Assembly: GCA_002633005.1 (NCBI GenBank)
Contig: NMRA01000491.1
Location: 1 to 64,000, forward strand
From: Phoronis australis
Lineage: Eukaryota; Animalia; Phoronida
Reading direction: 5' to 3'
Length of the DNA stretch: 64,000 bases
Shown: positions 1 through 64,000 of the stretch, piece after piece
Numbering within the stretch: the first letter of the stretch is position 1
How the letters are laid out: every line of letters starts with the position of its first letter
Translations under genes and position numbers: made by a program
The notes under the pieces: generated by a model
Databases searched by the model: none
What the model was told of the DNA's origin: nothing
The model's input: the letters and a program-made list of their open reading frames with translations, nothing else

Positions 1-508
1 TGTCTCTGGCTATATTATCAAACTTCCAGAAAAAGTCTTCCCAAGTGCCTAGCTTACCACTGAAAGTTAGGTTGCGCGGAGCACGTTGCAAGTAGTTAGT
101 TGAACCCCCCGCCGGTTTAGATGACATGTTAGTATGTGGAGATGAAGTTGTTTTTTCAAAAGCACCACCACTAGCCATGCTGGTCTTGGACGGGGTAAAT
201 TTCATCGCTAATTTTGGGAACGATACAGGAGCTGAAACAGTTTTGGATGGTGTTTCCTTACCATAACTGTCAACCAACTCTACAACTTTAGCTAAATCTT
301 CCGGCAGACCAGACGGGATGGAGAAGTCGATGTGTTTCTGCATCGTCTTGGTCGGCTTCCAACCAGAATGTATTTTAGTTACATTCTCCGGTGTAATCGC
401 TGACACTGCTCTGAAGTCGATTACTGCAGTAGCAACATCAGTGGTCATACCCGGAAGGTCTAATAATGTCGCAGCGTCACAACAATTAATCAGAATCTTG
501 GACGCCAT
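1..508 (-). CDS. Gag-like ORF of an LTR retrotransposon with an N-terminal helix-hairpin-helix (ComEA/HHH_3-like) domain; runs off the window edge
   Basis: Open frame from ATG at 508 to base 1 (absent from the ORF track because no stop is in the window). It begins MASKILINCCDAATLLDLPGMTTDVATAVIDFR, resembling the ININ.A....L..LPG.....A..II..R HhH pattern. A low-complexity linker follows, then PRNLTFSGKLGTWEDFFWKFDNIARD, resembling the F.G...W..F...F...A start of Ty3/Gypsy capsid domains. It lies downstream of an LTR and PBS. Confidence 0.75.
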   Translation of the reverse strand, partial: MASKILINCCDAATLLDLPGMTTDVATAVIDFRAVSAITPENVTKIHSGWKPTKTMQKHIDFSIPSGLPEDLAKVVELVDSYGKETPSKTVSAPVSFPKLAMKFTPSKTSMASGGAFEKTTSSPHTNMSSKPAGGSTNYLQRAPRNLTFSGKLGTWEDFFWKFDNIARD

Positions 509-1247
509 GATGATTGGTGCTGGAAGGCACTAACAACGCAGGAGAATTCCTGAAATATACTAAATTATACCATGAACTATCTGGAAAAGAAAAAAAACAA
601 TAATGAAACAAGAAACTGATAATATATATAAAGAAAAATGTATACTCCTACAATACACCGAAAACAAAACTGAAACCACGTGGTTTCAGCTACCACCACG
701 CCATGGGGCAGTACCGGGACGCACGGAAAATTTAGTAAACAAACTTTAAATTCCGCGCCACGGTGAAAAAAACAAGGAAAAGTAACGCACGCAGTAAACG
801 CCGACTACGCCAAATGTAGTGAATGTGGCTATTAAGGTTCTTTTCGGGCTACTNGGGTGTGGCACTAATTAAATGTAGGTCTGAAAAGACTAAACTTGGA
901 AACAATACCAAATAAAAATTATACTAATGGTAATTATATTTACTAGACAAAAATGAAAAATGAAGAATATAATAACAAATAAACGAAACAGCTGAACACC
1001 CGTGTTCAGTGACCTACCCGCTACCACACGGGTGGTACCGAGCGACAAGGAAAAACAAGTCCACGAAAATTATTTTGAACTACGCGCCACTCGGTGTAAA
1101 GGTAGAAACTGCACGTAGCAACTACGCCAAATGTTGAGAATGTGGCTATTAAGGTTCTTTTCGGGCTACTCACCCTCGTTCATTCCTTGACTTAAGCACG
1201 CTGTCAGAAATACGTCCTCTTGCCATGGAGGACAACACACGAGAGCC

Positions 1248-1306
1248 ATGGAATGGAAATCCATTGGGATGTTCCCGCGCAGGTTCAAATCCTGCCGACT
1301 ACGCCA
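1248..1306 (+). other. Extended primer-binding site: 3' 59 nt of tRNA-Ser including CCA (not a functional tRNA gene)
   Basis: ATGGA-ATGGAAA-TCCAT-T-GGGA-TGT-TCCC-GC-GCAGG-TTCAAAT-CCTGC-CGACTAC-G-CCA matches the anticodon arm, long variable arm, T arm and 3' acceptor strand of eukaryotic tRNA-Ser(AGA). There is no D arm or 5' acceptor strand, and CCA is encoded. Confidence 0.9.
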
Positions 1307-1308
1307 AA

Positions 1309-1551
1309 TGTTGTGACTCGATACACAGGTTCTCGTGCAGCTTACCTTTACTCATATGAAAGCTTGAATACACGCTTGAGTTGAANCGACCATAACACTC
1401 ATACGAACAAGGACGGACGACATTGAAACTGGACAACGAATATCTACCTAGGTTCACGACACGGCCATTTTGTCGAATGTAGCGCCGTCTATTGTTGCTT
1501 AGAGTTCGGCGCCTGCTAAGCGGGCGAGCTTTTAACAATTCATTCATTACA
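1309..1551 (-). repeat. Putative 5' LTR (~243 bp)
   Basis: On the minus strand it begins TGTAATGA and ends GTCACAACA (TG...CA termini, imperfect terminal inverted repeat), 2 nt before the PBS. The inner end (1309) is well supported; the outer end is inferred because the second LTR is outside the window. Confidence 0.6.
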
Positions 1552-2066
1552 AAAAGAAAGTAGATTGCCAGAAATGGGAAGAAATAGCATAAAATGACTA
1601 GGAGTCTGCTTTTAAATAAAGATGAAAATGGGCATTTTGTGTCCTCCGATCAGATTCGATGCGCAAGGAGCGGATAACCGCCCTGAACTCCGGTAAGGCC
1701 AGTGGCACTTAGTGCGGGCCTCAGTATCTGAACATGTGCCGGTGTATACTTGATGTTACCGCAAGGTGAGACAGATTCCATATGTTCTCCATTGCTTCTC
1801 CCCAATGGAATTCAGTATCCAAAGTGTAAACCTGAAACTCAAAAAGGTGATAATTGTCATTGTCTCACTCGGTTGAGTTACTGAACATATAAAAAAAGAA
1901 GCGGCCACCGCGACACTGATTTTTCATTGTTGGTCTGGTCGACAATGCTCGTCGCGGGTAAAAAAATATCGCCTTGTGCGCTGGTTCACAGCAAAAAGTC
2001 ACGTTCTTTTGTGTGAGTGTACGGTATGTGCGTACCATGCAGTGTACGCGTGTTTGCCTAGTGACT

Positions 2067-2305
2067 CAGAGGCGGATCTACAGGGGGTTTAACCCCCCCC
2101 CCCTCGGGACAGGATCAAAAATAAAAACTGGAAAAAAAATCGCCAGAAAAACGAAATTAGCTACTAAAAATCCCAAAAAATCTTACACGGGAGGAGGGAA
2201 ACCCCGCTCTCGCGACCTTCCTTCTCCTCGGCGCTACGCGCCTCGGATTCTCTCGAATCCTAAACCCCCCCCCCCTTAATTACTGAAATCGTAGATCTGC
2301 CACTG
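2067..2305. mobile_element. MITE (non-autonomous DNA transposon) with 5-bp TSD
   Basis: TIRs CAGAGGCGGATCTAC / GTAGATCTGCCACTG; exact flanking duplication TGACT at 2062-2066 and 2306-2310; internal poly-C runs. Confidence 0.8.
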
Positions 2306-2824
2306 TGACTAGAGTCATAGTATGAACATTTGGCTTTGAGGTCCCCGGACAAAAAATCGCATTGTGTGCCTAGCCCAACACTAACTTAATAGGCCACTTT
2401 AGGGGTACACCGAGACTGCCGCCGCGGCAAGGGCGCTGCGCTATCAGTCAGAACAGTTCTCTTCTCATAAAGTTTTTGTCTACGGCTCAGTTCTTTTCTC
2501 ACGGACGGCACTGTTCTTTTTATCACGTGCCGTCATTCTATTTTTAAGGAATTCTTTTCTCATAAACCTCATGTTCATAGATGAGAAAAGAAATAAGGTT
2601 CACCTGTAAAGAACATCGTACCTAAGTTATTGACGCGTTTTTAGGCCCATGGGCCTGTATCCGAAATCAGAATACCCATTTCGCGGCCTTCAAGTGGTTC
2701 GTATGTTGGCGCATGTGCCTGCATGTACGCAAGTAATGCCCCTTGCATAGGCCCATGCTTGATTCGCAAATATCGGGCGTACTCGTTTTGACTACCGCTG
2801 TTCTCTTTTACATGCCCCCCCCCC

Positions 2825-2988
2825 NNNNNNNNNNNNNNNNNNNNNNNNNNNNNNNNNNNNNNNNNNNNNNNNNNNNNNNNNNNNNNNNNNNNNNNNNNNN
2901 NNNNNNNNNNNNNNNNNNNNNNNNNNNNNNNNNNNNNNNNNNNNNNNNNNNNNNNNNNNNNNNNNNNNNNNNNNNNNNNNNNNNNNNN
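2825..2988. other. Assembly gap flanked by poly-C and poly-G
   Basis: Run of Ns between C10 and G13 homopolymers, probably a sequencing dropout inside a GC-rich hairpin repeat. Confidence 0.9.
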
Positions 2989-4059
2989 GGGGGGGGGGGG
3001 GTTCAGATCTAATGATTCCAAGTGTCAAATTCGGAACACGACGCAATCGGAACTATGGCTAAGTAAGCGCTCTCCCACGATATCCCAGGCGACCGGCAGT
3101 GGCGCTGGGCACAACGACTCCGTTTCCGTCGTCTGCTCCACTGTGCAATGAAGAAAATCACTTCATTTTTTAAAGAAAATGGAATCTGAGTGATGATGAA
3201 AAACAGAAGCTGCTGGTAAGATGTCAATTTTAATCGAAGCCTTAGTGAATCACTCAGAAACATGTAATAAGCATTACAAAAGAAGGAGGTTTCGCACGTA
3301 AACGCTGTGAACCATAAACAAATAGGTCTCTTAGATTAAGTTAGTAAAATGCGATTTATTGAAGACGGAAACATAAAATCTGCAAAATACATGGTATTGC
3401 TAAAGACGTACACCGCCACGTCACGTGGTATTGCCAAAGACGGACACCGCCACGTCACGTACATCAGACGAACGATGGGTTTGCAGCGCAGTTTTAGTCT
3501 TCAGAGACTGTAAGTAACATCTACTATTCATATTTAATGAGTTCGTTGTTGTTTAACGATTTCGTTGTCCGCCGGAACTAGTTCGCCATAAATTGTCTGT
3601 TGAAAGAATGACATGATGTAGAAATATGAGCGCGATAATAGCTAATAATAATTTTACTAAATTTCAACACTGAAGAGTTTAAGGTTGTGTAGGACCTTAT
3701 TCACAAGCCTGTGTATTGAATCTGTGACGGGACGTTCGTAACTACGCTTATTGTTATTCTTATTAAGTTGCAAGTGTTAAGTTATTCTTATGCTAATGTC
3801 TTTGTTGCGTCTCAGTGCGCCTTTGTTACGTGGGCATGCGGGCGCGACTGAATGTGTCGGGCACCTCGCTAGCGACAGGCTTAGGAGAAGGATTTTCCTT
3901 CCTTTGCCTACATGAAATTGATCGTTATCAGTGTGTAACTGAACTGAACGTATGCCTGATGCGGTGAAATACACATTTTTGATGCTCAGTGGAGACTTGC
4001 TCTGTTACAAATCAAATGTCTTCAAAACTCTAGATTTTAACTCCATATAAATTTATATT

Positions 4060-4550
4060 CTCTGAAAGTAATAGTCTGCAAACTTTGATTTTTGACTTAA
4101 CACCATTAAATGAGTCATGTGACCATCTCTTCCAGTAAAATTTAGCAAAAAAAAGAAAGTTACATTCATAGCCTAACAGCTCAAAAGTATTACCAAATGC
4201 TGCTTAATATCAATGTTCACGACGAAATCTCAAAAACTTTGCAACAGTTTTTCAAATTGTAATTTTGTGTTCGTTTTTATTTTTTATAACGATCACAATT
4301 GTCCTATTTTTAACAACCCGCATGTAAAAGTGATAATTTTTACAACGAAGCATAGCATCAAAAAATTCATGTGAATCCGATCATTCGTTTCCGTCTGAGA
4401 TATTGTGGTCTGAAGTTAGCCAAATTTGGACTGACGTTTTTTAGGGTTTATCATAACTTCAATGGACATTACAATATTTTCGGACGAAAAACGCATTTGG
4501 TGGGATTATTGTCGGATAGGATAGACTTTTTTGAAGTTACATGTAGCTTT
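4060..4550. repeat. Abundant dispersed AT-rich repeat family (probable non-autonomous DNA transposon)
   Basis: Shared motifs (TGAATCCGATC..., GAAGTTAGCCAAATTTGGAC, TATCTCAAAAA, GTCATGTGACC) recur in either orientation near 24000-24280, 27080-27570, 28920-29600, 36370-36630, 40900-41340 and 48590-49100. Boundaries are approximate. Confidence 0.6.
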
Positions 4551-5533
4551 GACCAGGGGCCCGTTCCAAGAAACTGCCTTAAGTTCATTTTTTTACTTAA
4601 GTCGAAGATTTTTTTAACGTTACAAACTTGAAATTTCCACAACCGGCAAGGTAGTTAAAATTAAGGCAAAACTTATATCAGAAACTTTTGTCAAACTTTA
4701 GATATCTTTCTTGAAACATCTTGAGACAAGTTTAAGTTTTATCATGCAGTTTAATACGCTTAAAATATTGTTATCGAGTGGTTCTAGTTAGCTCCGCCAG
4801 GAGAGCGTTCTACCACGAAGGTTCAAGTTTGGAATCCGCGCTGTTATTGATAATTTCAGAAAATCATTTTTCTCTACGATAATGTCACTTTAAACAGGTC
4901 GTCAAATACTAAACCTAATCAAATTCTATACTAATCTGCAGTGTAAGCGTTGTGCTTTAGTGTTAGGGTTCTTTAAATGTGCTACGCATTAGCGGGTATC
5001 CAGAAATGGTGTTCGATGTGCTACGCGGGAGAGGTATCAACAATGATTACGTAACCAAATGCTGGTTATGTTTCACTACTGACACAAAGCTCCACATTTT
5101 GCCTGGAGGTTCATGTAATAGTTCCTTTAATCATTTGTTTCCCAGAAATTATGAATTCAAAATTTTAGAAACAGTTTTCATCGTAATATTTGGAACACGA
5201 AGTAAGCCAACCTCTTTTCCTCACGCACTGCACGCCGGGCATTTTCATTAAAGACTTTATTTCCTGTAAATAATTTTTTTCCCTGTAAGCTGCATTTTAT
5301 TACTAGTGCGCGGCAATTTTGTGGTGAACACATTTTTCTTTATGTATCACGCGGTCGTGCCGTTGAATACTTGAAACATCTGTACATTTCCAGTAAGTTT
5401 CCCCCCGAATATCCGTTAGTCCCTATGCCTACAGAGATAATCTTTCGGGGCATTTTGTGGGTGTATAACCATGGGTTTTGGCACATAACGTATAGTATTG
5501 GACAAAAAACATGCCTACACAATGAGTGCTTAC

Positions 5534-5855
5534 CAGTGGCGGATTTAGGGGAGCGGTAGGGCCAAGGGGGCCATGGCCCCCCTAAAATTCTCCCAGATAC
5601 CATTTGGGAGTTCGGGTTGCGAATTGCTAAGTAGCATCTGCGCGCACCCAAGGGGTTCGGAAGGCGAATGCACAATGCATAGGACTTGAACAAACCCCGT
5701 TTACCGTTTTTTGTAGTAAGAAGGTCTACAAACCCAAAATTTCGAGACCCCTGCATCCCTATATTTTAGGCTGGGCGCGCTGATGTGACGGAATTCTGGT
5801 TATTCCTGTGCCCTGGCCTCCCCCCCTCTAACTCAAAATCCTGGATCTGCCCTTG
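5534..5855. mobile_element. MITE of the CAGTGGCGGAT...GATCTGCC family
   Basis: TIRs CAGTGGCGGATTTAGG / CCTGGATCTGCCCTTG; flanks CTTAC / TTTAC (4 of 5 match). The interior resembles the copy at ~21651-21819. Confidence 0.7.
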
Positions 5856-6025
5856 TTTACAGCATCTCCCAGGGAAACCAGTGCGAAGCTGGACTGTCCC
5901 GGAGAGTCATGGTCATCCGTATATCACGAAAGCACTACAAAATGCTTAAGATTGAACTAGTGAACGAAAAAATATATTTTTAGGATTGGTCAACAAACAC
6001 GTGGTCACATATAATAGTTTAATAA

Positions 6026-9000
6026 TTAGAATTGGTGTTGATGCTTGTGTTCTATTTGACGTTGATTCGGAAATGAGCCATCGTTGTCAATCAGAACTTT
6101 TAGGTACACGGCCAATGACGCCACGCCCACTCCGCTTGAATGTGAAGAACACCCGTCTGTAACGATACCGCCAAAATATGTTAAACAACTGACAAAACGC
6201 GTTGGCTAATCATTGAGGCCAGAATACAGATAACAAGGAATCAAACAATCCTGTTACCGCACAGAGTCGACTGGATTTAGAAACAAGCGCCAACAAAATA
6301 CGGGAGTAATACCAGAGCACATTTAAAAATATCATTTCATTGAAACTCAATACCCCCAAGACCACGTTTGTAAATGAAGATAAGAGGCATGTGCGCATGT
6401 GTAAACATCTATTTTTGAGGAAGAAAGCCCATAATTATACGGTGAGCATCGCCGTTTACATTTATCATCTATTTACAAAATATGCATTGTCTTGGCTTTA
6501 CGAGTATAGAGGGGTGGGCCACGGATAGTGTTTCGTTAGACCCTAGTTAAAGACCACATAATATTGATTCTTGAGAACACGTAAACAACTAGAAATTATG
6601 GATGCTTATAGGCTTGTTCGATTAAATTAAATTTTCTCTCATTAGATGCTTAAAAGGATACTAAACCCAGTGTTTTTATTAGTGATTTCAACCAATCCTC
6701 GTTCTGCTACCTGATAGTGCACAATTGGCGTCCCACTTGAGTGACAAAAGCAGGATTCAACAAAAAAACTCACCTTTCTTTGTCACAGATGGATAATATG
6801 GTAATTGATGGATAGTCTTTCCCTATACTTGCTGTGTAACTGAACGTCATTTTTAATATCTGTTAATAGGCAAAAACCGGATTTGGTATCCTTTTAAGTA
6901 CTAGTGAATCGTCACTTGGTAATCATGCGTTACAAACCTTTCAATTGTCTTTCAAAGAGAAGTTTTCTGGCACCGAAAACGGGACTGAAAGAAAACCACA
7001 TAGTTATGTAGACCTTTTGGTACCAATACCAGAACGTGTAATCGAACCATACCAGTTTCCCTCCTAGGAAAGTATTCCGCGGCCCCTGGGTGTACATGAG
7101 CAGGTGAGGTGTACAGGACGTGACGCTCACTCAAATGGGTGTTTTATGACCAGATTCCTTATGAAAAGGACACCTTCCGAAAGAAATATCCACACGAAAT
7201 TGTTCACTTTGTGGGTTAAAAACTCAACAAAATTATTCATTTTTGCAATATTCTACACTAAGGAGCGCTACGCATTCTCTTTACGTTTGTTTCGTTTAAT
7301 AGACTGCAAGCCAAAGGGTCGTTTTATAAATTTTAATTCATTCTGTAAATTCCAATTCGGTATTAAGACTACCTAGCAGATATGTTTCATGGTCTTAGAC
7401 TAATGTCAAACGCTTCATTTCAGCAACAACAAAAAATAATAACGTCCTCGTGATATATATAGATTATTACATGGCGAAGTCATTATCCCCCGTTATCTAG
7501 AGCCCGAGTGGATTTTGGAGAATTATCGCCCGAGGGGCGTCAGCCCCGAGGGTGATAATTCTGCAAAATCCACGAGGGCTCTAGATAAGGGGGATAACGA
7601 CTGAGAACATGTAATAATCTATTTATACCACATACTAAACGAGAAACATTGCAATGAATCTATCTACCTTTCTCGACTCGCCTCGGCATTGTAACTACTT
7701 TCTATGTCAGAGGACCGGGGTCGGAGGTCGTGACCTTTTAAGAAAAGCCGAGCTATTTTTGTCAAATAATGCTTATACTCAAAACCAATTAGAAATTTAA
7801 ACAAAATAGAAATGAAGTGAATCTCTAAATTTAGGTTAAGCAACTACTATAGCTTAAAACACGTTTTTTACACGCTAAGCTTCGACCGGGAAATTATCGT
7901 CTGCTAAAGTAGGTTACCACTGGTAACTGAATATAATTCTCAAGTCAAAGATCCTGACGACACGATACCCGCATTCAAACTGGAGATCGGTGATTTACAA
8001 GTAAGAGGACATGAAAGAAAAATTTCACTGAAGATATCATTTTTATGGAAATTATGTGTCTTATTTTTCGTAGCGTATAAGTACAGTACGATGCGGTTTG
8101 TTGAACGTGCGATTATTGCGCGTGCTCATTTAAGTATTCTATTTTCACTCTTGATGACGTCAGTCGCTGCGTGGTGTAGTGGTTAAGTCGGCGACCTCCA
8201 AACTCTAGGGTCCCGGGTTCGACTCCGTCCTCGGTTTCCCGCCAAATCGTTATCTCACTAGTGAGATAACTTTATGGGTTATTACACGGTTTTATCTGCC
8301 ATTTGACGCTAATATTGTGGTATAATAATATTTTATACCACATTTTCAGCCTGAAGTGGTCAATACAACCGTTAAGTAACCCATGTAGTTATTCAACACG
8401 CATTGAATAACATTTTGGCGGTAAACCGTGGCTGGTTTCGAATCTGCTCCGCAAGAGTTTCGAGTCGTCGTCTTTACTACTGCACGCAACTAAGCAGCTG
8501 ATGTCATCAAACGTGAAAATAGAGTACTTAAATGAGCACGAGCAACAATCGCCTGTTCAACAAACGGCATTGTACCAACATTTATAGGCTATGAAAAACA
8601 AGACGCCCAATTTCAATAAAAACGACGTCTTTAATTCAGTAAAATCAGGAAGAGTGGTTATCTCTTCCTGGTAAAATTTATCTGTCATTTTCTCTCACTT
8701 GGAAATCATCGATCTCCAGTTTAAATGTGAGTAACGTGTCGTCGGAATCCTTTGACTTGAACATTATACTCAGTAACCACTGGTAACCTATTTTAGCAGA
8801 CGATATTTTCACGGTGGAAGCTTTGCATAAGATGTGTAGTTAGGTAGACTAGCTGCTTAAAAATTATGTTACAGATTCATTTTATTTCTGTTTTGTTTCA
8901 ATTTGTATTTGATTTTAAGTAAAAACATCATTGTAACAAGAAAAACTCGGCGTTTCTTAAAAGGTCACGACCTCCGACCCCAGGCCTCTGACATGGAAAG

Positions 9001-12000
9001 TAGTTGCAAAAGCCGAGGCGAGTCGAGAAACGTAGAGCGATTCATTGCAGTCGTTCAGTATGTGGTATAAATAGATTATTACATGTTCTCAGTCGCATCA
9101 AAAACTCGTATCAGGGGAAAAGATCGAAGAGTGTGTAACCAGCACGAACTTGGTTGCATCTCCAAATTTACATTGCGTGCTATACTGGAAGGAGGAGTGC
9201 CAGAGACTATCCCGGTGCCTACCCTCTGACGTCACCACAGAAACAGAAACAAAAACAGAAACTCAGTCGTTATTCCCCTTATCTAGACCCCCGTGGATTT
9301 TGTAGAATTATATAATATATAATTCTCCTAAATCCACTCGGGCTCTAGATTGGCGGGGGATAATGACTTCGCCTTGTAATAATCTATATATAAATTATTT
9401 TAATCGTATGCTAATGAAGTGTAAAATATTTGAACTTACGGTTCGTATCCAAAACATCCTCTTTCATCATCTTGTAATCCGAGAATTATTTCCATCCAGT
9501 CGGAGCGAACAAAATCGATGAAACCAATATCTCCACAAACGGTAACTACAACGAATGAAAGTGAAAATGGTTGCCAGACGGCGCTTCGAGTTGGTATCTT
9601 TGATCATGTGGTCAATATTATAGACTGCTCGTCAGTGGACATTTCAAATCAAGTAGGCTAAGTACAAAGTGATTCAGTAATCTATTATTACGAAGGCAAC
9701 GCATTTTGCGCCATCACAAGTTTGTTTGGAATATCCTTTTTTCAGTGGGAAGTGCACAGTACAGCCAAAATCCGACCGGTGCAACCAGATAGTGCACAGG
9801 CGGATATCTTGTCGATGCCGCGATGTCTGGGTTTAATTCCGTGGACGTAAGAACCTCGTAATGATGGGCTTCGCTTGTAATACAAGACGACGTCTCACAA
9901 TGTCTTGCCATTGAGCTTCCATTTTCGCGAGTTTTAACACACGCTTAGAGAGTGTTCTGTAGACCTAATTTCTTACAAGAAAAGATCTCAAAAAACTTTG
10001 CCGCACAACCATGTAGGGTTACCTTAACATGAGCGGCACAGCACTTAAAAAAGTGGAGGGGGAGGGAGGGTGGACTAAAGATGTGTTAGCAAGCTGTACG
10101 AGTATACGATAATACTACGACCTACGTGTTAAAGTTGAAACCGCCGCTATTGGTAGCTGAAGTACTGACCCCATGTTGTACCTGCTTGACTCTTGAAACT
10201 GAATGAGTCGTTAGTTAGATTGAATATTTACGATTGGGAGTGATTGGACCTGAGATCATTTGTAAGCAATGTAATCAATGTTTGTACACCCTTTAAATAT
10301 TTACTAAATGGGCTCAAATACAATACTTTTCTCATGTCAGTTCCGACTCGTTAGCAGACAATCAGAGTAATGAACTGTCGGAGTTCTGGTTTCGGAAATG
10401 TGGACATTCGAAGTAGTGAACTTTCGAAGGTAGCGAACCTTCGCAGTAACTTCGGAGCAGTGGACTTTCGGAGTAGTGAACCTTCGGAATAGTAACATGT
10501 AAGCTTGGAAATCTTTTCCATCAAGTTTGCTGTTCGCATGACTCTTGAGAGGCTGTGCGCCATTGGCACTGATTGACATGAGAAGACTTTCTTCATTGAC
10601 CAAAGTTTTTATTAGGTCTAGACCTACTTTCCCTAAAAATATGAACATGCTCGTCGGGGTTTTCTTAGTACAACAAAATACAGAAGTTCATGGGCGGTGC
10701 AGCACTGAAAAAAGTGAGGGATATAACCTCCCTGTGGTGCACCGCCAATAGACCACGGGTGGTGCAGCACTGAAAAAGGGGGGACTATAGCTCCCCAACC
10801 CCTTTTGGTGCTCCCCCCATGTACTTAAATGTCTCATTTTTGAGCAACGACGGAGGGCTTCCTATAGAGAACTTAATTATCATCGGCGTGTACTGAATTT
10901 AAAAGAATGGAAACACTCACAGTACACGCATGCAGTCATCCACCAATCCAAAACCACAGTAGAAATTTGAAAATGTCTGCACTTTTCCGTACTCCGCCGC
11001 TATCAAAATAGCAGATAAACCTAATTTCTGCTATTTTTTTCTTGGTCCATTTTAAAACGTTCACACGGCACTACTTTTTGGGAGCTCTCTCGCTGCCAGC
11101 CTATGTTGGTATACTATTAGACATTTACTTCTAGACTAGCGTGTTACACCATTTGGTAACCACGACGCGAGTTCAATGCCGATGAATTAATAAAGCCTAC
11201 TCTAATCGTCTGCACGATCCTATCACCAAGCACCATCCGGGCGAAGTTGACCACGTACGGCACGATTAAAAGGCTGCGTGAACTAAATTATTACTAACTT
11301 GGTTATCATTGTATAGTTAGTAGAACCAGTAGCTGCAACAATTTTGTTGTTGTTGTCCATCTATATCCCATCTTTAACGGATAGACCGGGGCAGGACCTT
11401 TTCCGCGGAGGGGGTTCGATCGAACCCCCCGAACCCCGCCCCCCTGGCTAAAGGCCTGCTATCTATTGTAGGAATATAAGCAAGCTTGAATAACATTGAA
11501 ATTTCTCAAGATGTAAGAATCGGGAAGCAAATTTTAATAAGTTTTGATAGTTATTGCGGGAGGAATTTCGATCCTAAAACTGATTCCGAGAAGTTTCCAT
11601 TACTAAAACAAAGCCTACGTTCCCCAGTACCCAAGCCGATGCTGCAATACACAGCTGAGATGATACAATACTGGAGAAAGCAGACGAGACACCCACCCTA
11701 GCTAGCCGCTAACACATCTTACTACGGGAGAACCACCTCGCGTCGCTTGCTCACTAGATCACTTACCTTGTTCCAGAAATATATCACGATAGCCAACGTT
11801 CACGTGACGGTGACGCGTCAGTGCTCTCGCTTCTGAGTAAATATGGTCACAAATTTGCTGTTCTATATTCGGAATGGACCGGCCGGAACTAAGAAACTTG
11901 GAGATATGTTTTTCACACCCCATCTACAAATAAGGAAATACAATGAACTGGCGGAGGCTGTTGGGGAGGGGGTGAATACAGTGACTGATTTGTTTAACGC

Positions 12001-15000
12001 CTAGAGCGTTAAAATCGAGAGAACCAGGGGTGAGTTTAACTCGAACGCAACACAACTATGACGGGAAATAGTTGGAAGTAAAGTTATACCACTGAGCGCC
12101 GCTTCGTCGAGTAAAAAAATTCCAACTTCAAAGAAAGATAATATAAAAATGAAATGATTTATTAAATCTATATGTATGCTAATGTATGTCAGGAACTACA
12201 TGACAATGCTATTTGAACATCTTCTACATGACAATGCTATTTGAATATCTTCTACATGACAATGCTATTTGAACATCTTCTACATGACAATGCTATTTGA
12301 ACATCTTCTACATGACAATGCTATTTGAACATCTTCTACATGACAATGCTATTTGAACATATTCTACATGACAATGCTATTTGAACATCTTCTACGCTAA
12401 ACAAAATGCAGTTGTATGCAATGACAACTAAATGTGAAAACAAAAAAAAATCTGCAAATAGGAGACCTTTGCACTAATAACGTACCATGGTTACTCACAT
12501 AACCCGCATCATGCAGTGTTATTCCCCAACACCACGTCACACTGTTGAGTGATGTACGGGGTTAATTTTTTGACACGAAACTCGTTCTTAAAAACATTTG
12601 GCAATTTCCAACATACTTCGTATACACAGTATCACTATATCTTGAGTTTCCAACTAATTCGATTAAGCAATCACAGAGATAAGCAATTAGCGTGAAAGTT
12701 CCACTTTAAGTTAAAACACTCAACACCAGTGAGCTCCATTCTGACCACACGACAACCATTGAAAACAATAAGTGTTCAATTGCTTGATTGGCACCTAGAT
12801 TTTTTGTGTCACATCGCAAAAATAACTGAAAATATTCGATCGTCACTCACCAATCGCCATTGTGCGAAACGGGATGTGCCAAGCTTATAGTAATGTAACC
12901 GAATCAGCCTTTAATATAGCTTTAAATCAAACCACACAAAACATGGTTGCTTAATAATGTCTCTAAAAGTCGAAACAGAGGCTTAGGCGAACAAGGGCGT
13001 TAATACGACCGGATATGTTAAGTCATTGCACTTTCAGATAATGTTGCTGATGAGCAACAAAAATGACTGCAGGATAATCGACCATTTCTAACGATCTGAC
13101 AACAGGAAGTTCGAAATCCATCAGGTATCGCCAATGAAGCAAGGGACCTTCCCATAGAAATACTTGACAACGGACAGGCATGGGGTCACTTTACATTTCT
13201 CCATTCAATGCAAAAGGTACGAATGCACCCCGGCTCTATACATACTGGGTCAGCGCCTGACCTGATTTGGTTGGCACAATTCTTGGATCCTTAACAGAAT
13301 TTTCATTGCCACACGAATGCCATAATCACAGACAAGTACAAGATTTTTTCAAAACAGAATTTAATATGGTATATTAAATTGCGTGTAATTTCTGATTGTA
13401 TGGCTGCAAATGACCGCTACAGTTAAAGAACACAGCTATTCACTTTTTATAAATTCAGAAAATTGATATTAAAACCACAAAACACATACCGGATGTAATA
13501 AATAAAATTTCCCTGTGTTAATGATGTTCTCTGCAAGGAGAAACTGGTTATGTGTTTCAGTAATGAGGGAAATCAATGAAGAGAATGCATAAGCGTGCAA
13601 TATGTATATCAGTCATTTCGCTAAATACTTACACGTTTTATCATTACAACAAAGAGCAACGAATGAGTGGCAACGTATTTGCGAAAGTGCTTCGACTTGA
13701 AGTTGGTCATCAGTTTCCAGCATTCCGAAGATATCGTGCATTTTTGTTTTTCTCTGAAATAAACAATTGCTGATATGAGGCTCTACTTTGCGTGTAATCT
13801 GCAATTTTCGTATTTCAAGTTCCCGCGATACTACCTGATCCAAGTGACTTGTCTTAGGCAACACATATACAAGGATACTAAATGATGACTTTAACCAATC
13901 CAAGTGACTTGTCTTAGGCAACACATATACAAGGATACTCAATGGTGACTTTAACCAATCCTCGTTCTGTCACCTACTAATGCATTATCGGCGTCCAACT
14001 TGAGTGACAAAAGCAGGATTCAACAAAAAACTCATATTCTCTGAGTCGCATACAGGGTATTACGGTTCTTGCTGAGTGGCCATTCAGTTGTCGTATAACT
14101 CGTCTAAAGCGTAGGTCACGGTTTGGCAGATTTGTAAGAAATTTTCAAATTTTCCTCGAAACATTTGAGAGTTGTCGAGGGTTACAGAGCATTATTTTGT
14201 TTCAAAGAACTAGAATTAGGCGCACGTGATTTCCGGGTTGGGAAGAAACTGGCAGTTCGTTGTTAGTGCTGTTTGACACCACAGTCGGCCAATAACATGA
14301 CCCATCATAACGTGTATTGTAGCACTACACAACACATATTGTTGCCTCGGCGAAAATATGTGTAACGGTATACTGTCATAATAGATCCGCTAGTGTCTGT
14401 TGAGACCAGTTTCCCGGTTTGTGTTAGAAATCAAAATATATTTAACAGAATAATGGTTCGTTGCAACTTTTTTGTTGTTTTGCACACTCACATGGATCCA
14501 CGGATTCCAACAAAAGGGTGGGTGTTTTCAAAACGGCTATAAACCTGGCCCGCGTTTTGTCCAAGAAGCGAAATCTGATTCAGACCATAATTGATATCAG
14601 ATGAGAAGGGATTTTTTGACTATTGTAAAAACGGGTTTCGTTATGCAGACCGCGTGCTCGGCGCTTAATAAGACCCGCCGTGACAAGCCAACTTGAGCAA
14701 ATAACGAGGTGCCAGTTCTTTCAAAGCTCTTTAAAAATCCCTCCTAATTTGACAAAGTAAGAATTTGAGACCAATTGTATAACGGTAAATGATATACATC
14801 AGACGTTGCTTTTTTGCCACAAGGCAAGCTTATTGCCGAATTAATAAACGATTCCGATTAATTGGTGCCCAAAACCGTACAGAAAAATTGCCAATCAGGT
14901 ACACGATAACAGGTCATGAAGACCTCGCCTTCGAATCCCCAGGCTTTAGAGCGTGTACCTGTCGTACTATCAGTGTCTCATATTCTTAAGAATTTGTCTC

Positions 15001-17641
15001 CCAGGCACACGGAATACATGAACTTAGTAAGTGGTGCTCAAACGTTATCATCAAAACTGTCATCTTGAGCGCTTGGTATCGGGAGGTAAACAATTGTTTC
15101 GTGCGTGTATTACTTGAATTATTTCAATCGTTTTCTGAGGTACATACCCTGTTCCGAAGAGGTCGACGAAGCACCGGTCTCCTTTCAACTCATCATAAGT
15201 AGTTTCCTCCGCTTCTTTGTTCACCTGTACTATTTTGTTATGCCGACTTTTGAATTGCGTCGTGAACGGTTTATCAACGACTGGCTTGAAGTGTTTGAAA
15301 TAGAGAGCATTTGATTTCTTCAGACAATGCATGCTGGTCTTGGCAGTGTCGGCTGCTGATTTAGACAGCACGCGCACCTTATGCCAAAGTGTCGGCTGCT
15401 CTTCCTTGAGATGGCCATGGTTATGGATAATGAGTTTTAGTTGTCCTGAAATAAAAATCACACTTATTTCAAAAACTGCTCTTAAATTTATGTACTTCTT
15501 ACGGTTCAACCGGATTTACCGGTTCACCAGAAGGTAAAATGGGTGTTCGTTGGCTATTAAATACCGCAGATGACTAGTAATAGTTTCAAACGTTTTGCCA
15601 CGAGGAAAGCCATATTGCTAATATTGGAATCGCTTTGTGTCAAGGACCAAAGCACGTGCTCGTCTTTTTCACAAGTTTTTATAAATTGTAAATAGTTATT
15701 AGCTAATAAAAATAACACTAATAAATACAACAGATTACAGATAGCGACAAAGGTTATAGCACGATGAGTCACTAACAAGCCGTTAAAACAGAATGAAAAA
15801 TACCTTCAAAAAGTGAATGATAATAACACATGAATTGATTGAACCATGTGAGTTTGGTGGACTGTTCTGTAGCCAGACACTACAAAACGTAAAATGACAT
15901 TCTTTTTGCGTATCTCCGTACTGTAACTCAGTGATTGTGCTTGTGTCCTGAGGATTGCCATTCATAAAAAATCGAAATTATTCGGACTGGACTTGAGCAT
16001 TGAAAGACGTTCAGATATTTTCGGCTAGAAACTGCAGTGGAAGCAGAGACGCTAGATAATCTTAACATCTGCTGGTTGTAGATTGTCAGCGCAAGCTTTC
16101 ATTTCTGCAAATTCGACGTCAAAGTTTGATAATACTGTTTCCTCTTCGTTTTGATGAATTTTTTTGGCGATCTGTGTCATCTACAATCTCTTGAAAATTT
16201 ACGAGTTGATAAGTTGTGGCGACGACATTCGCGTGATCAAACCAATCGTTGGACCCAACTCGAGTTGGGTTGCATTCCAGCCTTAGAAGTATTTTTAAAC
16301 AGCTGGTTGTTTTCCAAAGCGTCAACAACTCTGTTATCATAAAATGTATCAACTAATCTATTTTCTCTGATTTCAAAACATTTTTAAATTCAAAGCATTT
16401 TTGATCGAGTTCAGATGTGCTATGCAGTTTGCTAGATTTGGGAGTTAACTTGACCGTGGTGATATGTGAAAGATGTCATCACGAATCAGACCCACATGTA
16501 ACCATAAGACAGCGGGAGAGAGGCTAACAAAAATCAGCGGCCCTGTGAAGGTTTCTGCTTTCTGGAGAGTAAACTAGGAGAAATGCAAATTTCTGATACT
16601 CGTTTTTACAAGAAATTTCGTTGGCCACAATAAAAGGAGAAGATGGAATAGAAAAAACGACATGGTGTGGGAGACAAACCTAACACTTGAATTGGCCATA
16701 TGGGGTTGTGTAACGAAACGGATAAACAACAGGATTCATGCTAGGAAGACACGTTGTCACCCTACTGAGCGAGTACCACTTTTGAGTCTACTCGTTACTT
16801 CACATTAGACAGAACATTAAACCCGACATAGGTAGAAAGGCATTGATCGCTTACTGCAGTTCAGCAAATAGTCACATATGAGTATAAAAATACTAATCAC
16901 GCCGACTTTCTACACTTCATCTCGGATCACTACAGTTTGACACTACATGCTTTAACAGGTTTCACATGTCTGCCGCAATATTATTGTAAACTTTGTTTCA
17001 ATATATTGAAAATTATTTTCAACTCCTGATTGTTTAACTCCCCTCCCCCGCAACACTAACCTTCTTATGGCCTGTTGACTCCTGGCAACCCTAAGGCACA
17101 ACTACATATTCGGATGTGAACGTGACTATTCACGTTCAAAGCCAGCGAGAGTGCCAAGATGATTTTTAGTCCGGTTCGGTCACCCGGGACGAGACACCGG
17201 ATTTTTTTTACCATCAAACTGCACCTCAGTCACATGCCGAGCATGCTGGTCTCGTGGAATGACGAACTGTCAATTCTTTGCAAACCCAGAATCTCTTCTC
17301 GTCTGATTGAAAATTAAGTTGAGACCGATTTGGCCTAAACCAAAAATGCGCTTCTTTGACGGAACGCACGGGTTCGGTTGTAGTCGCTTAATTATCATTT
17401 GCTGTGTAAGACCCCATGGTGTGGAATATGACACACACTTACCTTCCGCCACTCTCAATCCATAAATTCCATCGAGGTTAATCTCACACTTATTTATGTC
17501 GAAAAACTTGAGAGCTTTGGCCAAGGCTGCTAACACCCGCTCTGTTGGAGAAGAAATATCTTTACTAACGCCAAGTCCCGAGGAGCTTAACAGAAAAATA
17601 TGGTAAGTTAGAATCCAAAACGTGTGCCTCACCGCTACCAT
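6026..17641 (-). CDS. C16orf89: UPF0764 protein C16orf89 homolog (secreted, ~352 aa, 7 exons)
   Basis: GT-AG exons with consistent phases: 17443-17641, 15148-15445, 13633-13753, 11767-11923, 9440-9545, 6938-6984, 6026-6156 (1059 nt including stop). Hydrophobic N-terminus. Family-like motifs EINLDGIYGLRVAEG, YDE..GDRC..DLFGT, CTISSECWKLMT..YVATHSLLF, GC, RDIFLEQ, CG.IGF.DF..DW..IL.LQ...GCFG, RKLL, DGCSSH.SGVG. Confidence 0.88.
8164..8236 (+). other. tRNA-like segment with Pol III A and B boxes inside the foldback
   Basis: A box TGGTGTAGTGG (8172-8182) and B box GGTTCGACTCC (8216-8226) at tRNA spacing. The acceptor and anticodon stems do not pair, so it is tRNA-derived (SINE-head-like) rather than a tRNA gene. 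Confidence 0.6.
9096..9261 (+). mobile_element. 5'-truncated non-LTR retroelement 3' end inserted in the foldback arm
   Basis: 8-bp TSD CTCAGTCG (9088-9095 and 9262-9269) and an (AAACAG)n-type tail; the opposite arm of the inverted repeat shows the empty site. Confidence 0.8.
10362..10495. repeat. Short degenerate repeat array (GTAGTGAACTTTCGGA-like, ~16-17 bp)
   Basis: About 7 degenerate units; resembles subterminal repeats of a DNA transposon remnant. Confidence 0.5.
12196..12395. repeat. Minisatellite, 28-bp unit x7
   Basis: CTACATGACAATGCTATTTGAACATCTT head-to-tail. It is embedded in a dispersed repeat (~12170-12710) whose other copy (~25370-25767) has no array. Confidence 0.95.
13838..14035. 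repeat. 60-bp tandem duplication plus a dispersed repeat shared with ~6655-6775
   Basis: ATCCAAGTGACTTGTCTTAGGCAACACATATACAAGGATACT occurs twice. AACCAATCCTCGTTCTG...CTTGAGTGACAAAAGCAGGATTCAACAAAAAA also occurs in another intron of the same gene. Confidence 0.8.
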
Positions 17642-20600
17642 ATTGCACGAGATACAGAGTGTAACTATGAACGAGTGATAACGCTCAGGAGAACAATCCC
17701 TAATGTCACTACGGGGTTATTGGACCTCAACGAGGCTTATCGAGGGTAGACACGACGGCCTGTGTTTACAACGAGTACATTGTACGCATATGTACATCAT
17801 CGTCTTCGACAGTATCGCTTTACGCATCAAGCGCAATTAATTTATAGCTTGTAAAAAGCGTTGGCGTTGACGCCGATTCGGATAATTGCAGTCCGCTCAG
17901 AATCATCGATATGCAAATTTTAAAAGATCGAGAGCTGTGACATAAATGTGGGCGATGGACTCACTGCAACCCGTATTAATGATACGAAAATCTGACACAG
18001 GTCAGTGATTTCCTTGTCAAAATATTCATCCTGTCCTAAGCTAACAAAATCACATTACCTGAAAAAACGTCTCCCTTCTTTAAGGCACGTTATGATGACA
18101 TGATTACAAAACTTCGCAGGCTCGGTTTTCAATCATGCAGGGCGTAGTTGATTAGAAAATCGTCTTCATGTTTTGTAAATGTTGCCATCGGCAACAAAGT
18201 TTGAAAATCTCGACAAAAAGCTTTGTTCAGGTCATGCGTATTATCGATGTTCGAGGTGATTTAATTCTATAAAAGTTTGCCAAATAATGCCGACACAGAT
18301 ACTCGCCGAAAGTCGGTTTCAATCTGATGTGATGCAGAATAGAGAGGAGAAAATAAAATCTGCTCGGCCAACAGTTTACGAAGCAATCGAGGATTAACGT
18401 AATTATCGCGACCATATGGAAAAACCATATCAAGTAAATGTGCAAGAGAAGTATAAGCACTTTCCATCATCCACCGAAGTGATGCGTTCCAAAAATAGTT
18501 AGAATTTATCAACGCGTCCAACGATCCCACGAAGAAGAGCTAATCAGAATACGTGTAAAAACGTCTACACAGTAAAACCGCGCTGTTAATTACGAGGAAT
18601 TATGCCCTTTACAATTTCATTTTTAAATATCTTTAAAGCCTATTTTACTTACGTGGAACAGCATTAAACATTTTGAGGACACAAGCAGCACAGGTTAGGA
18701 CAAAGTAAGATCGCAAATTGACATAAATCGAATTAGCGGCGGTGAAGCTATCAATGAACTCCATGAGATCATTCCTTTCTCAGATATATCCCAATAGTAA
18801 GACCCGAAAACCAAAACTAAGCGTTTCATCCTAAAATAAAGAACCGTGGTTTTAAAAGATGGTGCGCACTGCCTGGGGTTTCAATGCTACAATCATCATT
18901 CAGTATGTTGTCATTACATACATGTACGAGTAGTTTGCAAATAAATCTTGGGAAATCAGAAATTCGTACTGTGCAGTTGTGAACCCCCGTTAAAAGTATT
19001 TCATTCGCTTGGTATATGAGAATGTGCCACTAAAGAGACACGAGTTTAGCCGAAAATCACGATCTGTTGTTTTGCCCAAACCCTCACAGTAGGGTATTCA
19101 TAGAACACTACGCCAGGGGGAAAATTAAGTTGACGGAGGTACTGGAACTTCGACAAAGAAATTGTGTCTTACGATAGTCGAAGGAGATCCGGCGATCGGG
19201 TTGAAATCGGAAGCATACAGCACCACAGTTTCGACTGAATTTAGGTCTACGTACCCCTAGAAAAAGTCATAACATTAAACTAAAACAGCTCAGTTCCGGT
19301 CTTTAGTAGGTGGCGTATTCCGCTGAGAACTAAATATTGACATTGCTCCTATTTGAATTAAAACTTATTCACCGACTGGTTAACTTATTCGCTTAGGTGT
19401 AGCTAATTAGCTCTAAAAACAGAGGATGAATATCAACGGGAATTCATAAAATAATTTCATGACATTCCGCCGTCAAGCAATAATCCACATATAGGTGTGA
19501 TTGGATTTCACTGTTTAAATGAGAATGTCTAAATTTCCTTGTACCTGTGTCCAGTGTCACCGACTGAAACAACAATGTCTCTAGTACTGTAGTGGGGCGT
19601 ACATGTAGGCGCAGCCAACCACCTTTTGGTATTTGAACGTAGCGCCCACGCACCGTAAGTTACGTTCAATGCTCAAGGCGATACGGTGGGCTTTGGGCGC
19701 CTACTTACCTCTAATTTTACCACTACAGCACTGAATGTCTCTGATTATTTTAGAATTTTCATTCGATTCACAAATGTGTGAATCATAAACCAATGAGTTC
19801 GCGTACAACGAAACAAACTTTCAACGGATGAGTCATTACATAAATTTCAACCATACGAAGACCTGAATACAGTGTGCTTTTCGAGTTTTGTGTGGGGAAT
19901 TGTTTGAGTTGTAACATTTTTCTTGTAATCCGTATTTACTGTTAGCCATTTGGAAGAGATTTTCGACCGTATGCGCTCAGACGCTTAAAGTGCTTAAAAT
20001 CACCAATTTCATTTCAAGAAAAAAACACCAGTCGCTATCAGCTGTCTAATTAGAACAACGGCATACACTGTGTGACAATACGTCGAATAGCTGATTTTGA
20101 GTTACGGGCATTTATTGTTTGAAACATACTACCTAACACGGGACTACTTATCACAGTATTAGTCTTCTTCCATTGTTGTATTCAGTGTGAAAAGTCGTCA
20201 TATATTGCCGCTCGGCGACCCGTGGTTTATGCTTTAATAATTATAGGGAATGGCGTGGCGTTGCGTTTGTGGTTGTTGTGACAATTAGTATTTAACCACG
20301 CTGTGGCTGTTTCCACTTTTCCACGGTACACCGGAGAAGCGCGGTTATGGCACAAGTTGTTACAAGAAACTCACGTGTTGGTGAACATGACACTCTGGCA
20401 CTGGGTAGGCCTACGTTCATGCGTCACACTCATATCCATGGAGCTAAGAAACTTTCAATACACCTTCAAGCAGTTGCCATGGTACAAAAAGACTCCTTTT
20501 GGGTTTTAAAAACAATGCATTCCGCGCTTAATAACAGCGCAAAGCGTGATTTTTTCGTATGCCTCGTTAATATATATGCCTCTAATGCACTTTAAACATA

Positions 20601-21650
20601 AAAAGAGGCTCATTTTTAAAATAGCGACTGCGTGAATATAAGGTCTATTGAAGTAGCTTTTCTTCGATTTTCTCGTTTTTGGAATATTGAATTCACGATT
20701 ACAATAAAGGCATGATTCTGGCAATGTAGTCACGTGTCAAAATAAGGTAAGTGGTGGTGTTAAGCACTTCAAGGGCATGCACAACAGAAGGACCAGAAGA
20801 GTGTCCTTCATCCTGCCGCACGTGCAACACCACACACCTATACAGCGAGGGTTGTACGGACATCTCTTCGTGAACAACGCTTTTCCAATAAGTATTTCAA
20901 AATAAAGACACCATTTTTTGGTATTCTTTGCGCAAAAATAACATTTTTGTCATTTTGCCTCATTTCTTTCACAAATAGTGTTCTCCATACTTTCATACTT
21001 CAAAATTAAATGCTATTTATTGAAGCCACTCACATCTTTGGTTGTTTTAAGTCACTGTGATGCTGCGGTGTTTTGCTTGCAAGATGTTTCTTGATGTTCA
21101 AAGGCATTTTGGAACTACTGTTCGCTTGAATGATTGGCATATTGAATCTCTCGTAAGGCATCTTAGAAAAATATCCAAATTTTGCCGATTATATAGTACC
21201 AGAATTGCCCAATCGGTTTCACATGAAATTTTCAGGTACCATGCTTCACACGTTGCTCTCCAAACCGCCGATAGGAATTTTTTCAAAATATGTTTCATTT
21301 TGTATAAGGCATTATTAAAAATAGCACTTTTATGATTTCCATGGAGAAAATCTATGGCCGAATAAAACGTAACTGGAATTAACATTTAAATCAAAATACC
21401 ATTATTTTGCTACTAATGTATTACCTTTCTGTTTTGATAAATCCTACTAAAGACATAGTCACGTTACTCAATTAATGGTATTTATAAAAAAGTCAAAAGT
21501 CAAATTCTTCAGGCTTTCCTCTTTCAGAATATATGTACATCTACTGAGTTCACTCTATAGTTTTGTAGTTATTTGGTTCAATACTCACCCTTCTCAACAA
21601 CGTGAAGGTAATTTATATCTGAATTTATATCCCTTTTCTACGTATTTCGT

Positions 21651-21819
21651 CATTCGCGGCAAATTTAGACGGGGGTGGGGGGGGGAATGCCCCCGACCAC
21701 CAAAAATTCTTCCAGATTCCATTTGGCAGTTTGGGAGTGCGAATGTCTGACCGGCAAAATCCTGGCTAATACTCTGCCCTGCCTCCTCCCCCTGACTCAA
21801 AATCCTGAATTCGCCTCTG
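21651..21819. mobile_element. Degenerate MITE related to 5534-5855
   Basis: Shares CCAAAATTCT.CCAGAT.CCATTTGG.AGTT.GG and ACTCAAAATCCTG.AT with the 5534 element. Confidence 0.6.
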
Positions 21820-22829
21820 ATCGTTGTCCCATTTTCTCTAATTTCTTTCCTGTGCTTATCCATGTTTTTATGTCCCATTTTCAATATCTTCTACCTGAAT
21901 CTGGAAATCCAATTGCTCCGGGGACCAAATTCGTCAAGATTCATTTTCGCGCGAACAACACCTCGTGTTTTTCTCTCATTCCTCCTTATGGAAATTATAA
22001 AAAAACATCCGAAATTGCGATTCTGGAACGGATTACCGCCCATGGCCTATTATCGGGTTGGCTCGTTTTCAGAAATTCAGATCCAGTACTTTGCACACTG
22101 TCATTACCTGGTGCAACTAGTGCACATTTTACAGAAAATCAGTATTCGAACAATTAATCAATAGCGGTAAATCTTGCACATCTGCAAAAACGCATTTTGA
22201 GACGTTTTGAAAAATGGAACATTTACGTTAAAGACATAACATTTCTGTCGCGTAATTAATGTTCGAGCGTGGGCCTTCACGAGATTCATTGATGAGTGGC
22301 GTCTGAGTTCATGGCCAGGTCGCACAACCTCCGAGTTAGCCTCTCTACGGTCTCTGGTTCAGCAGAGCTTTGAGGTTAATTTGAGAGCTCTAAAGTTCCT
22401 GTGCTTGGGGGCGTACAATTGGCAGCCGACACTTGTTTACTTTACTGAGCTCAAATTGAGGTTATTTAGAAAAGTTTAAGCCCGTATTCAGAAACCAAAG
22501 CTAGTGACATTAGTCCGCTGCGTTTTCCAACATCTGTATCCCAATTTTGAGTGGATACTGTTTTATGAAACAAACAAAACGGAGCACGTGAACAAAAAGT
22601 TCACAACATGATTAAGTGTGATAACTGTGAGGTTTATGAGAGCGGAAAGAGGGTTGTCCGGTGTGAAATCATCACATTGCTGAATGTGGAACTTGGCGAA
22701 ACATATTGTCCAACAGGCGTTGACGGCCGCCTGCCATCGAGAGATAAGTCATCAAGGCATTACTTAGCGGATGTGTTGCACTCCCATTGAGGCTGCGATG
22801 TTTAAGGGAACGGCAGTGATCAAGACAAG

Positions 22830-25800
22830 ATGGATGGAGCTAAGAATGATCGCATGGTTGGATTTCTCACCGTTTTTACCATTTTGTCCCATGGTGTCGC
22901 AGGTAAATGTTTTAAAGTGAATGTTAAATACGTGGAGGTCTGTACTTCAATAAGACAACGTAAGCCTACATAGACAGACAAATATCTCGTATTACACTAA
23001 AACGACAAAATCGACACGTAGGGTTTAAGCCGCTTTGTCAGCTTACATGATCGAGTTTCTTTGGTAATTTAAGTAATGCGGTATGTGGCGCTCTGTACCT
23101 TCAAGACGGGCTTTTTGCGAGACTCAAAAACTAGAATAGGTTGTGAAAATCTAAAATATAGCTATGAGCTTGAGTGTTTTGCTGAGAAGGAGAAACGTCG
23201 GGGGGTGATAACTTAAAAAATTTCATATTTTTTGTCTTGTAAGACTTGTTATTTAATTGGGCTTTAAATTCGGAAAGATTACCCGAAAAATCTGTTATTT
23301 TGACGTCATAAGCAAACAAAGTTGGTCTATTGTGTTATACTTACCAGGGCCATTACTGATCGAGTGTATAAGAAAGTTCTCCGGTTAAAAAGTCAGTGGA
23401 ACTCACATTAAATTACACTGACTGTCAAATTCTTGATCAACTTTTTCCTTTTAAATTACACGTACCGTAAAATCTGGCGAAAACGCCCCTGGGTTTATCT
23501 GAAAAATGGCCGTATCTTCTTGAAAACGACTGCAACGTTCCCGCCATTTCGAGCAGAAGGCCAACCGTCATTTTGTTCCTGTTTTCAACCTTCTGTAGTG
23601 ACTAAATACGTAGCCCTACGTTATCAACTTGAAAATTAATGACACCTTTCGCTGTGAAAGAAGTGAATAAGAAATCATAGAACGGCTTGTTGTAGAGTGC
23701 GAAATAGCGAACACGGTCTCGTGAAATAACTTGGAATACAGGTAAGACCATGTTCGGGTAGTATGTCGGCGGACTAATATGGAGATTTTGTGGTAATCCA
23801 TTCAGTGGTGGCGAACAGTTAGGAAATGTAAGACCTTATCGACAAGACTGTACAATTACTTGCAAAGGTCTACAAAACTATAGAATACAACTCAGCAAAG
23901 TATGTTTTATACTAATCTGTCATTAGTTAGATTCACATGATAGCATTTTAGTAAAATTTTGTAAAAGGAAAGGTACATTCGCGACAAAACAACAGGACCA
24001 ATGACACGAGCAAATTTCGTGTGACACAATTTCCTAAATTATCGTTTCGTTTTCGGAACTGGAATTATTTTCATAAAAATCATACAAGTCTTATTTTGAT
24101 AGCCCCTTGTGCAAAAGTAGACCATTTTATAAACAATTTGCTATGGGGGAACTGTGCATAAAGCACAGCTCCACAAAATTTCAGCTGAATCCGACCAGCC
24201 ATTTTTGAGATTATGATGTTCGAAGTTGGTCAAAATTAGACATTTTCTAGAGTCCCTCATATATAACCACAAGTCTCTGAGGAAAAGTTCAACAGAAACA
24301 ATGTGTGCATTCACGTTGTGTAGATGATGTATACGATATATTTGCGGCCATAGACGCAACAAATTGGCGGCAAGTGAGATAGAACGGCTCCAAGCTAGAC
24401 CCCGCACTATGAAGTTGTGATCCCGGGGCGGATTTTGCAGACTTGCGTGGTCTCTTGCAAGCGCGCTCTACAGAACGCAGCCAGACCGCGACGCAGTTAC
24501 ACCGTATTTCATTTTCATTTTAAACTCCAGGACAAGCAATCGTCAAAGCAAAGAATCTCAACTTCATATAATGAATCAAAATGTACTGATAAATTTACTA
24601 AACAAATAAATCCAAACGTGACTAGCTGTTCTACTTACTCAATCGTTTTCTTTTCAGCCACAAACATTTGCACTGGCAGTGTGAGGGAGACACCAGCTCC
24701 ACATCATGACGTCATCACAAGTCCCTCGTACCCTGACACGTATCCACGAGGTGCCCCATGTTCGATAAAATTGAGTTTTCCCCACGGCTTTTTTATTGTT
24801 TTAAATGTCACAGACTACCGATTAACATCAAAATATCTGGGACTTCGTAAAGATAAACTCCTCATCAAATATGGTGTCTATAAGACCATCAATCCGTCTG
24901 CTGGAACAATGTCTGTGTTGCCTAGTAACGAAGTGACTATGAAATTCATACGCAACCTTGGCGGCCATCAATCAAGCAGAGGTTTCAGTCTTGCCTACAC
25001 AGGTAAGTGAAGGTACACGTAAGAAATAGCACGACCAAAAGACGCCCTACGGGACGATCTGAACACTAGGACGTCATTTCGTAATGAGCGGTGCTGTCAA
25101 TAATGGATGGCCTTATAAACAAACAAAAGAAGTGTATTGAAATTCTCTCATTTTAGTCTTCATTAAAGCTGGCCCACCTAAAGACTGCACAAAATATTGT
25201 TTTAAAATATTTTTACATTATTAAAACTAAACGTCGTTTCCCTATAGCTGGTCCAACCCAGCCGCTAGAACATACTTCTCTCGTTAAGTGGTGACAAAAC
25301 CATCTGTAGTAAGACGAATTTCTTATGACATATTAATAACACATGACCTGTTTCATGATAAGTGACTTAAAGATGTATTTGCATGCTCCTAATTATGGTA
25401 ATGTATAGCATGAACTAAACGACAAATTGAATATCTACGCTAAACAAAGTGCAGTTGTATTTATTGACAACTTGTAAATGTGAAAACAAAAAAATCTGCA
25501 AATAGGCGACCTTGGCAGTAATGACGTACTTTGGGGGCTCACATAAACCGCATCATGCAGTGTTATTCCCAACCAACACGTCACAATACTTACTGGAAAC
25601 GGTTGAGTGCTTTAAGGCGGATTGTTTTAGACATAAACTCGTTCTTGAAAACATTTGGCAATTTTCAACCTACCTCATATTCACACCGTCGCTAAATCTT
25701 GTGTTTCTGACTAATTTGACCAAGCAATCTCAGAGATAAGGAATTAGCGTGCAAGTTCCACTTTAAGACTTAAGTGAATAATTTTTACTTACGCTCCCAC

Positions 25801-28800
25801 AACAGTCACAGAAACAAAATTTCGTCGTGTAATTATTTGCATATCACTCGTGTAATTATTTGCATATCACTCGTGTAATTATTAGCAATATTTCACAGTT
25901 TAGGAACTTTTATTTTTCAGAATAAGTTGTGTGGACGAAACTCAACTGTCTTTTAAGTCACTTGTCATGACACGTTCCACTACAGTGATTAACGTACTAT
26001 TTCAGCGGCACCATTCCACACAGCATGCCACGCAACAGAAGAACTTGTTCGGATAAACAGAATTCTTTTCATAGCCAGTAGAAATTACCCCGAGCATTAC
26101 GACGAACGTATGGACTGTCGGGTAACTGTCAAAGCACCGCCACGTCACTTTCTCCGCATAAAGAGCTATGATTTCAAAGTAGAACGGACTCCTAGGTGCA
26201 CGTTTGACTTTTTGAAAATAAAGGACCCAAAAACGAACATCACCATTCTCAACAAAACATGCGGGCATACATCTTTCGGAGTCACAGCGTGGTCGCGAAT
26301 AGTCACTGTTTATTTCCGAACAGACGGATCAAGAAACTCCAAAGGATTTCTTTTGTTTCTAGAAGGTATTCATTTTTTGAGAAATTCTCATTGTCTGTGT
26401 GAAAGTAACTTGAATTTTTAATCCATGAAGACGCAAGCACGTCAAAAGTTGCTTACAAGTCCTAAATTGTTTATTGCTATTGGATGTGACGTAAGTTGTG
26501 TCTACACGTACTGCATCGGAAAAATTGACCTTTCAAAGACAAGCAAGTTATTTTGAAACGTGTTATGTGTAAATGCACAGGCGGATTTAGGGGGGGGGGG
26601 GGGGGGNTGTGGTGCCCGGAATCCCTACGACCGCGACCCAAACAAATAAAAAATAACGCTGTCATGCGTCACGCGAACATCTCCCCTCGAAAATCGTCTT
26701 TGGGCCCCTCTCGCGACATCCTAGCATTTGTTCGTAACACTTCACTCCAAAAAGAACACGAACGCTGAATGGAACGTTGTTAGTCACCCATTGGCGGATC
26801 TAGGATGCCGTAAGGGAGGGCACAACCACAGTTCTCAAGGAAAAACATATTCCTCCTCGTAAGCCCTAAAAACGACATGTCGGCGGCTTTTTATCGTGCC
26901 CACGCGTAGGGCTACTCCCCGGCCCCTAAATCCGCCTACTGAACGCTTATATACGTTTTTCCATATTTCATTTAATCATTTTTTGGTTAATAACGGCAGG
27001 TTGTGACCGAAACAAAACGTCCGTACTTTCGTGTATAAACTCTTTAAGTTTACGTAGAACCTTAGCCAATTATCTACAATAGACTACAAAACTATTAATC
27101 TTAACTCAGTAAAAATATGAATTTTCTGAGAGTAAAAAGCCAGTAGAATTTGAATTTTGACTTTATACTAACCTGATATTACCTGGATCACGTGACGATG
27201 TCTATATAGTTAAAGTTATCAAAAAATAAAGTACATTTACAGCATAACAAAGGTATCAATAACATGGCCAAATTTTGCTTGACACAAATGTACAAGATGA
27301 TATCTCAAAAACGCTTTCAGTTTTATGAATTACACTGTATCATTTCGCTTTCGTTTAATGCCACTTGGTATTTAATCAAATTCATGAAAGTCTTTGATAG
27401 CCCCTGATGCAAAAGTGAAAAAGTTTAAAAACAATTCCTAAAACCCTTTTGGAGAGTAGTGCATGAAACGTAGTTTCTGAAAGTTTCATATGAATCCAAT
27501 CCGCCAATTTTGAGGCTTGATGTTCCAAATTTGGCCAAGCGTGGCAATTTTTCAATATTCCTACATAACCTTTTCGTTCAGGGCGTTTCACATCAGAGGC
27601 AACAGAATAACTGAGGGAGCATGCATTATGACAATCAATGCTCGATACACGGTGTGTGTCACAAGCATTTGATTATGAACAACTCCGGTCGCGTAGCTCG
27701 AAACAGTTCATCACAAGCCAAGCTCATTAAGTTCAATAACTATTTACGGACGATACCAAATATTTCTATTTTGCAGCAATTCCAAAGCCTACATTTCATA
27801 CGATACCTCAAATGACGATGATAGGTGCTCAGCAGACGACAAGAATAACTGTTACGAATGACGTCACCACTAGTCGGTTAAACGAGACGTCACCTACAAA
27901 GGATACAGGTACCGCACGTAACTTGGTGCTTTCTGCCACCACGCCCCTAACCATCAATCAAAATCCAAGGGATGTATTGCAACATTTTGAAAACAACGTA
28001 ACACTTGTTCCACTGACAGAGCCGTATAGAACGACGCCGAACGATGGTGGTGGGCACGTGAAAAACCAGGGTAAAGCATCCATTGCAGGTACAGTGATGG
28101 GGCAGTACACGAACAGGGTGTACGTTGCTCACGGTTACAAACTCGTGGGTACGCAAGGTCACTTTACGTCGAACGATATTTCGCAAAGCTCACCCGGCAC
28201 AGTTTCCGATTTCATGCGCGCACCCAGGGGGAGGGGGGGGGGGGGGCTCGAACGAGGCCCCCCATTTGGCGAAGTGGGCAAAAAGGTCCTCCTCTGAGAG
28301 ACGAAAACTCCGAGAAAACAAGGCATAAGTGCGTTAAACATGCGCAAACGCGTAATTCACAGTGGTTGTCCGTTTTTTTAGTCCGCCCACTCTTTTGTTA
28401 CCAAAAGGTCCACAAAGTCAGGAATTCGAGTCCCCCATATTGAAGGCTGGGTGAGCGCATGGATTCAATCCCTTTTTTCTTCTGTTGAGCTGAGCGAAAA
28501 AAAATCAAAACAGGACATCTAGGTCTGCAAATTAGGGTTGAAAACCTTTCTTACCGTGGCGAGTGTTTAGTCACGAAGAGGCCTTTACTTCGTACGTCAA
28601 CACTAGGAGTATTATCTTACTTAAATCCGATCACATGTATCTACAAAGTGGTATCTTCAGACAAACAAAGCATTACAAGGAGCACATACGATAGCCGCTA
28701 ACGTTCCACCAGGAAGACATCAGTGGGCGGCAATCTTTGCAAGAAAATTGACGTATACAAGTTCAATGAAAGGCCATCTCTAACTTCAACTCTAAGATGA

Positions 28801-31277
28801 AACTGTTCATATTGCGACAAGGAAACGGTTCAGTGGTTAAAGCTTAATAAGCATATCATTTTCTTTAGTTTTACACCACGATGAGAAAAGAAACTGCAAC
28901 TTAAGACATCGTTCGAGTTCAAGATTATTAGGGACTGACAAGTCTGCTATTTAGCCAAATATCTAAAAAGACGTAAATTTTAACTCATTAAAAGTACTCA
29001 TTTTCTGAAAGGAGAAAGGATGTAAAATTTGTCTTTTGACTCTTTACCAATCTTTTATTAACTGGGTCAAGTGATCATGTCTGTTTGATAAATTTGGAAA
29101 AAATAAAAGGTACTAACTTGACAGTAAAATAACGGAAGGTCAAAGGTTATTTAATACAAATGCTAGAGATGAAATATCAAAAACGCTGTTACAGTTTTCT
29201 AAAACATCATTTTGCTTTCGTTTAAAACTTGAACATTTTCTCCATGAAATCATAAAAGTTCTATTTTTGATAATTAAAAGTGGAACATTTTAAAAGCAAG
29301 TCCTAACAGCACAAAATTGTTTTATCAATCAACGCGCCGACATCATGTAAGTTCACTGTTAGTAGAAAGTCACGAATTCGAACACCGGTAGGGCCAAAGA
29401 TCTTTTCAGATTTAACTACAGGTCACGTGGTGTGACTAACGTATGACATGCATGATGATTCTTACTCATGATTCCTAACAGCGTTTTAGAGCATGAAGAA
29501 TAGTATCCGAAAATTTCATGTGAATCTGATCGGCCGTTTCTGCGATATGATATTCCGAAGTTGTCCAAATTTGGACATTTTTCTAGGGTCGTAGGTAATC
29601 TTAATTCATCATATTACGAGATCATACACTCCAGTCCTACTTTTCCTCACCTGCTTTCTCTCAAACTGTTCATCATGTTGATCTTCTATTTATTTAGATT
29701 TTATGCGTCTCTTCTTGCCATTTAGATGTTTTGTGTATCTTCTATTCATTTAGATGTTAACGTTGATCTCTTTATTTAGATGTTTTGTGTATCTCCTATT
29801 CATACAGATGTTAATGTTGATCTCTTTATTTAGATGTTATGTGGATCTGCATCGGTACAGGCCTTGGGGCGATGGTGTTATTTATCATTTTCTTGGTTTT
29901 ACTATGGAGACGGTAAGGCCTTGGAGTATCCCTTTTTGTTATAGTCGTCAATTTTGAACTTAGAATGAGTCTGAAGAGATAACAATACAAATAGCAACAT
30001 ATATAAATAAATAAAAAGCCACCCTTGCATATGGTTACGTTTTTCCAAACAATTCCTAGACAGTTAAGCTAAATAGAATTTCGCGGCAATTTTGTTGGCA
30101 CATCGCCATAGAGCTGAGAATTTTACTGTTCTATAACGAATTCCGTTTATTTGGATGTTATCCTGAGTAAGCATTGCTGTGGCGTGATTTTAACTAAAAT
30201 TTAATTCACGAGTTGAATGAATTATGAAATTTGATCTCTTCATTTCATCGCTTGGTATTTTCTCGGTACCCATGATTTTGTTGGTCTCTGCGACATCGCC
30301 ATGGTCTGGATTTTGAATTCCAGCTGCACACAGTCCTACCCATGCAGTGGAAAGGAAAGGCAGTTGTAACGCTAGACGCGGATAATCACCGAAATCTCAA
30401 ATTCATAGACATCACATTATTAAGATGTATAAAGTCAAATTCTGAGCAGTTCAGGCTTCACGCCGTGAATAACTACATCGCTCTTAACGTGTGACTTGTG
30501 TAACAAGAAACAAATCTTGTTATGCCGCATAAACTTCAAACACGGAACTTTATAGACGAAGTCAAATAACGCTACAATTTGATTACATATTTCATCACTA
30601 TCATAAACAACAACTAAGAGTAAAATTAAATTTCATGTTTTAGGCGCAGACGAATTCAAAAAAGCCGAGAAAATGAAACTATGGACTCCGTGTCGATAAC
30701 ATACGAAAGTATGTGTAGTACGAAAACAACACCTCGAACATATGCGACCGTCCTAAACTCAATACCTACTGTAGCAATAGAACACACCTACGCAGATCCA
30801 TGGGACAGTGTGGCAGACAACCACCTGAACGCGATGACTCAGAAAGCATCACGCGGTCCATCCATGGGGTTGACGTCATATGGCGCTAACACGGACAGTC
30901 TTTACTCAAAGCCTCTGGAGGCAGATCATAACTACGAATACTGTGAAACCAGTTTATCGGTTGGAAGTCCCGAGAAGGAAACGAATGATCGCACATCGAA
31001 TGCATCAGGGCTTTCTCAGAGCAGTTCCCTGCGACGGTCGCCAAAGCCAGCTATGGGAATGCGCGGCTACACCAGCGCATCTATTAGGAGGAAGAAGAAA
31101 CCGTCTACCAACAGTGACGGAGCTGCCATGGTCGAGAATGAAGTGTATGAAAATTTCTCAGGGGACGATGATGATTACATTGATGTGAAAGACCATCGAA
31201 TGAAAAATCAACAATACTACGAAGACGTTCTGCAACTGGGCTGCGCAAATCACTCCGTGGATACCAAAGACGACTAG
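22830..31277 (+). CDS. Type-I membrane protein: signal peptide, 2 CUB domains, Thr-rich stalk, TM helix, tyrosine-motif-rich cytoplasmic tail (~594 aa, 6 exons)
   Basis: Exons: 22830-22902 (signal; least certain), 24658-25002 (CUB1: C...ITSPSYPDTYP...C...GFSLAY), 26006-26365 (CUB2: SRNYPEHY..MDC...ERTPRCTFDFLKI...CG...FRTDGS..SKGF), 27777-28070 (stalk; alternative in-phase donor at 28088), 29834-29912 (WICIGTGLGAMVLFIIFLVLLW then RRRRR), 30644-31277. The domain exons are phase 1-1 and the frame is continuous. Confidence 0.85.
26576..26941. mobile_element. GC-rich MITE(s) of the GGCGGAT...ATCCGCC family
   Basis: AGGCGGATTTAGGGG at the left and CCCCTAAATCCGCCT at the right, with a second left end (CATTGGCGGATCTAGG) near 26790; a single N lies in the poly-G run. 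Confidence 0.6.
28213..28461. mobile_element. MITE with ~15-bp TIR and 5-bp TSD
   Basis: CATGCGCGCACCCAG / CTGGGTGAGCGCATG; flanks GATTT / GATTC. Confidence 0.75.
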
Positions 31278-32089
31278 GCAATGGTAATTTCAGCAACGCA
31301 CCCCAGCTTTTTAAAGCCGCACTACAAGACTTGATTTCTATGTCTTCCGTTATGACATTGTCTTATTATCTCCCTTACTCAGTTTAAAAGTGCTATCAAG
31401 GTGGCTCGGCAAGAATTGATTTCTTCAGACCAAGCTCATAAAATTTCAGGTCACAGCGACTGAAGGAGTGACAGTGTTAGTCTAAATAAAAAGTGGATTT
31501 TTGTGAGTGGACGGTGGCTCTATATCCGCTTCGAAATGCCTTTTGGAAGGCGCGAGAGCCCTATATACAACGGACAGACACTGGCACCTAGTGACTAGTT
31601 TTCCAACGTCATACAGGCTGGGTTCACTAAAGTTCGTTGTCTACGAATGACGTCATCAACTGACAACCTTAAACTTTACATGTCTGCTGACAAGCCCATC
31701 ACGTTACTATATTACTAAGGTATTCTGCAACTTTCCTTATCAATTTTTGAATGTTGACAACATTTAACTGGACCTTTAAGGACTTAAACCATTTTTGGTC
31801 ACAAGTGTGATACACCTGTAAGGTACTGGATATGAATTTCTTCAAGAATGGGCACATTTAAAGTGATTGGAAAAACAAGACCAAAAGTTTTAACTTGTTA
31901 GAGCATTTTAGTCTTAACTTTGGCACAAGTTAATAAGGTAATTTACTCCTCATTAGGGAACGTGATAAGATCCAAGGACTTGAAAGGATATGAATAAACT
32001 TTTACTTAGAAGAAGACCTAACAAGAATTTGAAGCAATCTAATAAAATCAGCATGACTGAAAATGAAATAAAAACAGGCATTTTAAAAT

Positions 32090-34679
32090 CAAACCTCGTT
32101 TTTATTAAATATAACATATTCATATCACAAAGTGGGGGTCAACTCCTGGTGATTCAACTCCACACCACCCCATCCTGACTACAAATACAACAAAGTGTTT
32201 GAAACAATAGATGTAAAACACGTGGCCTACTAGAGTATTCAACAGGTGGAGAATGAACACTACAGAAACAACTATTCTGTGGACTGTCTCTAGCTAAACC
32301 AGTGGAGGGCTTGGAATTCACGAGGTGGCGCTAGGGACTCGAGAAGGTCTACCTGTATAAATGCATACATTCTGGTAATCAAAGGCATCCCATAACTCAC
32401 AAAAGCTATTAACAGCGAACAACTGGTCTCACTTACTGAAAACAAAAAAGAAGACCCATTCTTCAACAGCGCCACCTAGTGAATATCGAGTGTTCTGTGG
32501 GTAATCAAAAGGCAACTAGACAAAATGCCAATAACTTCAAAGAGTGAAGCCACACTTGTCACAATTGTTATCACTAAATAACATGGGAACATAACTGTTA
32601 TCACCAAATAACAAAGGCCATCATTTTACTAGTGCACAAGAGCAAGACCTGCGAACTATTTGCACAATTCCAAATGGTTTTTCATGACCTCACTGAACTG
32701 ACGTGAGACATAAATCTACAGAACACAGACCACTATATGCACACAATGACACCTACAGGCATATTACAGTTACACGACTAACAGCTTTCTGTTTATCAAT
32801 AACTAATATCAATGGGTCAGTGTTGCATAATGAAAATTTTGATAACGTTTCATAACACACATTAAGTCAAACACTACACTCATTAGAACTTTGTTAACAG
32901 AAAGATAATGCATGCTGTTATCATGCTTGACATAAGCACGATTTGCCAAAACAACAAATGTTCCAAGAACCTATTTCATAAAAAGTGACCTATGAACTTT
33001 GACCTTAGGCTCCCATATCAACTTTGACATTGCTGAAGTAAGGTTTAGACATGCAATTATTAGCAATGGAAATAATTTGTAGAAATCAACTCTGCCAGTA
33101 ACTCGCAGTTATGTGTGAATTCTCAGAGACTTTTGCATTTTTGCCCAAATACGATTTTAATTTTTTTTGAGAAACAGCTGTGTGAAGCATAACACCCACA
33201 CTTTTAATGAAACAGACTTCGGGACATATCTTTTTACCACTTCCTTCACGTAATCTGAACACACAAAAATCTCATTTGACCATTGGCACTTGAGAGGTTA
33301 CAATAATAACATTACATCATAACTAACAAACATGATTGCAAACACAGTTGAATATCCATAGCTCAGCAAACTTTCATTACCCAATCATCAGTGAGGTCAC
33401 ATGTCATTAGCTAATCATCAGTGAGGTCGTATATGTCATTATCCAATCATCACTAAGTTGGTATACTCAGCCAAGAGTAATTGAAACACTCTTCAAATCA
33501 GCACACAAAATAGCTGAATTTCAATTTGTACAATTCCTGAACAAGAACAAACACTTAGAAAATGTCTACTAAGTCTTTACCACGGTAATGTAACATACAG
33601 ATAACTTAAAACAAAAATAAGGTACATTTGCCAACAACAGATTATGGGAGAACCTGTCTAGTTTAACCCTTATCCTGCTAAGCCTCTATTCAGACAACTT
33701 TCCCTGTGCACTGAACTAAGTAGGTCACCACTGCTGTGCGCACTGGGCTGTTATGAAGGTCACTCAGATTAATGACCTAACATTTTTAGATTGGAAATTT
33801 GAAGGGGTAATATCAACTTTACATAAAAGTGGTCTGCACGAAAGTTGTTCAGAATTCAATGGGAATTTTCACCATATGCATATCTTTACCATAGCCTTGG
33901 TGTAAATAATTCTATAAACTTTCAAACTGGACACTCTTNACCACGGTAATGTAACATACAGATAACTTAAAACAAAAATAAGGTACATTTGCCAACAACA
34001 GATTATGGGAGAACCTGTTTAGTTTAACAGTTGATCAGCTGCGAGTAAACATCTACTGTGCGGCAAACATTGGTGGCAACCCAATTACAAAGGCCAGGTG
34101 TCCGGCATGGTGATTTACCTAAGCACCAATACCAACTGCTCAAAGTGGCAAGTGAATGAGAACACACCAACTTGGTGACCTTCTCCACTCTAGTGTACAA
34201 TTTCACCTCACTGAGGCTCCACTCTAGTGTACAAGTTCAGCTGATCACCACACTGAGGCTCCCCTCTAGTGTACAAGTTCAGCTGATCACCACACCGAGG
34301 CTCCACTCAAGTGTACAAGTTCAGCTGATCACCACACTGAGGTAGTAACCATGTGAAGTGAATCATCTCGTGCCAAATCTTGGCTATGAATGGAAAAATT
34401 CCACGCAATTCCACCCATTGATTCCGCATGAATGTCAATAGATTAACATGATTCTACTATTACGACAAACCGTTACAAGCTACCAAAAAATTAACAAGCA
34501 TCTGATTATTACGTGAGTGTTATAGGAATGTTTAGCACAGCGTCATTTTGATGTCATTATGACGTTTTGGACCCAGTGTGACGGCATGTCTATTCTTATT
34601 TCCGGGTCCAAATTGCGCCATCTAGTGCCATGGCACGTCATCACTAAACATCCGAATAACACATGTATATAAGTGGATT
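32090..34679 (-). other. Probable ~2.6-kb 3' UTR of the IP3 receptor gene
   Basis: Follows the stop at 34680; minus-strand AATAAA near 32100-32106. Converges on the CUB gene 3' end. The end point is inferred. Confidence 0.5.
34182..34342. repeat. Minisatellite, ~42-bp unit x3-4
   Basis: CTCCACTCTAGTGTACAAGTTCAGCTGATCACCACACTGAGG repeated. Confidence 0.9.
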
Positions 34680-35249
34680 TCACAACATGTGACCCGTTGC
34701 GAGACCTGCAGGCAGAGATGGCATAGACGGCGTGTTCAACAGACCAATCCTTTGTTTCTGTTTCCTCTGTTCCGTCATCTGCAACAGTGACATCACATGG
34801 CACAAAATGGAACTGTTCCTACTATACACAAAAACTAAAGCTGCTATGAAATATATATTCAGGTGTTAAAAATGTCAGCTTTCATCACGACCTTATTTAC
34901 TCTTCCTAACAACATCATCATCGGTTAACCCTTCGTTTGAATATTAAAATTCGTTACAATAAATCGAAAGAAATTCATGACGGCCGTACTGACTTGGTGA
35001 ATGAAACTAACCCACCATGACAAGAAACTTAATGGGCGTGGTCGGAAGCAACAACAATGACTTGTCTGTTCTCACAAACATTTTCAAGACCAAAACTTAA
35101 ATATGTTTGCGACCCATATTTTCACGTGACTTCAATATTTACACACATATATGTGCATAATTATGTGTATATATATAAACACAGATGTGCATATGTACAT
35201 ATATGTGTCATATATATATATATATGTGCATTGTGTGTATATATGTGTG

Positions 35250-35296
<47 letters not shown>

Positions 35297-38200
35297 ATGT
35301 GTGCATAATTATGTATATATATTTATAAGACTGGTTTCAAAACAGTAAGTTGCCTAAATCAAAAGTGCGATCATTGTCCAGTTTTAAACGAATACAAGAC
35401 CTGCCCACAACTTCAATTGGACAGTAAACTTGAGAAGAGATGTAAAACAATTATTAAGTTGACACAATTATGTTGGGCAGCCATTCAACACAGTTCAGGG
35501 GGAGGCATGCTTCAGGGTTTTAAATAATTTGCCTTATAAGCAGGAATAATAACAAACTAAAGTACCTATTAGTGTTCTACTGGTCGGTCATGTGAATTGA
35601 CACAGAAACAGTGACAATACCCCTTGCCCCCAGTGACAGTGTTGAATGGTATCACCCCCACCCCTTGAGTTAGTCTACACCTTCTCCTACACCCATTTCC
35701 TGCATAGATAACCACTGAGTTGCCACGACAACACCCTCCCTCACATCCTTGCACACATCGCCTTAGTCTTACCTGATCCTTCAGTTCAGTCAGTTGTTGT
35801 GACAAGACTTGCACTAGTTTGTTGGTCGCTTCAAGTTGGCTCTGTAAGTTGCGTAGCTCGTTCTGTTCGTTCTCACCGTCGTCGGCTGCGAGGGACATGG
35901 CTCGCATGCGAGGGAACCAGTCCAGGTCACGGTTCTGAAAGGACCATAGTGTCATAGAACTAAGATGAACATGAAAACTGTGATGTGGATCATGACTTGC
36001 GTCACAGTTTTCATTTTCAACTTTCTCCTGTCATAGGACTCTGAAAAGCAATAACCATAGAAGCAGTACCGTGGATTCCAAAAGAGTTGCCACCACTCAA
36101 GAGTCTCCAGGAGGGCCCATTTGGAATAAAGGTGTGAAAAAGCCACCGCGTAGACATAGTGATAATGATGACTTGGGAAAAAATAAAATTAGTTAACATG
36201 TAGGACAAGCCTGGGTATTGAGCTGAATATCTACACATAACTATAAGTTTTCAACTTGGTAAAGGTACATATTTTCAACTTGGTAAAAGTACATATTTTC
36301 AACTTGGTAAAAGTACATATTTTCAACTTGGTAAAAGTACATATTTTCAACTTGGTAAAAGTACATATTATTTTCTGAGAGCAGAAAGCCATTAGAATTT
36401 CATTTTTGACTTTTTACCAATCTGCCTTTAATTGGGTCATGTGAACATGTCTTTTTACTGGGAAAAAGGAAAGGTACGGTGATAACAAAACATTTAAATA
36501 GTATGATCAAATTTTATTTGATATAAATGTTCACCCCGAGATCTCCAAAATGCTGTGGCAGTTTTCCAAAATGTTTCAGTTTTGTTTAAAAAAACAAACT
36601 TGGGCCTTTATCTAGGGTCTTACATAACCTTTAACGGGTTTGCTGGACCTTACACAGCTCAAGCTACCTAACCATTACAATTCACAACGACGCATCATCA
36701 GATTGACCTACTTTGATCATTGAGTAGACGTAGCTTTCGGGCCCCGTGAACTCTGTCGGGTCTTTGACCTTCACAAGAACGATGAAGTACAAGTAATGCC
36801 ACATGTTATGTTCTGAGCGCACGTGCTCCTCAAACGACACAGCTTTGTTGTCAAACGACGACCGATCCAAGCCTGCGAAGCACGTCATAAGCTAGGTTAG
36901 AACACTCTAGACCATTATGGGAATTAAAAAAAGCTTTTGATCGAGACTACTTATCGTATCAAATTGGTCTGGACATGTTTTCACAACAAAAACAAAGAAA
37001 TCACTGTGATATCAGAGCTTGGGAGAGCTGACAGTTTGTTATTGCTGACAGAGCAGGATCAGTAAGGTATGGCTGCTATGGTCTCAAGTGACAACAAACT
37101 GACAATTTTTGACAAGCCCAGGAAATCAATTTTACAACTGGGGTCTAAATCAAAACTTTGTGATAGAATGAAGGCTTACTGTGAATGTAACATATTTCCA
37201 AAACACGCATCACATTATCATGACCTGTGATGTAACTCACTATCCATTATCACCACTGTTGACTAACCTGCACACTTGTTATACAAAGACGAACTCTTAA
37301 ATCGAAAGCTTAAAATAAAATATTTCAACAAGTATTAAGGGATTCTAATGGGTCTGTGAACTTCTACAATCCCTACATGACCACAATATTATGTTAATGA
37401 GACTCTTCCGAGTTTTGTACCCTAAAAGGTATATTGCAACATAACAAAGACCAACCAATCATACCATAGCTATTGGCCATTTGAGTCTTTGTATGTCACA
37501 CTCAAGTCAGAAAGATAATAAAATGACACATAGATAATGAAATTTGTTACCTTCTATTTTCAAAATTTTGTGAAATTCCCAATATGTGCAGTGCTATTAA
37601 GGTATTAAGTTTATGGATGGTGGCCATGGATACCGGGATTAAAAAATATACGATACAAACCACAGATGAAGCACGTATTTTTCAATATTTCGTCTTTCTG
37701 TTGTTTTTCACTCCTGAGGTCAGCAAACGTGTCAATGATGACACCAAATATGAGGTTGAGAACGATGATGATGACGATGACGAAGAATAAAAGATCGTAG
37801 ATGACACGGAACATGAACAGAGGCTCCTGTGGGCAGAGATGGGAAACATGCAGTCAATAGTGCCTAACATTTCTACATAGCTTCAGTCGGACAGCTCTCT
37901 CAAAACGTCAAAGTCTATCGAACTTTGAAAAACTTTATGATGCAAGAATTACTTAGCAATGAAATGAAATTTCTATCCCAGTGAAATTGTAATGCTGTCC
38001 AACTTCAGTTGTAACTTAGAAGTTAAAATGCACAAAAAGGCACATATTTTTAAGTCACAGTGGGCAAACAGGTATAGAGATTTCAGACTTTGAAGCAATT
38101 TAGCAATAACCGAAACAATTTTTTTTCAAAGTAAAAAAGATATTTAGCATAAATTTAGTTGGTCTAGCTTTAATCAAAGTTCGGCACACACAATTCTTAA

Positions 38201-41200
38201 AGCTAATGCCAACTAAGACTCACTTCAGACCCCCATTTTCACCAACAGCAGCACCATATGTTGGAGTTGGATAGCCTCAGGATAACAACTTTCATGGTTT
38301 CAGGCCATTTTCACCAACACCAATGCCACCTGTTGGAGGTGGATGGCACCAGGTTAACAAGTTCAACTTACATTACTACTAGGTTTGCGTAGGACGTCCC
38401 CTATCCCTCCTCCATTTCGCAATCCTTCATTGAGCGTGGTTACTATGCACATGATGAGAGAATCACAGGCCCGCTCCTGTGCAGTGTCATCGCCACCCTC
38501 TCCACCAGGGGAAGTCGACAACATCTTCTCGATGTTTGCTGCAGAATAAGAATCTTATTCAAACACGGCATCCCTTTCCGTGGGTCTGTTGTGAGCAGTC
38601 CTCAACAATTTGCACACAGAGATTATTTTAGAATGCAAACACTTGCACATTAAAATTATTCTGTCATACTTAGCTTCCACATGTTCACACCCATTAGTAT
38701 TAATTATAAACTGCGGCTTGCAAGATTTTGATCCGTTCACTTTTCATTTGTAATTGCATGGATTTTTAACCCAATATACAATGAACACGCGCATTTAAAC
38801 ATACAGGTTCCGTTATTTCCCTTGATCAGATATGAACCAAGAAATGTCTCCTCAAACGTGGCCTTGTGTTGGTACACACACACTTGATACCACAATAAAT
38901 TCATTTCCTTCAGTCCCACCTGTGTCATTACTGTCCACCAGTTTCCTTGTTGACCCATCAGGACAGCCATCCTTAGTGGTGCAGGTTCCATTGTTTGCCA
39001 CTGTAGCAGCACCAGTCATCCCTGTGGCGCTCGCTACAACCGTGGCTGCTGTTCTTATGACATCTGTTGATGCAAGATCAAGTTAAAATTCAGAGCAGAA
39101 TTGAAATTACTCAAATAAAAAATATGTGGGAAAAGATGAAATTTTTGATAGCTTTTATTCCAGGAAATGAGCCAAGGAGGCAGATGTGGAACATGAAAGT
39201 GACAAGAGGTCTGTTCAAAAATGTGTTATGCTAATACTTGGACACAACAAAGGGCAAGTGTTTCAATTCGTCAGTAGAAAAGAGCCTCATAACTCGATTT
39301 CACAACAAATTCAACTTAAGCCCAAACCTATTATCACAAATACGTGACTACTGATAAACAGTGAAATTATGGTTAAGGAAGACATAAAGAAAATAAACTG
39401 CAGTGACTATAATACATCAGTTGTGAACATTAATAATACAACAGTTGTGAACATTATTATACATCAGTTGTGGGCATTATTATACATCAGTTTTGAACAT
39501 TAATAATACATCAGTTGTGAACATTAATAATACATCAGTTGTGAACTATTGACTAATTCAATGAGATAGTTATATTTGCAATAACTAAAACCTAACACCA
39601 ACTAAAATACTAATTCTGTAATTAACTAATACTTAACACTTAAAACCGAAATAATGGCAACGATTCACAAGTACTCGTGCCACTAAAAAATCAACATGAA
39701 AAAGACACCTCTTCTTGGTCAGGAGTGACACTTCATTAAACCCTACGCCGTGCTAGGCACCCACCTGAGTTGACTGGCATTGAGCTGACCTCCAACAGGA
39801 AGTCGTCTTGGAAGAAGATGAAGCCAACAATAGAGAAGATGTAGATGAGGATGACCGCCAGGACAGTGGTCATCCAGATGGACCGAAAATTCTTGGTTAC
39901 TGACCGGATCACATTCCTGAGTGTCTCCTCTTGATACACGATATCAGTTAACTGCAAGCAACATAATGACAGAGTTTGATGATATGATATTTATCAATTG
40001 CAAGCAGCATTGAGAGTCTGATACATAATATCAAGTCAGCAGCCAGTAGTACCAGATTTTGATATAAAATATAGGGCAGATGCAAGCAACATCAGAGTAT
40101 TTTTATTCTTGGTAACACAATGTAAAGCATTATGGAAAAAGTTCTTGAACTTGGGACAAAGATAATTGCTGAAATGGACATAATTTCTATTTTTCAGACG
40201 TTTACAACATAGCTGCAAATGCCCAAATTTCAAACCACATTAAAAGCAAGCTAATTTTTCATGAAGTTATATTTTTGTTGAGAAATTTGACAAAATGTAC
40301 TTTCACCTATCCAAGATATTGTGTCCTACTGAACAATTTTTCGCGTAATCTTATAACTTACCAACAGACTGTAAAAGAACTCATGAACACAAAGGCCCAG
40401 TACACACAGCAGAAGGTAACCAGCATTGTACACAAAGTCAAAATCTATCAGAATCTGAGACGTGGGCTTCATGAGGGTGCCATGGTTACCAAGTAGGCTG
40501 ACAATGAAAATGAACTTGTTGATGACCTGCAACAGAGGGAGACAACTCTCAAATTTGGAAACCGCGATGCATTGTGCATGCTGTGAGCCATGTTGACGTT
40601 ACGAGCAATGTTGACTTGCCTAAAAGAAAAATGATTGCATCAACTGAATGTATTGAAATTCATCTGATAATCAGATGCCAACCAACGGGTTATTTTCATG
40701 AAGGTGAACTTGTTAATAGCCTGCAACAGATGGAGACAACCCTGGAGATGCACTGTGCACAACATGAGCAATTTTAACATAAACTAAACTAGAATGCATA
40801 ACGCATAATGAATGGAAATTTATCCGATAATCAGATGCCAACCAATGGGTTATTTCCGCATTGCCCACTAACGGTTTTCTAGAAGCAAATGTCTGAGGCA
40901 TCATAGGAGTATAAATTGATAAATGGACGAGTTAAAAAGCAGAAATCACAGTATTTTGTAATGTTTTGAATTTCCCAAATTTGTGATGTTGCTCTGGTTT
41001 GTTGGTTTTTATAGCAAGCAAATTAGCAGAAAAAAAAACAGGTTTATAAAGGTGGGAAAGTTCCATTAAGGTTAAGCAGAACCTAGAGAAATGTCCACAT
41101 TTGGCCAACTTCGGAACATCTGATATCAAAAATGGCTGACTGGATTCATAAGAAACATCCAATTGCTTTTGAAATCTCAACTGTTGCCTAATGGGCTATC

Positions 41201-41495
41201 AAAAATAGGACTTCATCATGTTATTAAAAAATTTTTAAAGTTGCATAAAAGAAAACAAGAATAACTTAGAAAAACTGCAACAGTACTTTTGAGATTTTAT
41301 CTTGGACATTTACAAAAAACTGAAGTTAAACTTTGAGCGAATCAAATTCTACAGGATTTTTATTTCAGATTCATTCGAAGTTACAATCAGTCTGGTTTTT
41401 TGCATATAAAATATTTTTATTCCTAAATACACTAAGATATACAACAATGACATGTATGCAAATGGAACACAGGTCCACACACACGCACACACGCA

Positions 41496-41527
<32 letters not shown>

Positions 41528-44500
41528 CACACATCTAAATAACAGAACTTCATGGTTGATCTAATCTAAATAAGTATTGAGGGTTTAACAAAAGGCAGTT
41601 TTACAGGGTTGTACATTTCTTACTTTACAATAATTATACAAGAAACATTGAAACTGTGAATATCTAGGAATAATCTGGTCTCTTGAACATGTATGGATGA
41701 AATACTGGCAAATAGTTAATATGGTATTAATATCTTCAAAATTACATCCTAAATATGCTGTCAAAATAAAATTTTTATCTCAGATTAAATCGTGTTGTGC
41801 AGTTACGTAAATTAAAAGTTTCCGAATTTCACCCCCCAAAGTTTTCACAGAGCCACATTCCACAAACATACGGTTAAAAGTTTCAACAATTCCACAAGAT
41901 GCACACTTGTCATCACTTACTAAGTTCATCTTTTTCAAATTATGTTTTGTAAACCCTTTTCTATGAATATAGAAATATAATAAAGGTTTTAACATAAGTA
42001 GGTAACAAAAGTTTGTGTGGAAGGACATTAAATTTGTTTAATTCGTTGTCGAGAGTAAATATCAGTTAAGCTGTACTCTATGTCAGGAGGTGAAACAATT
42101 TTGGAAAGCAAAATATTTCTAGAAAACACAATTTCGCTTCCCTAGAGAGTATGTATGCATTTTGAAATCGAAGGATCAGCTTTCAACTTAATCGCACGTC
42201 TCAAAGCAGCATAATGTATCCAATTTGACAGTTTATGTCATATTTTTCAAAACCTCCCATGTCAGAAATTTATTTCCAAAATTCAAAATATCCTTCAAAA
42301 AATACCAGCCTCAAAGAAACTATTAAATAATACATTCCTCCTATTAATCAATATGTTTTTGTTATTCCACACTACTTGGTTCACAATTGTTATGTTCTTA
42401 TGCAAATGAGCACAAATTTCTTACGAAGCAATCAAGATGTCAAGATAACATTTGGAAGAGACAGCAAATTACAATCATAATTTGATTTAAAAATAAAAAT
42501 ACCCCCATGTTTTGAAAACATACCTCGGAAACACTTTGAAAACTTCAATGTTTCCATCAAAGCAACGCATAACTCACTTAACTAGTAATGACTTGTACAT
42601 AATATTTTTATATCAGGAACTGACAAACCACCATTTTCATATTATTTATACGGGCTGTAAGAATTTTTTTAAGTATTTTACAATCAGTATTCAATAGAGA
42701 TATTGGACGCCAATTATCCAAGGACTGGTTAATAATACAAAGACTTGTCGATAAGGTTTTACATGACTTTAAGTTTTTGTTCTACTAGATAAATGTGTCA
42801 GAGAATAGCTTCACAACTGCCTCTAAAACGGGGGGTGTAATTTGTGGGATAAATTAATTTTACATCACAATCTACTTAAAAAAGGCCAAACCAGTTCATA
42901 AATCTATTTTATCCTGATAGACTGTCCCGAGTAGAAATCACGCCCACTCGGTTCCCAAGTAGCCAGCACGCCCACTCGGTCCAGTCGAAATTCCTGAGAA
43001 AACTGCAAGTATTTCTTGTGTGGATGACGTGCCATTTCACACCAGTACAAATTACTTTCTTCTGTGGATGACGTGCCATTTCACACCAGTACAAATTACT
43101 TTCTTCTGTGGATGACATGCCATTTCACACCAGTACAAATTACTTTCTTGTGTGGATGACGTGTCATTTCACACCAGTACAAATTACTTTCTTGTGTGGA
43201 TGACGTGTCATTTCACACCAGTACAAATTACTTTCTTGTGTGGATGACGTGTCATTTCACACCAGTACAAATTATGCTGGTCTTGTCAACATACACGGCA
43301 TGGAATGACCAATGACAAAAAAGAAGAAAATTTTTCAAGTGAAGTATTGCTCTACAAATTTAAAAATTAATGGATTTATGTGACAGAAACATTTTTAGTG
43401 TTGTAAAACTTAACTGCAAGAAAATTTTTCCATGAATAAAGACAAAATAATGATAAAAAAGAGGAAACTGGAAATGAAATTAGAGGAAATCAAAACCAAA
43501 ACCAAAGAAGAGGAAATCCTCTAAACAGAGGAAAGTTCTGAGACCTGAATACAAAAGATTCTTTAGAAACAAGACATTCATTATTGGCCCAAACGGTGTG
43601 AGTGGGTAACAACCCATTCAAATCCATTATAAAAAGTCTGTCCAGTTGATAGTCCATCAAGTCTTTGAGTTTGAACCACGGCCACTTTGTGTTATTGTTT
43701 CTGTTAACTCACATTTAACAACCCCAGTATTAGCAGGGTATTCTGAAGTCCGAGTGAAAACACCACTCTCAGTATTGTGGAGACGAACAGCGTACGTAGA
43801 CTGGCTGGACTGGGCAAGGTAATGACAATCACCAAGGAGACGACCATCGCTGTCCAGATGAGACCAGACAGACGGGGGTCTAGGTCTGAAACAGTTACAG
43901 TAACAGTACAGCTGCAAGAAACAGAAAGTCTAAATAATATTCAACCTTAGTGTGTATTTAGTAAAATCATTGTAGCAGGAAAAATGTAAAATTATTTACC
44001 TCAGCTATCAAAAAAAACAACTTATACTTGACTTGACATAAATACAAACATTGTACAAATCCACTTTTTGGCAGACCCTTTTCCTACCCATGCAGGGCAC
44101 TTCCAAAAATTGTGTATTCTGACAAGAATTTAATTTTACGGACCATCCACCTTCAAGAGTCTATAAATTTAAAAAGGCATTCTTTTGACAGAACTTCTCT
44201 TTCTGTCATGAAAAGAACGTCAGTAAAAATGTTGATTTTGCAGTATATAAATAGACTTAGTCTTAAAAGCGGACACAAGCCATTGACCCTCTACTCCAGA
44301 ACACATTTGGAATACTTTCCAAGTCAAACATGAGAATGACCTACGGTTGGTTTCATGAAAAGTGACCTAAGACTTAAATCATAAATTTGATCTCACAATT
44401 CTTTTCCAAAAATAATCAACTCTGACATGAGATAATTTCAACAAGTTATTTTTATACTACGACGCACTCATAATTACTGCACTAAATCTTTATTCAATAA

Positions 44501-45882
44501 TTCTCGCCTTCCACATTGATCGTTATTCCATGCTGTGAAGTACCACTGTGACAATAGATATGGAGATTCACATGTTGGCATCAGTCATCTGAATACCTTA
44601 TATCTTTAAGTAATGCCCGTGAAAGTATTCCTGCTGTGTCATGGATTGTAATGCCGATTCAAGGAACTGGGATAAGCTGTTTAAATATTCATAGATGCGG
44701 GATGTCACATTTCATCCCGTCCTGATGGTTCCCGAACAACAAAATATGGCAAAGCCCGTTGTGCGCACAGTGCCACCGTTACAATCAATATAATCTTACC
44801 TCAAGGCCGAGAAGAGCGGGAGTGCGGAACTGTGGAGTGAGAGCGTTCGGTCAAATTTCTGCTCTAAGTCCAATGCCACATCATGAAACAAGCGCTGTTG
44901 TGGCAATTCTTTGCCTTAGCAGACAATATGGCGGACGATTGAAATTTTATTTAGTCAAATTTTCCCACAAAAGTATAGATCAAGAAAATTCTAGTCTATT
45001 GTTAGCTTGGGATGCGTCGTGCAGACGCCATAAAACAATATTTACAGCATTTACAGCAATGTAATCAGCTTTTGAAAAATGGAAAAATTACAATTTTTGC
45101 AATGATTTACCAAGCACATGACAAGACAAAAGGTGCAACGTAAAACACAAGGTCATGAAATATTTACCTCTGGTTGAACTGTTGAATGGATAGAAAAATG
45201 CGATCATAATATTGATGAGAATGGTGAAGTTGAAGGAAATTATTGACCAAAGATTGAGGTGGCGACTGATCCAGTACAGGCTGTGATTGGCTGAAATGAA
45301 ATGAACACATGCAGAGAAGTGGGAGTGGTTAAGAGTGCTCAAAAGAAATAGAATAAGTAAGGTGCTCCATGACTCACATTGTACTGTTATGTTATTTCAC
45401 ATAATCTGGTGTCAAAATTATAAACAGCATGGCGTGACATCAATGTTAACCTCACCATAAATGCAAGTTTGGCCGAACACTTCCCCGACTTCTATCTCAG
45501 AGTACTTTCATAATGGTGGTCACAACGTAAAAAATGTCCAAAGCTCATTGCGATTATGACAGATACACAGTACATTTAGTTATGTACTATTAATAAACTA
45601 ATTTCATTCAAGTATAGTCGAACAGACGGATAGGCCATAGGAGATTTCAAAATCAACCTGTAAGCATGTACAAAAAGGTACACGCAAAATTCAACCATAC
45701 CTTGTGAAAATTTGTGACCAACTCACAGACATACAATTTTTATAATTATTTCGCATGTCTGTTGCATAATGTGTACGTACTACTTGCTCACAAGCAGAAA
45801 TAATGCTAATTTTATTATTGATGTCATGTCAATTTTGTTATGACTAATTATAATAAATAATAAGAATAATAATCAGTAATGA

Positions 45883-45913
<31 letters not shown>

Positions 45914-48900
45914 GCAACAACAACAACAACAACACATATTATAATTATTTTTACCTCTAAGCTTCTTCTGCCACTTCATTTCACCCAGCATAACCTCGTG
46001 TCGTTCAAAGAAGTCGGACACCTTGCTGCCCTGATCGTCCCTCTCAGCTGTAGTATACACCTTCAATTTGGTGTCCTCTGTCAGGTACTCACAGATCTCT
46101 GGGATGGGGAACACAATCTGCTCCATGGTGCGGTCCTGCCGCACAATCTGACAACAACAATGGAGAACAATTATCACTCCCAGCATGCCTATTCAAAACC
46201 CATATGGGTAATAAAATAATGATTTCCGCCAAGACCATAAACCCTTTGTTAAGCTATGTTTAGTAGCACAGTCCAACTGGGACTGTTGCCTCCCTAAGAA
46301 CAGGGTTCACAAACCACTTCTTACATCTTAATTTCAAAAGGCCTATTGTGTGTTAACGACACCCATGATTCAAAACAAAATGCTAAGCCATTAATTACCC
46401 CTCTATTCCCAAAATGATCAAAGAACATTATTGTAAGACTTGTAATTATTTTGATTATAATCAAAGAGAAATTAACTCATTTGAAGAGGACAACTAATTA
46501 TAGGTATAACATCAATAATAACAATAACAATAATGATAAAGTTAATTAGTGCCACCAGAGGTTGGGTACAGAAAATCTATTTGAAGCTTTGTGATTAAAA
46601 AACCTGAGAAATGCAGTAAGCCTCAATAAGAGGTGCGTGACTCAAATGTGCAGTGTCTGAGTATGTCAAGTAACCTTTTTGGACCACCCTTTGGATGACA
46701 CCGAATCAAAAACCAATCTTAGCTAACTCATACATATTCTAGAACACAAAATTCAATTGGAAATACATTTTGCAGCAGCTGAAGTTGCAGGCGAAGCGTA
46801 TTACTTAAAATTTAACTTTTAAAATTTTAAGTTAGATACAAGTATTCCCGGTGACTTCATCTCATGTTCGAAAATGAAGGAATGACTAAAAGTTCTACTC
46901 TTTGCGTTTTGAATGCTTACCTTGTTGTTAGTTAATATTATGGGATGGCAACAGCATACTGTGCAACCTCAACAACGCAGGACACAATATGAGACAGACG
47001 ACAACTGAATTATAGCTTTTCATTTTTTTATAAAAAACACGTTTCATTAAACCAATGCTTTACCATGCTCAAGTTCTGCACCATAGTTACCATAAGAAAA
47101 CATTTTGAAAAAATTTGAGCCTCCACAACATTGTTAGAATACTTTGAAAAACAAAAGAGCTAATTTTGGCAATTATTTTTGTCCAAAATTGGTGAGATTT
47201 TACTGTTAGTGTAAGTCATGCTAATAATGGAATTACAAAACTATGGCAGTAGTCAGCAACAGTCCCGGCAAATGTACAGGATCTTCTTTTACTTACAACT
47301 TCAAAATGAGAAGACAGTGATCCCTCTCACCTCAGTCTGTGCTGTGCGCTTGGCAGTAATGCAATGCCTGACAGTCCTGATCATACACACCCCATAGTGT
47401 CCCTCCTCACCTCATTCTGTGCTGTATGCTGGCATAATGTTCCAATACCTGACAGCCCTGTTCATTCACACCTCTAGTGTCCCCCCTCACCTCAATCTGT
47501 GCTGTATGCTGGCATAATGTTCCAATACCTTACAGCCCTGATCATACACACTCCTAGTGTCCCCCCCCCTCACCTCAATCTGTGCAGTATGCTTGGCATA
47601 GTGTTCCAATGCCTGACAGCCCTGATCAAGTACTCCCTCATTTGCACTGGATGGCTTCAGGTGGTCGGCTAATTCCTTGTTATGATGTGACAACTGAAGA
47701 AACAGAGATCATACAAAATATTAACATGTCAAGCACAATTTCATTAATAAAAAATGAGCATCAATTTTATCAAAAGAGCCTTTTCCAAGGAAAATATTTG
47801 ATTTTGTAACTTCATAACTACACTAAATTGCTTTAGACAGAGTAATTTGCTGGAAGGAATCTTAACCACAGGCCAGGAATTGACTACACTCATATTAAAA
47901 GCTCAAATCAAAGAATGAAGTTGCAAAGGCAGTCACTTTAACCACCTGATAGTGTTAACAAACAAGTGAGAGGTTTAGTGCTGCCACCTGATGGGCCAGG
48001 ATGTAAATGTTGTGCCCCACATCCTTAGGAGAAGCCCCACCCTCTTCCTCCTTTTCATCATCATCGTCTGCATACTCCTCCTCTGAGTGGTCGTCTTGGT
48101 GGAACGCATTCTTAGAGACATCCACCTGTAGGTGTGATTGACAGATGTGACACATAGGTGGGCGGAGTCAAGAGAAAAAAAATCTACAACACAGAGCAGG
48201 CAACCCAGCAGACCATCACGTTTATGACACATAAGTCTAGCAAAGAATGAAAAATTAATGTAGACAAGAGTCTTAATATGAAATATTAAATCATAAGCAG
48301 ACAGAAAACTACCCAGATTTGTTAGATAAAATACACAGCGTAGCACTTTATAACAGTTCAACAAGCTTCTAAAAACAACGGAAGGGATTAGTCAAAATTC
48401 TGTGCAGTGAGATACCCATAATGCATCTTGAATTGTTAAAGTAATGTTAGTTAAGCTACTTATTGAGTATAGTCACACAAATTTAGTGAATACATTAGAG
48501 GCTGAAGACAGTCAAAATATCACTCCTTATCATGTATTAACGTTTGTTCAGAATGTTACCTTCACGTAAATCATATAATTGACAGAGTTTAATGTTATGT
48601 AGGACCCTAGAAAAATGTCCAATATGGCTAACTTTGGAACATCATATCTCAAAAATGACTGATTTGATGCATATGAAACTCAGATACTAAAGATTTATAC
48701 AAAAATTTCAAAATGCTGCTGGGAATTGTTTTTAAAATGTTCCATTCTTACATGAAATGAGGAGCTATCAAAAATAGTACTTTATGACTTTCATGGAAAA
48801 AATCAAAGATGCATAAATCAAAAGCCAGTCGATAAAATAGAAGAGCGTTAACTTCTTGAAATCTCAACGTGAAAATTTATATCAAATAAAATTTGAGCAT

Positions 48901-51900
48901 GTTATTGAAAAGTTGTTTAGCTATATATTAGTTTCTTCTTTGCTAAAATTTAACTTAGAAAGCATGGTCATGTGTCCCAATTAATAATGGATACTAGGAA
49001 AAAAGTAAAAATATAATTCTACCTGCTTTCTACTTTCAGATAATACACACCTTCACTGAGGTAAAATCAGAGTTTTGCAGACAATTAGCTAAGTACACAC
49101 AGTCTTGTCAGTATGGTCCAACATATCCAACATAAGATAATGTTGTTAAGGTGTAAGAAGCCATAGAACAACTGAGAATGAATTGAATTTGAGCAAAGGA
49201 TGCTCGATGAGTAAAGTTCATAACATGGATTCTTTTTCAATGGTTTCAAAAAGAAAACAGGACAGAATAAAGCCAGATATCAGAGCCAGAATACGTATGG
49301 TATATTCGTGGAATGAAACGTTTGGAATAGAGAAGACGAACATCAGAAAATTGCTAGAAGCGTAGAGAGAAACAGCAAGTGAGTCGGAACAAATTGTATG
49401 AAAAAAAGCAAAGAAGTGCTGCAGATGACTCAAGCAAATTATGACTGTAACCCATAGAAATCTGGTCACAACCATTGCAGCGGGACAGTGAGTTCACACA
49501 TACTAGCATGACTCTGGTCGGTCTAGTCACAGTGAAGCAAGGCTTAATGACCCAGCCCTCAGCCACACTATTGAACGATTCAAACAACTAAATACACAGG
49601 GTGGTTCAAAAATACAATAATTTCCATTTTTGAAACAACCTTCTACTCTATAGAAGCACACAGCATCAATTTCTTGGGAAACGGAGAATGTTGTGCTAAA
49701 CGAACAGCCAACAGATGTCACAAATGAATTGCCAGCACATTAGTTTGTTTGGGTAAAATGTTCATGTTAATGTAAGCAATGTCTAATGGTGCTTTCCCAC
49801 TAACGTCACAACTCCCCTGTTTTGTAGAGTTGTGATTGAGAATCCACTCCTCTCAACACAAATGGATTAAATGGCAGACTTGGAACACTACCCTGCTGTT
49901 GAAAGGTGAAATATAGCTTGACAGGAGTTATCGCTAGAGGTCTTGACATGCATACAATCAAAAATTTTAGTCAACTATGCCATCTGGTGAGAGACTACAT
50001 CGCCATCTAGTGATAACTCCACTGTCGCTGGTTAATAGGAATCTGTAGAAAGTTAAAGGCGAGTAGCAGTGGAGTTTTGACAAGTCGAAGTTTCACCGGT
50101 GGGAAAGTGGCATTTAGTGCACGAATAACGAACAGTACATCCGACATCCCAAGAGGCTGACAACCAGTCTACAGTGAACTATGGTGGGGGACAATTATCT
50201 ATTAAGTCCACCTGTCCGTTGTAAAACATGTGAGAGTAAACACGGAGAACTGACGTCACCTAAAACATAATGAGCATGACAGTTGCGTCTCAGAGCTATG
50301 GCCTTATTGTGTCAGAACTATTCACAAATATCTTATCACACACGGGGCAATGGGACAACCACTTACCCAGCCAACGAGGTGACCAGCTGCCTAGCCAAAG
50401 GGCGACCAGCCACCCAGCCAAGGAGTGACCAGGCACCCAGGCAAGGGGCAGTGAGCCAGACGCCAAGCCAAGCGATTCAAACATGACACGCCTACTGAAT
50501 AATATGTTTGTTTATGGTACTGTACCTTAGCTAGAAAGGATAACAACTTTATACATAGTCGAGTGTTATACATATCGCATCGTTTGCTGAAGCGCTTGTT
50601 AATTGTTTTTTGAATTGAATTAGTCTAAAGCCATACTTATTGTTTGACATCGCGTCACTCAATTATCAATCAAAAGTCTGATTATATTCTAACAATTGAT
50701 GAGCATAAGCGCGGTGCAGTCATACAATCAGCAGAACAGACACCTTGCTAATAAAGCAAAAACTTCACATTCATTAACAGTCTGGCCTCACAAACTGCTC
50801 CTACTTTGTTAATGTTAAGTTTCAACTTCATTCAAAGTCTAACTTATTACAAAAACAACAAACAGTAAATTTAAATACAGTGTACATTGCTGTTCATCTG
50901 AGAGCCCACAAGCCACACCACTATAAACAATATGCAGTCATTGCAAAGTATCCATAACATCTTCACAAAGCCAGAATTGCCACAGACACAATCCCTTAAA
51001 GACAACTATGACTTTGAGTTTCAATAAACAACCTTATGCTTGCTGCTACAACAACAAGTCCAGTACAATGGCCTCACACCAGAGGCCAAGATCAACAAAC
51101 TTGACCCCAAAATTGACCAATCAGGTAGTAAGATTCAAGTAAATTTCCAATTATCGTCCAACGTGATTGGTTAATTTTCAGCTGAATTTGAATCAAAGTT
51201 AGGTCTCTCCAAGTCCTTACCAGCTGTTTTGGACTCGTCAAGTTGTACAAGATACGCTCTGCATTTTCACTGTCATGTCGACTCTCCATGATCGCTAACA
51301 ACAGTTTGGACGCATTGTTCTGAAAACACAAATTTGCACTTAAATGCCAAAATTCACAAGCCTTCGGCGATTTCCAAAAAAGTAGACTTCAGTTGGAGAA
51401 GATTTTGATAACATTACACAAAAAGAGAAACTAAAATGCCATTTTAATAACAGAAAGGGTCATTGACCAGTTGAGTGCAGAGACAACAGATGGAGTAGTT
51501 GTTAATCAGTGACTCCATGATAATGAGCTTTTAATCTCTTTGTAATGTACAGCTGCATTTAAAGTTACTTTCCACAACAAACAATAGTTCAGAATCTGCG
51601 TAAGTATAATTGGTCAGACAAATACCAAGTTAATATTAGCAACTCCTAGTCACCTTAAGGTCCAACACCAGGTCCATACGTCGTCGCCCCAGAGGGTTAA
51701 TGTCATTAGTTATGAGTGCAATGATGATGTCAATACCATTACTCTCATGACTCGCGATGGCGTTCTGTTAACGAGATGAAAAAACAATGAAAAAAATGTC
51801 AACCAACTCTCTGGACCAGCATGTTACAACTTTCACTTTGGTATTTCAGCTATTTCTCAAGCGACGCCCCTTTCTCACACAATTCATGTTCCAACCCTTA

Positions 51901-54900
51901 ACAATCCTTTAGCCAGCTCTGTCCTCACTCACTTCTCAAGCCACCCCCCTACCATACAAGTTTATGAAGCATCACTACCTTTATCCACCAGTACCTAAGC
52001 CCAACCACTTTCCTCAACAATCCTCAAGCCCAACATAATCATCAAAAGACCTTCACACCATTCACCTTCTCAAATCCTGACATAATTAATAAGCCCCGCC
52101 CAACTCAATCCACAAGCTCCAATCCTTCCTCCCATACACCTCAAGCTCTTCCAATTCCTCACCTGGCTCTCATGACATGGTCCCTGGCAGTACTCAATCA
52201 GCCTTCCCAATGTCTAATTGATGGTCCTCACACCATTCTCATTGAAATCCTAAGCTCCACCTTCACTTCAAACTGCATCCCTTTCCTCACGCTCCTCAAG
52301 TCCCTCCCCTTCCTCAACTGGCTATCATGACATGCTACCTGATAGTACTACATCACACTATACTATTCTTATTGACAACCAATTGGAAGCCCCACCCCCT
52401 CCCCAAGCTCCACCGCCTTCCTGACTCACTCCTCAAGCCCCTCCCCCTACCTCACCTGATTCTCATGACATGGTCCCTGACAGTACTCGGTCAGACTCTC
52501 CAGTGTCTGGTTGATGATTTCCACATTGTTCTCATTGATGTACAATCCCAGAAGTCCCAGTCCGCCAGTTGTACTGCCGCAGATCACATCCAAGAACTGA
52601 AGAGTCTCACACACAAGATTGTAGTTAGCTTTATTGTTCTGATGGCGCAGATAGTTCTGAAACAATACAACTACACATGAATAATAAGGAACACAACCAT
52701 GAATCCATTACTAATGAAGACAATGCCACAGGTAAAACAAGCACAAAGAGATTCCTAACTTGGCATGAAACTTTTTTGGAATGCTTTTTGGCCAAAATCC
52801 TGCTTAGTATCAAGAAATGAAATTTACCCAATGAGTCTGAACAGTACTACGCAATAAAAATGAGAAGAATACCCACCAAGACATTCCTTTTTGTACTTCC
52901 CTTGTGAGAACAAACATATGATAGCGCAGTGTCGAACCAGCACCTAAATGCAGGACTGCCCTGAACGCTACATGTCAGGAGTGCACCTCCATACCCCCAC
53001 ATTAGAGCCTCACCTGCAGTTCTCTGTTATGGTTCTCACATAGTAACTGCAGAAACCTAAGAATGGGCTGCATGACCGCTATCTCCGGTGACATCTTCTT
53101 CTCCTTTTCTTTCTCTTTCACTAGAGCCTTTTCTGCCACAATCTCATCATGGCTGTGCTGAGCGACCGTGCTGTCCTCGTGCTCCCGGTTGAGCGTACGT
53201 GACACGTGAGCGATGGCCATCTGTGTCTCCTGTGCTGCCTGGTCCAGTTCAGCTTTAAGCTCTTCGTGGATAACACTGCCATTCTGTTGAGGACCTGAAC
53301 ACACACCAACGTTTGGTGAATCTTTTAGAAATGTGAGCAACGAACATCAACGGTTGTTGAATCTTTCAGAAATGTGTGCAACAAACATCAGCGGTTGTTG
53401 AATCTTTCAGAAATGTGAGCAACAAACATGAACGGTTGTTGAATCTTTCAGAAATGTGAGCAACAAACATCAACGGTTGTTGAATCTTTCAGAAATGTGA
53501 GTATCAAATAAGTGGTTATAATTTACTCTCCAACTATTTTATACAAAAATATTTGTCAAAATCACCGCATTTCCATTTTCTTAAAGGCTGATTATTTTAC
53601 TGCAAATAATGCAAACTTTGCCAAACTTTGTTTTTTAATAATCAACTTTTCATAAATATCTGTATTTTCATGGAGAATTCTCACAAAATAAAATTTCACT
53701 CGTTGGTCCTATTGTGTGTTAAGTGTCGAATTACCGCATGACACAAAATTTCACATGGCAGCTGATGTTTCAACACCAATGAACAAGGTTTCATTCAACT
53801 CACCAGCTGTTGACATTGACCATCCTATCACACACAACCTTATTTAAATTTATAAAACCTTACACCAGGAAGATAACTCAAAGTAATACACTAAATTTTT
53901 CACAAGGAGATAGCTGACGGCACATTAGGAGACTTTTCATAATGATACTCTCTAGAGGAGGGCAAAAAAGTGACTTCCGATTGATCACGACTCATATTTG
54001 GTGGATAGAAATTCACAGTGGTCCATTAATTTAAAAGCAGAGGGATAAATTCCACTGTCAGCCCCTCCCACTGTTTGATTAGATTAAGTTCACCAAATAA
54101 ATTTATTTTAGCTTTCTTACATCGGCTGGTATTGAAATTCTCAAGCTTTATTAGTCGCAACCACTGGCTTTGTCGCGGATATTTCTTCACAGAAGGAAAT
54201 GTATGGATCACAATGTTCAGGCTCGTACATCCCTTGGTATTTCAAATGGTTTGCCTTTTCAATAAATTATTAGTACATCCCACAGCACTGCAGTAGAAAT
54301 TAGCCACCATTATAATGGCACAGCATTATAATGGCACAGCATTATAATGGCACAGCATTATAATGGCAGGAAAGGTGTCAAGACGCTTTTTATAGCAGTA
54401 AGTTGAGCTCCCGTTCGTAACACAAGAGACCTGTGAACGCTTGTCCACCAAGGACCTGATTGTCGTCTGGCAGGCTAATCAATTTCATTATGGCGCAGCT
54501 ATTTCGAAAGGCACCTATAGTATCATCAGGGCCAAGCAGACCATGCAGACTCTTGAAGTCAATTGGTTATAGCGTTTACTTTAGGAAACTTGTTTGTTCT
54601 CTCGATGACCGGACGACCGTGCATATCCACCTGGCCTATGTAGGTCTTAATTGTGCTGCTACCTACTTTTACCAAAACTATGCCTTACAACCACGTTTAA
54701 ATCAATTCCTCAACTGGTGATCTTTTGTTGGCCTAGTGACCTTTGCCCTCACCTCGTTTGCCCTGTGACCCTTCTTTCTGAACAGCATCACTCTTTTCTC
54801 CTTCTCTCTTCCCAGAAAACGTGTCATTAGTGTTGACAGTCTGGGTTGCCTTCAGTTCCGTCTGAGCTCCCCTGATTCTGTCGTAGAAAACTTTGAAGAA

Positions 54901-57900
54901 CGTCTCCGAATTCTTGTCGGTGGTAAGCCTCATCAGCAATGACCTCTATCAGAATAACACATTGAGCAGTCTCAATTCATTTATTAGGAAGACATTCCAG
55001 TTCAACCAAAAGTTCCAATCACTACTAAACCTCTTATCTGAACAAACTGTTCATTGAATGGACAACTTAGTCGATATTCACCAGGTGACGCTGATGAATA
55101 ATGCTCCTATTCTTAACATCTGAATATAGAGCAGAAAGCAGTTCTTTTGCATGGGTGTGACTACCTAATGCATGGATTTAATTTGCAGGAAGGAGCGTTG
55201 TTACACTGGCACCACCTGGTGAATTTATTCAAAGTTGCCCACCAGGACCACACAGGCTCGGTAGCTCGTCTGCTTACTTGCAGTATGAGAATAACTGGAC
55301 ACTGGTGTTGACCATCAACCACCTGTAATCATTCATCTCTAGACAAATCCTGGCAACGTTAAAAGTAACATAGATCAAGTGTAAGTTCTGTATACGCCAA
55401 CAGACATGGTAAGTCGGTCATTCCCACAATTCCTACCTGTATAGTTCCATTTCCTCCCTCCAACAGGGCGATGCCCAGTTCCACGGTTTCCACGAATATC
55501 TTGTAACTAGGCTTGGCCATGATCAGGTCAACAACAAGATCAGATGCTCCTTGGGCATCCAGATGGCACTGCAATAAAGGGATATCATGAAGTCCGTGCA
55601 CTTTGATAAAACGAAAGATATGTACATGATAGGAGCTTAATAATTGCTGTCGCAACTACTGTAGATAACTAGGAAGGCTTTAACTTGTTTCTATTAACTG
55701 TAAAAGGCAGGCCATCATGAAAATCCAAGGCACAATGTAAACAGATATATTGAAGTAGTCTACAGATACACTGGAGTAGCCTACAGGACGCTTATAACCT
55801 TCAACAGAGCATCTACTCTAATACGCACCAGATCCCCTAACCTCGTACAAATCATCATGATGATAGCCTTTGAAAAATCTCCTAACTTTCACCATAACCC
55901 CATAACAATAACCAAAATACCAGCTGTTCTACATACCGACTGAACCTCACCAGACCCTCATGGTCTTCAAGACCACCCAATGTTCATTACACCATCCTGA
56001 CCTTCAAAAGACGCCAACCATCTTCATCAGTCCTTCACACTTTTCACCAGATCCTTTTGACCTTCACCCCAGACCGTCTTGACCTTCACTCACTTACCTG
56101 TACTTCGTACAAGGTCATGTTGGCTCTCTTCAACCTCTGGGCACCCGGTCCATGGACTATCGCGCTGTGAGACTTCTGCAGTACACTCAAGTCCTGACCG
56201 GGCGTCAGGGCATCTTTACGATCCTTGCGCGTCTTATTATAACGCTCCTTGTAGTAGCGTTGCAGAAGATTCTTCCTAAGAGCATCACCCTACAACAGTC
56301 ATTGGCTAGTTTTTGGAAATAAAAATATAATGCAGTGCTCACTGGCCAATCATTGGGGAATGCTGACAGAGGGCAATTCGAATTGGTCGATGCCTGTGGA
56401 ATGTTAAAAAGAGGCAGTTCTAATTGGTCAGTATTTTTGAAATGTTGACACAAGGCACTTCTCATTGGTCAATGTCTTTGGAATGTTAACAGAAGGCAGT
56501 TATGATGGACAGATGTTCTTGGATAGATCAGCATTAATGCAACAAAGCCATTAACAAGACACTCATGTTGGGATGTGAGCATTCAGGCTTAAAAAGCTTG
56601 AGAGCAGGGAAACTTGAACAGGCTGTTTCAAAAATATGCACCACACTTGAAATTGCAATGCCTCTATATAAGATCCACAATTTTGAAATACATATTGACT
56701 TTTGAGGTAACTAACGCATGAGTAAAACCAAATCGATATCTGCCAGCAGTGACAGATATTACCCTCCATGCTCAAAATAGAGAAACCATCGTCCATTGCA
56801 TGAGGAGAAAATACCAAACCTAGTTGAAATTTCCCACATAACATAGAACCGCATGACGTGAGTGTGGAAACAAAAGGTGCAACGACGTTTATACTAAGTA
56901 AAAAATAGGATACTCCGAGCATTTAGACTGCACTGAATAACAGTTACCAGTAGATACTCCGAGCATTTAGACTACACTGAATTACAATTACCGGTAGATA
57001 CTCCGAGCATTTAGACTGCACTGAATTACAATTACCGGTAGATAAAAGGTGGCTCGGTTAGTCTACATTTATTCAGCACACAATATGGCCGACAAGTTAA
57101 AATCTATTTTGTCAAATTTCTTCAAAAAAATAAATACGTTTACGAAAATTTTAGTCAACGGTAATTCTAGCAAAGTTTGTATTGCATGCTTCTGTCTAGT
57201 AGATGTCATAAATGATCATTTGGTAAATAAAAGTTTCCAACACATGTAGCAAAGTAATGAGCTTTAATTTGAAAAACGGAAAAATACAATTTTAGCAATT
57301 AATTTTTATGCAAGATAAGTCTGAGAATTATGAGAGTTTGTAGAAGATTGACTTACAATTTATTTAATACTTTTTTTCAAGATCAATGTTTCAATTAGAA
57401 CCTCCCACAACAACAAGACCACAATTGAGAACTTCATAATAGTATTGGTAACGCTTTTAAGCCGTTTAAAACCATACTCTACACAAAAATTCTAGTCTTT
57501 TAACACAATCTTTAAGAAAGCTAAAAATTAAATGTAACAAAACTATAAATTAAAAGTTGAATCCATCAACAACACTCATTATCATTGCAAGTGTTCTGAG
57601 GTACTAACTCAAAAGAACAAAACAGCAGGATAATAATATCAACAATGAAAATTCAAGCCACATAAGCCAGCAAAAGCATAAAAATACAAAGCTTGTGTAA
57701 CAAAAAATTTTAACTGTTGACACATATACTTCATGCCGAGTTTCCTCGATTCTGTGCTGATTGTTAGTTGGACAATCTACGCTATACGAACACTTAATGT
57801 CAATGGTTATCAAGGCAATGTGATTATTCTAAAGCTAATGGTAACAGTGACATACCAGGTATAAACGAGGTGTCGCTACCATGACCTAGTGCTGATATTG

Positions 57901-60900
57901 CAAACAAAACATTCGTGCAATAATGTAAAAAAAAGAGTTAGAAAATGGAATATAATTAATAAATAACATTCCTAGCATTCAATTAAGAAAAAAATAAGAC
58001 ACCTGTAGTTAGATAATTCCCAGAACATTTTGGTTTATTTACACCAGTCTCATCACCAGCATTTCAGTGTAGTGGAATTGAATTAGTCTTAATAGGCACA
58101 ATGCTGGACATGGAGTATGGTTTCAGTAATTAAATTTACCCAGTATAAAAATATTACATTACTATTGTCGAACTTTATGCTATAAGGAAAACCCCAAAAA
58201 TTTCAAAATTTAGCACTCATGAAATAAAGTTGTTTAAATTAAAAGAAACAAAAGTAACAACATGTTATTTCATGCTCTTGCAAGGAATAAAGAATACTTA
58301 AAAAAAAGAAACAAAAGCTTAAAATAGAAAATTCTGAAATCAAAAGAAATCGCTCATAAAAATTATTACTACCAAGACACATATCACAAATTTTTGTCCG
58401 ACCGATCGGCTAGGAGTCGATGACTGACCGTTGACCGGACAGCAAATTAGTCGGGAAAAAATTAGCCGACGGGCAGCCGGCCGCAGTGCCGACTCATAAG
58501 GTGACCCCCCAGCCGACTCTACTGCTGACCTTAATTGCCGACTGGCCATCAGCTGACCCGCTCAATACACAGTGGCACCTTGCTGTATTTTGACATACAG
58601 CTAGCTGGCTTGATAGGAAGGCTCTAACTTTGAAACGATTTTTTACTCCGAAAGTGACAACAAATTCATAATGATGATGGATCATAGCTGACACTATAAC
58701 CGATCACATTTCTTGTTTTTATGCGCCCATGACCATAATATCTATGCCATGTTCAAACCATTGTTTATGTTGCTCCTAAAATAACCTTTTGTTCTATTGC
58801 TGAACCAACATAATAAGAAATTGTAGAAAAATAAACAAAAGCGCAATATACAGCGTGATAAAGTGATGATCAAGAGCAATAACGGATGAGCGCAAATGCG
58901 TGCTACTTGTTGAGCATTCCCCGGCATCACAACACTTGAGGTCGTAAAACATCCAGCGTTGTATTTTGATTTTTATGCAAATTTACTGTAACATTTCAAA
59001 TTTTTTAGTTGTTAAAAATTTTTATGCATAAAAGTCTTATATCTAGAATTCAAAATCATGTTTCCGCGATATCATTTAACGTTTGAATTTACCACGCTGT
59101 CAACAATTCAACATAAAGTTTGCGTTGGTGTAATTTCCCACAATTCGTATTTGTAAGTTGATTTGATTTACCACCTTTCAATAGTTGAACAAACGTTGAT
59201 ACACTGATGTCAAGACCGGACTGGCCACTGGTGAACGAACAGCGAATGTCAGTTAAATGTTTGTTTGGCCAAAGTTCACCCGCTAAGTCATAAAATGGTA
59301 ATTGCTGACCAAGGGCACGCATAATCCGAATTGGTCGTCTATGCCAGGTGACCACTTTGCCGACCGAAGAGGCGACTCAGCAGAAGGCTCCTAGCAGACC
59401 GTTGTTGGTCGGCTGCTGGTCGGCTATACAGATGGCCGGTTGATGACTGGCCGTCGACCAATTTCCGGCCGGTCGGACAAAAATTTGTGATGTGTGCTGT
59501 ACAATAATCTTCAGTTGGTGAAAGCAGACCGAGCAGGGAAGAATTCATCACAGTTACACAAGCAAACCAAGCCCCAAGAAGCTAACACTCAAGTGACATC
59601 ATGCATGGCCACTGAAATATAGTGGGAGACATTGCTGCTATCTAAACTCAATGCTGTTTCCACGGACAATCGTCACCACGGTAACAGCGTTGTCTTACCC
59701 TCTTAAGGTCGGCAATCTCTTTTGAGCTCATATTCCGCAGGTCAACCTTCAAGTAATGTTTACAGCACATGACCCAATAGCAAACACAATGACAGGAGAG
59801 GCCAAAGTGCCCAATATGCCTGGCCATGCATACAGCTGGAATAAGAAGCACCTACCCTGACACCAGAGGGCTCTCCCGTAGGACGGAGATGGCAGGAACA
59901 TGTCACCAGGTACCTTCTGAGGGGGGGGGGGTTTGGGGGGGAACTTGCTCAGCCATGCATAGTCGATATTTTGTTAATTTGCTCAATCGCGCATCGTCTC
60001 AGGTTGGTATTTTGCTTGTATGAATGCTACGCCTTCTTAGGTGTGGATTCAGTAGAGTAAGTTAATGGGCAATGGTAATGTCATAGTTTCAGGTAGGCAC
60101 TTCTATATTACCGTATAAACTTATTCAGTTTGGGACACAGTAGGGCAGACGAGTGAAATTTCATTATGCCAAATTTCTCAGCAACAACAATTTTTCAGAA
60201 AAATTCACTCTGCTTTTAGGATGGCTTGTATGGCGTAGTATGGTAAAAGTCTAAGCATCTGCAACAATGTGGTAAGTCTCCGAAAAAATAGAAATATGGA
60301 AATCCTAGTAATTATTTTTGACCCTTATTGAAGAATTCTTTGAGACTTTAATTTGGTATTGGCTTGAGTACCCAAATATCTGGCTTGCCAGGCATTGCAC
60401 GAGTAAGCATTTTGAACTTGCCGTGACCCCCACTACCCACTAAGTGGACGATAACTCCAAGAGCCACTGAGCCATTTGGTAATTATATGGCAATGCGTAT
60501 TAGCAACAAGAACAGAACAGAAAAGATAACAACTGTCAACAATCTTTCAAAGCCACATTCAGTGAAGTCAACAAGGCCAATTTGAAAATCAAACGAGTCA
60601 AATTTATTTTAAGGTTAGAGAGAATCAAGACAAAGAAATAATCGTTTCAATCAGACCATATGTTAACCCCACCTGTAAAAAAGAAAATTCTTAAAAAAAT
60701 AAATAGTTGCTGCATGAAAAATAGAATAAAGCCAAAAATGGAAGATTTTAAAGATGGTGCACACTTGGCTTAAAAAACTGTTGACTTGTGATAAAATGTT
60801 TAACTGCGGCATCAGCGGTGATGTCAATACTATGAGCAAAGTTCACTACGGCTGAGAAGAAAAGTCATCCAGTGCCTCAGACATAAGACAAAGTCATCCA

Positions 60901-61761
60901 GTGCCTCAGACATAAGACAAAGTCATCCAGTGCCTCAGACATAAGACAAAGTCATCCAGAGCCTCAGACATAAGACAAAGTCATCCAGTGCCTCAGACAT
61001 AAGACAAAGTCATTCAGTGCCTCAGACATAAGACAAAGTCTAAAGCTAAAAGTCAAAGAGTTGACATGTCATTAACTCATAGAAACCTAAACATGAAGAC
61101 TCGCAAAGCACTAAACATTTGTCGTGCGAGAACCTTTTGCGCTGCGAAACGGCATAGCAAAAAAGGGACACCCTTTTCACACAATTTTAACAAAGGCAAT
61201 GCAACTTTCAAACAAAACAAAGAGAAATCCCAATATCCCAAAGGAGGGCGCACTCACAGAACAAGGTGAGAAACCTCCCATATACCAAGTAATTCTAACA
61301 CAGCCTACAGTTTCGAGATCAACTGTACCTACGTTACCATACACAGTACAAAGTACACGAAGGTACCGCTAGGTGGCAACAACAGTTGTGAGAACCATGT
61401 GATCAGTCTTTGTGGTTTAATTTTTTTAGTGACAATTGGTCTCGATCTTTACACCAAGACAAGTAACAGGTCTTAGATTAAGAAGTTAATAGAAATCAGT
61501 ATGATGAATGGCCGATGGCCGCCTGCTATCAATGTCGACAGACAGTGATAAGTCACAGCAACTTTCAGTTCAGTGAAAATAGTGCTCACAGCTGACAGCA
61601 TGCAAATATCTGAGTGCGTGTGGCCTGGCCAGGTGTTGACAGCGCCTACCTTCTTGCCAAACTCATTATCCACCGACATCATTTCCTTGAGTGTCTGCAG
61701 TACCTTGATACATAGCTTGTCCTCCTTTTCTTCAATCAACCTCTGGCAGTGTTTGATCAGC
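34680..61761 (-). CDS. ITPR: Inositol 1,4,5-trisphosphate receptor, C-terminal ~1117 aa (21 exons; 5' part outside the window)
   Basis: Exons: 61650-61761, 56098-56289, 55437-55568, 54753-54945, 53014-53294, 52456-52656, 51654-51764, 51221-51319, 47988-48125, 47574-47693, 45955-46147, 45168-45290, 43713-43885, 40362-40526, 39765-39951, 38884-39063, 38372-38538, 37661-37826, 36712-36872, 35773-35934, 34680-34778. All are GT-AG and the phases are consistent. Hallmarks: [55 protein letters not shown], pore [37 protein letters not shown]...[33 protein letters not shown]. Confidence 0.97.
35145..35325. repeat. Compound (TA)n/(TG)n microsatellite
   Basis: Direct reading. Confidence 0.95.
36248..36370. 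repeat. Minisatellite, 24-bp unit x5
   Basis: TTTTCAACTTGGTAAAAGTACATA tandem. Confidence 0.95.
39408..39546. repeat. Minisatellite, ~23-bp unit x6
   Basis: TAATACATCAGTTGTGAACATTA tandem with variants. Confidence 0.9.
41590..42900 (-). pseudogene. Decayed L1/Tx1-clade LINE ORF2 3' fragment
   Basis: Minus-strand peptides [14 protein letters not shown] and [34 protein letters not shown] (zf-RVT-like C..C...ET....F..C motif), interrupted by stops and frameshifts. Boundaries are approximate. Confidence 0.7.
43010..43275. repeat. Minisatellite, ~43-bp unit x6
   Basis: TGTGGATGACGTGTCATTTCACACCAGTACAAATTACTTTCT tandem. Confidence 0.95.
45848..45935. repeat. (TAA)n(CAA)n microsatellite just inside an ITPR intron
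   Basis: Direct reading. Confidence 0.9.
47321..47630 (-). repeat. 80-bp tandem repeat containing the exon 3' end and splice donor
   Basis: Four units, each ending ...GCACAGATTGAG|GTGAG (with variants) on the minus strand. Confidence 0.9.
53305..53502. repeat. Minisatellite, ~41-bp unit x5, abutting an ITPR splice acceptor
   Basis: CAACGGTTGTTGAATCTTTCAGAAATGTGAGCAACAAACAT tandem. Confidence 0.9.
56909..57043. repeat. Minisatellite, 44-bp unit x3
   Basis: GATACTCCGAGCATTTAGACTGCACTGAATTACAATTACCGGTA tandem. Confidence 0.9.
58378..59496. mobile_element. ~1.1-kb non-autonomous TIR element (EnSpm/CACTA-like architecture)
   Basis: TIR CACAYATCACAAATTTTTGTCCGACCG at 58378, with its reverse complement ending at 59496; CCGAC/GTCGG-rich subterminal repeats at both ends; no ORF. 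The superfamily is an inference. Confidence 0.75.
60862..61039. repeat. Minisatellite, 29-bp unit x6
   Basis: AAGTCATCCAGTGCCTCAGACATAAGACA tandem, without spacers. Confidence 0.95.
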
Positions 61762-62160
61762 CTGTCAACATCACGTACAAAGTGGTACACAATGTTATAT
61801 GCCCAGAGCTACTTAGTTAAGTAGAGTATGCCAATATATTGGTACAAAGTAGTACATAGAGGTACATAGCCAGCGATACTAACTGAGGTAGACTAGGAAA
61901 ACACTGTCTGGTACAAAATGGTACACAGTGGTAGATTGGGTTCAATGTGTACCCCTGGTTCCCAACAGTACATAGAGAAATGCCCAGCAATACAGCCAGG
62001 ACATAACGATACCAAGTAATACACAAAGTACACAAAAGTACCAACAAATACCCACTGGGTGAGGAAATTTCCTCAAATTACAGTCAGTCACACATCTCTG
62101 ACAATTAGAAAACCAAATATTACTTTCCACTAAAACCCTCTACCTTGCACATGTAGCCGT

Positions 62161-63310
62161 TAACAAGAACAATGAGTTGAAATGCAACCACAAATGCAAC
62201 ACATACGGTGTGTTTCTGGGGGTGTTTTTTTGTATCATAAAAATGGCCACTAGATGGCACAAAATATGTCGAATCCATCTGCAAACTGGTATATGTCATC
62301 GAAACTATATGTCATCGAAACTACCAAATTCCAAAAACGGCCTTCAAGGAACTTCTGAGAAACTGAGGAAAACAGAAATAAATGAAACTGCCACCAGCAG
62401 GCGCCACTAACAGTACATGAAGTCGTTGGAAAATCATTGTCAATTATCCTCTTCACACTAAGAACATATATGCCAATTTTCACAATCCTCATTAGAGTGG
62501 TTTGGTTGGCAGAGGGGTGGACGCCAAACAAAAGACCAGATGGCACAAAATATGTCGAATCTATCCAAAAAAACAGGAATATGTTGTCATTTCAATAGAA
62601 ATTTCATAAACATCCGTCTGGCTCCAGAGACACAGAGGAAATGGGAAAAAAATCAAAAGTGCCACTAGGGGGCACAGTGTTTGTTGGATCTGTCCGAAAT
62701 TGGGGTTGTTCATTGGCAACTTCATATAATACACTTGCTAAATTTAATGAAGATACAAACTAAAGTTACACTAGCAAATTTAATAAAGATCCTGAAGAGC
62801 ATTTAGGAGATACAGCCATGGGTGCAAAAAAAAAACAAAACTGCCACTAGCAGGCGCCATAGCTGTCGAAGTCGTCGGAAAATCACCATCAGCCACCCCC
62901 CACAATAAGAACAAATTAATTATATGCCAATTTTCACAATCATGCCTAGAGCGGTTTGGTTGATACAGGGGCAGATGCCAACAGACTCGGAAAACAGTAA
63001 AAATGGCCACTAGGTGGCGCAAAGTACCTCAAATCCATCCAAAAACGGGAGGATAGCGTCATCTCACTAATAGATGCCTAACTGCCAAATTTTATGAAAA
63101 TCCGTTGAGGACCTCCGAAGATACAGAGGTAAACTTAAAAAACTAAAATTGCCACTAGGGGGTACATCGGTAGTCAGAGAGATCTAAAATTCGTTGTCAG
63201 CTTCATAGAGACACATTTGTCAAATTTTTTCAAGATCCTGTGAGGGGTTTAGGAGATACAGCGATGACGACAATATACACCCACATAAAAATATGTGGGC
63301 ACATAACAAA
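62161..63310 (+). mobile_element. Interspersed element with internal ~450-490-bp tandem units and a 3' stem-loop (Helentron/HINE-like)
   Basis: Starts near TTAACAAGA; contains repeated GCCACTAGRKGGC sub-units (62390 vs 62843; 62661 vs 63151); ends in the hairpin CCCACATA-AAAA-TATGTGGG followed by CACATAAC. Confidence 0.5.
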
Positions 63311-64000
63311 ATGATCTGGAGACTTCCAGACGCATATTAGCCTTTTGTAGGACCACTAGTAAATTAGGCCCGATTATTTACCGAGCTGTGTTTAAGATTA
63401 GATAACATCTCACTGAGTCTATATAATGATTCACTCTGACAGTCAGCTATTGTTGGAGCCTATGTCTAAAGCAGTTGTTGTGGGTCTGTGGGGGTATATT
63501 AGCACCCATGTCTTCAAAAAAAGGTAAAATGGGTACCTGGAGAATTTTACTAATGAGTGCACACTAATACTCAGTAGTAGTTTACAATACAGTCAATTGC
63601 AACACCCAATGGTACGCAAGGATATGGAGTAGTAACATCCAGTAATACAGAAGGTACAAAGAATTACCCAATGGTATCCAGTAAGTACCAGTAGCCAATG
63701 GTACCCAGTGGTAAAGAAAAGCAGACCTTAACACCCAGTAAAAACAGAAGGAGCAAAGAAGTAGCCGATGGTAGCCAATACTATACACTAAAACCCAACA
63801 GTACCCAGCAGTACACTTTGACACCCAGTTATACAGAAGAAATAAAGAAGTACCCAACGGTACCCAATAATATATAACAAAGGCCAGTGGTGCCCGGCGG
63901 TATAACACATTTCAACCAAGACCCACGAAAGTGTGACAACCGTTGCCAAGATACACATTAAGTGAGATAAAGGACGCAGCCCATAATATAATACAGCCCC

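What the first reader, a model, noticed from the sequence alone, without database searches (positions are those of the whole stretch)
1245..1308. Primer-binding site is a 59-nt reverse-transcribed copy of mature tRNA-Ser carrying modification footprints
Seen: next to the LTR end lies the whole 3' part of tRNA-Ser (anticodon arm to CCA) rather than the usual ~18-nt PBS. Against the canonical eukaryotic tRNA-Ser(AGA) as I recall it, the differences are G26>C (1247), C32>A (1253), A34>G (1255, giving a GGA anticodon), variable-loop C>G (1271), a compensatory pair in the variable stem and G57>A. Similarity ends about 2 nt 5' of position 26. Established: tRNA-Ser carries m2,2G26, m3C32, inosine-34 and often m3C in the variable loop; RT reads inosine as G and misreads or stalls at m3C and m2,2G; eukaryotes generally lack Ser(GGA) genes and do not encode CCA; plus-strand strong-stop synthesis normally halts at m1A58. 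Inference: this element's RT read through m1A58 and copied the primer tRNA to about position 24-26, fixing a DNA record of tRNA modifications.
Basis: partly seen in the sequence, partly recalled or inferred. Interest (0 to 1): 0.85.

Follow-up and report, generated by a model that had tools for sequence, protein, structure and literature searches.

The report
Retrotransposon fossil of modified primer tRNA
Next to the end of a jumping gene's terminal repeat lies a 59-62-base DNA copy of a mature serine tRNA whose odd letters fall mostly on sites known to be chemically modified, most likely because the element's reverse transcriptase overran its own tRNA primer and the normally dead-end product got fixed in an animal genome.

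Summary
Observation confirmed; interpretation largely supported but reframed. Window 1245/1248-1306 is tRNA-Ser from position 24/27 to an encoded CCA, 2 nt from an LTR end. Four of seven differences from animal tRNA-Ser genes hit positions 26, 32, 34 (A>G) and e2/47d, known RT-misread sites (P about 3e-4), while the neighbouring LTR DNA equals other copies. The other three (57 and a variable-stem pair) are probably the species' own isodecoder. It is not the family's primer-binding site: most copies and all RNA reads seen carry a 9-13-nt PBS, and the tRNA copy runs into the inside of a second LTR variant, not into the leader. Public contigs of the same species show further tRNA extensions on the same LTR end; one near-full-length copy has different letters at modified sites (T26, G58), but at depth 3.4 in a run of uncertain type. 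The window's own 5' junction was seen in no run, and the piece lies in a 531-nt contig between two single-N scaffold joins. Best reading: an occasional plus-strand read-through product, joined to a related LTR and fixed. Read-through is known biochemically; a genome-fixed copy with modification misreads was not found in 10 literature searches.

The parts
1245..1306 (+). Copy of tRNA-Ser positions 24/27 to CCA76 (tRNA sense on +, antisense in the element); 1245 is shared with the LTR piece beyond it
1247..1247 (+). Position 26 (m2,2G site): C instead of G; misread or untemplated junction letter; T in the second copy
   Evidence: modification from PMC11417395 and PMC8062790 passages
1253..1255 (+). 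Positions 32 (m3C site, C>A) and 34 (inosine site, A>G)
1271..1271 (+). Variable-loop position e2/47d (m3C site in zebrafish Ser tRNAs, not seen in human Ser-AGA): C>G
1287..1288 (+). A57 (shared with other copies in the species, probably native) and A58 (unchanged here, G in the second copy)
1307..1308 (-). 2-nt spacer between LTR end and tRNA 3' end, the same at all three primer sites in the window
1309..1385 (-). 3' part of LTR variant A, ending in CA
1386..1386 (.). Single N, probable scaffold join; public contigs leave the window at 1385
1387..1461 (-). 5' part of an LTR (starts TG), found in LTR variant B; preceded by a polypurine tract in other copies
   Evidence: joint 1245 to 1387 with 58 letters between; loose ends behind 1462
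1132..1245 (-). 3' part (114 nt) of LTR variant B, entered directly from the tRNA copy
1121..1129 (-). Ordinary short PBS (9 nt perfect) of the leader that normally follows LTR A
855..1120 (-). Leader 1; runs into a gag start in other copies
854..854 (.). Single N, probable scaffold join
800..853 (-). Last 39 nt of an LTR B, spacer and 13-nt PBS, followed by leader 2 (a diverged homolog of leader 1)
   Evidence: joint 825 to 1143
2..508 (-). Start of a gag-position ORF (169 aa, runs off the window); no significant relative found

Best explanation
The 59-62 bases are a DNA copy of mature tRNA-Ser ending in CCA, most likely made when this LTR retrotransposon's reverse transcriptase, during plus-strand synthesis, ran past the usual stop at position 58 of its still-attached primer and misread modified bases until it stalled at position 26. 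Shown: tRNA identity, CCA, the 2-nt spacing from the LTR end shared with ordinary copies, differences concentrated on RT-active positions, undecayed neighbouring LTR DNA, and other tRNA extensions on the same LTR end in the species. Inferred: G34 is inosine read as G (so the primer was Ser-AGA); A32 and G at e2 are misreads of m3C; the stop is due to m2,2G26. Such a product cannot anneal to the 9-13-nt PBS copy and should be a dead end; here it was probably rescued by a jump or end-joining (1-2 nt of microhomology) onto the inside of a related LTR (variant B), giving LTR A - tRNA copy - LTR B 3' part - short PBS - leader, which was then integrated. It is an occasional by-product, not the family's priming mode.
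For: Register, differences and P = 3.0e-4. Modified sites 26, 32, 34, e2 and 58 as RT-misread positions: PMC11417395, PMC8062790 passages. No decay beside it: 0 other letters over 1143-1203, 1174-1245 and 1387-1462 against run X1 contigs, and over 1274-1317, 1288-1327 and 1298-1335 against X2 contigs. Second copy in X1: LTR A end + CCA + tRNA back to about position 4, with T26 and G58; both RT-active sites among the 44 readable positions are changed (P = 0.011 counting all 5 differences). Two more extensions past 58 in X2 (depths 26 and 17). Short-PBS form is the rule: joints 1117 to 1294 and 1120 to 1298, contig depth 264 against 45, and 13 of 13 RNA reads of X6 at this LTR end. Read-through products are known and held to be dead ends in HIV-1 (PMC13191261 section 10, PMC8599865 passages); in Ty1/Ty3 the tRNA-copying plus strand is displaced and accumulates (PMC5371799 passages).
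Against: The window's own junction (1246-1247) is covered by no contig of X1 or X2 and by no RNA read of X6 or X8, so its four letters rest on the assembly alone; the feature sits in a 531-nt piece between two single Ns. The X1 copy has depth 3.4, its run type is only guessed, 3 of its 4 differences in 1248-1328 were not displayed, and it could be a library copy of the primer-cDNA intermediate rather than an insertion. The native genes of this species were not read; that 57 and the stem pair are native is deduced from mismatch counts (1 over 1257-1303, where the canonical gene gives 4). m3C at e2 was not detected in human Ser-AGA. A58 is unchanged in the window copy. The route of joining to LTR B is not shown.
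Confidence: 0.75

Rival explanations
1. The element's cDNA end recombined by PBS homology with a genomic tRNA-Ser gene or pseudogene (integrase-independent insertion), so the long match is host DNA and the odd letters are ordinary mutations.
For: Tf1 and HIV-1 cDNA insert at sites homologous to their primers (PMC11042837 passages). The X2 extension at 1274-1317 has no difference from the window and joins a graph node shared with gene-type copies, so for that allele this route is open.
Against: Predicts G26, C32, A/T/C34 and an intact tRNA 5' half; the window has C26, A32, G34 and ends at 24-27, with undecayed LTR DNA on both sides. None of the in-register genes found has these letters.
Confidence: 0.07
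2. A mature tRNA was reverse-transcribed by another route (LINE machinery or break repair) and only happens to lie at, or later recombined with, the LTR end.
For: It would explain CCA and modification misreads equally well; tRNA retrocopies exist (PMC5322556, listing and passages).
Against: CCA abuts the LTR with the same 2-nt spacer as ordinary primer sites, it is the element's own primer species, there is no poly(A) tail, and the arrangement recurs in X1 and X2.
Confidence: 0.06
3. The 531-nt piece is an assembly chimera: a real tRNA-tailed LTR A end was wrongly joined to LTR B, so the tRNA copy is real but its 5' neighbour, and possibly letter 26, are not.
For: Single-N joins at 854 and 1386; no run covers 1246-1247; 43 (X6) and 33 (X8) RNA reads at 1245 run on into LTR B, none into tRNA.
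Against: The junction lies inside the contig, with only 1-2 nt shared by the two sides, too little for an overlap or k-mer mis-join; none of the listed runs held more than 0.52 of the words, so the source individual was probably not among them.
Confidence: 0.08
4. Long read-through is the family's normal priming or strand-transfer mode, and an extended PBS is rewritten at each cycle.
For: At least three LTR-linked extensions in three samples (window, X1, X2).
Against: Short, imperfect 9-13-nt PBS in the deepest contigs and in all RNA reads seen at this LTR end; extensions differ in length and 5' neighbour.
Confidence: 0.04

Closest known systems
Over-extended plus-strand strong-stop products of HIV-1 (stops at 55, 54, 37/38, or full copy of unmodified tRNA-Lys3; PMC13191261 section 10 read, PMC8599865 passages)
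   Same: RT copies the attached primer tRNA beyond m1A58 and stops at a later modified base; product starts at the U5 end.
   Different: Known from in vitro reactions and TRMT6-mutant cells and described as unable to complete integration when copied beyond 54; here it is in a genome assembly, reaches position 26, and keeps misreads at several modified sites.
Dead-end plus-strand strong-stop DNA of Ty1/Ty3 (PMC5371799 passages)
   Same: The tRNA copy is not inherited as PBS; the family keeps a short imperfect PBS; the tRNA-bearing strand is surplus.
   Different: Ty3 copies about 12 nt of primer; no long fixed copy is described in the passages read.
Integrase-independent capture of LTR cDNA with retained primer sequence (Tf1, HIV-1; PMC11042837 passages) and Ty1 cDNA fragments at breaks (PMC11372161 passages)
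   Same: cDNA ends bearing primer-derived letters are joined to related elements or to breaks.
   Different: Retained sequence is PBS-length; no long tRNA copy or modification misreads are mentioned in the passages read.
Retroviral DNAs with tRNA sequence at the LTR-LTR circle junction or behind the PBS (Colicelli and Goff 1986; Pulsinelli and Temin 1991; recalled, not read)
   Same: As recalled: rare products with extra primer-tRNA sequence next to U5.
   Different: Laboratory clones of exogenous viruses; whether they showed misreads could not be checked. They may narrow the novelty.
Tailless and other tRNA retropseudogenes made by LINE-1 (PMC5322556 passages)
   Same: Genomic DNA copies of tRNA.
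   Different: Those lack the 3' end and are not tied to an LTR; the text has 0 hits for 'modif' and 'CCA'.

Membership tests
LTR retrotransposon | LTR with TG...CA ends | tested here: met
   TG start at 1461, CA ends at 1309, 1132 and 815; LTR variants are split by an N in the window
LTR retrotransposon | PBS complementary to a tRNA 3' end 1-3 nt after the 5' LTR | tested here: met
   9- and 13-nt sites 2 nt after LTR ends; same form in public contigs and RNA reads
LTR retrotransposon | Polypurine tract before the 3' LTR | tested here: met
   Loose ends behind 1462 in X1, X2, X4 are a purine run on the element strand; seen in other copies, not in the window
LTR retrotransposon | gag and pol (RT, RNase H, integrase), second LTR, target-site duplication | tested here: inconclusive
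   Only 169 aa of an ORF at the gag position lie in the window; no significant relative; the rest is off the window and no genome is held
Ty3/gypsy, BEL/Pao or copia superfamily | RT phylogeny and domain order | not testable with these tools
   pol is outside the window
Plus-strand read-through copy of the primer tRNA | tRNA 3' end with CCA abutting U5 at the primer spacing and extending past position 58 | tested here: met
Plus-strand read-through copy of the primer tRNA | Differences from the gene concentrated at RT-active modified sites | tested here: met
   4 of 7 on 5 of 62 sites, P = 3.0e-4, against genes of other animals
Plus-strand read-through copy of the primer tRNA | Independent copies differ at the modified sites | tested here: inconclusive
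   One other copy readable: T26, G58; depth 3.4, run type uncertain
Plus-strand read-through copy of the primer tRNA | Native genes of the same species lack the odd letters and CCA | tested here: inconclusive
   Only mismatch counts of gene-type contigs were visible (4 over 1248-1303, no CCA)
Functional extended or bipartite PBS | Extension present in most copies and in element transcripts, followed by the leader | tested here: not met
   Short PBS dominates; extension runs into LTR B
tRNA gene | Complete cloverleaf with D arm and A box | tested here: not met
   ARAGORN 0 genes, Rfam no match in 800-1800, 8 of 23 identity for positions 1-23

The most novel reading that the evidence does not exclude
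This family's reverse transcriptase repeatedly reads deep through its fully modified tRNA-Ser primer in the germline, and the products are rescued by a jump onto a co-packaged related LTR. The genome then holds a set of independent single-molecule reads of tRNA modifications, and each event can plant a tRNA copy and a spare primer site inside a new, longer LTR.
Probability: 0.35. Interest if true: 0.8.

Novelty: new variant of a known kind. Interest (0 to 1): 0.62.

Why it matters
Copying past position 54-58 of the primer is described as a dead end. A fixed copy shows that such products can reach the germline, and that an endogenous RT can pass positions 58, e2, 34 and 32 in vivo. If such copies recur, genome assemblies become a source of tRNA-modification maps (positions and misread spectra) for animals without tRNA sequencing, and a readout of each element's RT. 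It also offers a route to tRNA pieces and spare primer sites inside LTRs, and warns that odd anticodons such as Ser-GGA in animal assemblies can be RT copies.

Tried and rejected
No whole genome is held, so the copy census and native-gene alignment could not be run. Pattern scans of viral contigs for an extended Ser PBS: 0 matches. The metagenome scan gave 60 loci with 61 matches, all gene-type, none LTR-linked. The gag-position ORF found no credible relative (the two hits are unrelated large proteins), so the superfamily is open. No RNA holder was listed; 0 RNA reads cover 1250-1289, but a filter removes human-like reads, so this is no evidence. Folding 1245-1306 gives z = -0.78, no special stability. 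Idea that 1245 is the transcription start of LTR B (jump onto a minus-strand strong-stop end): no pile-up of read ends and flat depth at 1245; neither supported nor excluded. Three tandem primer sites as a biological feature: doubtful, the third lies across an N join and LTR B joins leader 2 directly in X2 and X4. Literature searches without a report of a genome-fixed, modification-marked primer copy; the library lacks most older subscription papers, and no supplements were read. Passages of PMC7472051, PMC3832253, PMC11680205 and 10.1101/2025.02.02.635956 held nothing on the point.

Full report
What is there. The window is animal DNA (a CUB-domain exon at 24399-25010). On the minus strand an LTR-type element runs from about 1461 towards the window start, ending in a 169-aa ORF at the gag position that has no significant relative; its superfamily is therefore unknown. 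To avoid recalled sequence I fetched tRNA-Ser genes from public contigs: 60 loci, 61 matches, 57 of full length. They come from other animals and many are near-identical. In register, 1245-1303 is tRNA positions 24-73, followed by CCA, two As and the LTR end at 1309. Identity is 55 of 62 from position 24 and 8 of 23 before it.

Are the differences modification marks? The seven differences are at 26, 32, 34, e2/47d, 57 and a variable-stem pair. tRNA sequencing papers name 26 (m2,2G), 32 (m3C), 34 (inosine, read as G), e2 (m3C) and 58 (m1A) as sites of RT misreads (PMC11417395 and PMC8062790, passages). Four of seven differences on these five of 62 positions gives P = 3.0e-4, or 2.4e-3 without the junction site; with a generous eight sites 3.7e-3. 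The search pattern left positions 26, 32, 34, the variable loop and 57 free; no in-register gene had C26, A32 or G34 and none had G at e2. Age does not explain the differences: LTR DNA on both sides matches other copies with 0 differences over 61-76-nt pieces. Against this: e2 was not found modified in human Ser-AGA, and A58 is unchanged. The other three differences are probably native. A contig of the same species differs from the window at only 1 place over 1257-1303, where the canonical gene differs at 4, and contig boundaries at 1274 and 1303 imply that the 30 letters with A57 are shared with copies that do not go on into CCA. This is deduced from counts; the letters were not displayed.

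Is it the primer-binding site? No. Contigs of runs X1, X2 and X5 join this LTR end through a 9-13-nt PBS straight to the leader (joints 1117 to 1294 and 1120 to 1298). In X2 the listed short form has depth 264 against 45 for the extended forms; 6 records of that table were not shown, so the ratio is rough. All 13 RNA reads of X6 at this LTR end leave the window at 1294 or 1298, and none of the 5 of X8 reaches below 1290. What follows the tRNA copy is not leader but the last 114 nt of a second LTR variant, B: contigs join 1245 to 1387 through 58 other letters, and 43 and 33 RNA reads run on from 1245 into that LTR sequence. The two sides of the junction share 1-2 nt.

Other copies. Run X1 holds a 116-nt contig with the same LTR end, CCA and tRNA back to about position 4. 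Read by eye against the genes, it has T at 26 and, from the table, G at 1288, which is position 58; it shares A57. Both RT-active sites among its 44 readable positions are changed (P = 0.011 with all five differences counted, 0.058 if 20 and 20a are counted as sites). But depth is 3.4, three further differences were not displayed, and the run's type is a guess: if it is RNA-derived, the contig may be a library copy of the primer-cDNA intermediate. Run X2, which also covers the unique flank at depth 49, holds two extensions past 58: one identical to the window over 1274-1317 (depth 26) and one that turns at the T loop into an inverted piece of tRNA-Ser (depth 17); they merge at 1288 (depth 45). 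No laid contig or read covers 1246-1247, so the window's own junction is unconfirmed; no listed run held more than 0.52 of its words.

Assembly caveat. Single Ns lie at 854 and 1386. Elsewhere in the window a single N follows a G run (26607) or precedes a repeat of upstream sequence (33939), as at scaffold joins, and public contigs leave the window at 855 and 1385. The feature thus sits in a 531-nt contig whose place in this element may be wrong; the locus may really be a plain LTR B plus leader 2, a join seen in X2 and X4 (825 to 1143). The junctions that matter lie inside the contig.

How it most likely arose. Plus-strand synthesis copies U3-R-U5 and then the primer still attached to the minus strand, normally stopping at 58 (PMC13191261 section 10). 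Here RT went on (inferred), read inosine as G, misread two m3C sites and stalled at m2,2G26. Products copied beyond 54 are described as unable to complete strand transfer or integrate (PMC8599865 passages), and in Ty1/Ty3 the tRNA-bearing strand is displaced and accumulates (PMC5371799 passages), which fits a family that keeps a short imperfect PBS. Rescue by a template jump onto LTR B, or by end-joining into it, is inferred. For a jump: three listed LTR B contigs leave the window at 1141-1143, so LTR B followed by leader 1 looks recombinant (184 pieces not shown). For end-joining: three X8 RNA reads (agreement 0.78) join the LTR A end and a 13-nt primer copy to the start of the LTR at 1428-1457, and integrase-independent joining of primer-bearing cDNA ends to related elements is known (PMC11042837 passages). 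I cannot choose between them.

Novelty and verdict. Read-through chemistry and retained primer letters are known. Ten searches found no report of a genome-fixed primer copy carrying several modification misreads; older subscription papers on tRNA inserts in retroviral DNA, which I only recall, were out of reach and may narrow this. Two unchecked notes of this scan describe tRNA copies or old primer sites inside LTRs of other genomes; they are leads that could be later stages of the same process, not support. Verdict: real, a new variant of a known kind, interest 0.62; confidence 0.75 in the read-through origin, less in the route of rescue.

Noticed in passing
window 854, 1386, 26607, 33939: Single Ns behave like scaffold joins (after a G run; before a 94-nt repeat of upstream sequence), so the three tandem primer sites at 800-1306 may be partly an assembly placement.
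   Followed up: partly
run X2 contig laid at window 1284-1317: LTR end plus tRNA to the T loop, then an inverted piece of tRNA-Ser (anticodon stem and variable arm of another isodecoder); looks like a fold-back of a read-through strand stalled near position 35.
   Followed up: no
run X8 reads at window 1294 and 1428-1457: Three RNA reads join the LTR A end and a 13-nt primer copy to the start of the LTR less 3-4 nt, like a two-LTR circle or tandem junction with retained primer sequence.
   Followed up: no
window 855-1170 and 520-853: Two diverged homologous leaders (alignment score 88 against a shuffle maximum of 53), each with its own short PBS: two subfamilies.
   Followed up: partly
run X1 joint 913 to 1143: A family copy that lacks the PBS and most of leader 1, apparently deleted between short repeats.
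   Followed up: no
window 2067-2305: Short element with inverted ends and a 5-nt flanking duplication, seen by eye; MITE-like.
   Followed up: no
window 7454-9392: Large nested inverted repeat (arms 82-98% complementary), probably a foldback DNA transposon.
   Followed up: no
window 24399-25010 (+): Exon-like frame with a CUB domain (E 2e-6).
   Followed up: no
loci L001-L060: Many of the fetched tRNA-Ser genes alternate with tRNA-Met genes in arrays.
   Followed up: no
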